Assembly (NCBI GenBank): GCA_950097015.1
Contig: CATNEN010000001.1
Coordinates: 868,001-932,000 of the forward strand
DNA: 64,000 nucleotides
Direction of reading: 5' to 3'
Source of the DNA: Macrostomum hystrix
Taxonomy: Eukaryota > Animalia > Platyhelminthes
In this document: positions 1 through 64,000 of the stretch, one piece after another
Position numbering within the stretch: position 1 is the stretch's first letter
Layout: every line of letters begins with the position of its first letter
The notes under the pieces: model-generated
Database searches by the model: none
What the model was told of the DNA's origin: nothing
Seen by the model: only the letters and a program-made list of their open reading frames with translations
Position numbers and translations under genes: made by a program

Positions 1-3000
1 TTTAGGGGGCTCATGGTAACAGTTTAGTTGTTGGGGCCCTGACCTTTTCGGTGAGGAGACACCTCGGCCGGCAACAGCATCACAAGCGGCCTGAGCAGCG
101 GTTTCCCCAGCTGCGACCAGCTGCAGCGCCGATTGGGCCGCGCGCAACGGCTAGGCAACCGGCCCGACGAGAATTTTCGGGCCCGGCCAGCTGAAAACAC
201 CTGGGCGCGCGGCGAATCAGAGGCTACCACGGCCCGGCAACGGAATCGGGAAGGCGCGAACGGACCAACCAACCCGGAGCCACCTGGGGAAGAGCACGGC
301 CGGACCCTCGGACTTAAGGAGAAAACGGCCGGAGCCTCCCGGGATTGCGCAACCGAGACCAAGCCGGGCAGGGAAAGACGGGGACAGCTGCAGCCACCTG
401 GAGGAGAAGGCGAGCCGGGACACGGCACCCCTGGGCAACGAGAACAACCTTAACTCAGCCGGAATGCGCACCCACCTCCCCTCAGGACTCTATCCCTTAG
501 TCGCTAGGGGCGCCGACCTTTACACTCTCGCACACAATCTATTTATAGCAGTATTGTTACGTACGATGACCTAGGATTTCTTCTCTAGCGGATTTCTTCT
601 TAAGGTTCTTTACGGTATACAGTAGGGTAATGTAAGTTTTTGCCCCCTCGATTCGCGGCACACCCCACTACTGACAGTAAGCACGTAAGTGCCTTACGTG
701 AAAGTGAGCGAAGGCGGTGTGATGTGGAGTGTACTTCGGAATCGAGTGGGGTTGTGAGCCAGCCTAATTTTTCCAATTTTTAGCAAGTCAATAATCGCGA
801 CCCACATAGCAGCTGGCCGCAGAACACCATCATTAATCTTAGGGCCAGACATTGGGCGGAGGTGAATTAAGTAGCCGCCGATTCCCTTTGTCTCGGATCT
901 GTCTAGTCCCCTGTAGGAGTGACTGATCGCGGAAATAGCAATACTGTATGGACTAGTTTAGGTCATAATTCCCCTCCAAGCCGCGATCAGATTGTCGGGA
1001 TCACTCATGCGTTTAGAGTGAGCTTTAATTCTTCATGTCCCTCTTCTTTACTGTAACCCGAGCCGGGGCTCGATTATGACCTTTCCCCCTTTAGATACAT
1101 GTAACGACACTATAGGCAGGTCGGCGCCTGCGCTTCCCATATCCCGGCGGGATCACAATCATTGGCCGACTGCCGGCAGACGCTCCTAGTGGGGCATCTG
1201 GCGATTCTCGCCGCCGCTTCAGTGGGCAATTGGGGTGGCATAATGCCGACCCGATTCCTCGCTGACAGGCCGGCGAGCATGTGGGTTATTTTGATGAATG
1301 CGAGGTTGGCGGAGCTGCAGGACTATTTAAGAGAGCGCGCTGCGCTGCCCCTAGGACAACCTTCCCAGGACACCTTCCCTCCACCCTGGACTAAAACCTA
1401 CCCCCTTCCTGTCTGGTCCCGGAACTCGGTCCGTGGACTCTCCCCCTTCTAGGCTAGCACCTAGTCCCTGAGCCTAAGGCTCCAGAGCATAGCAGCAGGC
1501 AACTACCTGCTAGTGCCCTTAAGCGCAAGCCACCTCCTTAGGTGCGCTCCAAATTGAGCCTTGAGCTCCCTGCAGTCTGGCCCCTTGCCAACTGTACTCA
1601 GCAATCCCTCACCTTTTCCCCCGTTCATTTGCATTCCCCCGCGAGATCGACGGCCTGCAGCCTGTCAACCAGCGTAGTCAGATAAGTAACCCGCGCAGCG
1701 GACTTTTATTGCTATCCCTAAGGGATTTACTATTTAGCTAGTGGGTAATAAGGGCAAGGGCGGGGATTTGATTTAGCCTAATAAAACTATTAAATCACAG
1801 CTTATCTAACTTATTGGGCAACTTAATAACAACTTAAATCCTTTTTACTATGCATTCCACTTTCTCTTATTTTATCGTTAGACAGCCCTCGATCATGAGT
1901 GGCTAACTTATTAGGGGGATGGGCTCTGGTGATGCCTAGCTGAAAGCTGCGGCAGGAGGATAACTGTGAGCGCGCATGAGAGTAATAAGGAGCTAGGGAT
2001 TTGCGAGTAATATGCGGAGCGTAGCATGTGTTTCTCTGCTAGGGGTGGGGGAATTCCTTGGCGGGTTTTTCCTCTCTTTCTGGCAGATCAAGGAGTGCGT
2101 GTCAACCTCCCTTGTCAATTAATGTTTCCCTTCTGTTCCCCGCCTCTCGCTGCCGCCGCCATGGGAGCGAGGGGTGTGATCTAATAATTTCCTGCTTGCA
2201 TAATCACTCAGCCAGTGTTCAGCTTAATCTCTCCTGCCTCTGTTCTCCTCAACTCACACAGACTCGGTTTGCTAGTTATCTAATGTGTAGGCTGCAGTCT
2301 AATGTACCGAATGTGTCTGATGTTTCATGAGTAGGATTCTGGCTATGGGTTTCTTTTTCAGGTTCTGAGTACCACCTTTCTAGACCACTGTAGCGCAAAT
2401 TCAGGAATCCCCTGGTGAGGCGTGTCTCGATCCATTCTGGGGTCTTCGCCCTAGTCTAAAACGGAAGTTACAGAAGGCTCTATTTTTCGGCTTGTCTAAG
2501 ATCTGCGTGACAAACTAGGAGCTGCGAGCTCCGGGGACCCAAGTTCCCAAATGCCTGCGGTGGCAACGTAGGCGCATTGGGTGGTGGCGCTACCCTAGAT
2601 CATTTTCCGCTTTGCCGATAGCCTTTCCGCATTTCTAAGACAAGAGCCTAGGCCGAGTCGACCACTGCTACCGAGTTTAGGGGTCAGTTACGAACATGCT
2701 ACTGATGACAGTAGGCTATCTAGCCCTGTCCTATTCGCTTGCGGGTAGTCCGACATCTATTTAGACTTTTAGCCGGTTTCGAGCACTGCTTGGGGTGGGC
2801 ACGGCAGTCATGCCTGTGGCCTATGGGTTGGGTGGGACTGGCCAGCCTGAGGCCAATAGGACCACTCACTTGCATCCTTTGTACCGCCTCATCTCTCCCT
2901 TCATCTCTCCCTTCATCCCTCCCTTCGTCATCCCTCTCTGCGACAACTCGCGGCAGCAGCGATCGACCTCCGACTCTATCGTCGTTTTCCACACTCCTAT

Positions 3001-6000
3001 CTTTCATGAGGGCGGTCATCGGCTAGCAAAAGACCCGCACTATTTCATAGGCCTAATAACAACTTACTAAATCTGTTGTCATTGTTACGTGTTTTCATTC
3101 GAATTGTATTGACTTACAACAAAGTAAGAAGTCTTAAAGAAAATCATATGAGTCAACCAGCAGAATTCTAGTCAGCACCAAACTCGTCACACATATTATA
3201 CGTCATTGTTATTCTTTTACACTATGTATTGATAGTGTACACTATACACTACTCTGAAGCAAAAGCCTTATGCTCAGAGAAGAATAGGTAGGGACATGAA
3301 AGTAAACCAATTCATACAAGCTGCCATGTGGATAAGCAGAAAATTATCGGCACGGATCCGTGTGGATAAAATTGAAATTATCGGCACGAGACCGTGGGAA
3401 TAAGCACTTCCTTATGCCAAATTGTGCCATCACTGCATCAGTACAGGGTGCCCAGAATTTAGAAAAATGTGCAGTGTTTAGCATTGAATAGTGTACTTAT
3501 TTAGACAGACATTTAAATACAGCAATGTTCTACTTCCATCTATTTATTATATTTTTTTTGTTTGCAAATAACAGATAACAACAATAAACAAGTTTAATGG
3601 TAACAAAAAGTCAGTACTTTGGTCACAGTTCTGAAAAGTCTTGGTCAGTCTTTCTTCTTTCAAACCAGGTAATAGTGCCTAATCCAGCAGAGGAAGGCAC
3701 CAAAGCTATTCTTGGGGTATAGATGGCGCCATAAGAATTCTTCAAGTTGGCTTTCAAATGGAGCAGCACTCGTGCCATGCATTTGATGCAGCTTGGCCTT
3801 CACGAAATCTTCAGCTGCAGAATTTCTGTGCTTTAGCTTTCTGTTCCCCTATATTTGCCAGATTTTCCCATGGACATAGATCCAAGTATCAGTGCAAAGC
3901 CACGTCAACACAACTTTTTCAAACTCAGAATACACATGTGGCACGAATACAAACAAAAAAATAATAACGAACGGAAGTAAAACATTGCCTTAAATACTTA
4001 ATTATAATCAATTAAAACATGACAAAAATACTAAACCTGCAATGCTTTACCCTTTTATTAAAAATCTTTATTGTTATCAAAAGACAGTATTTTAATTATG
4101 TAGTCTTTTCACTACCATTGTAATTGTTTCTGGCAGCTTAGGCTGGGTACTACTTTGCTCTAATGTGGCCACTTCAACATTCTCTTTCTTTGAAGTTCTA
4201 TCTGTTAACAAATTTTCCAGAAAAGCATAAAGATTTCTTCAATGTACTGTTAGAAGTCAGCTTCAGCATCAGGAGATATAGACATTCATGTACATAGACT
4301 GTCTCTGTGATGCCCAAAAAAAGAAATGAGTGAGGTAGTGACTTACTTGAGTGTTCTAGTTTAAACTGGCAAGTCTGACTAGAGTCCATTTTTTGTAAAG
4401 GGAAAGTTTTATACCTAGCTTCTATTAAAATAAATAAATGTAGGGCCCATATAGTTGGACAGTTAAAAATAAGGGGTAGCAAACCAGCTAGGTATGATAT
4501 AATTAACCAAACAGTGCATCATCAAACCTAAATATAGATGTTGCTTTACTATTTGTTGTCTTGCCATGAAACAATATCAATACTTTTTCCTGAGACCCCT
4601 CAAACCATAATAGAGAAAATTAAAAAAGCTGTGGACACTCATGCTAGGTGAGCAGGTGCACAGTTGGCTTCAAGAAAAAAACGCAAATGTGCAATTGCTC
4701 TAATTAGAAAGTGGCAAATCATTGAGTTCTTAAAAACAAAGTTAACAACAAACAAACCAACTTGAACACAAAACTAAAAAGTATTGAACTACTAAGTTGA
4801 AATACAAACTGAATTTACATTTTTCTTTTTTAACAATGTGTCAATAGGTTGCTTTCATACAATGTGATACATGTGATATAATAACTGTTTGTTATATATC
4901 TACATACTTGTGACAACTTTACATACACAATGCATGGCCAAGCAGACAAAAATTTCTTTTTGGTAGCAAGCAATTTTTCACAAGCGTGCTGGACACTATT
5001 TGCTCCAATAGGGCCTTCAAATAAAAGAAGAGGTAGCGTTGGTAATACTTACAAAAAGCTCCAGCTTTGTCTGGAAACAACACTATGTTTTTATGTCTAA
5101 TTGACAAAAGTGGTCTTGAAAAATTTCTGTGTTATGTTGTTGAAAAGATGTTGTGTAATACCTATAATAATATCTCTGCTATCTCAGAACTCTGAGTAAG
5201 AAAAATGATATCACTATTTATCAGCAAGAAAATTTCTAAAAATGTAATTTCTATGAAATGTTGGTATTTTCCATGCTTGTTGGAAAAGTTCCATAACTTT
5301 CTTAATCATTAATAGAGTTACAAAACTTGTATCTTGATAAACTCTACACAAAATTTTCTTTTATTTCACCACAGAAACTTGCATCAAAATAGTTCCACTA
5401 CTATGACAAATACTGTTTGATGATGCAATTTTTTCATTTGGTTCAGTTTTCAAATGTATGCATCATCAAATTGAACAAAAAAATTGTCAAACCAAACAAG
5501 AACAAAAAAGCTAAATGATGTGTCTTTGTGCTTGCTTAAAATTCCCCCAAAAAATAATGCCTTTGCACAACATTTATGTCTTCAGAAGAGGAACAATGTG
5601 CAAAAACACACAGAGTTTTGTTTAAAATTTTGTCTCGAAAATGTTTGACTTTTTATCAACCAGTTTTTTTGCGGAGATGTCAAATGTGTTACTTTCTATT
5701 GGCAGTAGCAAGAAAGATCATTGCAAATGTTCTGACTTTATTTTGTGCAAGTGCCAAGAAAATTACTAGGGGCAGTAGCCTCTTGCCTCATGTTACGAGT
5801 GGAAGCTAAGAAAATATTCCATAGAACAGCACTTGAGTGGGTGCAAAAAAGATCAAATCTTTTCCCTAGCTCCTGCTGTTAGTTGAGACAAGCCAAGGTG
5901 AGAGTTTGCGATGTGACAAAAACCAGTTGAGAAAAGCCAAGTGATAGTGATGCAATAGTCAATATATTGTGGCTCAATAACATGCTGGAGTTGAGCAGCC

Positions 6001-8109
6001 CCAATCCCAGGACTAAAACCAGCCATGTACATGCAAGATAAGATAAGCAATATAATTATAGTAGGCACACAGCAGGACTGAGAGCAATAACATGTACATA
6101 GCCAGCAAATCATAATGCAATGTACAGTGAAGCGCACCAAGCCCAGAGCCATGCAGAGTGAACAGTCTGACACCTACCCCCTCCCCTTCCCTCCCTGATG
6201 CTGTTATAATAAAATGTCCTTGCTTGGAAAAACCTTCCTACTAGACCTATTGTCCCTTAATTACCTTGGAGTTTAGTGAGATCCAGCAATTCAGCAAGAT
6301 AGAGCACAGGATTTGGGGTGGGTGCAGAATAGCTTCCAGTCCAGATGTTTACTGGTGAATGGGGCTGAGTAGCGATGGGGGATAGTCTCTGAACCCCCTC
6401 AAGTTTGACTAAGGGCCTAACAGAGTCAGGCATCGCCTAGAAGGTGAGTGAAGGGGTGGGAGGGTAAGGGAAGGGGTAGGAGGGTGAGAGAGAAGGTAAG
6501 CCACTTCAATCTTTATCAAAAATAAAGTTCAAATGAAAGAATTTTTCAGGACCACTTTTGTCAATTAGACATAATAACGTAGTGTTGTTTCCAGACAAAG
6601 CTGGCACATGTTGTAAGTATTTATATATATTATTGCTTTGTTTGCACCTGATGAGTACAAGAATAAACTAAATCTTAAAAGCATAGCAGCATGAAAACTT
6701 TGAAAAAATTTAAGCCAATGTGACATGCAAGCCAAAACACTGCAGCTGAGAGTGGCATGCTGGTATATAAAACCCCACCAACCCCTTATGGGGTGGGTGA
6801 GTAAGCAGCAAGAGAAAAGGGGATGGGTGGATAACACTCATTATACAACAGGCCCTTAAGCCCGCTGCGCATAATGGAGACAATAAATAATGGACAGGGT
6901 GCAAAATGAAATTTAAATTAAATAGATGCAGAGAACCAAACTCAATTTTTTAAAATGTACCAAATTAGGGAATGATTAGAATTCATTGATATAAATTAAA
7001 AATTAAATAATTGCAGCATGCTCATTATGCATTGAAATTAGTATTCATGCAAATATACATACTATATATTGACAAAGAGCATTACTGTAGCCTGTAAACA
7101 ATAACCAAAAAGATGTGTTGGGCCTAGTCTATGCAAAAAAGAAGAAAGAATTAAAAAAATGTGGAGTACTTATCACTTTTCAAAAGAGAAGGTGTAGACA
7201 TGTTAGGGGGTGGGAGAGATGAGAGGGAATGAGAAGATGAGAAGAATATGAGAGGGAGTGAAGAGGGGAAGCCTGAGGTAGACTGCGGGAGAGAGGGGAA
7301 GCCTGAGGAAGTATAGTGCATTGCTGTTGCACTTGCAGTTCAACAAATTTATTAATTAAGTAGCCAAGGCCTACTTGTACATGTATGCTGGGTCTTTGCC
7401 TAGGCCTACTGTAAAGTGCAACTACACAATAGTCTATTTATGATGCATACCTCAATCTGATGTAAGTGACTTCAATCTTCCTCGCTTCTGGACATTCTGA
7501 TGATCTCATTTGATGCCATTTGCAGAAGCTGATTTCTGCCAATCAGAAGCTGCTGCAGAGTTGCTTGTTTGATTGTCTTACTAAACAGTAGGACACTGTC
7601 TACTGTCCTCTGCTTCTGTGAAGTAGCGCTTGCTGGTGTTTTTTGGGGCGGCGCTTCTTGCCATTCAAATGCCTGCTTACTCTGTCATACAGTGTGGTGT
7701 GTGGCACCAAAAAACTGTTTTATTCAGGCCAACACACTTTCAAAAGCATCCTTGAGCTATTTCTCTCTTGGCTCTTTTTTCTGCAGTCTTACTGGATCAA
7801 ACATGATGGTTGGCCCAAAGTTGGCAACTCAGAGCACAAAAATAGAATTTTGATTACTTTGATCAAACTAGTTGAAGCAGGTAGGATTTAGAGTTTAGTA
7901 GGCCTGGGGCCTCATTTCATATATTTTTATAATCCCCAGTCCAGGTGGGAAGTCAATGCAACTTCCTTAATGGTCCCACTTGCTCAGGCTTGTTGAGTCC
8001 AGCCAATAGGATTTAGGCCTAGTCGCTGAGGCAAATGTTTCCCACTGAGGCCTCCAGCCTCCTGGTAAACTTACAGTCAGGTAAACAACTTTTAGTTCGA
8101 GTGTCAAAA

Positions 8110-8375
8110 TAAAAACCAAACATCATATTCCTTGTTCAGCTTGATGATGGCATGAAAATAGTTGTTCGGTTTTGGTTGTACATGGTCTATAACTTTTTTC
8201 TACTAAACCAATTTGGCTCCAAGCCCGCAACAACATTGTTTCAAAAGAAAAATATGTTTTCTGCAACTTTTGGTTGTTTTCACTTGGATATTCAGCATAG
8301 TTAAAAATAGTTAAAGTTAAAAAAAGGTTGAATGTGTAAAATCATCAATTTCTTGTTCAGTTGATGTTTTACCCT
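8110..8375. mobile_element. Partial MITE copy, same family as 48127-48514
   Basis: Shares blocks ttgttcagcttga..catgaaaat..tttctgcaactt..aaaggttgaat..aaaatcat..ttgatg..ttttaccc with the TIR-bounded copy. Confidence 0.6.
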
Positions 8376-9916
8376 ACCCCCCTAGAGCCATGCATTTATA
8401 TTGCCCTGGGTGACCTGAGGCTAAGGTTGAGATAAGCATCCACACTGACCCCTACAAACCACTGCTTAGCACCCCAACCCAGCCACCTGCTGGCCAATCA
8501 TGGTACAGCTAGAAGAATAGCCCAAGGCAAGTGCAAGACTAGGGCAGCCTAGACAATCAGCATGCACAAAAACAGCAGTTAAGCTAAACAGGCAAATAAG
8601 TGGTGCTTGGGGGCTATACCACTGATAACAAAGTGGCAAGAGCTAACACAAAAATCTGCATATAGTATGCCATATACTGCATGGGGCAAGGTGCTTATAC
8701 TAAAAAGTGCATAGGCAAAACAAAATATATAATGTATTATAAATTCACATATTATGACTAGCTAATTCTTGTTGCTATGAGCATATATTATTTTTAGTAA
8801 TAGCTGTGTGCATTGATAAGAGTGAGTCTTATGGACATAAAATTGGAGTTCATATAAATTTGTGGAAATTATATAGTAGAGTTATCTAAATGTATTGTTT
8901 TTATTATCCAATGATTATTGTATTTGTTATAATAAAAATTCACTGTTGCCATTATTGTTTCTTGTGAAATGAAAAAAATGTACTATTTTTATCAATGCTT
9001 GTCTTTGTGCTGCATTGAAATTTTTTAATTTAAATTAAATACCATGTTTTGGCAGTCAATTAAAGAAACTGAAATTTTCTAGCTTTAGAGCTTCTAGCTT
9101 TAATAAAGTATTTATTTTTCATAAAAATCTTTTGTCTACATAGTGCTGCACAATTTGCCAGCATTAGAGGAGACTAAATGTATAGAGAATTGACATGAAG
9201 AAAACAGCAGTTTTCAATCATGTCATGTTCAGGGTGCAAAGTACATAAAAAGTACAAGTTATAAAAATATATTGTTTTTTAAACTAAATGTAAGTTCCAT
9301 TGATGCTGATTGATGCATATGCAAAAGTGAAAGCAAAATGTAATTGTAGACTGTAAGTGCCATGGCCCAGGTACATTATAGTTATCAACAAGTTATGCAT
9401 CTCTTTTACATCATTCATAGGATTTGCTAATAAAAAACAATTAAAGTACAACAAATAGAGCAATAAAAATCTTAAGCCATGCTTTAAAATCCAATGTTTT
9501 TTTATCAAAAGCTAAGTAAAGAATCGGCCTGATAGTTATTTGCAAATTGAGCCTGCTCATTTAAGTAGCACTGCTCAATGAAGTTAGTTGACATTTTATA
9601 CAGATAACTATAAAGTGCTGGACATTATGAGTAAAAAAGCGAAACATGAGATACCAAATGCAAAAATTTTAATTGTTTAATTTTCTTTTTGAAGTAATTC
9701 TCAGAGGTGTACTTTATGATTTAGCCTACTAAATAAGCAAGAGAAATACATAAGCTTTAGCAGATGGTAAACTTATGCTGGTACTATTTAAGATATATAA
9801 GCTTGTACTTTAATTGTATTGTTCTCGTAGTTCCTTTTCAGGTTACTTTTAGTAGATTTGGGAAGTTCAAAAACACAAGAACAAAATAAGAATAAAAATT
9901 GCAGCATCGAAGACGG

Positions 9917-12900
9917 ATGAAAGGCCGGCTGCATTTAACTGTTGAAAACAGTTTTTGCGAAGAACTCTCTGGCGAGGTGCTACCCTATCTGGCCAAGTTC
10001 CTTAAGTCTGTGAATATTTTCTTCTCCGAGGGCCCGCCCGGCCTGCCAGAGGACAAACAATGGGTGACTTTCACTGGCACAGGCGATAGTTTGCAATACG
10101 CCTACAACTATGTAAAGATGGCGTGCTCAAAAGCTGCTCACAGTATGTTCTGCAAGCTCAAGAATAAGTCGCTTGTTGATCTCATGTCAAAGCCGTGCGC
10201 TCTGCGCTTCTTATTGGAGCAGAATTTTAGTGCCCTGGTGAAATGCGAATTTCTCGATCAGGAAGCTGAAGCAGATACCAATGCCGCTGCTGGCGTGACA
10301 GAATACCAGGTGCGCCTCATTGGCGATCCTGATGGTACCAGTCGACTATTTAGCGCCCTAGAAGACATTTCTAAAGGTTGTCACAATATTACTGGCCAAA
10401 TACCCAAGGAGGCCTTGCTGAAGACTGCTAAGCCTCTCCTAGAAGAATTCGGATTAAACACGGAGGTATTATTTTTATAGATTTTTTGTAGCATTGCTGT
10501 TATAACTATTTCGGAGAACTAGTTAATGTACTGATACATTAGAATTAGAGCATTCACAGTAGGGCTGTGGGCACTAGCACATTATTTAGTGAGGAGGTAG
10601 CGAGGAGGCGATTCTGCTCATTCTGCTGACACACTGACTCCTGAGCACAAACTCACACAGGTGTATATCCGCCCTGACTTTCTTATCGTCAGGCTGTGTA
10701 CACTGTGTGCCTTGGAGGTAGGTCCTAAAGGGTGTAAACTGCACAACAAGCCCCCTAAGCCTTCTCTCCGCGGCTGCGCCCCCAATTGAATTCAATTGCA
10801 TTGAGTAGTAATATTTAGAATTGCTCAAACATTATTTCACGTCGCCTCCCAAACCCAGGAGCTGTTGAATCACAGCACGGTGTTGACCTTCGCTGTCTAC
10901 AAATGGCTCTCAGAAAGAAAGCAATCTAACAGTTTGCATCCTATTGGCCAGGGCTTGCCGCAGTTGGAGCTATGCGAACTCACACCAGAATCTCCTAGAG
11001 CTCTGAGCTCAAATATTGGCAATGCTAGCAATTTAGTTCGTCAGAATGTCCTTTCTGAAAATATTAGCAAACGATTGGGCCCGCCTGTTGCTATGGAAAC
11101 GGACGATGAGCCTGTTGCTAAGCGACAAGGCCCAGCATCGATTCAAATTCAAAACGTAAGAGGATCGCGATCTACTATGACGCCGTTAGTTAGCGGCTAC
11201 GATAGTGCCTACACACAACTGCCTAGCAGCGATACTGGCATTGCTCGCATCTTCCAATCTAATCAGCAGCAGCAGCCTGAGCCTATTCTCATCGACTCGC
11301 CCTCGCCTCCATCCTCACCAAAGCAGGCAAAAACAAATAGCAACAATAATGCACAGAATAGAGACAGTTCTATTCACATTGACGTGGACGATGACGATGA
11401 CGACCTCGTCATCACCATGGAGATAAAGCCGAAGTCTACTCAGCAGCAATCCCAGGTGCCTTTCGCTCGTTACAGTGTCAATTCGTCAGCTCCTCCGCCG
11501 CCCCAGCCGAAGCTGCCGCCTCCCCCGATTCCTGTCGCCCCTGCTGCATCCGGGTCTAATCGTAGGTTTTCACCTATCCTTGGTCCGTCACCTTCCGCTT
11601 CTCAGCAGCAGCAGCCGCCTCCGCAGCCGCCTCAGCAGCAGAATCCTTCATCTGGGATAATTCAGCTTCAAAGAAGCGGCAGCGATTCTATCGCCGATGC
11701 CAGGGCAGCCTGTTTAGCATCCGGCAGGGCCTATATTCCGCCGCAGCCGCCGCCGGGTGTTGTGCCGTCAAATCTTCGCAGCGTCATCATTGACGGACCC
11801 CAGTGCGGCTTCGGCTACACCGGTAATCGCTGCTTCGATTCTAACGGCATTCTCGTAGCTATCCAATGGTTTTTAGATCGCGGGCACACCGACGTGACAG
11901 CGTTTTTGTCTAGAAAGTTCTACAATCGAGCCAACGATACTAGGCACGTGTTGGACAACCTGCAACAGCAGCAGTTGTTGACCATCACACCAAGCAGGTG
12001 AGCCTTTTTGTTGGAAAAATGGGTAAAGCAAAGAAATTACTACAAAATTATATCTAGTACTGTAATTAGTTTAAAGATTCTAAATCCTTGTTTTTCGGAC
12101 TGGAAATCATAGTTGTTTAGAGATTGGAAAGCATAGTCGTTTCGGGTTTGGAAATCCTAGTTGTTTAGGGATCGGAAATCCTAGCAGTTTAGGAATTGGA
12201 GATCCTAGTAGTTAAGGGATTGGAAATCATAGTTTTTTAGAGATTGGAAACGCAAGCAGTTTAGGGATTGGAAATCATAGTAGTTTAGGGATTGGAAACC
12301 ATAGTAGTTTAGGGATTGGAAACGCAAGCAGTTTAGGGATTGGAAACGCAAGCAGTTTAGGGATTGGAAACCATAGTTGTTTAGGGATGGGAAACCATAG
12401 TAGTTTAGGGATTGGAAACGCAAGCAGTTTAGGGATTGGAAATCATAGTAGTTTAGGGATTGGAAACCATAGTAGTTTAGGGATTGGAAACCATAGTAGT
12501 TTAGAGATTGGAAACCCTAGTTGTTTAGGGATTGGAAACCATAGTAGTTTAGGGATTGGAAACCATAGTAGTTTAGAGATTGGAAACCCTAGTTGTTTAG
12601 GGATTGGAAACCATAGTAGTTTAGGGATTGGAAACGCAAGCAGTTTAGGGATTGGAAATCATAGTAGTTTAGGGATTGGAAACCATAGTAGTTTAGGGAT
12701 TGGAAACGCAAGCAGTTTAGGGATTGGAAACCATAGTAGTTTAGGGATTGGAAACCATAGTTGTTTAGGGATTAGAAAACCATAGTAGTTTAGGGATTGG
12801 AAACCATAGTAGTTTAGAGATTGGAAACCCTAGTTGTTTAGGGATTGGAAACCATAGTAGTTTAGGGATTGGAAACCATAGTAGTTTAGAGATTGGAAAC

Positions 12901-15519
12901 CCTAGTTGTTTAGGGATTGGAAACCATAGTAGTTTAGGGATTGGAAACCATAGTAGTTTAGAGATTGGAAACCCTAGTTGTTTAGGGATTGGAAACCATA
13001 GTAGTTTAGGGATTGGAAACGCAAGCAGTTTAGGGATTGGAAATCATAGTAGTTTAGGGATTGGAAACCATAGTAGTTTAGGGATTGGAAACGCAAGCAG
13101 TTTAGGGATTGGAAACCATAGTAGTTTAGGGATTGGAAACCATAGTTGTTTAGGGATTAGAAAACCATAGTAGTTTAGGGATTGGAAACCATAGTAGTTT
13201 AGAGATTGGAAACCCTAGTTGTTTAGGGATTGGAAACCATAGTAGTTTAGGGATTGGAAACGCAAGCAGTTTAGGGATTGGAAATCATAGTAGTTTAGGG
13301 ATTGGAAACCATAGTAGTTTAGGGATTGGAAACGCAAGCAGTTTAGGGATTGGAAATCATAGTAGTTTAGGGATTGGAAACGCAAGCAGTTTAGGGATTG
13401 GAAAGGCAAGCAGTTTAGGGATTGGAAACGCAAGCAGTTTAGGGATTGGAAAGGCAATCAGTTTAGGGATTGGAAACGCAAGCAGTTTAGGGATTGGAAA
13501 CGCAAGCAGTTTAGGGATTGGAAACGCAAGCAGTTTAGGGATTGGAAACCATAGTAGTTTAGGGATTGGAAACCATAGTAGTTTAGGGATTGGAAACCAT
13601 AGCAGTTTAGGGATTGGAAACGCAAGCAGTTTAGGGATTGGAAATCATAGTAGTTTAGGGATTGGAAATCATAGTAGTTTAGGGATTGGAAACGCAAGCA
13701 GTTTAGGGATTGGAAATCATAGTAGTTTAGGGATTGGAAACCATACTCGTAGTAGTTTAGGGATTGGAAACGCAAGCAGTTTAGGGATTGGAAACGCAAG
13801 CAGTTTATGGATTGGAAATGCAAGTTATTTAGGCATATATCATTCCTTTTTGTAACCAGGCACGGAGTTGCCAGCTACGAAGATCGCTTTATATTAGACT
13901 TTGCCGCCCAACGCGACGGTGTGGTAGTGTCCAACGACAACTTTCGCGACCTACTAAACGATGAGCACACTGGCGAGGAGCAGAGAAAAATCATCACCGA
14001 CCGGGTGCTGACCTTCTGCTTTGCTCGCGACGTTTTCATGCCAGCCATTGACCCGCTGGGACCCGGGAAGCCGTCTAGAGATCAGCTGCTGAGCAAAGTT
14101 GAGCTGGCTCCCGAGAGGGCCACTGTTGGTAGCGTCGGTGGAGGCGGCAGTGGTGGCTTCGGCGCTGTCGGCGGGATGGGCTCCAGTTTCCGGAATCGTA
14201 ATAATTTTTCTTACATAATTTTGAGTTTTGACGGGGGTTTACGCCCTTTAGGGCCAACCTCCGAGGTACAGTGAGAGTGTACACTGCAGATGTACACACC
14301 TGCATTTGTGTGCGCTTTGGAGTCAGCGGAACGGTACCATCAGGGATTTGGGAATGGTGCCTGAAGGGATTTGGGAAAAGTGCCTGAAGGATTTGGGAAT
14401 GGTGCCTGAAGGGATTTGGGAATAGTGCCTGAAGGATTTGGGAATGGTGCCTGAAGGGATTTGGGAATAGTGCCTGAAGGATTTGGGAATGGTGCCTGAA
14501 GGGATTTAAGAATGGTGCCTGAAGGATTTGGGAATGATGCCTGATGTAATTTGGGAATGGTGCCTGAAGGATTTGGGAATGGTGCCTGAAGGATTTGGGA
14601 ATGGTGCCTGAAGGAATTTTTGAATGGTGCCTGAAGGAATTTTTGAATGGTGCCTGAAGGATTTGGGAATGGTGCCTGAAGGAATTTAGGAATAATGCCT
14701 GAAAGAATTTGGCAATGGGGCCTGAATAGATTTGGGAATGGTGCTTGGAGGGATTTAGGAATGGTGCCGCGACGTTTAGGGATCCAATCCCTTAACAACT
14801 ATGGCTTCCAGGATTTTGGAATAGTGCCTGAAGGGATTTAGGAATGGTGCCTGAAGGATTTGGGAATGGTGCCTGAAGGATTTGGGAATGGTGCCTGAAG
14901 GGATTTGGGAATGGTGCCTGAGGGATTTGGGAATGGTGCCTGAAGGGATTTGGGAATGGTGCCTGAAGGATTTGGGAATGGTGCCTTTCAGTCGTGAGTC
15001 CAACGCTCTAAACACTAGGCTACAACTCCCTGGCTATGACTCAGCAAATGAACAAACACATAGCTATAGCTGCGGCTGTGCCAGAGCTGTACATTTGGCC
15101 CTACTTAAAATAATGATATTGTAAGTTATTAAATACACTAACTGTCCGCAGACTCAGACGTTGGTCGAATCAGTCCCACCAGTCGCTGGCGCAACAACCA
15201 CAAAAACAATGGCAACGACCCGGCCATGACTGGCGCCAGGTCTGTCAGTCCGGCCATCGGATCATTGTTTCCGCAGAAGCAGCAACCGATTGGCAGAAAA
15301 CTGAAGCCTAAACAGCAGCAGCAGCAGAATTCAGCAGAAAATCGCGGTGGCAATTCGCGAACTCGTTCACCGAATTGCATCATCCGTCTCGAGCAGCAGC
15401 TGGCTGAATTGTTGCCTAGCGACCGGATGCGACTCCTGCCCGACCTCCTGATGGCTTATCCGGATCGGCGCGAAGTTGAGTTCTTTGCTAACAAACTCAT
15501 GGACGCGTCCATGGATTAA
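9917..15519 (+). CDS. N4BP1/KHNYN-family NYN (Regnase-type PIN) ribonuclease; exons 9917-10465, 10859-11997, 13860-14197, 15152-15519 (about 797 aa)
   Basis: GT-AG junctions join in frame (phases 0, 2, 1), with a CACTAAC branch point before exon 4. The NYN domain (LRSVIIDG..GILVAIQWFLDRGHTDVT..TPSR/HGVASYEDRFIL..DGVVVSNDNFRD..FMPAIDPLG) follows Regnase-1/N4BP1. N-terminal WVTFTG..AYNYVKMACS resembles the N4BP1/KHNYN KH-like region. C-terminal LEQQLAELLP..LLMAYPDRREVEFFANKLMD resembles CoCUN/CUBAN. No CCCH finger. Confidence 0.9.
10557..10797 (-). mobile_element. SINE family A, partial intronic copy
   Basis: Colinear similarity to 30205-30450 (gaggc.attctg..ctgactcctgag..gccttctctccgcggctgcgccccaatt). 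Confidence 0.75.
12095..13830. repeat. 24-bp minisatellite (agtttagggattggaaaccatagt and cgcaagc variants) filling intron 2
   Basis: Direct inspection; about 70 units. Confidence 0.97.
14225..14335 (+). mobile_element. SINE family A fragment, opposite orientation
   Basis: tttacgccctt.agggccaacctc..gatgtacac.cctg..ggagtcagcggaa is the reverse complement of part of 30285-30405. Confidence 0.6.
14342..14990. repeat. 21/22-bp minisatellite (gggatttgggaatggtgcctgaa) in intron 3
   Basis: Direct inspection; reverse complement of the array at 28862-30137. Confidence 0.95.
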
Positions 15520-17260
15520 CTCATGGATCTGTGAATGTGATCCAATCACGGTATTCGGTATAGTTGATCAGGATTGCAGATCTGTGAATGTGATCTAATT
15601 ATTTGCAGCATAAATCTGTCCATTTTTCTCTAGGCAAGAATATGTTCTCTTCAGTGTCAGTCTATTGCTTATAACTCGCGTGCAGTATACCTGTGTATCT
15701 TTCACTTGATCAACTGCATTCTGTCCAAAAGTTCATATAAAATCTTAACATGTTTATTTTTTTAATTTATTTGCGTTTTTAGACGCTAAAGTGCATAACT
15801 GACTACTATTTGGTTTTACTAATTTTCCTTTTTTGTTTCGTTGGAATTAAAAAATTAAGTTACTGTGTGTTTTAAAAGTAGCTTTTTACGAGTTGTTTTA
15901 AATATTATATTATACAATTTTTGCTCCTATTTCCGAAATTTCTATCTAGTGTTATTCGTATGAAATTAAGCTCATTGTTTGTTAAGGATACAATGGATGA
16001 CAAACAATAATCTTGAAGCCTAGATAAACCAAAGGTAATTTCTCCCATTCACCATAGTCTCCTCTGCCCGTTATATTCTTTCCCGCTAAAAATTGGGATG
16101 TTTCTTTAGGTGATTCCAGTTGGAATCTGCGGTGTTTCCAGAAAAAGAAACAGCCGAACGCTGGAAACAGACCAATCGGATGATTCCATGCTTGGAATCT
16201 ACCCAACTGGGCGGTTTCTCGGTGCTTCTTGGTGGCGAAATGGAATCACCCAAAGAATCCTCCAGTTCGGAAGATTCCATGCTCAGAAACCGCCGAGGAA
16301 TCGACCGTAAAGAATTCTCTGGTTGTCCCATGGGCCACTGGTTCGGGTGATTCTTCGGCGGTTTCCGCACAATTTACGGTTACATCGACTGCTTCCTGGG
16401 TGGTTTCTTTAACTCTTGCGAGATAGGGGGGGTTTTGGTAGATTCCACTCCTATTTTGCACAAAAAACCCGCCGAAGAAGCAGCCGAATTTTTCACAGAG
16501 TTTTCCCTCCTCGCCTGTCTCTTTTCTTTTCTCCTATCCCATTTTAGATTTTCCCTTTTCTCCTCGACATCCTTGCTTTCATTTTCTATATTGACACAAT
16601 GGTTAATGTAATATCGAAATGCCGTCACTGTAATATGCGCATTCTTTTAAATTAATTAATTAAAAATAGAAAGTTTGTTAGTTTACTATAACTAGAATTA
16701 ACTACTCCATTATAAATAATTTTCTTGTGATTACAAGTATAGCTAAAATTAGTTTTTTTACATTTTTATTCCGGAGAATTTTAATAAAGTTACTTAACAA
16801 AGATTTTTTACATTGACTGTAAACTCAGGCGCATATTATGTTTATCACTTAGTTACTAATTTTCATTTTGGTCTCGAAAAATGATGATTTCTTATCATTT
16901 CTACTCATCAATGTTGAAAACCCAAAATGCGCCATCTGTCAATACGACATCCGTTGCAAAAAAATTGTTACAAAATGACTGCTATCCAATTTTTGCGAAC
17001 GCAATGTGGTTATTAAAACAAGTACCGTAAAATATCTTTCTTGGCACCTTTTCTGCGCGTTCAGGGTCTCTGACAGTGTGTTCGCTCTAAATAAAGGTGA
17101 TTTTGAAGTTTGTTTAAAACTTTATCACTGCTGGCTAGTAGCAGTAGTATGATGAATATTCATAATGCTAAATTTTATTCTGATTAGTTTTGCTATCTTA
17201 GTTATTATTTTTTTGCATATTTCATGACTCAGTCATAATCCATATTGCGGTTTTATAGAC

Positions 17261-18532
17261 ATCAATCCGTGTCACGTGACACAAAAGGCACTGCATTCCA
17301 CAATTCTAATGAGTCATGAGTCACCAATCAGTGTCACGTGACTCCAATAAGACACTGCATTCCACAATTCTAATGATTCATCAATTAGTGTCACGTGACT
17401 CTAACAAGACACTGCATTCTACAATTCTAATGATTCATCAATCAGCGTCACGTGACTCCAATAAGACACTGCATTCCACAATTCTAATGAGTCATCAATC
17501 AGTGTCACGTGACTCCAATAAGACACTGCATTCCACAATTCTAATGATTCATCAATTAGTGTCACGTGACTCTAATAAGACACTGCATTCTACAATTCTA
17601 ATGAGTCATCAATCAGCGTCACGTGACTCCAATAAGACACTGCATTCCACAATTCTAATGATTCATCAATTAGTGTCACGTGACTCCAATAAGACACTGC
17701 ATTCCACAATTCTAATGAGTCATCAATCAGTGTCACGTGACTCCAATAAGACACTGCATTCCACAATTCTAATGAGTCATCAATCATCAATCAGTGTCAC
17801 GTGACTCCAATAAGACACTGCATTCTACAATTCTAATAAGTCATCAATCAGCGTCACGTGACTCCAATAAGACACTGCATTCCACAATTCTAATGAGTCA
17901 TCAATCAGAGTCACGTGACTCCAATAAGACACTGCATCCCACAATTCTAAGGAGTCATCAATTAGTGTCACGTGACTCCAATAAGACACTGCATTCCACA
18001 ATTCTAATGAGTCATCAATCAGTGTCACGTGACTCCAATAAGACACTGCATTCCACAATTCTAATGATTCATCAATCAGTGTCACGTGACTCTAATAAGA
18101 CACTGCATTCCACAATTCTAATGAGTCATCAATCAGCGTCACGTGACTCCAATAAGACACTGCATCCCACAATTCTAAGGAGTCATCAATTAGTGTCACG
18201 TGACTCCAATAAGTCACTGCATTCCACGATTCTTATGAGTCATCAATCAGCGTCACGTGACTCCAATAAGTCACTGCATCCCACGATTCTTATGAGTCAT
18301 CAATCAGCGTCACGTGACTCCAATAAGTCACTGCATTCCACAATTCTAATGAGTCATCAATTAGTGTCACGTGACTCTAATAAGACACTGCATTCCACAA
18401 TTCTAATGAGTCATCAATTAGTGTCACGTGACTCCAATAAGACACTGCATTCCACAATTCTAATGAGTCATCAATTAGTGTCACGTGACTCCAATAAGAC
18501 ACTGCATTCCACGATTCTTATGAGTCATCAAT
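17261..18532. repeat. 57-bp minisatellite, about 22 units, each with GTCACGTGAC, most with CCAAT and TGAGTCA
   Basis: Unit gtcacgtgactccaataagacactgcattccacaattctaatgagtcatcaatcagt; 19-aa period in the ORF track. Confidence 0.97.
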
Positions 18533-19180
18533 CATTGTTATTTGAGTAATCATTTATTGACCTAAACAGGACAGTAAACTGGTAACATATGCATGAATGG
18601 CCATATGAAGTACATGTACTAATACGAGAAATACTACAAATTGACTTTCTAAGCAGCTGCATTTAGCGACAAAAAGTTATTATTATTTGCTATGGCAACT
18701 ATATTTATATCTAGAGCACAGTTGAAGTTTCTGATTAAGCGAAAATAAGCTAGATTCTTGCTGGATAATGGATGCGACACTTCAATGCAAATATAATAGT
18801 CAGATTAGGTCCATAAATGGGGTCAAACTAAATTTAGATCAGCATTAATGAAGCTAGATGGCCATGTTAATTGATTACCTCAGGTTAGTCGTAATTCAGT
18901 TTTAAATGATAACTTACACATTAATGCGTACAAATTAGTAGATAAAAGTTGTATATCGGCTATAGTTCTTGGCTTTACAGATTAATAGTCTAACGCTGAG
19001 TTACATTATCCTAGTACAAGCTAGCAGCTGGCCGAGTTTTTGGATTATTTCAGCACTCTCTATTAGCTTCTTCATTGCAACAGCTTTGCCGTTTCATGCC
19101 CTTAGCACCTATTATGCAAATATGCATTCCAGTAGTTACCACTAAACTGTAGGACATAATGTTTTACATGGAAAGTCTCT

Positions 19181-22033
19181 CAGAATATCCTCACGATTAC
19201 ATCCCAGAATCTATCAGAATATCCTCACGATTGCATCCCAGAATCTATCAGAATATCCTCACGATTGCATCCCAGAATCTATTAGAATATCCTCACGATT
19301 GCATCCCAGAATCTATCAGAATACCCTCACGATTGCATCCCAGAATCTGTCAGAATATCCTCACGATTGCATCCCAGAATCTGTCAGAATATCCTCACGA
19401 TTGCATCCCAGAATCTATCAGAATACCCTCACGATTGCATCCCAGAATCTGTCAGAATATCCTCACGATTGCATCCCAGAATCTATCAGAATACCCTCAC
19501 GATTGCATCCCAGAATCTGTCAGAATATCCTCACGATTGCATCCCAGAATCTATCAGAATATCCTCACGATTGCATCCCAGAATCTATCAGAATATCCTC
19601 ACGATTGCATCCCAGAATCTATCAGAATATCCTCACGATTACATCCCAGAATCTATCAGAATATCCTCACGATTGCATCCCAGAATCTATCAGAATATCC
19701 TCACGATTACATCCCAGAATCTATCAGAATATCCTCACGATTGCATCCCAGAATCTATCAGAATATCCTCACGATTGCATCCCAGAATCTATCAGAATAT
19801 CCTCACGATTGCATCCCAGAATCTGTCAGAATATCCTCACGATTGCATCCCAGAATCTGTCAGAATATCCTCACGATTACATCCCAGAATCTATCAGAAT
19901 ATCCTCACGATTACATCCCAGAATCTATCAGAATATCCACACGATTGCATCCCAGAATCTGTCAGAATATCCACACGATTGCATCCCAGAATCTATCAGA
20001 ATATCCTCACGATTACATCCCAGAATCTATCAGAATATCCTCACGATTGCATCCCAGAATCTATCAGAATATCCACACGATTGCATCCCAGAATCTATCA
20101 GAATATCCTCACGATTGCATCCCAGAATCTATCAGAATATCCTCACGATTGCATCCCAGAATCTATCAGAATATCCTCACGATTGCATCCCAGAATCTGT
20201 CAGAATATCCTCACGATTGCATCCCAGAATCTGTCAGAATATCCTCACGATTACATCCCAGAATCTATCAGAATATCCTCACGATTACATCCCAGAATCT
20301 ATCAGAATATCCACACGATTGCATCCCAGAATCTATCAGAATATCCACACGATTGCATCCCAGAATCTATCAGAATATCCTCACGATTACATCCCAGAAT
20401 CTATCAGAATATCCTCACGATTGCATCCCAGAATCTATCAGAATATCCACACGATTGCATCCCAGAATCTATCAGAATATCCTCACGATTGCATCCCAGA
20501 ATCTATCAGAATATCCTCACGATTACATCCCAGAATCTATCAGAATATCCTCACGATTGCATCCCAGAATCTATCAGAATATCCACACGATTGCATCCCA
20601 GAATCTGTCAGAATATCCTCACGATTGCATCCCAGAATCTATCAGAATATCCTCACGATTGCATCCCAGAATCTATCACAATATCCTCACGATTACATCC
20701 CAGAATCTATCAGAATATCCTCACGATTGCATCCCAGAATCTATCAGAATATCCTCACGATTACATCCCAGAATCTATCAGAATATCCTCACGATTGCAT
20801 CCCAGAATCTATCAGAATATCCTCACGATTGCATCCCAGAATCTATCAGAATATCCTCACGATTGCATCCCAGAATCTGTCAGAATATCCTCACGATTGC
20901 ATCCCAGAATCTGTCAGAATATCCTCACGATTACATCCCAGAATCTATCAGAATATCCTCACGATTACATCCCAGAATCTATCAGAATATCCACACGATT
21001 GCATCCCAGAATCTATCAGAATATCCACACGATTGCATCCCAGAATCTATCAGAATATCCTCACGATTACATCCCAGAATCTATCAGAATATCCTCACGA
21101 TTGCATCCCAGAATCTATCAGAATATCCACACGATTGCATCCCAGAATCTATCAGAATATCCTCACGATTGCATCCCAGAATCTATCAGAATATCCTCAC
21201 GATTACATCCCAGAATCTATCAGAATATCCTCACGATTGCATCCCAGAATCTATCAGAATATCCACACGATTGCATCCCAGAATCTGTCAGAATATCCTC
21301 ACGATTGCATCCCAGAATCTATCAGAATATCCTCACGATTGCATCCCAGAATCTATCAGAATATCCTCACGATTGCATCCCAGAATCTGTCAGAATATCC
21401 TCACGATTGCATCCCAGAATCTATCAGAATATCCTCACGATTGCATCCCAGAATCTATCAGAATATCCTCACGATTGCATCCCAGAATCTATCAGAATAT
21501 CCTCACGATTGCATCCCAGAATCTATCAGAATATCCTCACGATTGCATCCCAGAATCTATCAGAATATCCTCACGATTGCATCCCAGAATCTGTCAGAAT
21601 ATCCTCACGATTGCATCCCAGAATCTATCACAATATCCTCACGATTACATCCCAGAATCTGTCAGAATATCCTCACGATTGCATCCCAGAATCTATCAGA
21701 ATATCCTCACGATTGCATCCCAGAATCTGTCAGAATATCCTCACGATTACATCCCAGAATCTGTCAGAATATCCTCACGATTGCATCCCAGAATCTGTCA
21801 GAATATCCTCACGATTGCATCCCAGAATCTATCAGAATATCCTCACGATTGCATCCCAGAATCTATCAGAATATCCTCACGATTGCATCCCAGAATCTGT
21901 CAGAATATCCTCACGATTGCATCCCAGAATCTATCAGAATATCCTCACGATTGCATCCCAGAATCTATCAGAATATCCTCACGATTGCATCCCAGAATCT
22001 ATCAGAATATCCTCACGATTGCATCCCAGAATC
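19181..22033. repeat. 34-bp minisatellite (cagaatatcctcacgattgcatcccagaatctat), about 84 units
   Basis: Highly homogeneous array with a few variant positions. Confidence 0.98.
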
Positions 22034-22341
22034 TCTCAAATCTGGCTCACGTGATGCATTGTATATAACCTAGACCGCACTGCAACTAGTGCTATGCATA
22101 GAAATCAGGAGTCTGTAATTTGGGTCATACCTAGTTAGAATCCAAGCTAGCATGATTGCCGATATAATACACAATATGGTGTAGTACAATGTCGCAAAAG
22201 TAGGCCGAGCGAGAATTGAAGAAGCAGGTAGAAATAAATATAATTATACACAAGGGGATTGATCAGTGCTAAAGACCTTATTTTTATATTCTATGTACAC
22301 TAAAACGGAATGTATTTAAAAATTATAAATCTTTCTAACTC

Positions 22342-22925
22342 TAGGATGTGGGTCTAACATTATTTGTGTTTAACAGGATGTGTGTCTAACAGGGCTTGTG
22401 TCTAACAGGATTTGTGTCTAACAGGATTTGTGTCTAACAGGATTTGTGTCTAATAGGATTTGTGTCTACTAGGATATGTGTCTAACAGGATTTTTGTCTA
22501 ACAGGATTTGTGTTTAACAGGACTTGTGTCTAACAGAGCGTGTGTCTAACAGGATTTGTGTCTTACATGATTTGTGTCTAACAGGATTTGTGTCTTACAG
22601 GATTTTTGTCTAACAGGATTTGTGTCTAGCAGGATTTGTGTCTAGCAGGATTTGTGTCTAACAGGATTTGTGTCTCACAGGATTTTAGTCTAACAGGATA
22701 TGTGTCTAACAGGATTTGTGTCTAGCAGGATTTGTGTCTAACAGGATTTGTGTCTCACAGGATTTTAGTCTAACAGGATATGTGTCTAACAGGATTTTTG
22801 TCTAACAGGATTTATGTCTAACAGGATTTTTGTCTAACAGGATTTGTGTCTTACAGGATTTGTGTCTAACAGGATTTGTGTCTTACAGGATTTGTGTCTA
22901 ACAGGATATGTGTTAGGATGTGTCT
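22342..22925. repeat. 16-bp minisatellite (tctaacaggatttgtg)
   Basis: Direct inspection. Confidence 0.95.
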
Positions 22926-23496
22926 TACATACGTAGTAGTAACAGGATTAAGTATGTTCGTATTTCTAGCAGACTGTGTTTATGTACTGTCTAACATGAC
23001 AATGCTACGAGCAGCTTCAATGCAGCAAATTTCGATTCTGCTTCTATTGTCGGACACCTTAGCAACAAACATGTCCACAATAGACTCGACTAATTTGTGA
23101 TTTGTTTTACAGCCTCAATGCTGACAGTAAAATGTGTGAAAGCCAATAGGTGTGAAAGGTGTTAATATTTATATTTGCTCCTGTACTAGTGATTTAAACT
23201 CGCAAAGATTAGGTTGTGTGTGTGTGTGCATGTGTGTGTGGAGGCCTGTCTCAACGAATCCAATTTAACCGGCCAATCTCATTGGATGGGACCCACCCCA
23301 AAGAATTTTATTTGCATTCTGTACTGTGCAAAAACAAGACGAAAACACAAATTCTGGACTTAGCGGTATTTCGTGTAACCAGGCGCCAAATTGTCTGCGA
23401 GGTGAGTCCCCAGTTTTTTTAACATTTTTGTTTAACTTCTACGTAGGAGACATTTTTGACGATGAGGCTGTTTAATTTTTAGCGCAAACTAGTCTG

Positions 23497-23636
23497 TCTG
23501 TTATAGTGTCTGTAGTTCTGTTATAGAGTGTCTGTAGTTCTGTTATAGAGTGTCTGTAGTTCTGTTATATAGTGTCTGTAGTTCTGTTATAGAGTGTCTG
23601 TAGTTCTGTTATAGAGTGTCTGTAGTTCTGTTATAG
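23497..23636. repeat. 22-bp tandem repeat (tctgttatagagtgtctgtagt), about 6 units
   Basis: Direct inspection. Confidence 0.9.
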
Positions 23637-23919
23637 TATTCTCTAGTGTTGTAACCTATAATTAGACTATCAAAAATTCGGTTTTATTTTAAAAGTAAGT
23701 TTTTTAACGAACCAGCTGGCTTTGGAATACACAATAATATAGTTCAGTTGCTAGACACATTGACAAATGGTCCTAATTAGGAATTCAAAGTCACGAGTAT
23801 CACAATTTTATCCTCGAATTCAGCGAATAATGCTTTGGAGAACTTTCGCTCCACTCTTTCACGAACTGATTAAAAAACTAAACCAGCATTTTTACCCACT
23901 GAGACTTGCAGTAGTCACT

Positions 23920-26060
23920 CAGAACAGACACCCAGAACAGACAACTAGAACAGACACCCACAACAGACATCTAGAACAGACACCCACAACAGACATCTAG
24001 AACAGACACCGAGAACAGACATCTAGAACAGACACCCAGAACTGACATCTAGAACAGACACCCAGAACTGACATCTAGAACAGACACCCAGAACAGACAG
24101 AAACCCAGAACAGACACCCAGAACAGACAGACACCCAGAACAGACATCTAGAACAGACATCTAGAACAGACACCCAGAACAGACACCCAGAACAGACATC
24201 TAGAACAGACATCTAGAAAAGACACCCAGAACAGACACCCAGAACAGACATCTAGAACAGACATCTAGAAAAGACACCCAGAACAGACAACTAGAACAGA
24301 CACCCACAACAGACATCTAGAACAGACACCCAGAACAAACAACTAGAACAGACACCCACAACAGACATCTAGAACAGACACCCAGAACAGACATCTAGAA
24401 CAGACACCCAGAACAGACATCTAGAACAGACACCCACAACAGACATCTAGAACAGACATCTAGAAGACACCCAGAACAGACACCCAGAACAGACAACTAG
24501 AACAGACACCCACAACAGACATCTAGAACAGACACCCAGAACAGACATCTAGAACAGACACCCAGAACAGACACCCAGAACAGACACCCAGAAAAGACAC
24601 CCCGACACCCAGAACAGACAACCCGACACCCAGAACACACACGCAGAACAGACACCCAGAACAAACACCCAGAACAGACATCTAGAACAGACACCCACAA
24701 CAGACATCTAGAACAGACACCCAGAACAGACATCTAGAACAGACACCCAGAACAGACATCTAGAACAGACATCTAGAACAGACACCGAGAACAGACATCT
24801 AGAACAGACACCCAGAACTGACATCTAGAACAGACACCCAGAACTGACATCTAGAACAGACACCCAGAACAGACAGAAACCCAGAACAGACACCCAGAAC
24901 AGACAGACACCCAGAACAGACATCTAGAACAGACATCTAGAACAGACACCCAGAACAGACACCCAGAACAGACATCTAGAACAGACATCTAGAAAAGACA
25001 CCCAGAACAGACACCCAGAACAGACAACTAGAACAGACACCCACAACAGACATCTAGAACAGACACCCAGAACAGACATCTAGAACAGACACCCAGAACA
25101 GACATCTAGAACAGACACCCAGAACAGACATCTAGAACAGACACCCAGAACTGACATCTAGAACAGACACCCAGAACAGACAGAAACCCAGAACAGACAC
25201 CCAGAACAGACAGACACCCAGAACAGACATCTAGAACAGACATCTAGAACAGACACCCAGAACAGACACCCAGAACAGACATCTAGAACAGACATCTAGA
25301 AAAGACACCCAGAACAGACACCCAGAACAGACAACTAGAACAGACACCCACAACAGACATCTAGAACAGACACCCAGAACAGACAACTAGAACAGACACC
25401 CACAACAGACATCTAGAACAGACACCCAGAACAGACATCTAGAACAGACACCCAGAACAGACATCTAGAACAGACATCTAGAAGACACCCAGAACAGACA
25501 CCCAGAACAGACAACTAGAACAGACACCCACAACAGACATCTAGAACAGACACCCAGAACAGACATCTAGAACAGACACCCAGAACAGACACCCAGAACA
25601 GACACCCAGAAAAGACACCCCGACACCCAGAACAGACAACCCGACACCCAGAACACACACGCAGAACAGACACCCAGAACAAACACCCAGAACAGACATC
25701 TAGAACAGACACCCACAACAGACATCTAGAACAGACACCCAGAACAGACATCTAGAACAGACACCCAGAACAGACATCTAGAACAGACATCTAGAACAGA
25801 CACCCGGAACAGACACCCAGAACAGACACCCAGACACCCAGAGCAGACACCCAGAACAGAGACCCCGAAACCCAGAACAGACATCTAGAACAGACACCCA
25901 GAACAGACACCCAGAACAGACACCCAGAACAGACACCCAGAATAGACATCTAAAACAGACACCCCAACACCCAGAACAGACACCCAGAGCAGACACCCAG
26001 AGCAGACACCCAGAACAGAGACCCAGACACCCAGAGCAGACACCCAGAACAGTCACCCAG
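23920..26060. repeat. 13/14-bp minisatellite (agaacagacaccc / agaacagacatct) with a higher-order duplication
   Basis: Identical variant blocks at 24497-24733 and 25515-25751 (offset 1018 bp). Confidence 0.95.
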
Positions 26061-26716
26061 AAAAATGGAGCATGCAGTAGCAATGAGATTAAAAAAGCTG
26101 TTAAATCTGCAGAGAAAGTAAAAAGTAAGTTTGAAAACTTAACTACGCAAAATTGCTACTATTTGGCGGGGTGTCCTTTGATGTGCACTAACGAAATATT
26201 TTTTATATAAACTAAAAAAGCTAAAGATTTCATTGAACTCTGCAGACTTTGAACAGTTTTAGTTTACTAGAAGAAAAAGTTAAGTGTAAGAAAGCGAGAT
26301 TCAATCAATTCTTTTTACTAGTTTAAAGTGTAAAGCTTTTTCAAGCTGTCAAGTTAGCACCTAAAATTTGGCGAGACAATCTAAATGAGAAAAAGGCGGC
26401 AGCATCAAAGCCAAGCGAAATTGACAAGATCTATTAATGAAAGAACCTTTTTACAGAACCAGATAAAAGTCACCGCAGACAGTAGAACAGGCGCACTAAT
26501 ATCTGCGCTATACTTAGATGGCTCCATGTTTTTTTCAGCTTTTACAGTTCAAGCCACACCGAAGGCTTGGTCATCTATTGCGGTGGGTGGCTATCTGTGT
26601 GACTCGCTTGCCTAATTACCAATGCAACATGGGTGGGCAGCTGATGATGATGTTTGAGATCGCTTGTCATCATCACTGCTTATTGATGCCCATCTAGACT
26701 TGAAATTTGGATTAGG

Positions 26717-28230
26717 GAGTGACAGTAACAGTGACAATCACAGTGAGAGTCACAGTGAGAGTGACAAGAGAAGGATTGAGAGTGACAGTGAGAGTGACAG
26801 TGAGAGTCATAGTGAGAGTCACAGTGAGAGTGACAGTGAGAGTGACAGTGAAAGTGATTGTCAGAGTGACAAGAAAAGGATTGAGAGTGACACTGAGAGT
26901 GACAAGAGAAGGATTGAGAGTGACAGTGAGAGTGACAGTGAGAGTGACAGTGAGAGTGACAGTGAGAGTGAAAGTGAAAGTGATTGTCAGAGTGACAAGA
27001 AAATGATTGAGAGTGACAGTGAGAGTGACAAGAGAAGGATTGAGAGTGACAGTGAGAGTGACAAGAGAAGGATTGAGAGTGACAGTGAGAGTGACAAGAG
27101 AAGGATTGAGAGTGACAGTGAGAGTGACAAGAAAATGATTGAGAGTGACAGTGAGAGTGACAAGAGAAGGATTGAGAGTGACAGTGAGAGTGACAAGAGA
27201 AGGATTGAGAGTGACAGTGAGAGTGACAAGAAAAGGATTGAGAGTGACAGTGAGAGTGACAAGAAAAGGATTGAGAGTGACAGTGAGAGTGACAAGAGAA
27301 GGATTGAGAGTGACAGTGAGAGTGACAAGAGAAGGATTGAGAGTGACAGTGAGAGTGACAAGAAAAGGATTGAGAGTGACAGTGAGAGTGACAAGAAAAG
27401 GATTGAGAGTGACAGTGAGAGTGACAAGAGAAGGATTGAGAGTGACAGTGAGAGTGACAAGAGAAGGATTGAGAGTGACAGTGAGAGTGACAAGAGAAGG
27501 ATTGAGAGTGACAGTGAGAGTGACAAGAGAAGGATTGAGAGTGACAGTGAGAGTGACAAGAAAATGATTGAGAGTGACAGTGAGAGTGACAAGAGAAGGA
27601 TTGAGAGTGACAGTGAGAGTGACAAGAGAAGGATTGAGAGTGACAGTGAGAGTGACAAGAGAAGGATTGAGAGTGAAAGTGACAGTGACGGTGAGAGTGA
27701 CAGTGAGAGTGACAGTGAGAGTGACAGTGAGAGTGACAGTGTGAGTGACAGTGAAAGTGATTGTCAGAGTGACAAGAAATGGATTGAGAGTGACAGTGAG
27801 AGTGACAAGAGAAGGATTGAGAGTGACAGTGAGAGTGACAAGAAAAGGATTGAGAGTGACAGAGAGAGTGACAAGAGAAGGATTGAGAGTGAAAGTGACA
27901 GTGACGGTGAGAGTGACAGTGAGAGTGACAGTGAGAGTGACAGTGAGAGTGACAGTGAGAGTGACAGTGAGAGTGACAGTGAGAGTGACAAGAGAAGGAT
28001 TGAGAGTGAAAGTGACAGTGACGGTGAGAGTGACAGTGAGAGTGACAGTGAGAGTGACAGTGAGAGTGACAGTGAGAGTGACAGTGAGAGTGACAGTGAA
28101 AGTGATTGTCAGAGTGACAAGAAAAGGATTGAGAGTGACAGTGAGAGTGACAGTGAGAGTAATAATGATAGTGATAATTAGAGTGACAGTGAGAGTGATT
28201 GTGATTGTGACAGTGAGAGTGACATTGAGA
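26717..28230. repeat. Compound 12-bp (gagagtgacagt) / 33-bp minisatellite
   Basis: Direct inspection. Confidence 0.95.
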
Positions 28231-28861
28231 ATGAAAGTTAATGTAACATATTTGGCCATTAGTGACTTTCTGAGTGATTGTGCGAGTGATTGTTAGAGAG
28301 TGACTCAAATCACTATATGTCTTAACATGTGGGAGTGAACACAAACTTCTAAATGATTTCCCAGATTTTTTTATAAAGTGATTGCAGCTAATGCGAAAGC
28401 GACATAAAAACCTGGTACGCTTAAGGATGAAATTAGTTGACGTTAGTTAACCTTGATCGCTTGACAGAAGAACTAACTATTCTTTCTGAATTCGTTAAGA
28501 GAGAGAAACGGAGCGAGATCTCCGACCTCTGACACAAAAATTGTTTCAGAATATGTTAATAAAAACTTGGCTTTTCTTTTTGATGCCCTAGCCGACAATT
28601 TTTTCTTCGCCCGAACCTCAAAAAAGTAAAATAAAAATAACTTTTGATCTAGCTGGCATTACGCTCGTATGTAGTATTTTTGTTACGTGAATTGAGCAAT
28701 GTATCGACTGATGTTTGAAAGAAATTAAAATAGGAGAAGAAACTGGCGCTAGGGAACCGCAGAAAGGGAAACTTTCTTTGCATTTCTTTCCTCCAGCAAA
28801 CCGAACAGAAGGCCATGGTTTCCTAGTAGTTTTGGCGTTAAAGCAGACAGAGAACAGTAAA

Positions 28862-30137
28862 AATCCTTCAGGCACCATTCCCAAATCCCTTCACGCCCCA
28901 TTCCCAAATCCCTTCAGCCACCATTCCCAAATTCCTTCACGCCCCATTCCCAAATCCCTTCACGCCCCATTCCCAAATCCCTTCAGCCACCATTCCCAAA
29001 TCCCTTCACGCCCCATTCCCAAATCACTTCAGGCACCATTCCCAAATCCCTTAAGGCCCCATTCCCAAATCCCTCCAGGCACCATTCCCAAATCCCTTCA
29101 GGCCCCATTCCCAAATCCCTTCAGGCCCCATTCCCAAATCCCTCCAGGCCCCATTCCCAAATCCCTCCAGGCACCATTCCCAAATCCCTTCAGGCCCCAT
29201 TCCCAAATCCCTTCAGCCACCATTCCCAAATTCCTTCAGGCACCATTCCCAAATCCCTTAAGGCCCCATTCCCAAATCCCTTAAGGCCCCATTCCCAAAC
29301 CCCTTAAGGCCCCATTCCCAAACCCCTTCAGGCACCATTCCCAAATTCCTTCAGGCACCATTCCCAAATTCCTTCAGGCCCCATTCCCAAACCCCTTCAG
29401 GCCCCATTCCCAAACCCCTTCATCCCCCATTCCCAAATTCTTTCAGGCCCCATTCCCAAATCCCTTAAGGCCCCATTCCCAAATCCCTTCAGGCCCCATT
29501 CCCAAATCCCTTCAGGCACCATTCCCAAATCCCTTCAGGCACCATTCCCAAATTCCTTCAGGCACCATTCCCAAACCCCTTCAGCCACCATTCCCAAATT
29601 CCTTCAGGCACCATTCCCAAATTCCTTCAGGCCCCATTCCCAAATCCCTTCACGCCCCATTCCCAAATCCCTTCAGGCCCCATTCCCAAACCCCTTCAGG
29701 CCCCATTCCCAAACCCCTTCAGGCACCATTCCCAAACCCCTTCAGGCCCCATTCCCAAACCCCTTCAGGCACCATTCCCAAATTCCTTCAGGCACCATTC
29801 CCAAATCCCTTCAGGCCCCATTCCCAAACCCCTTCAGGCACCATTCCCAAATTCCTTCAGGCCCCATTCCCAAATCCCTTCACGCCCCATTCCCAAATCC
29901 CTTCAGGCCCCATTCTCAAATCCCTTCAGGCCCCATTCTCAAATCCCTTCAGGCCCCATTCTCAAATCCCTTAAGGCCCCATTCCCAAATCCCTTCAGGC
30001 CCCATTCCCAAACCCCTTCAGGCCCCATTCCCAAACCCCTTCAGGCACCATTCCCAAATCCCTCCAGGCACCATTCCCAAATTCCTTCAGGCACCATTCC
30101 TAAATCCCTTCAGGCACCATTCCCAAATTCTTTCAGG
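28862..30137. repeat. 22-bp minisatellite (ttcaggcaccattcccaaatccc type)
   Basis: Same family as 14342-14990, inverted. Confidence 0.95.
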
Positions 30138-30204
30138 ACCAAATAATAATCAACAGGACCAACATAGACCAAAATTCTTTCAGTCTATGACACTATAGTA
30201 TAAT

Positions 30205-30530
30205 TTAATAATAACTGCAGGAGGGCTGTGGAAACTGGTACATATATACAGCAGTTAGGTGACAGTTAAGGAGGCAATTCTGTCCATTCCGCTGACTCCT
30301 GAGTACACTCTCACGCAGGTTGTGTACATCTGCCTTGACTTTGTCATCGTCAGGCGGTGTAAACTTCACTGTGCCATGAGGGTTGGCCCTCAAGGGCGTA
30401 AATTGCACGACAAGTCCCAGGCCTTCTCTCCGCGGCTGCGCCCCAATTGTTATGTGGCCTCGCCGCGGAATCGAGCTCAGGGACCTTGGCGCGAGAGGCT
30501 TAGATCGCTTTGCCACTCACCTCATGCCAA
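30205..30530 (-). mobile_element. tRNA-derived SINE family A, most complete copy
   Basis: On the minus strand it has a tRNA-like head (gtgagtggcaaagcg..gagctcgattcc) and an (ATT)n tail. The body recurs near 10.6, 14.3, 31.7, 32.5 and 41.3 kb. Confidence 0.7.
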
Positions 30531-31386
30531 AAACATAGCATACTACGGGCATAAGGGTTCGGACAGCCTTTAGTGCGTGTGCCGGTGAACAAACCTCACC
30601 TACTAAGTACGTACATACGAGAATCAGGGCATTCGTAAAAAATGTAGTTTTTACCAAATAAGCGAATGAGATCGATTTACACAATAAAGGATGACTATTA
30701 TAATAGATAGAAAGCCAATTTGGTTACAACTGGCTTATGCTTCAAAAGTGTACAAATACTTGCAGTAACGTCAGCTCTACCTGAAAAAATTATTTTTATA
30801 CTAATGCAGATCTAGTAGCTCTACTTACTATACACTTCAGTACTGTAAGTGCTAGCTGTGACTTGCGAGTCTGATATCTGGTTCAAATGTACAGTATCAC
30901 CTCTTTTGCTTGTGAACCCTGAAGGTCGGAATTGGGATACAGTATGCAGACAATTTCATGTTTAAAAAATGCGTTTTTAAGGCAGATTTATAAACACAAT
31001 ATCTGTATTTATTTTGTTTATCTGGATTCAAGGACAAAGTAAGCTGCAAATAATTTTATTTGTATTTTATGATCTGTCAGTGTAAACAACGAAACGAAAC
31101 GCGTTTTAAGTGGAATTAAAATGATTTTTTTTCATCAGTGTCACAGTGTATCAGAATGTCATTCATTAGGAGTTACAAACACCCAAATAATGTAGGGAAT
31201 TTATTGTCGTTGAAAATCCGTCAAGAGCTGATGAAAATAGTGTTTATAACAAATAAAACTATAGAGGTGGCAGGAATTCTATCGACTTTCTAGAAATGAG
31301 TTTCACGTTGCACACACGGCAGCTGGCAATTAGCTCTTAACGTCAAACGACAAACACCGTAATTTGATTTCTTACCCCAGGAAAAT

Positions 31387-33151
31387 ATGGACCAATGCGA
31401 CAGCAAAAGCAAGCAGTCTGCAAAGGAGTGTCGAAAGCGAAAGAAACTACGGTACCAAACTCTAGAGGCCATCACCCAGCGAGAGGAGCAGGTCATTGTT
31501 GTTCTCTACCAGGAACTGGAACAGGTAAGGCTTTTTCTTCAACGCAAAAACTATATTTTCTACTTGAAGCAGTCAGTATAGGATATTTTGGCAAATCGGT
31601 GGTGGTTACTGCTGTCCCATTCGGTGTGGTAATGGCTTATATAAAATAGTAGTTTCGAGGAGAACTGTAGGAACTGGCACATTATTTGGTGACAGTGGAC
31701 CCGCAGCCAGCTAGGAGGCAATTCTGCCCATTCCGCTGACTCCTGAGCACACACGCACACAGATACCGTACGCAGGCTTGTCGATCCTGACCTTCTCATC
31801 ATCATCATTTTCGTTTAAACTGTCAGATGAAATCGCTATTCGAGCAGCTTGACAGAGGCGCCCTGACTGTTGCCCAAGCTCGCGTCGAGGTGGCTCGACT
31901 GCGCAGCAAAGCTTCATCGTTGAACCAAGCGTCGACACCACCGAAGCCGCAGCGGCAGTCGAGGTCTGCGGCTAAGCTGCAGCCTCGAAGATTGGCCCCC
32001 ATTGCGGCATCAGCGGGGCAGCCGCTGAAATATACTCAGCATGAGGCTGGAAGTGATTTTGACTCCCATCACCCGATCTCAACAGTTGCGACAGAAACTT
32101 TTATAGCTATGGAGCAGCAATACCAAAATCATGAGCACCATCCACGGTAAGCATTTCAATTTAGTTGTCATGCATACGAGCTATTAAGTAATTTATTGGA
32201 AATAGAATGACCTAACATGTACATCTATACCGCGCTTGACTTAAGTATCGATAAAAATGTAATTTTAACTTGGAATAGAAAAATTATTTGATTAACCTGT
32301 CCCAATCGGGCCGGATGTGCATCCATCTGAAGGCTGTTCAGTCCATGGACTGGGGGAACGCCACACCCATTTAACTGGTACCCATTTAACAGCTGGGGTG
32401 AATTGAAGCAATGCAGAGTTAAGTGTCTTGCTAAAGGACACAAATTGTTCCAGTGAAGTCGGGAATCGAACCCATGATTTTTTAAAGCTGTAAGTGATGA
32501 CGACAAGGTGGCTAAGGGTACTAGAGTATACTCACAGGCGCATATTCTCACAGGTGTGTAAATCTACCCAGACTTTTCCTTTGACACTGAGGCAGTGTTA
32601 CAATCTCTATAGGCGAACAGGAGCTGCCTGATATCCACACCTCGCTTGTTTCCAGGTGTGCATCCGACTTAGCCTCACAACAGCAGCAGCAGCAGCAGCA
32701 GCTCGGATCTGACAAAGCCTTTCAATGTAATGACAACCCAATCGGACGTCTGCAGACACAGTCACGCGATACCGTGATGCAGCACTATCAGACTCAGAAT
32801 CTGCAGCCACAGCAGCAGCAGCATGAGGCCGTACTAAACCAATGTTGCTTGAATCAGCTAGAGTATTACCAACATAATCAGCAACAGCAGCAGTTTTCTG
32901 AGTTCTACTCGGAATATTCATATTCATGGCTCAGCAATACTTGCACATTGGTGGAGCCTCATACGGACATGATCAGTTTCTTTCACCTTGAACAGCAGCA
33001 ACAACAGGAGCAGCAGCAGCAGCAGCAGCAGCAGTTCTGGTGCTCGACGAGTTCAGGCCTGCAGGAATGTGAAGAACTGCAATTTCCCTTGCAGGGATCT
33101 AGCGTGGCAGAAACATTGAGCTACATTAACAATCAAGCATCTATTGCATGA
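31387..33151 (+). CDS. CREBL2: CREBL2/REPTOR-BP-like bZIP factor with Q-rich tail; exons 31387-31524, 31827-32146, 32656-33151 (about 317 aa; an upstream exon is possible)
   Basis: KSKQSAKECRKRKKLRYQTLE..REEQVIVVLYQELEQ/MKSLFEQLDRG matches CREBL2 RSRQSARECRARKKLRYQYLE..RERAICALREELEMYK..MDQG. In-frame junctions CAG|gtaagg..cag|ATG and CG|gtaagc..cag|G. Confidence 0.82.
32298..32473 (-). mobile_element. CORE-like tRNA SINE family B (intronic)
   Basis: Minus strand carries B-box gggttcgattccc followed by CORE-like cctttagcaagacacttaactctgcattgcttca..cagctgttaaatgggtacc. Second copy at 56953-57215. Confidence 0.75.
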
Positions 33152-33789
33152 TGCAGACACCACGGCAGCTAAGCTACATTGCTTCGCCACTTTTTACATG
33201 TAGTCTAAATATTATGCTCAATTTAGTAAATTAAATTTCAGTAATTCTTCTGGAAAGATTGAAATGTAATTGTACTAGCATATAATGCACTTGTATTTGC
33301 TGGTACGTATTTCAGTTAAAAAGAGAGTGGAAGGTCAAAGCAGCCTTACGACGTGCATGGAGTGATGTAAAACTACTGATACACTCGTTGTTCTTATCGC
33401 TGCTCATTAGATTTTCCTTTGTAAAATTAGTTTAACTGCTTTAATTACAATATTATCCTGCTTTCTGAACATTTTCTCTTGCTCCTTGTATATACTACTT
33501 CTCAATACCTTTTTTGTAGTGCAGACAAGTAGTTGGTGCAAAATTAGTTAAAGTGCATATGATAACCAAGGACTGCTAAAGTTGAGTAAAAACAAACAAA
33601 AAATTAAAGCTTGACAGAAATCGATGATGCTGCTAGCATTATTATTAAAAGATGAGCCTCGATCGGCCCACAGTCATTAAAATCGTGCAAAAAAAGATAT
33701 TTACTACCTTCGTCATGTAGTTTTTGTTGGGAGCCAGCCTCCGAAACGTTTTCTAAGAAACAAAAACAACAAAAATACGCTGTCAAGAT

Positions 33790-34230
33790 GGAAAAAGGCA
33801 GCGCCACAGGGCGCCCTATGGCTATCAGGCAGGGCCTCGGACTGCAGGACCGCCCTCACTGCAGAACGAAAGGCAGTCCAGGCGAGCCCGCGCCGACACC
33901 GCAGATCTTCGTGGACGTCAGGTACCAGACCACCGAGGTAGATCTAGACGAACTGCTGAGAACGCGGAAGCTCCGTTGCCTGCTCTTCAGCGCCTCGGCA
34001 GAAAATTGCGGCCTCGATGTGTTGACTACTACCAGGCCGACGCTCACTGCCATGCCAACCAGTTTGTCTTGCTGGGCCTCTACGGTCGAGGACAGCAGGG
34101 CGAGGTCGTCGGCGTAGCCAAGCACGCTGGGCTGCTTTTCCGTTTGACGTCGACCCACGCGTCGACGGAGGAGGAAACCATAGTCGTCGGTAGGCAGATC
34201 GAGTCTGAGAAGCACAGTTTCTCAGCGCCC
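33790..34230 (-). pseudogene. Non-LTR retrotransposon reverse transcriptase remnant
   Basis: GFLLRRRVGRR..SVLGYADDLALLSSTVEAQ..LV..VGLVVN motif; truncated and frameshifted. Confidence 0.75.
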
Positions 34231-34329
34231 GCCGCGGGCCAGCTGGAAGAAAGACGACCGACTTCATGTACTCTACAAGCGGGCGCGACTGATGCGGCCT
34301 AGCTGATCAGGGCTGAAACCTACCGCTCG

Positions 34330-34600
34330 AGCTGGCGCAGGACGCGCTATGTCACGTGCCCGTCGGCCGAATAAGCGGATGGACATCGCCGCCTTGCCGA
34401 GGAGTTGCATCGGCCGGTCCGAGCCGTACGCGAACAACCTGTCAGAGGCTGCTTGCAGACGCGGCCGCTGTTTAAGGCTCTCAAACGACGGGCAGTCCAG
34501 CGCTGTGCATTTGAGTGGCAATCGCTATCGATTACAAACTGGCCGGGAGGCGCGAGAGAAATTTTCTCAGTCATGGTGCACTAGGGGTTCAGTTCTTGCG
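34330..34600 (-). pseudogene. LTR-retrotransposon aspartic protease remnant
   Basis: QFVIDSD..then RPRLQAASDRLFAYGSDRPMQLLGK in a shifted frame, typical of Gypsy protease regions. Confidence 0.5.
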
Positions 34601-35074
34601 ATGCCAAGCACGAGGCCATCTTTAGTGTGCAGCCAAATCTCTCACCTTTACTGCCACGCTGAGCGTGCGTCTATATATTATTAGGGTGGCGACACCCACC
34701 CCGCTCCGCAACCAATCAAACGACCCAGGTGTGCACCTGAGCCTGGTTCACGTGCGTACGCACAATACAATTTGGACTCCACAGGGGCCGGGCAGTCGCA
34801 GACAGTTATGGTCCGTTATGCTGTGCGAGCCTGGAGTTGGTATCATATAAAATCATTATTGTAGCACGCAATGCGGTGCATTAAACGTTAGACAGCGTGC
34901 GTGTAACGCAAGTAGTCTATGGTAGAAACTCAACCGCGCTAAGCGTTTTCATCATGCGTGTAACGCATTTAGCGTGCGTCTAACGCTACAAGCACAAAAA
35001 CAGTTTATTTCAAAAGTGGAACAGATGAAGCATACAACGTTAACAAGTTTTGAGCAAAAGTGTAGTGCCCATTT

Positions 35075-35909
35075 CTACCCATGAAAATTGCAATTGTAGA
35101 CAGGCCCATGGAAATGGTACACGACAGATGGCCGGCGACTCTCTGGTGAATCAGCATTGTCCACTTCATTTATATTTAGTGACTGGCTCACCATCGTTGC
35201 TGCCTCGATCGTAGCCGCCTGCTGTACTGCTTGCACTACCACTCCAGTGGAAGGCGTCGTCCCCATGACGGCGGTTGCGGCTTGTCGGGCTTGAATGACT
35301 TGCTGTTCACTATGAACTGCTGGTCGCTTCTCCGGACCATGTAGAGCGCTGGACAGACTTTTGGACATGCTGCGCATTTCGGCGTCTCGTCGACTTCCGA
35401 ATCGGAGATACCTGTCCACAGTCCTAGTCTGCTTGTGGCCTGTGACTTTGCAAATGTCTGGCACGCTGTATCCAGCGTTCGCCAACTCCTTCACTCCTTC
35501 GCAAGATGCGGTCTAGCTCGTTAGGCGATGCAACCGACAGATCCTGCGGCAGTGACGAGTGAACACCCAAGAAGCGTCGCAAGCGTTGCATCCAATAATC
35601 CGTAGCTCGAACAACACTCTTGCATGTAGTAGCATTGCCCTCCATCTCCGACACAATCTGCTCCAATTCCTACAGCTGGGTCTCCTCCGTTGGTAGCTTC
35701 GAAAACAGAGCATCGAGAAAATCCACATCGGGACCAGCGGTACCATCATCAAGCAGCTTGTTCACCTCCAACTGGTCCAGTGCTTGGTCGATCTGTTGCT
35801 CAGTGAGCCCTGAGATGGCTCCATCAGGAAACTGAGCAAAATCAATATAGCGAACTCTCTTTGCAGGGCTATCTTCTTCCGACATATTTATTCTTTGGGG
35901 AGTGTCCAA
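35075..35909 (-). pseudogene. Internally deleted Crypton-type tyrosine recombinase
   Basis: N-terminal part (..RATDYWMQRLRRFL..SPNELDRILRR) joins directly to YR C-terminal box ELANAGYSVPDICKVTGHKQTRTVDRY, followed by a VYHFHGPVYNCNF tail. One in-frame stop. Confidence 0.75.
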
Positions 35910-36002
35910 TGTGATAAGTACACAGGCTTATATAAGCCCCACAGGCTTGAGCGTGCATTTAACGCAAGTGTCTATGGCCCAGCTTGCATATTATAATGCA
36001 AC

Positions 36003-36058
36003 TAATATATCGCCGCTGAGTGCTTTAACGGCGTTAAGCACTCAGCGGCGATATATTA
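36003..36058. repeat. Perfect 23-bp-arm hairpin upstream of the minus-strand Crypton
   Basis: taatatatcgccgctgagtgctt / aagcactcagcggcgatatatta. Confidence 0.95.
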
Positions 36059-36359
36059 ATCCTACATTGTACTGCAGTCGCTGTTCATCGCGTGTCATTT
36101 ACATCGTTATTATATGTACAAGCAAAAGCGTTGCTGCTTCGTTTATTGTCTATGCCCCAACCTGGCGTATCCCTTAAAGTCTATAACCCGCGCCTGTCGT
36201 TGTATTAGCGTTCGTGTTGCTTGAAGCTGAATATTCATAATCTCGTTTTTTGTCATCCAGAATGAAATATAAAATATACAACTCGAAAAAATACAAATTC
36301 TAGCTCGGTGTTTTGTGTCTATGGTAAAAATACATCCCGGAAAAGACCTTCGCAGGGAT

Positions 36360-37929
36360 TTAAGTAGAAGATAACACATAGAGTTTAGGGATGTATTTAT
36401 TTAAGCCCCGAGGGCCAAAGGCCCGAGGGGTTTAAGAAAAATACATCCCTAAACTCTATGTGTCATCTCACTTAAATTCATGCGCTAAAAATACAACCCG
36501 CAAATTTATGTAACAGTCAGTAAGAAATCTCCGGGTTGTATTTAATTACAACCCGCAAATTGGCCATACACTTCAATACTGTATTGGGGGTGTGGGGGCG
36601 AAGCCTCCACATTCTATACCATAGACATATTTTATTAAGACAGACATAAGACAGATAAATAGCAGCAAAGCCTAACTGAAACAAATTTAACTTGTACTTA
36701 AAAGTTACACTACAGTTTACATCCCTTAACTAATGGCAGAACGAAGACTTATTTTAAACCCGTTAGTTGATTATTCTAGAGAATATGTCGGAGACTATGA
36801 TCCAAATAAGCTTACGATGGACGATTTAGACCTACTGCTGGACGCTGGTGAAGATTTGCGAAACCCTTACGCATTGCAAGAGGTGCGGTCGTCGCGTGAA
36901 GATCCTGGTCCATCAACGCTGCCCAAGGACTTGACTCTCGATATGGTTCGATCAGTTAATGAGTCGACAAAGCCTGCCAATACCGCCAATCGGAACAAGT
37001 GGTCCGCTGGCGTCTTTGATAGGTGGCGCTCTGGCCGTTCCAACGATTCTATTCGTGCTGTGCAAGAACTTAGCGATGATGAGCTAAACGAATTCCTTCC
37101 TGTTTTCATTCATGAAGTTACCCGTGCCGATGGGACTCAATATCCGCCAAACACACTCGTGTCAATTGTTGCTGGTCTGCAACAAACTATCTGCAAGGTG
37201 CGTAAAGTTGATTTATTTCGCAATGAGCGATTCAGCATTGTGCGTGAAAGTCTGGACGCCGCCATGAAGATTGGGATAAGAAATGGCTTAGGACTAGCCA
37301 GGAAATCTGCTGAAGTTGTTGGCTATGAAGATGAGGAGAAACTTTGGGAGAAAGTGTTAGGCGACAAAGATCCTACGAGTCTGATCAGAGCTTTGTTTTA
37401 TCTAAACGGCTTGCATTTTGCTCTACGTGGCGGTGAGGAACATAGTGCCCTGTGCATTTCGCAATTCAGTGTGCAAGAGCGAGAGGGACAGAAATGTATT
37501 GTTTACAAAGAGATGGCCACGAAGACGAATGCTGGTGGATTGCGAGGCTGTATTGGACACTAAAATACTACGCTAGGCTGAGACAGACGCAGCTAGCGTC
37601 CGCGGTGAGCGTCAGCTGAATTTCAGTTTTAATAACTGCTCAGTCATAATAAAAAATTGATTACATGCATGCGATGAACCCAACTGTTAATAACTAAAAA
37701 CTGATCTACCTTAAGTCGAAACAAACTAACTAACAAAAGTAAACTAAGCTACCTTGTTGCCCACCAATAAGACCTGCAAATTTTCGTTTTCCAGTTATAT
37801 TCATAATCTCGTTTTTTGTCATCCAGAATGAAATATAAAATATACAACTCGAAAAAATACAAATTCTAGCTCGGTGTTTTGTGTCTATGGTAAAAATGCA
37901 TCCCGGAAAAGACCTTCGCAGGGATTTAA
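36360..37929 (+). mobile_element. Crypton-like element with a 5' hairpin and TTAA at both ends
   Basis: Hairpin arms 36374-36398 / 36439-36463 around ccgagggccaaaggcccgagg. Contains a YR ORF. Its 133-bp right end (37797-37929) is repeated at 36231-36363. Confidence 0.7.
36733..37563 (+). CDS. Crypton/DUF3504 (ZMYM/QRICH1-like) tyrosine recombinase, C-terminally truncated
   Basis: KPANT..KWSAGVFDRW..ELNEFLPVFIHEV..DGTQYPPNTL..EEKLWE..LFYLNGLHFALRGGEEH..KTNAGGL. Lacks HxxR and the catalytic Tyr. Confidence 0.85.
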   Translation: MAERRLILNPLVDYSREYVGDYDPNKLTMDDLDLLLDAGEDLRNPYALQEVRSSREDPGPSTLPKDLTLDMVRSVNESTKPANTANRNKWSAGVFDRWRSGRSNDSIRAVQELSDDELNEFLPVFIHEVTRADGTQYPPNTLVSIVAGLQQTICKVRKVDLFRNERFSIVRESLDAAMKIGIRNGLGLARKSAEVVGYEDEEKLWEKVLGDKDPTSLIRALFYLNGLHFALRGGEEHSALCISQFSVQEREGQKCIVYKEMATKTNAGGLRGCIGH

Positions 37930-38109
37930 TATTCCTTTTTGCATCCAAATAGACACTGCGAGCACTCAATTTAACACCAAGTGGCAGAACGCATGCGCTG
38001 CAGTCGCTGCTGCCTCATGTCTGTGGCCAAAAGTGTGGTGAAGGAGCAGCCAATTTAACACTCGGGGCACCAATTTCGTCCTTGTGTTAACTCTCTTTAT
38101 TACACCTTT

Positions 38110-38345
38110 TTGCGTTCAATTTCAACAAAGCTGAAGTTCAATTTAGACAATTCGAAATTCAAATTCGACACTCTATTTTTAGTTTCCAACTCGACCTTTC
38201 AATTTAGACAACCTGCAACCAAATTCGCCAGTGCATATTCAATTTAGACACTTCCCGAAAGACACTGTCAATGTCTATGGTAAAAAGCGACCACGGGGCT
38301 AAAATTCCATTCAAATTAGACAAACTGCAGTCAATTTCGACCATA
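38110..38345. repeat. Dispersed ttcaatttagaca-type motifs upstream of the transposase (probable subterminal binding sites)
   Basis: About 8 imperfect copies such as ttcaatttagaca and tcaaattcgaca. Confidence 0.6.
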
Positions 38346-38441
38346 GAATTTAAGTTTCTGTACCCGTTTCGCTCTTCAAACTGTCAGTCCCTTTTTTCAG
38401 CGTATATACTTTCCAGTCAATTTTTTTCTGTAAACAAACAA

Positions 38442-39599
38442 ATGGACACCGAATCTGACGAACTCATTGAGGAAGAAGGAAGCGGAGAATGGAGCTCTGA
38501 CATCGAGACTGAAGAGGATGAACAAGAAGAAAGAAGAGGTCCGTATAGAAGGGTCAGTAATGAAGATCGGCAACGTCTGCTTGACGCGCACGAGAATGGC
38601 CAGGATTTCGTCCACCTAGCTCAACTGATGAACATCAAGCGCTCTACTGCATACTCAATTGTTAGATCTGGACGGAGGGAGAAGAGACCTAAAGGGGGTA
38701 GAAGACGTGTGAAGTTTGACGAAGAGATGGAAAACTACTGCGCCGAACTACTGGAAGACAATGCACTCTTGACACTAGTTGAGATAGGAGGGCACTTGCA
38801 AGCGCGATTTCCGCAGAAGCCGGTGGTTTCGTTGACAACACTAAGTCGGCATCTCGAAGGCTGCTTATACACCGTCAAGCTCGTACGCGACACACCAGCT
38901 GAGAGGAATTCGCCGGCTGTGCTGACTGAGCGAGAGGCGTTCTGTACGTGGTGGTGTTCTGCTGAAGTGATCAATGCACCCAAAGTGTACATTGACGAAT
39001 TCGGATTCGACTCTTGGATGCGCCGCCAGCAAGGAAGGGCTGTCCGAGGCCGAAGAGCGTACCGCAAAGTGGCTGGACAGAAGGGTCCGCGTGTCACCAT
39101 CTGTTTGGCCATGTCGCCTCAAATCGGAGTCGTCCATTACCAGTCATACACTCGAGACATGACCAAGGAACGATTCGCTGAATTTTTGCAGATTTCGATG
39201 GGAAATGTCCATATGACTTGGCCGGATCAGCAAGTTTACATGATATTCGACAACGTCAGCAGTCATAACGATGCCGAGCTACAGGAGGTCGACAATGCAA
39301 TCGAATTTAAGCGACTTCCACGATACAGTCCTTTCCTGACACCGGTTGAGAGCGCAATCTCATCATGGAAATCGGCCATCAAGCGCGAGCTCAATGGGAA
39401 CCGCGAGCTGTTCATCAATCCTACAATGGAGGCCCGGGCAGGTCGAACTTTGGTGGAATATCGCCGTGATGAACTGGCCCGCTTGGCAGATATCACCCTG
39501 AACGACAGCGTCACACGGGAAAAGTGTCTCGAATGGTATAACCACTGCTTTACCTTCATCCCAAGGTGCCTTCAGTTGGCGCCAATCAACGGTGACTGA
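38442..39599 (+). CDS. IS630/Tc1/mariner-superfamily transposase (Gambol-like), 385 aa, intact
   Basis: HTH region (LAQLMNIKRSTAYSIV) and catalytic motifs VYIDEFGF, MIFDNVSSH, LPRYSPFLTPVE. Likely start ATG at 38442. Confidence 0.92.
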   Translation: MDTESDELIEEEGSGEWSSDIETEEDEQEERRGPYRRVSNEDRQRLLDAHENGQDFVHLAQLMNIKRSTAYSIVRSGRREKRPKGGRRRVKFDEEMENYCAELLEDNALLTLVEIGGHLQARFPQKPVVSLTTLSRHLEGCLYTVKLVRDTPAERNSPAVLTEREAFCTWWCSAEVINAPKVYIDEFGFDSWMRRQQGRAVRGRRAYRKVAGQKGPRVTICLAMSPQIGVVHYQSYTRDMTKERFAEFLQISMGNVHMTWPDQQVYMIFDNVSSHNDAELQEVDNAIEFKRLPRYSPFLTPVESAISSWKSAIKRELNGNRELFINPTMEARAGRTLVEYRRDELARLADITLNDSVTREKCLEWYNHCFTFIPRCLQLAPINGD

Positions 39600-42161
39600 C
39601 GAGAGTACATGTAGGGCCTTTGGCCCTCGGGGCTTAAATAAATACATCCCTAAACTCTATGTGTTATCTTCTACATACAAACTGGCACGTAGCCTCGCCC
39701 ATGCACGATAAGTGCGCTTTCCTATTCTAACGAAAGCTAAGCCAATTGACTGCGGCTCACTTTCATGACACGGTCGCCCAGCTACATCGACCTGTTTTTT
39801 GCACATCATAGGCACATAAGCCAAGCAAATATAAAATATACAAATAGACGCCTGGCTAGTTAGTCAAAAATAAACTTTCCCTAGTATCTGAGAGAATTCT
39901 GGCACCTTTAATGAATTGGGAGCTATTCTCGACAAAATTAACTCGGATATATGTTGGGATGTCCGAGATATATTGTGTCAAATGATTTTTTCGTGAATTT
40001 TTCTTCTTGGCATGAAATCGGCGTGGATTTAAAAAAGATTCCATAAGAATTAAGTTTTATTATTTAAATAATAGTAATAATAACCTTGGAATTTATCCAA
40101 AGCAATCAATGTCAATAATAATACTGCTATCAGCGAGCTTTTATTTTGATAAACTAAAAGTAGAACCTGCGAATGTCCCAATCCTCCTGTCATCCAGGTC
40201 CATCCAGGATTGGTATCCATGCCATATTAATTTGGTAAGTTCAAAATGAATAATGACTTGAATATTATAAATGAGGCTAACATCTTTGAGATGTGTAATG
40301 CTAATATTATTGCCTTTAAGAAACTTAGCTCTTAAATACTGATAGGGAGTGATAGCTTTGATACTACAAAGCTCTGTAGCTCTCTTCTCTTGATGATGTT
40401 AGTGTTTATTGTAGATGCCTTAAAAATTAACACAGCTTAAATATTTTCGAGGCCTTCTTGTAGCAAATAAAAATAGTTTAATTGCCAATTTTTCCATCAC
40501 CCTAATATTAGTTACCACATGTAGCTATAATATAATAATTATACTTGAGCATAGAATTTTTGTCCTAAGCCTTTTCCTAGTCAATTGATTCTTTATTATT
40601 CTTTATAATATATTTTTCATTAATAGTGGTTATAGCATTTATATAGACTACTCATTTGTGCTAATTAATGATTATATTTCTGCTTAATTTTGTGGGCAGG
40701 ACTATTTTAGGAATGGCCTATCCTATGCCTGCTGTTGGGCTGGGCCATAGACAGAATAAAAGCAAAAACAATTATATTTAATGGAGTACTGCAGTGCAGA
40801 AAAGTACAACAGTAATGATAAGAGCAGTAACAATAATAACAAACAGAGGGGAGATGAAACAATACACAATTAGCCACACCCATAGTTTAAGTAGGCTTAG
40901 ACAGACTGTGTTAAATGTAATTTCTCTGTTCAAACCAGCAAGAAACCGGAGACACTCACAGGCGGGTCCGTGGAAATGCCGAAACGGACGAAACGGACCG
41001 AAACGGACCGAAACGGGCCGAAACGGACCGAAACGAACCGAAATGGGCCGAAACGGACCGAAACGGACCGAAACGAACCAAAACGGACCGAAACGAACCG
41101 AAACCAACCAAAGCGGACCGAAACGGACCGAAACCAACCGAAATGGACGAATCGGGAGACTTAACTTCAGAATCTATATGCATATATGTAACGTGTACCT
41201 GATGTTGATGTCGGATTTTTTCCCTTTCAAACTCGCGCCTGATTGGGGACTGGGAACTGAAGCCTGATTAACAAAGTCGGGGGGGGGGCGAATAATAACA
41301 ATAATTGCAGGAGGGCAGTGGGCTCACTGGCGCAGCACGTTTGGCGTCATCGTCCCACAGCCAGCGGGGAGGCAATTCTGCCCATTCCGCTGACTCCTGG
41401 GGGGTTTCTTATGAAAGTATTCTCTATGCTTAATGCTGAAAATGTGCATCAATTAGGCGGAAATTGGTGTACATTTTCAGCATAAAGCATATGATATAGG
41501 TATTTCTTCTAGCTATTCATGTAACTATTTTCCGGTGTAAATTTCCGGGTTTTACGTTTAAACCTCGTAACATCTTTGTGCAGCAACCTCACTCCCCCGT
41601 GCTATATATACGAGCCAATTCTATCGCAAGAAAATTCATCGCTTCATCCCTTTGGTATAAGCTTGCTATAAGCTAAGCTTGTTGGTATAAGCTTGCCTCC
41701 CTTGTCCAGTCCAGCTTTCGCGCCCCGGCCGTGCCTTTTGCCTATTTCGCTTTCTCCGCTTTGCCGCCACGTGCGCACGCCAGCTATAGCTTTACTACCC
41801 TTTCCACTGGCAGTGCCGATCGCCCCTTTCTCACCTGCCTAGATCCTTTCCATCTGCCTTCCGTCTCTCAGCTTGTGAGTGAGCGCCCGGTTCCCCCCGG
41901 CTAGGCATGTACTCACCTGTTGTCTGTCGGTTGGCACCTCCCCCTCCCTGCGCTAGCAGGCTCACTGTGTCCCTTAGCTTAGCTTAGCTAGTCATAGTGA
42001 ACTTTAGACACCAAATAGCTTTCATTGCACTTAGACTTTAGTCTTTCTGTCTATTTTGACGGTAAATAGCAACTTTTACATTTATTTATTTTATTATTAT
42101 AACATATTTACATAGCAAGCATAGAATAGAAAGTCTCCACATTAGCAAATCTCGCTCGGGC

Positions 42162-42806
42162 ATGAGCAGCAACGGCAGTCGACCTCCGGCCAGGTCTTCA
42201 GCGGCATCGGCGTCGAAGAAGCCAGGTGCAGAGCTCATCCCCGGCCCTCCAGCCACTTCATCCAAGCGCCAGCGGCCGTCGAACTCCCGTGCCAGTCTAG
42301 AGTCGGCAGCAGCAGCGGCCGCCAAGAAGCCTAAGGCCGTACCAGGGCGATCCTCGATCCCCGGCCGTCCCAGCGATTCCAACTGTGCAAGCGACTCCGG
42401 TCACGAGAAGATCGTTGAGCACCCGGCCGAGTCTGCTGAGACCGCCGAGACGACCCTCCGAGACGACTCCCCGATCGAGATAGACACCGACATCGCTTCG
42501 GCTGACGGTACCGTTGGAGCCGACGGCGCGAGACCTGAATTTGCGACTCCTCCGACCTCGCCTTCAACTTCTGGCACCGGTACCGGCAATCTTGAAAGAG
42601 TAGTGAGTGGGGAAGCTGTTTCTGCCGCTCCAAGCCCACTTGGTCTAGTGCCCATCAACACCTCGGGTCTTACCTCCACATCCTTTGTCAATGATCGCTG
42701 TCTGGTCGACTACTACCCAAACGCTTTCTCTTCTCTTGCCGATGACCTTCTTGAAACTATCAAATCCGAACTAGAGCCAAACATTGTTGTACTCGTAGTA
42801 CATTAA
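42162..42806 (+). CDS. S/P/A-rich 214-aa ORF inside the MULE; probably a truncated retroelement ORF1/gag N-terminus or captured cargo
   Basis: GC-rich ORF with an ATG start, preceded by a pyrimidine-rich UTR-like stretch (41640-42160). No recognisable domain. Confidence 0.4.
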   Translation: MSSNGSRPPARSSAASASKKPGAELIPGPPATSSKRQRPSNSRASLESAAAAAAKKPKAVPGRSSIPGRPSDSNCASDSGHEKIVEHPAESAETAETTLRDDSPIEIDTDIASADGTVGADGARPEFATPPTSPSTSGTGTGNLERVVSGEAVSAAPSPLGLVPINTSGLTSTSFVNDRCLVDYYPNAFSSLADDLLETIKSELEPNIVVLVVH

Positions 42807-44557
42807 CATTGCGCGCATTGAATTGCTAATACTCTGTAGCGAATTGGCCGCACAAGCCTATCTTACAGCATAATCGAATTCAAAACACGAAGGCACAAGG
42901 CTTGCAGTAACTATACATGTATCTGAATTGATGAAAATTTATATACCGCCGAAGGTCGACTCCACTAGAATTTCAACGATGCTGAAGTACATGTAATAGA
43001 ATGTTTATACTGTAGTTAATCGATTTTACTCATTGCGCTCCGATATACGTTTTAAAAATAATTTGGAACGAAAAAATGTAAGATAAAATTATTGAAAGTT
43101 TTTTTCGAAAAACGGTTTAGTTAAGAGCAGTTTAATTTCAGCAAGTCAAAGAGACTCAAAGAGATGGTAAGAAAAAGGCAAACAAAAACCTTTTTTGCAA
43201 AAAGCATCTTTCATAGACATAAAAGTCAATGTGGTTGATAAATTTGGTTGTGGTTGATAAAAGCGAGGTGAAGACACTGACAGGTAGTACGAATCTATAA
43301 AGTCAATTCCGTTGGGCTGACAAAACGTTACTGGCACAATTTAAAAGCGGCACAAATCGGCAAGTCAAGTGAGAATAGCAAAAATTGATTAAAAGCAGCA
43401 GAACGACAGCAGAAAAAGCAAAACTTATAAGCAAGAATAATGTAAAAATGCAGTGAGCGCCAAAATGTACACATGGAAGCCAGCGGTGCAAAATAAAGTG
43501 TGCGACCCGACAGCAAGACTTACAGTATATAAAGCAAAACTGACGATCCAAAAGATGGTAAAAAATCTTTCACGCGTTTCTTCAGCAGGAAATGTCAGGC
43601 AAAATCGACAACTAAAAGCAGCAGATAGCAATACAAAAATAATCAGAACGAAAGTAAGGTAGGTTGGGAAACTTATCCCAAAGGAAGAAATTAATTTCCA
43701 TGAAGCTATTGAGAGAATGTCAGGTGCTTCTCAATGTGGCAGCCACCCAGGGGAATAGCCCACCCAGAACCGATAGGCTCCGGTGCTTGTGCACTTCTCT
43801 CTCTCTCTCTCTCTCTCTTAAATTGCAGCAGCTAAAATCTTTACTTCTTACTCAGTAAAGTAATCAATTAGCGTTTTACTATACTTGACTCCGTTCACTC
43901 AGCAAGGGAATCTGAATTGATGGACTTAAGATACAGTGCATGAATGCAAGGGTGGTTTGGAATCATGTTGGCCCAATGCTTTGAAATTCATCTTTAGCAA
44001 AAAAACATGTTGACACTGGTGGGCTGGTAGACGTTGTTTAGCATGAAATAGAAGTTGAGGTTGCAGTTGAAGACTAATGGTCCTTATGTGAAGTACATCA
44101 CATTCATAATAAGCAGGATAAAATAAAATGCAAATGCAAACAGCTTTCCACGACAGCATCATACAGCTAGTAAGTAGTACATGTATAGTAGGAAACACAG
44201 CTGGCAAAAAAATAATTTGCACACTTAAAAATTCCTATATGTACTTACTGTAACAGTCAGACAGTTGCATATGAGATGGTAAACAAAAAGTGGCTGGTGC
44301 AGTAGAAATATGGTTAGGCAGGGGTAAGTAAATGAACAATAATTGGAAATACAAAGCACACTAGATAGTCAGTCGTAGGATTACCGTCGCTGTCTATAAA
44401 AATGGTCATATGGTTTAGACTGTGATGGTCACTGGCACTGGCATGTGCATGGGATTTCTATCGGGATAAAAACGAATATTCGAACTAAGCACACAAATAT
44501 ATAGCTAGAAATGCAGCGCTGCACTTATTCCTGTCATTGTCAAATTAGCTGACACAT

Positions 44558-47500
44558 TTATCGAAACTGAGTCGCTCGCTCTGCCTTCTGTCGTCGCTTC
44601 TGGTGGGGCTTCTTACCAGCAGATGGTTTCCTCATAGTTTTGAACCTGCCATTGGTAGATGTGAACACTCCTTCATCCTTAATCATTCGAAAGCACTTTT
44701 GGAAAGCTGCATCTCTTTGTTTTTTTGACATTTTCTTCCAAGCATCGAGAGTGATTTGATGATGTACATACATACAGGACAGTCGAAACTCGCCAAAGCC
44801 GATGAGAGCTCTTTCTGCTTCTAAATGCTGCTGCCTCGATAGCTCCTCCAAGCGAAAAATCAAGTCAGGAAGGTTTCTTGGTGTCCAACTTATTTTCATC
44901 TTCAAAACGTGATTCAGCGACTCAGCATTGTTGGTCGTCCACAAGTGACGCTCGCAGACAATGCTTTCTCGCAACAGTGGTAGCACGTGTGAGGCACAGT
45001 ATTTCGCAAATGCTGGGATTGCACTTCGCATTTCATGTATAAGCTGTGCCACAGCAGCATCAAAAACAGTCACTGTATTAGAGTTGGCAAGTCCATGTGT
45101 ACCGAAAATTTGTGAAATAATTTTCTTTCGTTCGTACTTATCAACACCACATGTGTCTGATAGCTGCCTTTTGGCATTGTCCTTCAAATGCTTTGTACAT
45201 GCCACTGTAAACGCGTATGGAAAGGAATGCATCATTGCCTTACGCATCCCCAGCTCAGCATCCGATCCAAGAATAATCTTCTTTTGAGGTGAATGTTCCA
45301 GCATCAAAGATAAATGGCTGAAGAAGTAGTTATATGTCGTGGCATCAGAATTGCCATGTAAAAAGATTGGCCCCATAAAAATGGGGGTATCTCCTGTTGA
45401 TTTGCGATACAAAGCCAAGTTCTGATACGAACTAGGGGTAACAAAAACAGAGCCCAGATTGTATGTTTTGTCGAATGACAGTACACTTGCGTTGGAACCG
45501 CAGCAGAATTCTTTAACGTCTCGCAGTTGCTTATCTGTGTACAGAACAGCGCAAGGCGGCCTTCCATGTGGGTGAATTACATGTCGTACAAATTCATTCA
45601 TTTGAAGCATTTCAACGACAGCCAACCACTCGTCTGCAGGGTTTGCGAATGGCACCCTGTGCCCCGAAGCATTTTTACGATTTGCATCTCTTACTTGTTG
45701 AAGATTACGAGGAGACTTCTCACTCTCTTCCAAATTGTCCTTCACTAACTTAGCATAAACTTCTCTAGGTGGAAGCGACTTCAGCATCTCCTTCATTTTC
45801 TGTATAGTTTCTTCTGGTGTTCGAATGAAGTGTGAATCTTCTGCACTATCGTTCCCATGCTGCTTGTGTCCTGGGAATGTACCTGCGTATTCAAAAATGG
45901 CAATTGAGTGTGCTGCACTCTCAATCCAAGTAATCCGGCGACGATAGCTCGAAGCAGATTGTGAGCCAAATTTCAAACTTGAATAATGGTGCACAAAAGT
46001 AACAACGTCTTCCTTCAATGGCTGTGGAGATAGTGGAACATAGTAGCGTTTGTTACTGCACTGAAATTCAGTGCAGTATTTTTCTTCTTTACGATGCAAT
46101 CGAGATCCAAGACGATTACTTGCACATAAATATGGAACTCTAATAGTAGGCGAATTTGATGAGACCCACGCTCCACAGTCATCCCAAAAAAGGCTTTTCT
46201 TGCCACCCAGTCGACGCTGTATATTGTCAGTGTTGTCAACCACGAAGTATACATTGTCCTTTTTTCCAGTCGGAACTGATTTTAGGGCATTCTCTATCCC
46301 GGTTGTAGTCAAAACCTCATAAACTTTTTGGCCAGACATGAATTTTCCTCCTGGTAGACTAGAATCAGTTCCATAATCAGTAAACAGGTTTGACTCGTCG
46401 GCGATGTAATCATTCTTCCTCTTTGCATTCTTTGGATCTGAGTCAGAATTGGATTGCTTCTCATCATCGGTGCTCATTGATTCGTCCGCTCTTCTTCTTG
46501 TGTCCTTGTACTTCTTTCTTTTTGACTTCTGCGAACTTGAAGTGCCATTCTCCTCCACCCCAGCATCATCGCCTGCAGCTTCATTCTCTCTCTTTGTGCC
46601 TTTCTTCTTCTTTGACTTCTGCGAACTTGAAGCGCCACTCTCCTCCACCCCAGCATCATCGCCTGCAGCTTCATTCTCTCTCTTTGTGCCTTTCTTCTTC
46701 TTTGACTTCTGCGAACTTGAAGCGCCACTCTCCTCCACCCCAGCATCATCGCCTGCAGCTTCATTCTCTCTCTTTGTGCCTTTCTTCTTCTTTGACTTCT
46801 GCGAACTTGAAGCGCCACTCTCCTCCACCCCAGCATCATCGCCTGCAGCTTCATTCTCTCTCTTTGTGCCTTTCTTCTTCTTTGACTTCTGCGAACGCGT
46901 CTTGTCCTTGTCCCCCACTCCAGCACCATTGTCATTCGCTGCCTCTTCACTTTCCTGCGCATTCTTCTCTTCAGCCCTCCTCGCATGCGACTCACCTTCG
47001 TCACTCCCAACTTCACCATCCTTTTCGCCATCATTCCTCGAGTCGTCAACTCGTGAGTTCTCACTATAGTCCTCTGCCCCCTCCTCATCCATCTCAACAC
47101 TTGTTGGTGACTCATGTGTTGCATCGACTATTCGTATGAGTGGAATGACATGGTTCGCAACGAGTGCAGTTGCCTTGGCTGGAACGTGCGAAAAGTGAGA
47201 CCACATTAATGTGATTACCGGACTGCATGGACGGCGGACACCACGACCACACACAAGGCGTGTGTATGGATGCTGGTCACAAGAAATAAGAGCATTTGGT
47301 GGATGATATGACTGAATCGCTTTACCAATGGCAGCACTCAGTGCAAAGAAGTGAATCATCTCTGCATAGGAGCCAGGAGTAACAGCACTCATCATTACAT
47401 CTAGAAATGGTGGTGTATAGATCCGACAGTCATTTATTAGATCAGTAAAGTTTGCTGCTTCCAAATCATAGAATGATCTGTTGTCAATCAACTCTAGCCC

Positions 47501-49203
47501 AATTCGCAAACGAAGGTACAGATGGTGCTCCTGTGTGCCATAGAGAGCCAGGGAGGCTGCACGATAAAAACAGTTGCCATCCCCAGCAACAGCTGCAGGG
47601 TGGTACAAATTGAGTACACATGGCTGGAACAGCAGCAAAATCTTCTTGGCAATATCATCAGTACCAGTCTTATCGGTGCCAGCATTTCCAAAGATGACCT
47701 CTTGAAGTTGTGGTTCTACAAAGTATGTCGCCAGCAGAAGTTGTTCGCGCTCACTAGCAGACATAGCCACTGAAGTCTGTAGCCTGAAATTGTTGAAACA
47801 AAAGAAAGTAGCAACTTTTATGTTGAATTTGAGCTAGCTGACTTGCAAAATCCACTGGAAATGCTTTATACAAGTTTATCAAGATTTCTATCATGCACTA
47901 TAGCAGACTGTAGCAGTTCTCAATCTGAGCTTTATGATACATTTAGAATTGCATGTAATCTATTAAGAGAATGTAGAAAAATGATCCAGATATGAGTAAT
48001 TCCTTGAATATGTCATATGACAGTGAAGTTGAAGTTTTAGTTTTCCTTTGCAACTACTTACTGCTTACTACTATACTACTAAGTACAGTATATATTTTTT
48101 TCCCATTTTTTTATCAAAAGCCCTTAGGGTAAAACATCATCAACCAAACCATTCAAGAGAAATGAAAGTCATATTTATCTTTCATGTGATTCTTCCTAAC
48201 TATTTTATTCATTTGTTATGATATTTCAAGTTCTATGATGCCTTTACTATGCCAAAATGAAAAACAGAACATCGGATTCTTTGTTCAGCTTGACAATGCA
48301 TGAAAATTGTTGCTTGGTTTTGATAGAAAGTGGTCTATTACCTCTTTCAACTTAATTAACTGCTTTGGATAAAACAATATTCTTCAAAAAGAAAAATATT
48401 AACTTTCTGCAACTTTGGGTTAGCTTCACTTTGATATGAAGCATACTGAAAGTTTAATAAAAGGTTGAATATATAAAATCATTGATTTCTTGTTTGGTTG
48501 ATGACTTTTACCCCATTCTCTATTTTTATAGAATATGCTTTCCACCATTTTATATCACTGTTGATGAAGAAGCCCACTAGAGTTCAGTTCCACCATAACT
48601 AAAATTTTCCCATATCCATATCTATATCCATAACCTCTTAATTTTCCCATAGCCTATCCATATCCATATCTTTTATGAAAAAATCCATATCTGTAACTTC
48701 TCATAGACATATCCATAGCTATGGCAGAACTCTAAAGCCCACCATTTGTAAGGTCTACTCTCTCTAGCACTACCACAAAGAACATCAATTTGATTCTAAT
48801 CAAGATGCAAGTCATAGGCCTAGGGACTAGCATAAGTCATAAGGGAAGAATCTTAAGATAGACAAAATGTATAATTTTATATACATCTGGTGGGGCACAG
48901 CACTGTGATTAGGCCACGAGGCCCCTGCAGCAATAGAATTTTGTGAATTTAATATGAAGACCACACTACAGCATTTACTCACCTAGAGAGAGCACCCTGA
49001 ATGTCATATCCTCCATCGTTGATGTGGACACACGTGGGACAAAGGAAGTCTGCATTTGAGGAATCCCACTTAGCAAACAACACTTCGCTCATTGCAAGAC
49101 ATGTTCGATGGCTCCAACACTGGCATCCACAACAATAGATTGTATCGTCAGCGCATTCAAGACCACACCCAGTGCAGGGGTACATAGGACTCCGAATCCT
49201 CAT
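44558..49203 (-). CDS. PHD finger + vertnin-like OTU protease + MULE DDE transposase; exons 49203-48983 and 47783-44558 (about 1148 aa)
   Basis: Exon 1 has a C4HC3 PHD (CTGC..CCGCQCWSHRTC..CPTC). AG|gtgagt..tttcag|G joins in frame. OTU motifs GDGNCFYRA..LMWS..NHVIPL. MULE motifs SFDKTYNLG, GSDAE, CTKH, TTNNAESLNHVLK. Confidence 0.88.
46520..46900 (-). repeat. 90-bp in-frame coding tandem repeat, 4 copies, in the MULE linker
   Basis: Repeated peptide SQKSKKKKGTKRENEAAGDDAGVEESGASS. Confidence 0.95.
48127..48514. mobile_element. MITE in the MULE intron
   Basis: Imperfect TIRs gggtaaaacatcatcaaccaaac / gtttggttgatgacttttacccc. Related copy at about 8.1-8.4 kb. Confidence 0.7.
48578..48734. mobile_element. 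157-bp hAT-type MITE in the MULE intron
   Basis: TIR tagagttc / gaactcta, 8-bp TSD aagcccac (48570-48577 and 48735-48742), internal atatcc repeats. Confidence 0.8.
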
Positions 49204-51688
49204 AGCACACTGCTAGGATCTTTACCGTCTTGATTGAAATGTGGCTTGGTGATTTGATAGTCTGCACGTGGCGGTCCAAAATCGAATACTGTAAGTTTAA
49301 TTTGTTAACTGCTCCTGTAAGTTAGTTTAAACAAAGTGTTGCACAAAGAACTCACGATTGATTTGAAAAAGCGTATGGTATGTAAACTGAAGCTTCTTTT
49401 AAAACGACCCGTAATAGTATACAATAAGCAAGGGTTGAAATTCTATTCTAAGCACAAAGGCAATGACGACTCGATATATGCAACTGCAACGGCATTACAA
49501 AATACAGAAAACACACACCCTAATATCGCACGTACGGTAGCTATTGATCGCACTCCCTCACACCGATGTTGCTTCACTTTGCACGGCGGATGCTTTAATC
49601 AGCCATAGTTTGCCCTCGATCAATAATTTTGTCATTTTCAGGTTCCAGTTGGTCCGTTTCGGTTTGTTTCGGTCCGTTTCGGTCCGTTTCGGTCCGTTTC
49701 GGTCCGTTTCGGTCCGTTTCGGTCCGTTTCGGTCCGTTTCGGTTTGTTTCGGCCCGTTTCGTCAGTTTCGGCATTTCCACGGACCGCTCACAGGCAGGAA
49801 GAATAACAGGCAACTGCCATTATTTTCTAGTACAGCAGTTGGCAGAACTCCAAGAATGTCACTACACCATTTTACCCTCAATTTTGAACAAAAGTAACTT
49901 CTATAGTAACAAACTACACATCAATTTTGATAGTCTATCACTTTGAAGGAAAAACTATATTCTATTTTGACAAAGGCACCCAGTGTTTAAAATATCGTCC
50001 AGGCGGACTCTGATTTTTTGGGTCCGCCAGACTCCACTTTTTAGTCTATTGTATGCCTAACTTTAGTCGAAAAGACGTCCACTTTCGGCCAATAGATGAC
50101 CAATTTCGGACCATTGCAAAATGTTGTAAATACTAAGTCTATTAGTAGTGTAGCTCTGAATGAAAAATTGTATTCATTATTCTCTCGTATTCCGTATTGA
50201 ACATGAACAAAAAGAATTTGATTTTCTTATTTAAAAATGAATCTCTTTGTATGCTTTTTTAATTTTAGTTGCAAATAAATTACTCATTACATAAATCCAT
50301 AATAAATTAGATTTGCAAGTTTTAAAAGAAGAACAATTTGGAATAGAAGTAAGCAAGACAGATCTTGCTACAAAATTAGGATTTTTGAAAAATTACACAC
50401 AAGAATACAGAAGGCAAAGTATAAAATGCCTTGGCAGGAATACAACACACAATAGGCAGCATAGACATAAGGTCAAAAAGTTACAAGTTTAAATGCACAG
50501 CAATAAATATCATTGTGTACTATACGCAACATAAATAACTAAGCGGATTTCTAAAGCATGTTGGGAAATAATTATGATGTAGACCAAAAGCTAGTATGTT
50601 TGAAAATGTGAGACTTTTCCTATTTTTGTTTAAATTACGTATATTTGTTTTAACGCGAAAATAGTTGTTTGAATACACTGTAAATATTTGTTTAAAACAA
50701 TACGAAAATTAGTATAAATACAGGAGCAAAAGCGAGAGAAAAATTAACCTTGTTCAACGCAACTTGAAACAAAGTTAGTATACAATACTCAGAATCGTGT
50801 TCTTTCATTCTTTATAAAACATACGGAGACAAATATTAAGTAAGACTCAAGAGAGAGAAGTAGGAAGTATTGCTGTATACTTGAGATCATTGGTAACACT
50901 CTTCGAAAAGCCTATACTCAGAAATACACATGAGATAAAGTAATCGGCCAGAATAACTAAATACACTACCTAGACTAACTAAAGACGATATTCAAGGATA
51001 ACTAAATACACTACCAAGAAATTCTTTTAAATATATAAAATACATTCTCAGAAATTAATTCTAAGAAAATATAGAACATTAGCAATATAAAATACAACAA
51101 CATTGTGAGAGTAGAAGTAAGAATAATAATTAGTACTAGAACACCTGTGGTGACATTCAGTGGAAGAATAAATATTATAAAATAACCCTAGGACAATTAA
51201 AAGGAAGAGGAATAATTTTTATACGTCACAAATGTTGTGTTCCGACACAGAAGTCTTAAGTTTCTAGATGCTAGGAAGGATATAGAGCAGCTGTGTAGCT
51301 ATAAGTGCTCTTTAGTACTCGTTTATTAATCGTGTCCATAGACATAAATCAAACACACAGAGAATGAGTCTATCATAACATAACATCTCCCTTCTTAAGA
51401 GGGATTCCTGTATGTAATAAAAATAAATCCTATTTCCGGAAGTTCTGTTCTACACTTTTTCAATCAATGTGCCTGAAATCGCACGACTGGCTTCACCACA
51501 CGTCCACTTCGTGTCGTATAGCCATGCGTATCAGTTGTCCTAGGTGACTGACATTGTTGAGCATTAGGTGCTTGTACTGATGGTTTGCTTCCTCCATTTT
51601 CCTCCACTGCTTCGTGTTGATCCGGTTGACTTTGAGAAGCTTTCAGTGGTGCGGCAATTTCCATTCCCAATGCGTCTTTAAGGTTTTC

Positions 51689-54600
51689 TCATTGTGGAAC
51701 AGCGAGTTCTTCTGCTGCTCCAGTCCATTGAGTCAAAAACGATTTGTTCCGATGTAGTAGGTTTCCTTGTCCATCGCGAACTATATAAGAACGGTCATTC
51801 ACTCTCATGTGCACTTCTGCTGGCTGCCATTGTCGTGTCGATTCGTGCATCCAAACCTTTTCTCCACAACCAAATTCTCTCCTCTCCTTAGATCCATGGT
51901 TGTAGTACTCTTCAGTCTTGTCCTGCTGGTCCTTCAGCTTCTGCAGTACTTTCCTGGACATGACATGTCTAGGAATCAGATCTGCTTTTGGGATCGGCAA
52001 ATCATAGCACAGTTTGTTTCCAAAGACCAGTTCAGCGGTGATGGCATTCCATGCTCAATAGGAGTGTTCTTGTAATGTAGCAGTGCCATGTGCTCGCCTT
52101 CATTGCTCTTTAGAACCTTCTTTAAAATAATTTTGATCGTTTGAATGCCTCTTTCCGCTAATCCGTTGGACTGGCTGTACTTCGGCGATGATGTAAAATG
52201 CTTGAAGCCGTACTCTTTAGCGAAACGGGCAAATTCTCTTCCTGAGAATGGAGGTCCATTGTCAGATCTTAAAGTCTCGCAAACTCCATAGGTCTGGAAA
52301 TACTTCTTTAGTTGGGGAATCACAGAGTTAGCTGAAGTATTGTTGATCCTAGCGTACTCGATCATCCGACTGTATTTATCAACATCAGGTAATATCAGGT
52401 AATTCTTCCCGTCAATATGGAAAATATCTGTGCCACATTCCTGAAATGGGTAGTCCGGTAAGCACTGAACCACCATTGGTTCCTTCTGTGGCTTTCTTTG
52501 GCTTTCCTGGCAGGCAATGCACACTGTAGTCATATTTTGAATATCACCTCGAATTCCAGGCCAGTAGACGCTCTCTGACGCCTTTAAGCTTGCCTTCACA
52601 ATTCCAGGGTGTCCAGTATGCAGCTTCTGTAGCACTTCCATTCTCATTGAGTTTGGAACGACTATTCGATTCGGTTCTTCATCCAGATCAGATTGCCATG
52701 CGCAGTCAGATCCTGTCTGATGCTCCAGAAACAACGAAGCTCAGTCACGAGCTGGCTTCTGTGGTGTGGCCAACCAACACCGATGATTTCAGCGAGTTGT
52801 TGCAGTGTTGAGTTTCATTTTCGTTTCATTTTCCAGTTTCTGCATCAGTTCTGGGAATCCAACCGACATTCTAACACCGAGCACGTGACCTTCGATGTCA
52901 TCTTCGAGTTGTTTTGAGGCATGCACGTTCTTTAAGAAAGCGCGGCTCAGAGTGTCTGGAATGTGCAGGTGTTTACCGGGAACGTATACAATGTGCAGGT
53001 CGTACTTCTGAACTAGTAGCATCAGTCTCTGCAATCTTGCTGTAAGAGTTGAAATTGGCTTCCGGAAGATGTTCTCTAGTGGCTTGTGGTCGCTCTCGAC
53101 AGTTACCTTGTGTCCCCAGACGTACTGGTGGAATCGCTTGCAGCCAAACACAATAGCCAAAAGTTCCTTTTCGATCTGAGCATACTTCCGTTGGGATTGC
53201 GTCAGTGATGACGAAGCGTATTCCAGCGGGTGTCCATCTTGCAGGATAGTTGCTCCGAGACCGTGTTGACTAGCATCGACTGACAGAGTTAGTGACACGT
53301 TTGGGTTATAGCGAGCTAAGACTGGTGCATCGCCAAGACTCTGCAAAATTGATTCGTACGCTTTTTCGTGTTCATTCGTCCAGTTCCACTGAGCATTCTT
53401 CGTCAGCAATCTTCGTAGCGGTGCTGCTTTAGATGACAAATCCGCAATGAATTTGGACAAAAAATTTGCACATCCCAGAAATCGCATAAGTTGCTGTTTT
53501 CTCTCATTGCCGGATAGAGTATTTGGTCGGGGCATATCGCGCATTGCTTTCACTTTGTCTGGGTCTACTTTAATTCCGGTGTGCGAAAGTATATTGCCGA
53601 GGAGTTTCAACTCCTTCAATCCGACTTTCCGCTTTTTATAATTCAAGCGCAAATTCTTCGCACGGCATATTTCCATAAGCTGCTTCACAGCTTCATCGTG
53701 TTCTTCCACAGTCTTGCCCCAAACAATGAAGTCATCTATAAAATTGTTGCAGTTTCTGATCTTGTCCGAGATCTCCTCTCGAACTCGCTTCTGGTAGACT
53801 TCCGACGCGGAACAAATTCCATAGGGCATTCTGAGCCAACGATATCGTCCAAAAGGTGTGTGAAAGCACGTCATCAACGAACTTTCATAATCCAATGCAA
53901 TCTGGTGAAAACTCGCAGTCGCATCAAAAGTTGAGAACAGAGCAGCGTTTCCGATTTCCGCAATAATTTCGTCATAAGACGGTATCTGGTACTGCTCTCT
54001 CATTATGTTGGCATTCAGACGCTGAGGGTCTAGGCAAAGACGTATAGTCTTGTCTGCCTTCCAGACGACGACCATATTTGAAACGTACTTCGTAGGCTCG
54101 TCGCACTTGGTGATAAGTCCATCCGAAACCAGGCGATCTATTTCAGCCTTCAAGGGTTGCATTGCAGCAAACGGGATTCTTCGAGGGCGATCCGTCCAAG
54201 ATTCTTTGTCATCGCGCAGGCTGATGTGATAACTCCCAGGTAAGCAACCTGTTCCTTCAAAGACATCGGGATACTCACGAAGAAATCTTTCATCCGTCCA
54301 CGTGGACTTGAACCCTTCAGATTGAACAGAAACTCCGAAGTTAAATTTCACCAGGCCTATCTCTTCCGCGGTTTTCCATCCTATGAGTGGAATGAGCTTC
54401 TCTTTGATCACAATAAGTTCATCTTCCCGCTTGACTCCTTCATCCGTCAATTCCAATTCAATTCCAGTTTCATTTGTACCTTCCCTGCGACTGTTAGGCG
54501 TGTCCTCTTATAACAAAAGAGTCTGCAGGACGTTTCCTGTATCCGCGTGTTTGGTGAAATCCGCCTAAGCAAATGCTCAGGGAGTACATTTGCGTCCGCT

Positions 54601-54962
54601 CCTGTGTCGCATTTGCAATTCACTAGCTGACCTTCGATTTTGATACCGACAGTTGTTCTACTGTCTCTGTGGTTGCCACCCGGTCGTAAAGATGCTGACA
54701 TGACCCACGAATCTTGACGATCAGATTCTGATTGTATTTTGATCCAAGGCTCTAACGGTCTTATTACGACAGACGTTACTGAAGTGGTTTTGCTTTCCGC
54801 ATGCTTTGCACGTCTTGCCATATGCAGGGCATGAACCTTTTTTGTTTCTTCCCACAGAATGAGCAACCCTCCGACTTTCCTACCATCGGCTTTCCTTTGG
54901 ACCCACACCTTCTGTTCTGTTGTCTCTCCTTGTACGTGAAATCTGGTCTGCCTGTTGAGCAA
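51689..54962 (-). pseudogene. Gypsy Pol (PR-RT-RNaseH-IN) split by frameshifts
   Basis: CDTGADANVLP (PR); IRLCLDP, MPYGI, FIDD (RT); VDASQHGLG, ESDHKPL (RH); LHTGHPG..CIAC, SDNGP, SNGLAER (IN). Spread over four ORFs. Confidence 0.9.
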
Positions 54963-55576
54963 GGTTTCACAACTAAATTTACTTCTTTCTGGATGTAATT
55001 CGAAGTCTCTCTGGAGGTGTTTCCCGTCATGATCCGCACTTGGGTCTTTGATGATTCACTTGCACGGCAGATAGATATAGCCTTGTCTAGCGTCAATTCC
55101 TGCTCACGTAGGAGCCGTTCTCGCAACTCCGTGTCTCTGATACCGAGGACAATCTGGTCTCTGATTATTGATTCTTTCACCGTCAATTCGTAGGCTGGCT
55201 TCTCGAATGAGCATGTCTTGATAAGTTGTTTCAGGCCGCTCACGAATGAGTCAATGCTCTCATGCTCGTTCTGCCTGCGTTGCCGAAATTTGTAGCGCTC
55301 GAAAGTTTCGTTCGCACTCGGCTTGCAGTATTCTTCGAATTGTTTCGTCACTTTCGACAGCTCTGCGTCTCCTTCCGATTTCTCGAAAGTTGAATAAATC
55401 TCACGACCTTCTTCTCCGATGGCTGTTAGCAGTGTCGCTATTTGCACTTTAGCAGGTGATTCGTCACGCTTTGTTGCGGTCATATAGAGCTCGAACGCAG
55501 AAATCCATTTACTCCAGTTTTCCGCCTTGTGTTCATCAAAGCAGAATGGCTTTGGGGGTTTCAGCCCGCCGTCCAT
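54776..55576 (-). CDS. Gypsy Gag (frameshifted in the zinc-knuckle region)
   Basis: ENWSKWISAFELY..NETFERYKFRQRRQNEHESIDSFV..IIRDQIVLGI..CSFCG. Confidence 0.88.
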   Translation of the reverse strand: MDGGLKPPKPFCFDEHKAENWSKWISAFELYMTATKRDESPAKVQIATLLTAIGEEGREIYSTFEKSEGDAELSKVTKQFEEYCKPSANETFERYKFRQRRQNEHESIDSFVSGLKQLIKTCSFEKPAYELTVKESIIRDQIVLGIRDTELRERLLREQELTLDKAISICRASESSKTQVRIMTGNTSRETSNYIQKEVNLVVKPCSTGRPDFTYKERQQNRRCGSKGKPMVGKSEGCSFCGKKQKRFMPCIWQDVQSMRKAKPLQ

Positions 55577-56154
55577 TTGAATTCAGATCCAGTTGAGCAC
55601 AGTGCTGCGTTTGACTATTCAAATCAAGCGCCCTTCACAAGTGCACCTCTGACACCATGTTGTGTTCCGACACAGAAGTCTTAAGTTTCTAGATGCTAGG
55701 AAGGATATAGAGCAGCTGTGTAGCTATAAGTGCTCTTTAGTACTCGTTTATTAATCGTGTCCATAGACATAAATCAAACACACAGAGAATGAGTCTATCA
55801 TAACATAACAACAAACACTACAAAAATGTTGCTGTATAAATCAAGACAAATACAACTTGGAGTATAAATTGTGTCACTCATGTCCCATATTTTAGCTACT
55901 CACTAGAAAGTCGATAGTACTAGCATACCCGGTGGGACATTTACTATACGCCCCTCTCTACGCCCCACTATGCGCCTTCCCACCTGTCACCGGTGGTTGG
56001 GCGTATAGTGTGGCCAGGCGGCGCACTGGTGGCCCACTGGTGGGAGGGCGCGGGTTGGGGTGGGGGGTAAATAAAATTCGGGGCATATCCTCAAAATCTA
56101 CTGTTAGTAGGCTGTGTTGTATTTTTTGAGCGCAGTAATTAATCGACCATTTTC

Positions 56155-56470
56155 AACTGGGGGATCATTGTCAAGTGGGGGATCATCATCAACTGGGGGA
56201 TCATCATCGAATAGGGGATCATTGTCAACTGGGGATCATCATCAATGGGTAGTCATCATCAAATGGAGGATCCTGGTCAACTGGGGGATCATGGTCAACT
56301 GGGGGATCATTGTCAACTGGGGGATGATTGTCAACTCGGGGATGATTGTTAACTGGGGGATTATTGTCAACTGAAGGATGATTGTCAACTGGGGGATTAT
56401 TGTCAACTGGGGGGTCATTGTCAACTGGGGGATCATTGTCAACTGAGAGATCATTGTCAACTGGGGGATC
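56155..56470. repeat. 18/19-bp minisatellite (tgtcaactgggggatcat)
   Basis: Direct inspection. Confidence 0.9.
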
Positions 56471-56538
56471 TTTGTAGCTGTAAAAAAGCTGAAAATTATA
56501 CAGCTGCTAAAAAGCATTTACTGGACAAGAATTAAAAA

Positions 56539-56670
56539 TAGGGTGAGAGGGAGATCAGTAGGGTGAGAGGGAGAGCAGTAGGGTGAGAGGGAGAGCAGTA
56601 AGGTGAGAGGGAGAGCAGTAGGGTGAGAGGGAGATCAGTAGAGTGAGAGGGAGAGCAGTAGGGTGAGAGG
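56539..56670. repeat. 20-bp tandem repeat (agtagggtgagagggagagc); related inverted units at about 63600-63730
   Basis: Direct inspection. Confidence 0.85.
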
Positions 56671-56899
56671 AAATGTGGTAGTTAGATGCAGTAGATGCAG
56701 CTAAAGGTACAGATTTTTTATCAATTTCAAAGCGAATATGCATATGAAACATCTTATAAAGCGCATTCAGAAAGGAAAAAGCCATGATTGAAAAGAAGAG
56801 TAAGGGAACTACAGACATTTATATTGCAATGTTTTAGACTGAGAGTGTCATCATGCAAAGACAGTACGGTATACGTTTTTAAGTAAATACAAAGAGATA

Positions 56900-57694
56900 C
56901 AATGAGATATAGAGAGACATGGAGAGAGATGGAGAGTTATAGAGAGAGATAATTGAATAATAATAATAATAATTGATTACACCTGCCCCAATTGGGTCAG
57001 ATGTGCAGCCGACAGCACAGCCGCAGCTAATGCGCGGCGCATCTGAAGGCTGCGTACGGCTGTTCAGTCCACGGACTGGGGGGACGCCACACCCACCTTC
57101 AATTATCCCAGCTGATGCTGGTACCCATTTAACAGCTGGGTGAACTGAAGCAATGCAGAGTTAAGTGTCTTGCTAAAGGACGCAAATTGTTCCAGTGGAG
57201 TCGGGAATCGAACCCCCTATATCTCTCTATATCTCTCCATCTATCGAAAGAGAGAGATGGAGAGATATAGAGAGAGATGGTGAGATATAAAGAGAGATGG
57301 AGATATTTAGAGAGAGATAAAGAGATTTAGAGAGAGATGGAGAGATATAGAGACAAATGGAGAGAGATGGTGAGATATAGAGAGAGATGGTGAGAGATGG
57401 AGAGTTATAGAGAGAGATGGAGAGTTATAGAGTGATGGAGAGATATAGAGAGAGCTAAAGAAATTTAGAGAGAGATGGAGAGATTTAGAGAGAGATGGAG
57501 AGATTTAGAGAGAGATAAAGAGATTTAGAGAGAGATGGAAAGATATAGAGAGATGGAGAGATATGGAGAGATTTAGACAGAGATGGAGAGATATAGAGAG
57601 AGATGGAGAGATATAGAGAAATGGAGAGAGATGGTGAGATATAGAGAGATGGAGAGTTATAGAGAGATATGGAGAGAGATGGAGAGATGGAGGA
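56900..57694. repeat. GA-rich degenerate microsatellite interrupted by a SINE B copy
   Basis: Runs of gagagatg and gatataga. Confidence 0.9.
56953..57215 (-). mobile_element. CORE-like tRNA SINE family B with (ATT)n tail
   Basis: Near-identical to 32298-32473; B-box present and aataataat tail. Confidence 0.78.
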
Positions 57695-57979
57695 GAGTTT
57701 CTGTACCACTTACTCGAAACTCCGTCTGTCGCTGACCTGTCGCCACCATGCTTGCGCTGGGAGAACAAGCTGGAGGGCATTTTCCAAATTCTAAACCCAA
57801 CCGGCCTAGCAGAGGCCTGGGGCAGTCACAAGCGGCGGGACATGAGCTTTGAAACGATGAAGCGAGCGCTGAGGCATTACTACGAGGACAAGCTTATCAC
57901 CAAGACCCACCCAAGAGACAAGCACTTTTACAAATTTCACTTCGACCACGAGAAAGTAAAACTTTTTTTAGAAAAATGA
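57695..57979 (+). CDS. ETS-domain coding segment (terminal exon or pseudogene)
   Basis: EFLYHLL..CLRWENKLEGIFQILNPTGLAEAWGSHK..MSFETMKRALRHYY..HFYKF, which carries the ETS Trp residues and the RxxRxYY helix. No obvious splice acceptor. Confidence 0.75.
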   Translation, partial: EFLYHLLETPSVADLSPPCLRWENKLEGIFQILNPTGLAEAWGSHKRRDMSFETMKRALRHYYEDKLITKTHPRDKHFYKFHFDHEKVKLFLEK

Positions 57980-58257
57980 CTTAGACAAAATGACACCCAA
58001 ATCAGAAATCCCATAATTTAATTAATACCTCAGAAATCCCTACGTTGCCCTAGAAATCACATGATCCAGACAAATAGGCAATGACTCAGAATTACATCAC
58101 GGATTGTCTGATTGTCAGTTGCGCTACTTCACTCATGTAAACAAGTATGAGATCTGAAATGTCCAGCTAGCGGTGTACTGCAGTATTAAATATGAATTGG
58201 GTTTTGTTTTTCTTGCTTTTTTATTTTAAGTGTAACACTACCTGTGCTAGAATAAAT

Positions 58258-58479
58258 GCACCTGTGTTGACAGTCATTTTTTAATTCACACGCTCGTTGC
58301 GAGGAGTTTTTTGAGAACTAGCTAATTGTTGAGAGGTCCTCGAAGAAAATAATCTACCTTGTTTGCTTATGAGGTTTGTTTTTAGATAAGGCACATTTGG
58401 GGGAATCTAGGCTGAACATGACATCTAAAACCACAGATAGGAATTCTAGAACAGAATTCATTTCACGAGTGAAGCGGGG
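58258..58479 (+). repeat. Diverged duplicate of the HES upstream region (62565-62763)
   Basis: cacctgtgttgacagtcattttttaattcacacgctcg..ttgttgagaggtcctc..ttcatttcacgagtgaagcgggga occurs in both places. Confidence 0.9.
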
Positions 58480-60145
58480 ATGCACATTACCCAACAATAC
58501 CCTAGAAATCACATGATCCAGACAATGACTCAATTAAAGTACGGATTGTCCGATTCTCAGTTGCGTTACTTCACTCATGAAAACTATTTTTTCTTACGGA
58601 TATGTTTTGTTCTGTTTTCTCGTGTTTTCTCATATTCCCCATGCATGACTTATCATCTGTAATTAAACCTTGATTTTGAAGACATGTAATTAAGACAGAC
58701 TGTTTCCTATAAAAGTATGAGATAACTACGAGTACAAGTACTTATAAATGCTATATAAATGCTACTTATAAATACTATAAATAAACTAATTGTTACTGCA
58801 CATTATTTCATAAACTACAACAAACAAAACAAAAAGATTATTCAACCTTGTTGCGAGCGCAGCCGTGGAACTCCATTGACATGAAATGAGTCCGTGAAGG
58901 TCGCTGATCGTTATCTAACCTGCTAAACTCGGCCAGATACAGCTCGCCGGGATGCTGGGCCAACTGCAACTCGACGCTGAGTAGCTGATTGAATTAGAAT
59001 AGACACTAATATCAATGTCATCCGCAGCTTCCGTTTCTTGACACGCCTGACCGTGTACCAGGCGTCAGGTGTTCATGGAGAACGTCTGGAAAAAATATGG
59101 AATGTTTTAAAACCAATTTACATATTTATCTTTGTCTATAACGATTGCCTGTAATCAGATGGGAAGCATGCTAATCTTTTAAGTGAGCTAGCTTAAGGGT
59201 CGGAGAGTACATGTTAGTAGCAGCTTAGTATAAATGTTAGTTGAAATGAAAAAAATGAACTTTTGCTACGAATTGTAGCAAACTCTTAGCTACAGGGACA
59301 CAGAGGTCAGATGGTAAGCATGCGAATCTTTTAAGTGTTAGCCAGCTTAAGGGTCGGAGTGTAAATGTTAGTAGCAGCTTAGTATAAATGTTAGTAGAAA
59401 TGAAAAAATGTACTTTTGCTACGACTTGTAGCAAAGCAGGCAAGCAAAGCAAGTGAGCGAATGTAGGAACACGAAGCAAGGAGTGCTCGATAAATATGTT
59501 GGTTATCATGCTAAGCTAAAGCTAAGAAGCTAAACATTTAGGCTGTGCATCAAGCTAATAAATAAATGAGTGAAATAAAGGAAGACAACAAGCAAAGATG
59601 TATTCCAAAATATTCTGAAAATGCATGACGTCTGATGCATATCTGATGCAAATCTGATGCATATTTTGCGTCCCTCAAAAATGCCTCTGAAATGACGAAG
59701 TGGGAGGTTTCGAGGTGTGTTAGCAGCTTGTTATTGGACAGCATGAATGTGGAGTGAGGGGTTTGTCTTCATACGCAGTTGCTATCTGCTTCTTTAAATT
59801 TGCAGATAAACTTGCTATCAAGCTTGGAGGATGGCTCATGCAATTTTCTGGTTAAACACGAACACGACAAGACACGACATATGACATTATGGCTACAATC
59901 ATATTGAATGTGAGTACATTTTGCTACGTTGTAATATTGCATTAGCATTGTAGTGTGACAATCGCAATTTGATAAATGGTGCTATAATGGCTAAAAATAA
60001 ATATTGTTTTACCAGAGTCAATGATAACTTACACCTGCAAACGGGTATAATTTTACTACTATAGCGCTTATTTAAAGAATTAACGATTAAGGATTAAGAA
60101 TTAAGGAATAAAGGTATCACATATAGGTAGCTTAGACAAACCTTT

Positions 60146-60400
60146 TTATTTCTTGCCCTGTGAGGGAGTGCACCAGGGCCTCGGCGGCGTGAAATTGGTG
60201 GCCGCCCCGGCCCCTCCCTTCTCCTTCCACCACTGGACCTTATTGTCTACCGTGGTGGGCAGCAGCTGCCATGGGCTGGTTGGCTTGGGCTTCGGCATGG
60301 GCTGCTTCTGCTGCTGTTGCTGCTGCTGTGGTTGCTGCTGCTGCTGAGCAACTCTCCTGCTCTCCTGCTGCTGCTGCTGCTCTTTCTGACAATTCGACAT
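60146..60400 (-). CDS. Small polyQ/Pro/Trp-rich protein, 84 aa, unknown function
   Basis: GC-rich island in AT-rich flanks, acaATG start, TAA stop, CAG-rich like the real exons in this window. Confidence 0.5.
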   Translation of the reverse strand: MSNCQKEQQQQQESRRVAQQQQQPQQQQQQQKQPMPKPKPTSPWQLLPTTVDNKVQWWKEKGGAGAATNFTPPRPWCTPSQGKK

Positions 60401-62739
60401 TGTAGTTCGCCTTCGACAATATTGAATATTGAATATTTAACTAGCTGAATATTGAAAAGTAAATAAGTAAAAGTAAAGGTAAAGCAAAAGTAGAAGTGAT
60501 TTGGAGTAAAATGTGTACCAATGGGTGTTTAAAATCTTCAAATGTTTAGAAGGAGTTAAAAAAGGTTAAAATGGATTTAAGGTAGTTAAAAGGATGGTAA
60601 TAGTGTATAGCTCGGTTTCACTAGCTAGAGAAACCTAGTGTTTAGGTCAATGCTCCTGAGCTGCAGCTCATTGCTCATGGATGATGTCAGTGGCATTTCA
60701 GCTGAAAGCTTAAAAGAGAAGTGAATTGTGGCTAAAAATAATTGAAGAGCCTTAAAGGAATTAAGGATTCAAGAAAGTGAAAGCAGTTAAAAGGATGGTA
60801 AAAACTTAGCAAACTGCAGTGAGGCTTAGTACATCTTAACTGGTCCTTATCACACAAGCTGGAATGGTGGCTTTGCTTGCTATCTTCAGGCTGGCATCTG
60901 AGAACTGGTAAGGCTTGGCTAATCATTTGTTGTAAAGTGTTTGCTAGATACCCAACCCAAAATTGTTGGTTAGCTCCTGCAAAGCAATAACAATTGATCC
61001 CAGTGTACACTAGAGTTATTTGGTCTGGTACATGTATATAACTTTGCTATGAAATTTCCTTATAATTACTATTTATTTATCAACTTTATTTTACCAGGTC
61101 TTTATCACACTGGCTCACTAGCTGGAATTGTGGCATCTGGCTGTCTTCACTCTCATGGCATAGCTAAGGGCATATGAGAACTAATCACATAGGATTAAAG
61201 GCTATGGTAAGTGCTTGAGTACATAATCATTTTTAGTGTTAGCCCAACCCAGCCCAAGATACCCAACACACAATTGCTGGTTGCTTGAGCTCTTAGTTTT
61301 GATAATGCATGCACAGTAGTTTGCCTTCAGCTATTGGTTGTGATACTGCATGAGCAGTAGTTTGCCTTGAAACTGCTGTTTATCAAATTCTCTCCTCTTC
61401 TCTTCTCCTCTCCCCCCTCCTCTTCTCCTCTCCTCTCCCCCTCTCCCCTCCTTTCCTCTGCTCTTTTTCCTCTCTTCTTTCCTCTCCTCTTCTCTCCTGC
61501 CTTTATTCTCCTATTCTTTTCTTGTTTCTATAAGCAATATAAGTGATAGCAGCAAACCAACTGTCTCACCTCTCACACCTAACAGGACAAGGAGAGCTTA
61601 TCTAACAGGACAAGAGTCCCAAGAATCTGAGTCTGCAGTGTTGAAGCTGAATGGCCAACAATCAACAACAACCTGCTGAGTGCCAACCAAAAAGATATGA
61701 TTGACTAACTGTGAATAAACTAATCTTGTTCTGAATGCCTTTATGAATATTGATTAAACTGAGGCCCTCTTTTTATCCCTAGTTGACATTTCAAATTTTG
61801 CCTATTTAGACAAACACAGAACTTAAGCTGCTATAATAAGAGACTTAAGGGTCTAAAAATAGTAAAAAATGTGCCTTCTGTAAAAACTGTAGCTACAGTG
61901 CATAAATAATTAAAAACACACACAAACTTCATAAGAACACACTTTGCTGCTATATTCATATAACATATACTCTAAATACAAATGCCAACTAAAATTTATG
62001 AGATGGCTGAAATTCCTAGCAATAATAAATGCTTGAAACAATAATTAACTTTGCAAAATAACTTTTCCTATGTTTCGTGAAGAAATGGCAGGAAAAAATC
62101 TCATGAGTCTTTGTATTTATTTCGTCTTGTTTAATTAATTTCAGTGTCAACTTTGTTGATCGGTTTGAAATTCACACGTGCATTACATATCAGTTTAACG
62201 GAGAAGTGAAAGTGAAAACGAAGGTTTGCAGTGCATTGCAGCTTAAAAAGTTATTTGCTCGAGCCAAAATAAACGTAATTCTCAAATTCTATGTCTGAAA
62301 TATGTTTCTGATTTTCTAACTATTGCTGTGTGACTGGCTTTTTGAAGGGCAAAAACACTTTTTGACTGGCTGTTGTTAAGCCAAAGTGGCGTCAAGACTG
62401 ACAATGCCGTAGGAAATTAGCGCTGTACACTGTGAAAGTTCTAACTACAACTATGTAATGCTGCTGCAATTACAATTAATTGTCACATTCTCAATCGCAA
62501 TCTCAAAGAGAACGTCTCAGAGAACTTTAAGCCCGTCAGAACTTCAGAATAAAGCCGCCTGTCCACCTGTGTTGACAGTCATTTTTTAATTCACACGCTC
62601 GCTGCAACGAGCTTTTTTGTGAACTCTAATTGTTGAGAGGTCCTCAAAGAATTGGTGATATTTCTTGTTTACTTATGAGGTTTGTTTTTAGAGATAAGGC
62701 ACATTTGGGAGAATCTAGGCGGAACATGACAGCTAAAAC

Positions 62740-62820
62740 TTCATTTCACGAGTGAAGCGGGGATAGAGGAAACAGGAAGCCGGGGGTTGGCGGTGGGGGT
62801 GTACTTATAAACTCGTGCGG
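62740..62820 (+). promoter_or_regulatory. Putative HES promoter: TATA box with flanking N-boxes and an ETS core
   Basis: CACGAG 62747-62752, CAGGAAG at about 62773, TATAAA 62806-62811, CTCGTG 62812-62817. Confidence 0.55.
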
Positions 62821-62890
62821 CGGCCGGTCGATGGCAAAATTTCGAGCTCCGAATTAAAAAAACAGACGAACCACACGCCCAGTAGAGTTG

Positions 62891-63343
62891 ATGGAGCATA
62901 GGAGAATCAGCAAGCAGGTGATGGAGCGGCAGCGCAGAGCCAGAATTAATGCCAGCTTCGAAAAACTCATACAGCTGCTGAAGGCCAACAAGGTGATAAA
63001 ACCGTACCGGCTTCAGCGTCTAGAGAAGGCCGAAATCCTGGAGCTGAATGTCGAGCTGCTGCTGAATGGCGCAGCCAAGACTCAATCTGCGGCCATAAGC
63101 TTCTGCTGCAAGTCTTCGGCCTCATCAACGGTGTCGGCTTTGTCTACTGACGAAGAATCTAGCCAGTCGATAGACCAGCATCATCATCAGCAGCAGCAGC
63201 ATCAGCATCAGGATAAAGCCAGCCTGTGCGGCGTCCTTGGTAACCGGCCCCTGGAAACAGCATGCGGCATTACAAATCAACTTAGTGAACTTGTTTCGTT
63301 ATTTTTCGTTATTCAGTTGTGCTCAGTGCTCATGTGCTCATAA
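62891..63343 (+). CDS. Divergent hairy/E(spl) (HES) family bHLH protein; 3' end uncertain
   Basis: RRISKQVMERQRRARINASFEKLIQLL..RLEKAEILELNVELL; RRARIN and LEKAEILE are HES signatures. Confidence 0.8.
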   Translation: MEHRRISKQVMERQRRARINASFEKLIQLLKANKVIKPYRLQRLEKAEILELNVELLLNGAAKTQSAAISFCCKSSASSTVSALSTDEESSQSIDQHHHQQQQHQHQDKASLCGVLGNRPLETACGITNQLSELVSLFFVIQLCSVLMCS

Positions 63344-63779
63344 ATATATGTGTGCTCGTATGCTCATAATTGTGTTCAGACCTGTAGACGCTGCACTTTT
63401 ACGGCCTTCCGGTTGGTCTTTCTTGACGTGCTTGGTGTCGTGGAGCTGCTGCTTTCTCTTCCTGGAGATTCTATGATGAGAATCTATGATGAAAACTAGG
63501 ATGAGAATCTAGGATGAGAATATAAAATGAGAATATAAAATGAGAATCCAGGATGAGAATCGTAAATACAATGCAACTCGGATACCTGCGAAATATAAGT
63601 CCTGCATCTCACTACCACACTTCCTCTCACTCTGCTGCATCTCACTACCACACTTCCTCTCACCCTACTGCATCTCACTACCACACTTCCTCTCACCCTA
63701 CTGATCTCCCTTTCACCCTACTGATCTCCCCCACAGAAACCTTCTTCAGATTTCAGTCGCTCCAGCACCGCCTGCTTTA

Positions 63780-64000
63780 GCTTATTTTATCCGGCAGACA
63801 AAAACGTAACCGGGTGCGACGTCAGCCACTCGCGACTGATCCGATTCAGTACAGTCGTGGGTATGGCAGCAAGAGTACGCGGCAAATGCCACGCCAAGCG
63901 GGTGCGCAACTCTAGCGTGATAGACAGTTGAAGTGCGCCTTGCATGCACTGCCGCTCCATCGACGTGTACAAGCTCTCTACGATGGCCTCAGGGCAGCCC
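63780..64000 (-). mobile_element. Possible retroelement fragment running off the window edge
   Basis: Abrupt GC-rich coding-like sequence similar in style to the 33.8-kb RT remnant; no diagnostic motif. Confidence 0.3.

Follow-up and report, generated by a model that had tools for sequence, protein, structure and literature searches.

An Intact Mutator-Like Element in Macrostomum hystrix with a Predicted PHD-OTU-MULE Transposase

An 8.8-kb Mutator-like (MULE) element lies intact at positions 40964-49786 of the 64,000-nucleotide stretch of the Macrostomum hystrix genome analyzed here (the window). The reading that best accounts for it, held with a probability of about 0.8, is an autonomous Mutator/MULE DNA transposon, active now or very recently, whose transposase joins an accessory chromatin cassette, made up of a PHD finger and an OTU cysteine protease, to a MULE catalytic core. 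The element exemplifies well a family that has been overlooked: the same layout is found, uncharacterized, in brachiopods and lancelets and is hence not a one-off.

Boundaries, Termini, and Copies of the Element

The original prediction of an intact Mutator-like element was borne out by TSD, TIRs, an open ORF, and four copies at different loci. The same 9 bp, CTCACAGGC, flank the element on its left (40955-40963) and right (49787-49795) as TSDs, and the matching TIRs claimed with this duplication are likewise present. As delineated by an inverted-repeat search and TRF, the left TIR (40964-41150, forward strand) consists of the terminal GGGTCCGTGGAAATGCCGAAAC followed by ~17 units of the 10-bp repeat CCGAAACGGA (17.1 copies by TRF, 40979-41148), while the right TIR (49641-49786, reverse strand) is composed of ~12 such units (12.2 copies, 49651-49771) plus the terminal 22-mer. 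Arms of 135 nt each, at 40965-41099 and 49651-49785, are complementary at 90%, and the terminal 22 nt of both ends are identical except for the outermost base. The 10-bp units are probably binding sites for the transposase.

In the 220-Mb genome, the element terminus has only 4 + 4 occurrences, all eight of them at element ends, compared to zero for controls. A genome search for copies with different TSDs, suggested along with the original prediction, recovered four copies at four different loci, each with its own 9-10-bp TSD; those of the other three are 10 bp long and differ from the 9-bp TSD of the window copy. Identity among the four copies is 99.88-99.94% (divergence of ~0.1%). The transposase frame is intact in three of the four (C1, C32, and C25, the last with an open frame shorter by one 30-aa repeat) and is frameshifted in C38. 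The insertion is confirmed by a paralogous empty site at G000:C34:2852427-2852779. Together, the four loci with their own TSDs, the restriction of the termini to 4 + 4 occurrences, and the empty site indicate that the element is more than a product of chance.

Predicted Transposase Gene and Its Domains

The transposase gene, encoded on the reverse strand, is modeled as two exons, a PHD exon spliced to an OTU-MULE exon. Exon 1 (48983-49203, within the ORF at 48979-49203) begins with an ATG at 49203-49201 and contains 73 codons (221 nt) with the PHD finger. Exon 2 (44558-47783) comprises 13 nt following the acceptor and a stop-free 1070-aa ORF (44558-47770), which includes the OTU domain, a linker, and the MULE DDE core and terminates with a stop at 44558-44560. 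The predicted intron of 1199 nt (47784-48982, GTGAGT...TTTCAG) was placed by splice-site reading and is supported by collinearity with single-protein homologs; its donor GT is at 48982-48981 and its acceptor AG, preceded by a pyrimidine tract, at 47785-47784. Splicing of exon 1 (49203-48983) to position 47783 would lead in frame into the long ORF and yield a protein of 1148 codons, so that the stop-free PHD-OTU-linker-MULE reading proposed at the outset is retained as a prediction with canonical GT/AG sites.

Sequence comparisons support the claim that exon 1 encodes a genuine, Pygopus-like PHD finger. All eight of its C4HC3 zinc ligands (C10, C13, C24, C27, H32, C35, C55, and C58), as well as W30, are invariant in 14 aligned sequences, and the best PDB matches of this exon in a phmmer search are the PHD fingers of Pygopus 1/2 (E 4e-5); its match to the Pfam PHD family (E 0.013) is under the curated cut-off. 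Alternatively, the PHD exon could lie outside the transposase mRNA, with the enzyme being an OTU-MULE protein that starts near 47764 and the PHD ORF belonging to a small gene of its own or being a relic. The third codon of the long ORF is indeed an in-frame ATG, a search for RNA runs came up empty, the sequencing contigs over the locus are DNA-like, covering part of the intron and showing no exon joint, and many database relatives are predicted without a PHD finger. However, short contig fragments account for many of the latter entries, canonical donor and acceptor sites join in frame, and the zinc ligands of the PHD finger have stayed intact within a family diverged by 0.1%. Moreover, in homologs from several phyla a single protein contains PHD, OTU, and MULE, with a PHD-to-OTU spacing of 124-151 residues, versus 132 in the spliced model, and their consensus "ALxRL" bridges the proposed exon junction. 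The spliced model is thus backed indirectly by single proteins that hold all three domains at the same spacing, and a transposase devoid of the PHD finger appears quite unlikely.

The OTU cysteine-protease domain (47126-47653, reverse strand; ORF residues ~40-215) was delineated using PDB sequence matches, conservation, an AF2 model, and Foldseek. The D-x-x-C motif and distal His noted in the original prediction correspond to D64 (47579-47581) and C67 (47570-47572), in the motif D64-G-N-C67, and to H207 (47150-47152). Among 31 relatives, D64 and N66 are invariant, while C67 and H207 are present in at least 90%; the GDGNCFYRA and NH motifs are kept across relatives at 30-40% identity, with the His-box reading NHV in this protein versus NHF in the family. 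The top matches at GDGNCFYRA in the PDB sequence search are all OTUs, a nairovirus OTU being among the closest, and in relatives the Pfam OTU family is matched at up to 35 bits, which is over its cut-off. The AlphaFold check of this domain gave a confident model (pLDDT 88.8, pTM 0.86), for which all 34 structural matches listed by Foldseek at E<=1e-3 are OTU deubiquitinases, the nearest solved folds being OTUD3, OTUD1, VCPIP1, OTUD5, and nairovirus OTUs (probability 1.00). Sequence and predicted structure alike speak for a true OTU fold whose Asp/Cys/His center is intact; a Pfam search of this protein gave no match to PF02902 (Ulp1/C48). The predicted complex of the OTU domain with the host's own ubiquitin scored 0.58, versus 0.14 for the best control, which may reflect recall of solved OTU-ubiquitin complexes and lends weak support to a pairing with ubiquitin; of 78 solved complexes, 51 attain the mark set for this test, as do 2 of 108 mismatched pairs.

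The OTU domain is followed by an acidic/basic low-complexity linker of ~280 aa (46286-47125, reverse strand), as outlined by TRF and a residue map. A coding minisatellite within it (46516-46896) has 4.2 copies of a 90-bp unit (30 aa), one unit more than in C25 and C38, and its KKKKGTKR motifs seem to resemble nuclear-localization signals. Ahead of the catalytic core, conservation and the AF2 model delineate a beta-rich domain with the motif DDCGAW (45851-46273, reverse strand; ORF residues ~500-640), in which P, G, K, N, D, D, and W are nearly invariant and the beta strands are modeled confidently. This domain is putatively DNA-binding; it gave no match to WRKY, FLYWCH, other zinc-finger, or other DNA-binding families in Pfam.

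Exon 2 further encodes an IS256/MULE-type, RNase-H-like DDE core (44891-45583, reverse strand), a call supported by Pfam, alignment, and structure matches. The D-D-CxxH-E signature predicted to follow the charged linker is present as D767 (45470-45472), D837 (45260-45262), C858xxH861 (45188-45199), and E950 (44921-44923), and alignment positions D367, E369, C388, H391, and E480 are invariant in 45 sequences. The core matches the Pfam families Transposase_mut (E 7e-4) and MULE (E 0.012), the latter also being matched in 39 of 45 relatives and over its cut-off in P0003. Its AF2 model (pLDDT 89.5) is most similar to the transposase of ISCth4 (IS256 family), followed by P element and Hermes. All four Pfam matches of this protein taken alone are under curated cut-offs, and the domains are therefore assigned from relatives, motifs, and predicted folds.

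Such low scores would also be expected if the OTU domain, the PHD finger, or both were inert passengers left over from an old gene capture, with no part in transposition, and vertnin (VRTN) offers a case of an OTU-like papain fold that persists, reportedly inactive and without a catalytic site (PMC10318531). Yet across clade-wide relatives of 30-40% identity the catalytic residues (D, C, and H) and all eight zinc ligands vary little or not at all, implying long-term purifying selection on function and making inert passengers highly improbable. Unlike vertnin, by that description, the OTU domain of the element keeps D64, C67, and H207. Vertnin is absent from the named matches, and the idea that the element was a mobile source of the vertnin OTU is speculation.

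Distribution, Known Systems, and Possible Role of the PHD-OTU Cassette

The uniqueness implied for this architecture did not hold, as it is widespread: a HMMER search with the exon 2 protein returned 4475 relatives at E<=1e-3 (best E 1e-182), the best of which is 40% identical. Single proteins of Lingula anatina (XP_013388573.1) and Branchiostoma floridae (XP_035685260.1 and XP_035659254.1), among others, combine PHD, OTU, and MULE in the same order and spacing as the element, and all three Pfam families are recovered. These proteins are distant relatives (33-37% identical over the transposase part), and their annotation is that of host genes without an assigned function. The PHD-OTU cassette goes back to the ancestor of a large animal clade of such transposases. 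In one relative, P0160, Peptidase_C48 (Ulp1) replaces OTU at the N-terminus, and an indicative tree without support values places this protein within the PHD/OTU-bearing members.

A literature search found no paper describing the PHD-OTU-MULE layout. Accessory modules of protease plus PHD have already been published for the DNA transposases Ginger1 and Mutator. Ginger1 bears OTU or Ulp1, PHD being optional, Mutator elements bear Ulp1 and in some cases PHD, and Helitrons bear OTU (PMC2836005). KI-MULEs and other Ulp1-bearing Mutator elements, found in Arabidopsis, melon, rice, hydra, and lancelet, share with the present element a 9-10-bp TSD, long TIRs, and a DDE transposase of the Mutator superfamily, fused or linked to a cysteine protease for ubiquitin-like modifiers; their protease is Ulp1/C48, whereas that of the element is an OTU (clan CA, ubiquitin-type). 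Ginger1 of Hydra, Aplysia, and aphid likewise bears OTU or Ulp1 and at times PHD, but as C-terminal domains on a Gypsy-integrase-type core, in contrast to the N-terminal PHD-OTU and IS256/MULE-type core described here. Helentrons/Helitrons also have an accessory OTU cysteine protease in an animal DNA transposon (PMC6431247; PMC2836005) but rely on a rolling-circle Rep/helicase and lack a DDE core, TIRs, and TSD. For Rehavkus, another of the nearest known systems and a MULE-related group of arthropods and annelids, no OTU is reported.

A plausible "read-erase-cut" mechanism, which is wholly inferred, can be proposed for the element. The putative DNA-binding domain would recognize the 10-bp repeat arrays at both ends, and the DDE core would cut and paste the element. 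The N-terminal PHD-OTU cassette would act as an accessory chromatin module, in which the PHD finger may dock on a histone H3 tail and the OTU domain may strip off ubiquitin or a ubiquitin-like modifier. The substrates of the latter could be the transposase itself or, at the donor or target site, chromatin or repair factors. Such a role would parallel that of Ulp1 in KI-MULEs and Ginger1, for the latter of which involvement of the ubiquitin pathway in transposition has been proposed (PMC2836005).

The OTU domain might instead be a self-processing protease whose cut in the linker would split the primary product into a PHD-OTU protein and a free-standing transposase. Polyprotein processing of this kind is carried out by viral OTU and papain-like proteases, and a nairovirus OTU is among the closest matches of this domain in both sequence and structure; a long, disordered, repetitive linker separates OTU from the remainder, and Babu et al. 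proposed polyprotein processing where a MULE transposase is fused with a protease of the OTU superfamily (PMC1702500). However, the linker is of low complexity, varies in length among the four copies, and has no conserved Gly-Gly or other cleavage motif, the RRLGG near residue 525 not being kept in the family, and the best structural matches of the domain are cellular deubiquitinases. Ulp1, which differs in specificity, occupies the same position in one member, a replacement that fits better with shared deconjugation. Because the cassette is ancestral and at least one member has Ulp1 in place of OTU, a deconjugating role is favored over sequence-specific self-processing, which is considered unlikely.

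Internal Sequence Outside the Gene

A 214-aa, Ser/Pro/Ala-rich ORF (42162-42806, forward strand) lies within the 3.4 kb (41151-44557) that separate the left TIR from the transposase gene, on the strand opposite to that gene. Nothing was found to mark this ORF as a gene: a Pfam search gave no match, its Atlas value of 0.76 is below any useful level, and a genome search found no copy beyond the four elements. Also nested in the element are a short dispersed repeat (41291-41399), which recurs at more than 35 other loci at ~84%, and an adjoining palindrome (41425-41491) detected by the inverted-repeat search; both (41291-41491) are present in all four copies of the element.

Structure, copies, and insertion sites of the element

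Two copies of the 9-bp sequence CTCACAGGC, at 40955-40963 and 49787-49795, immediately border an 8823-bp segment (40964-49786). The ends of this segment form inverted repeats with 135-nt arms of 90% complementarity, and the last 22 nt are the same at both ends except for the outermost base. The arms are arrays of a 10-bp unit, CCGAAACGGA, which is repeated 17.1 times on the left and 12.2 times on the right. The 9-bp target site duplication (TSD), the inverted ends, and the element coordinates put forward in the original prediction were all recovered exactly, and its proposed genome search for copies with other TSDs yielded three further copies, each with its own 10-bp duplication. These copies (contigs C32, C38, and C25), like the window copy on contig C1, came from a six-frame search through all 42 contigs (220 Mb) of the assembly to which the window belongs, and all four can be aligned end to end. 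Their TSDs are CTCACAGGC (9 bp) and CCGTATTGGG, GGAATACAAG, and TTGTTTTTTA (10 bp each), and the flanks differ for each copy. The combination of a TSD of ~8-11 bp with long terminal inverted repeats, a trait of the Mutator-like element (MULE) superfamily, is therefore present at four independent insertions (9, 10, 10, and 10 bp). A haplotig or assembly artefact was ruled out, since both flanks and TSDs differ among all four copies.

Pairwise substitution identity among the copies is 99.88-99.94%, corresponding to 5-10 differences per 8.7 kb. The long transposase frame is identical and intact in the window and C32 copies and is also intact in the C25 copy, where the linker is one 30-aa repeat shorter; in the C38 copy, it is broken by a 1-bp deletion, and one repeat is missing as well. 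The element is thus real, mobile, and young, and, because its copies are near-identical and mostly intact, it offers a realistic start for excision and integration assays with mutants of the catalytic Cys and the PHD. The terminal 21-mer has exactly eight genomic occurrences, one per end of each copy, compared to zero control matches. Because it was found solely at these ends, there are no MITE-like derivatives, and no non-autonomous derivatives carrying these termini were found in the genome. The window copy is inserted within an older dispersed repeat (40675-40962 and 49795-49864), which has at least six paralogues of 86-93% identity in which the two flanks are contiguous, providing paralogous empty sites (e.g., G000:C34:2852427-2852779, G000 being the window's assembly).

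Several features of the internal sequence were also recorded. A ~110-bp dispersed repeat is nested near the left end (41291-41491), followed by a palindrome with 30-nt arms, and is found at >35 other loci (~84%); it is common to all four copies and so was in place before they spread. Searches of this repeat and palindrome for tRNAs and Rfam families gave no match. A 214-aa ORF on the plus strand (42162-42806), considered as a possible second gene, has neither a Pfam match nor Atlas support and was not counted as a supported gene. Across 41151-44557, the ORF included, there is no Pfam, Atlas, tRNA, or Rfam match, and outside the four elements only the short nested repeat recurs. A coding minisatellite of 90-bp units occupies part of the linker (46516-46896), encoding 30-aa units in 4.2 copies with 98% matches. 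The C25 and C38 arrays are one unit shorter, indicating that the array evolves more rapidly than point substitutions build up.

The transposase gene and its domains

On the minus strand, a long ORF of 1070 codons (47770-44558) is open throughout and is preceded by an upstream ORF of 74 codons (49203-48979). The first predicted exon ends at 48983, followed by GTGAGT, and a pyrimidine tract with TTTCAG lies ahead of 47783; through this predicted splice, the 221-nt exon 1 continues in frame via 47783 into the long ORF. The spliced frame of 1148 codons proposed originally was reproduced from these predicted GT/AG sites. In several relatives, among them Lingula anatina XP_013388573.1, Branchiostoma floridae XP_035685260.1, and the proteins designated P0025, P0018, and P0026, the PHD, OTU, and MULE domains reside within a single protein, and the distance from the PHD to the Cys-box is 124-151 residues in such single-protein relatives versus 132 in the spliced model. 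In addition, the family consensus 'ALxRL' spans the proposed junction, where exon 1 ends in ...GALS, the split codon encodes R, and exon 2 starts with L. Taken as indirect support, these sequence features argue well for a single gene that would join the PHD to the OTU-MULE part. Contigs from four sequencing runs, none of which is on record as RNA, are DNA-like, extend into the predicted intron (47784-48982), which they cover in part, and contain no splice joints. A transposase made without the PHD is assigned a low probability. A 267-nt contig identical to window 45553-45818 was the sole element match in run X1, which belongs to another coded organism and study and whose kind was guessed as RNA; this contig could be a transcript fragment, or it could come from a related strain or contamination.

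The two exons were analysed separately; OTU and DDE residues are numbered on the 1070-aa ORF and PHD residues on exon 1. In an exhaustive HMMER scan, 4475 relatives passed E<=1e-3, of which 428 also passed E<=1e-30; identity reached 40% in the best one. The RNase-H-like DDE core of MULEs carries the signature D ... D-x-E ... C/DxxH ... NxxESxN, and in an alignment of 45 relatives the corresponding residues of the element, D767 (FDKTY), D837 (GSDAE), C858xxH861, and E950 (NNAESLN), show little or no variation. The element protein itself scores below threshold with the Pfam models MULE (PF10551; E 0.012, 16.5-17.9 bits, cut-off 27.6) and Transposase_mut (PF00872; E 7e-4, 19-20.2 bits, cut-off 21). 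Among the 45 relatives, 39 are matched by MULE and 21 by Transposase_mut, some above the curated cut-off; the related protein P0003, whose group is linked to the element protein at E values down to 1e-182, passes with 32.9 bits against the MULE model. The structure closest to an AlphaFold2 model of residues 471-1070 (pLDDT 89.5) is that of ISCth4 (E 2e-7), a transposase of the IS256 family, which is known from the literature as Mutator's bacterial relative; P element and Hermes come next. The MULE-type DDE signature is thus present in the element's transposase, as judged from both the DDE residues and the structural matches, and the D-D-CxxH-E core anticipated originally is borne out by its residues, by the Pfam matches of its relatives, and by an ISCth4-like predicted fold. 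A very distant second MULE-like match in the genome (G000:C11:2610373-2611026) is 23% identical to residues 635-848 and contains one internal stop.

Many MULEs, albeit not all, typically carry a WRKY-GCM1/FLYWCH-type zinc finger ahead of the core. Neither the element protein nor any of the 45 relatives matches WRKY, FLYWCH, FAR1, or SWIM models, even at E<=10. The position usually taken by this finger is occupied by a conserved beta-rich domain, a putative DNA-binding domain whose DDCGAW motif is nearly invariant. Three tandem copies of the beta-rich domain, 30-37% identical, are found in the related protein P0189 (Mytilus californianus LOC127734145 isoform X2), which has no DDE core and may be a product of domestication or decay. 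The second of these repeats exceeds the cut-off of the Pfam CG-1 model (CAMTA DNA-binding domain) with 24.5 versus 23.5 bits, and one of the 45 relatives was matched at E 0.047. The CG-1 model did not match the element in the searched genome, and the beta-rich family profile was negative against the host's own CAMTA CG-1 domain, by both hhalign and the family HMM, with the host CAMTA-like gene serving as a negative control; possible homology to CG-1 is accordingly a weak lead. In the host gene (G000:C39:3747717-3747971; locus L013, 4739-7381), a CG-1 domain (48.8 bits) precedes ankyrin repeats within an 880-codon exon.

Exon 1 (49203-48983) scores below the Pfam PHD cut-off (E 0.013, 16 bits versus 24), while relative P0026 reaches 24.7 bits. 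Its C4HC3 pattern reads C10-x2-C13-x10-C24-x2-C27-x2-W30-x-H32-x2-C35-x19-C55-x2-C58, with the ligands and the Trp invariant in 14 sequences, and a phmmer search of the PDB placed the Pygopus 1/2 PHD best (E 4e-5) and DIDO1 and Pps next. The PHD assigned to this exon by the original prediction holds, with its eight ligands invariant and Pygopus as the top PDB match: on sequence grounds, exon 1 is a genuine Pygopus-type PHD. By analogy to its family, this domain may bind the histone H3 tail, with K4 either methylated or unmodified.

The OTU domain lies near the start of exon 2 (47783-44558). The Pfam OTU score of the element protein is also below threshold (E 0.011, 16.7 bits versus 23.3), with relatives passing at up to 35 bits. 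A word-index search with residues 1-225, the OTU region, returned zero matches, which reflects a limit of sensitivity, because the full HMMER scan gave thousands of relatives. In a PDB sequence search, all top matches of the GDGNCFYRA motif were OTU proteins (nairovirus OTU, OTUD7B, OTUD1, and VCPIP1), and the protein atlas returned OTU clusters only (0.93). Both motifs of a PF02338/MEROPS C85-like protease are present, namely, the Cys-box GDGNCFYRA with C67 and the His-box ANHV with H207, the latter reading NHV in the window copy versus NHF in the family. No substitution occurs at D64 or N66 among 31 relatives (26-40% identity), and C67 and H207 persist in at least 90% of them. The AlphaFold2 model (pLDDT 88.8, pTM 0.86) was matched by Foldseek with probability 1.00 and target-normalised TM values of up to 0.75 to OTUD3, OTUD1, VCPIP1, OTUD5, Cezanne, A20, otubains, and numerous OTUs of viruses, including nairoviruses. 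Since the motifs are conserved and the predicted fold matches OTUs, the fold and catalytic centre are intact and long constrained, in keeping with the D-x-x-C and distal His noted at the outset.

When the OTU domain was modelled in complex with ubiquitin encoded by the same genome, the prediction scored 0.58, versus 0.14 for the best control; of 78 solved complexes, 51 attain the mark applied to such scores, as do 2 of 108 mismatched pairs. Contact agreement over three runs was at least 87%, and partner pLDDT was at least 83. The model lends weak support to OTU-ubiquitin pairing, and its score may derive from solved OTU-ubiquitin complexes that the predictor has memorised. The host polyubiquitin (locus L015, 1495-1722, on G000:C41) carries Pro19, Asp24, and Ser57, a combination intermediate between typical animal ubiquitin and that of plants and fungi.

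A candidate chromatin module for transposition

The element makes cut-and-paste insertions with 9-10-bp duplications, and its DDE, OTU, and PHD signatures are intact. In the proposed mechanism, the beta-rich domain would bind the repeated 10-mers at both ends, the charged linker with its KKKKGTKR repeats would mediate nuclear import, and the PHD would tether the enzyme to the H3 tail, allowing the OTU domain to strip ubiquitin or a ubiquitin-like modifier (Ubl) from chromatin, repair factors, or the transposase itself. The alternative that the accessory domains are inert is considered improbable. As another alternative, the OTU domain could process its own product by cutting it at a specific site. 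However, the clade member P0160 carries an Ulp1/C48 protease at the same N-terminal position in place of OTU, with different recognition, and it falls among PHD- and OTU-bearing members in an indicative tree that carries no support values. OTU and Ulp1 differ in recognition but share their chemistry, i.e., cleavage after the Gly-Gly of the modifier. Their interchangeability at one position thus favors deconjugation over site-specific self-processing, which has a low probability.

A more far-reaching reading, which is given roughly one chance in three, is that in a MULE clade spanning the metazoans the N-terminal PHD and a ubiquitin/Ubl protease (OTU or Ulp1) form an ancestral, functionally required, and interchangeable chromatin module. 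Such a module would recognise a histone mark and remove ubiquitin or SUMO where transposition takes place, thereby licensing cutting and repair or evading silencing. If this chromatin-module reading is true, the three intact copies, 0.1% apart, would represent a live and tractable flatworm example, as well as a test case for the repeated recruitment of deconjugating proteases by several DNA transposon superfamilies. We know of no study showing the role of ubiquitin- or SUMO-type proteases in transposons.

Relation to known elements and database entries

Proteases of the ubiquitin and SUMO types have entered DNA transposons on separate occasions: Mutator acquired Ulp1, Helitron acquired OTU, and Ginger1 acquired one or the other. 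Ulp1 is carried by Mutator elements in plants, hydra, and lancelet, and Ginger1 carries OTU or Ulp1 and sometimes a PHD (PMC2836005); OTU is also found in Helitrons/Helentrons (PMC2836005; PMC6431247). Medicago MULEs have an 'OTU-superfamily' protease fused C-terminally, and MULEs of Ciona and C. elegans have PHDs at the C-terminus (PMC1702500). Rehavkus carries a PHD and an internal minisatellite; compared by description, it has the PHD, a 9-bp TSD, and the internal minisatellite in common with the element (PMC6446971). Ulp1, the trait of KI-MULEs, is absent from the element protein, which has no match to Ulp1/Peptidase_C48 (PF02902) at E<=1, whereas clade member P0160 does carry it. Vertnin is described as an inactive OTU homologue without a catalytic site (PMC10318531) and, per the literature, has an IS3/IS911-like helix-turn-helix; while its catalytic site is lost, the element OTU retains D64, C67, and H207. 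No vertnin was found among named relatives, Atlas matches, or PDB matches.

OTU goes unmentioned in surveys of MULE diversity, and targeted full-text searches of the literature turned up no account of a MULE with an N-terminal PHD-OTU cassette. The element brings the OTU version into the Mutator superfamily, coupled with a Pygopus-type PHD; the cassette is old and conserved over a large animal clade, with OTU and Ulp1 exchangeable at the same position. The element is a protease-bearing Mutator variant from a widespread, unnamed family already present in databases. The original observation of a Mutator element bearing PHD, OTU, and DDE domains stands, its interpretation is supported in part, and the uniqueness that it implied does not hold. 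'Uncharacterized protein' entries from Lingula, Branchiostoma, and Mytilus, as well as one entry from a bacterial metagenome-assembled genome bin, are transposases of this family. The last of these, P0181, is an 858-aa OTU-MULE transposase deposited as 'MAG: hypothetical protein [Sedimenticola sp.]' and probably derives from a eukaryotic host whose DNA was misplaced in that bin.
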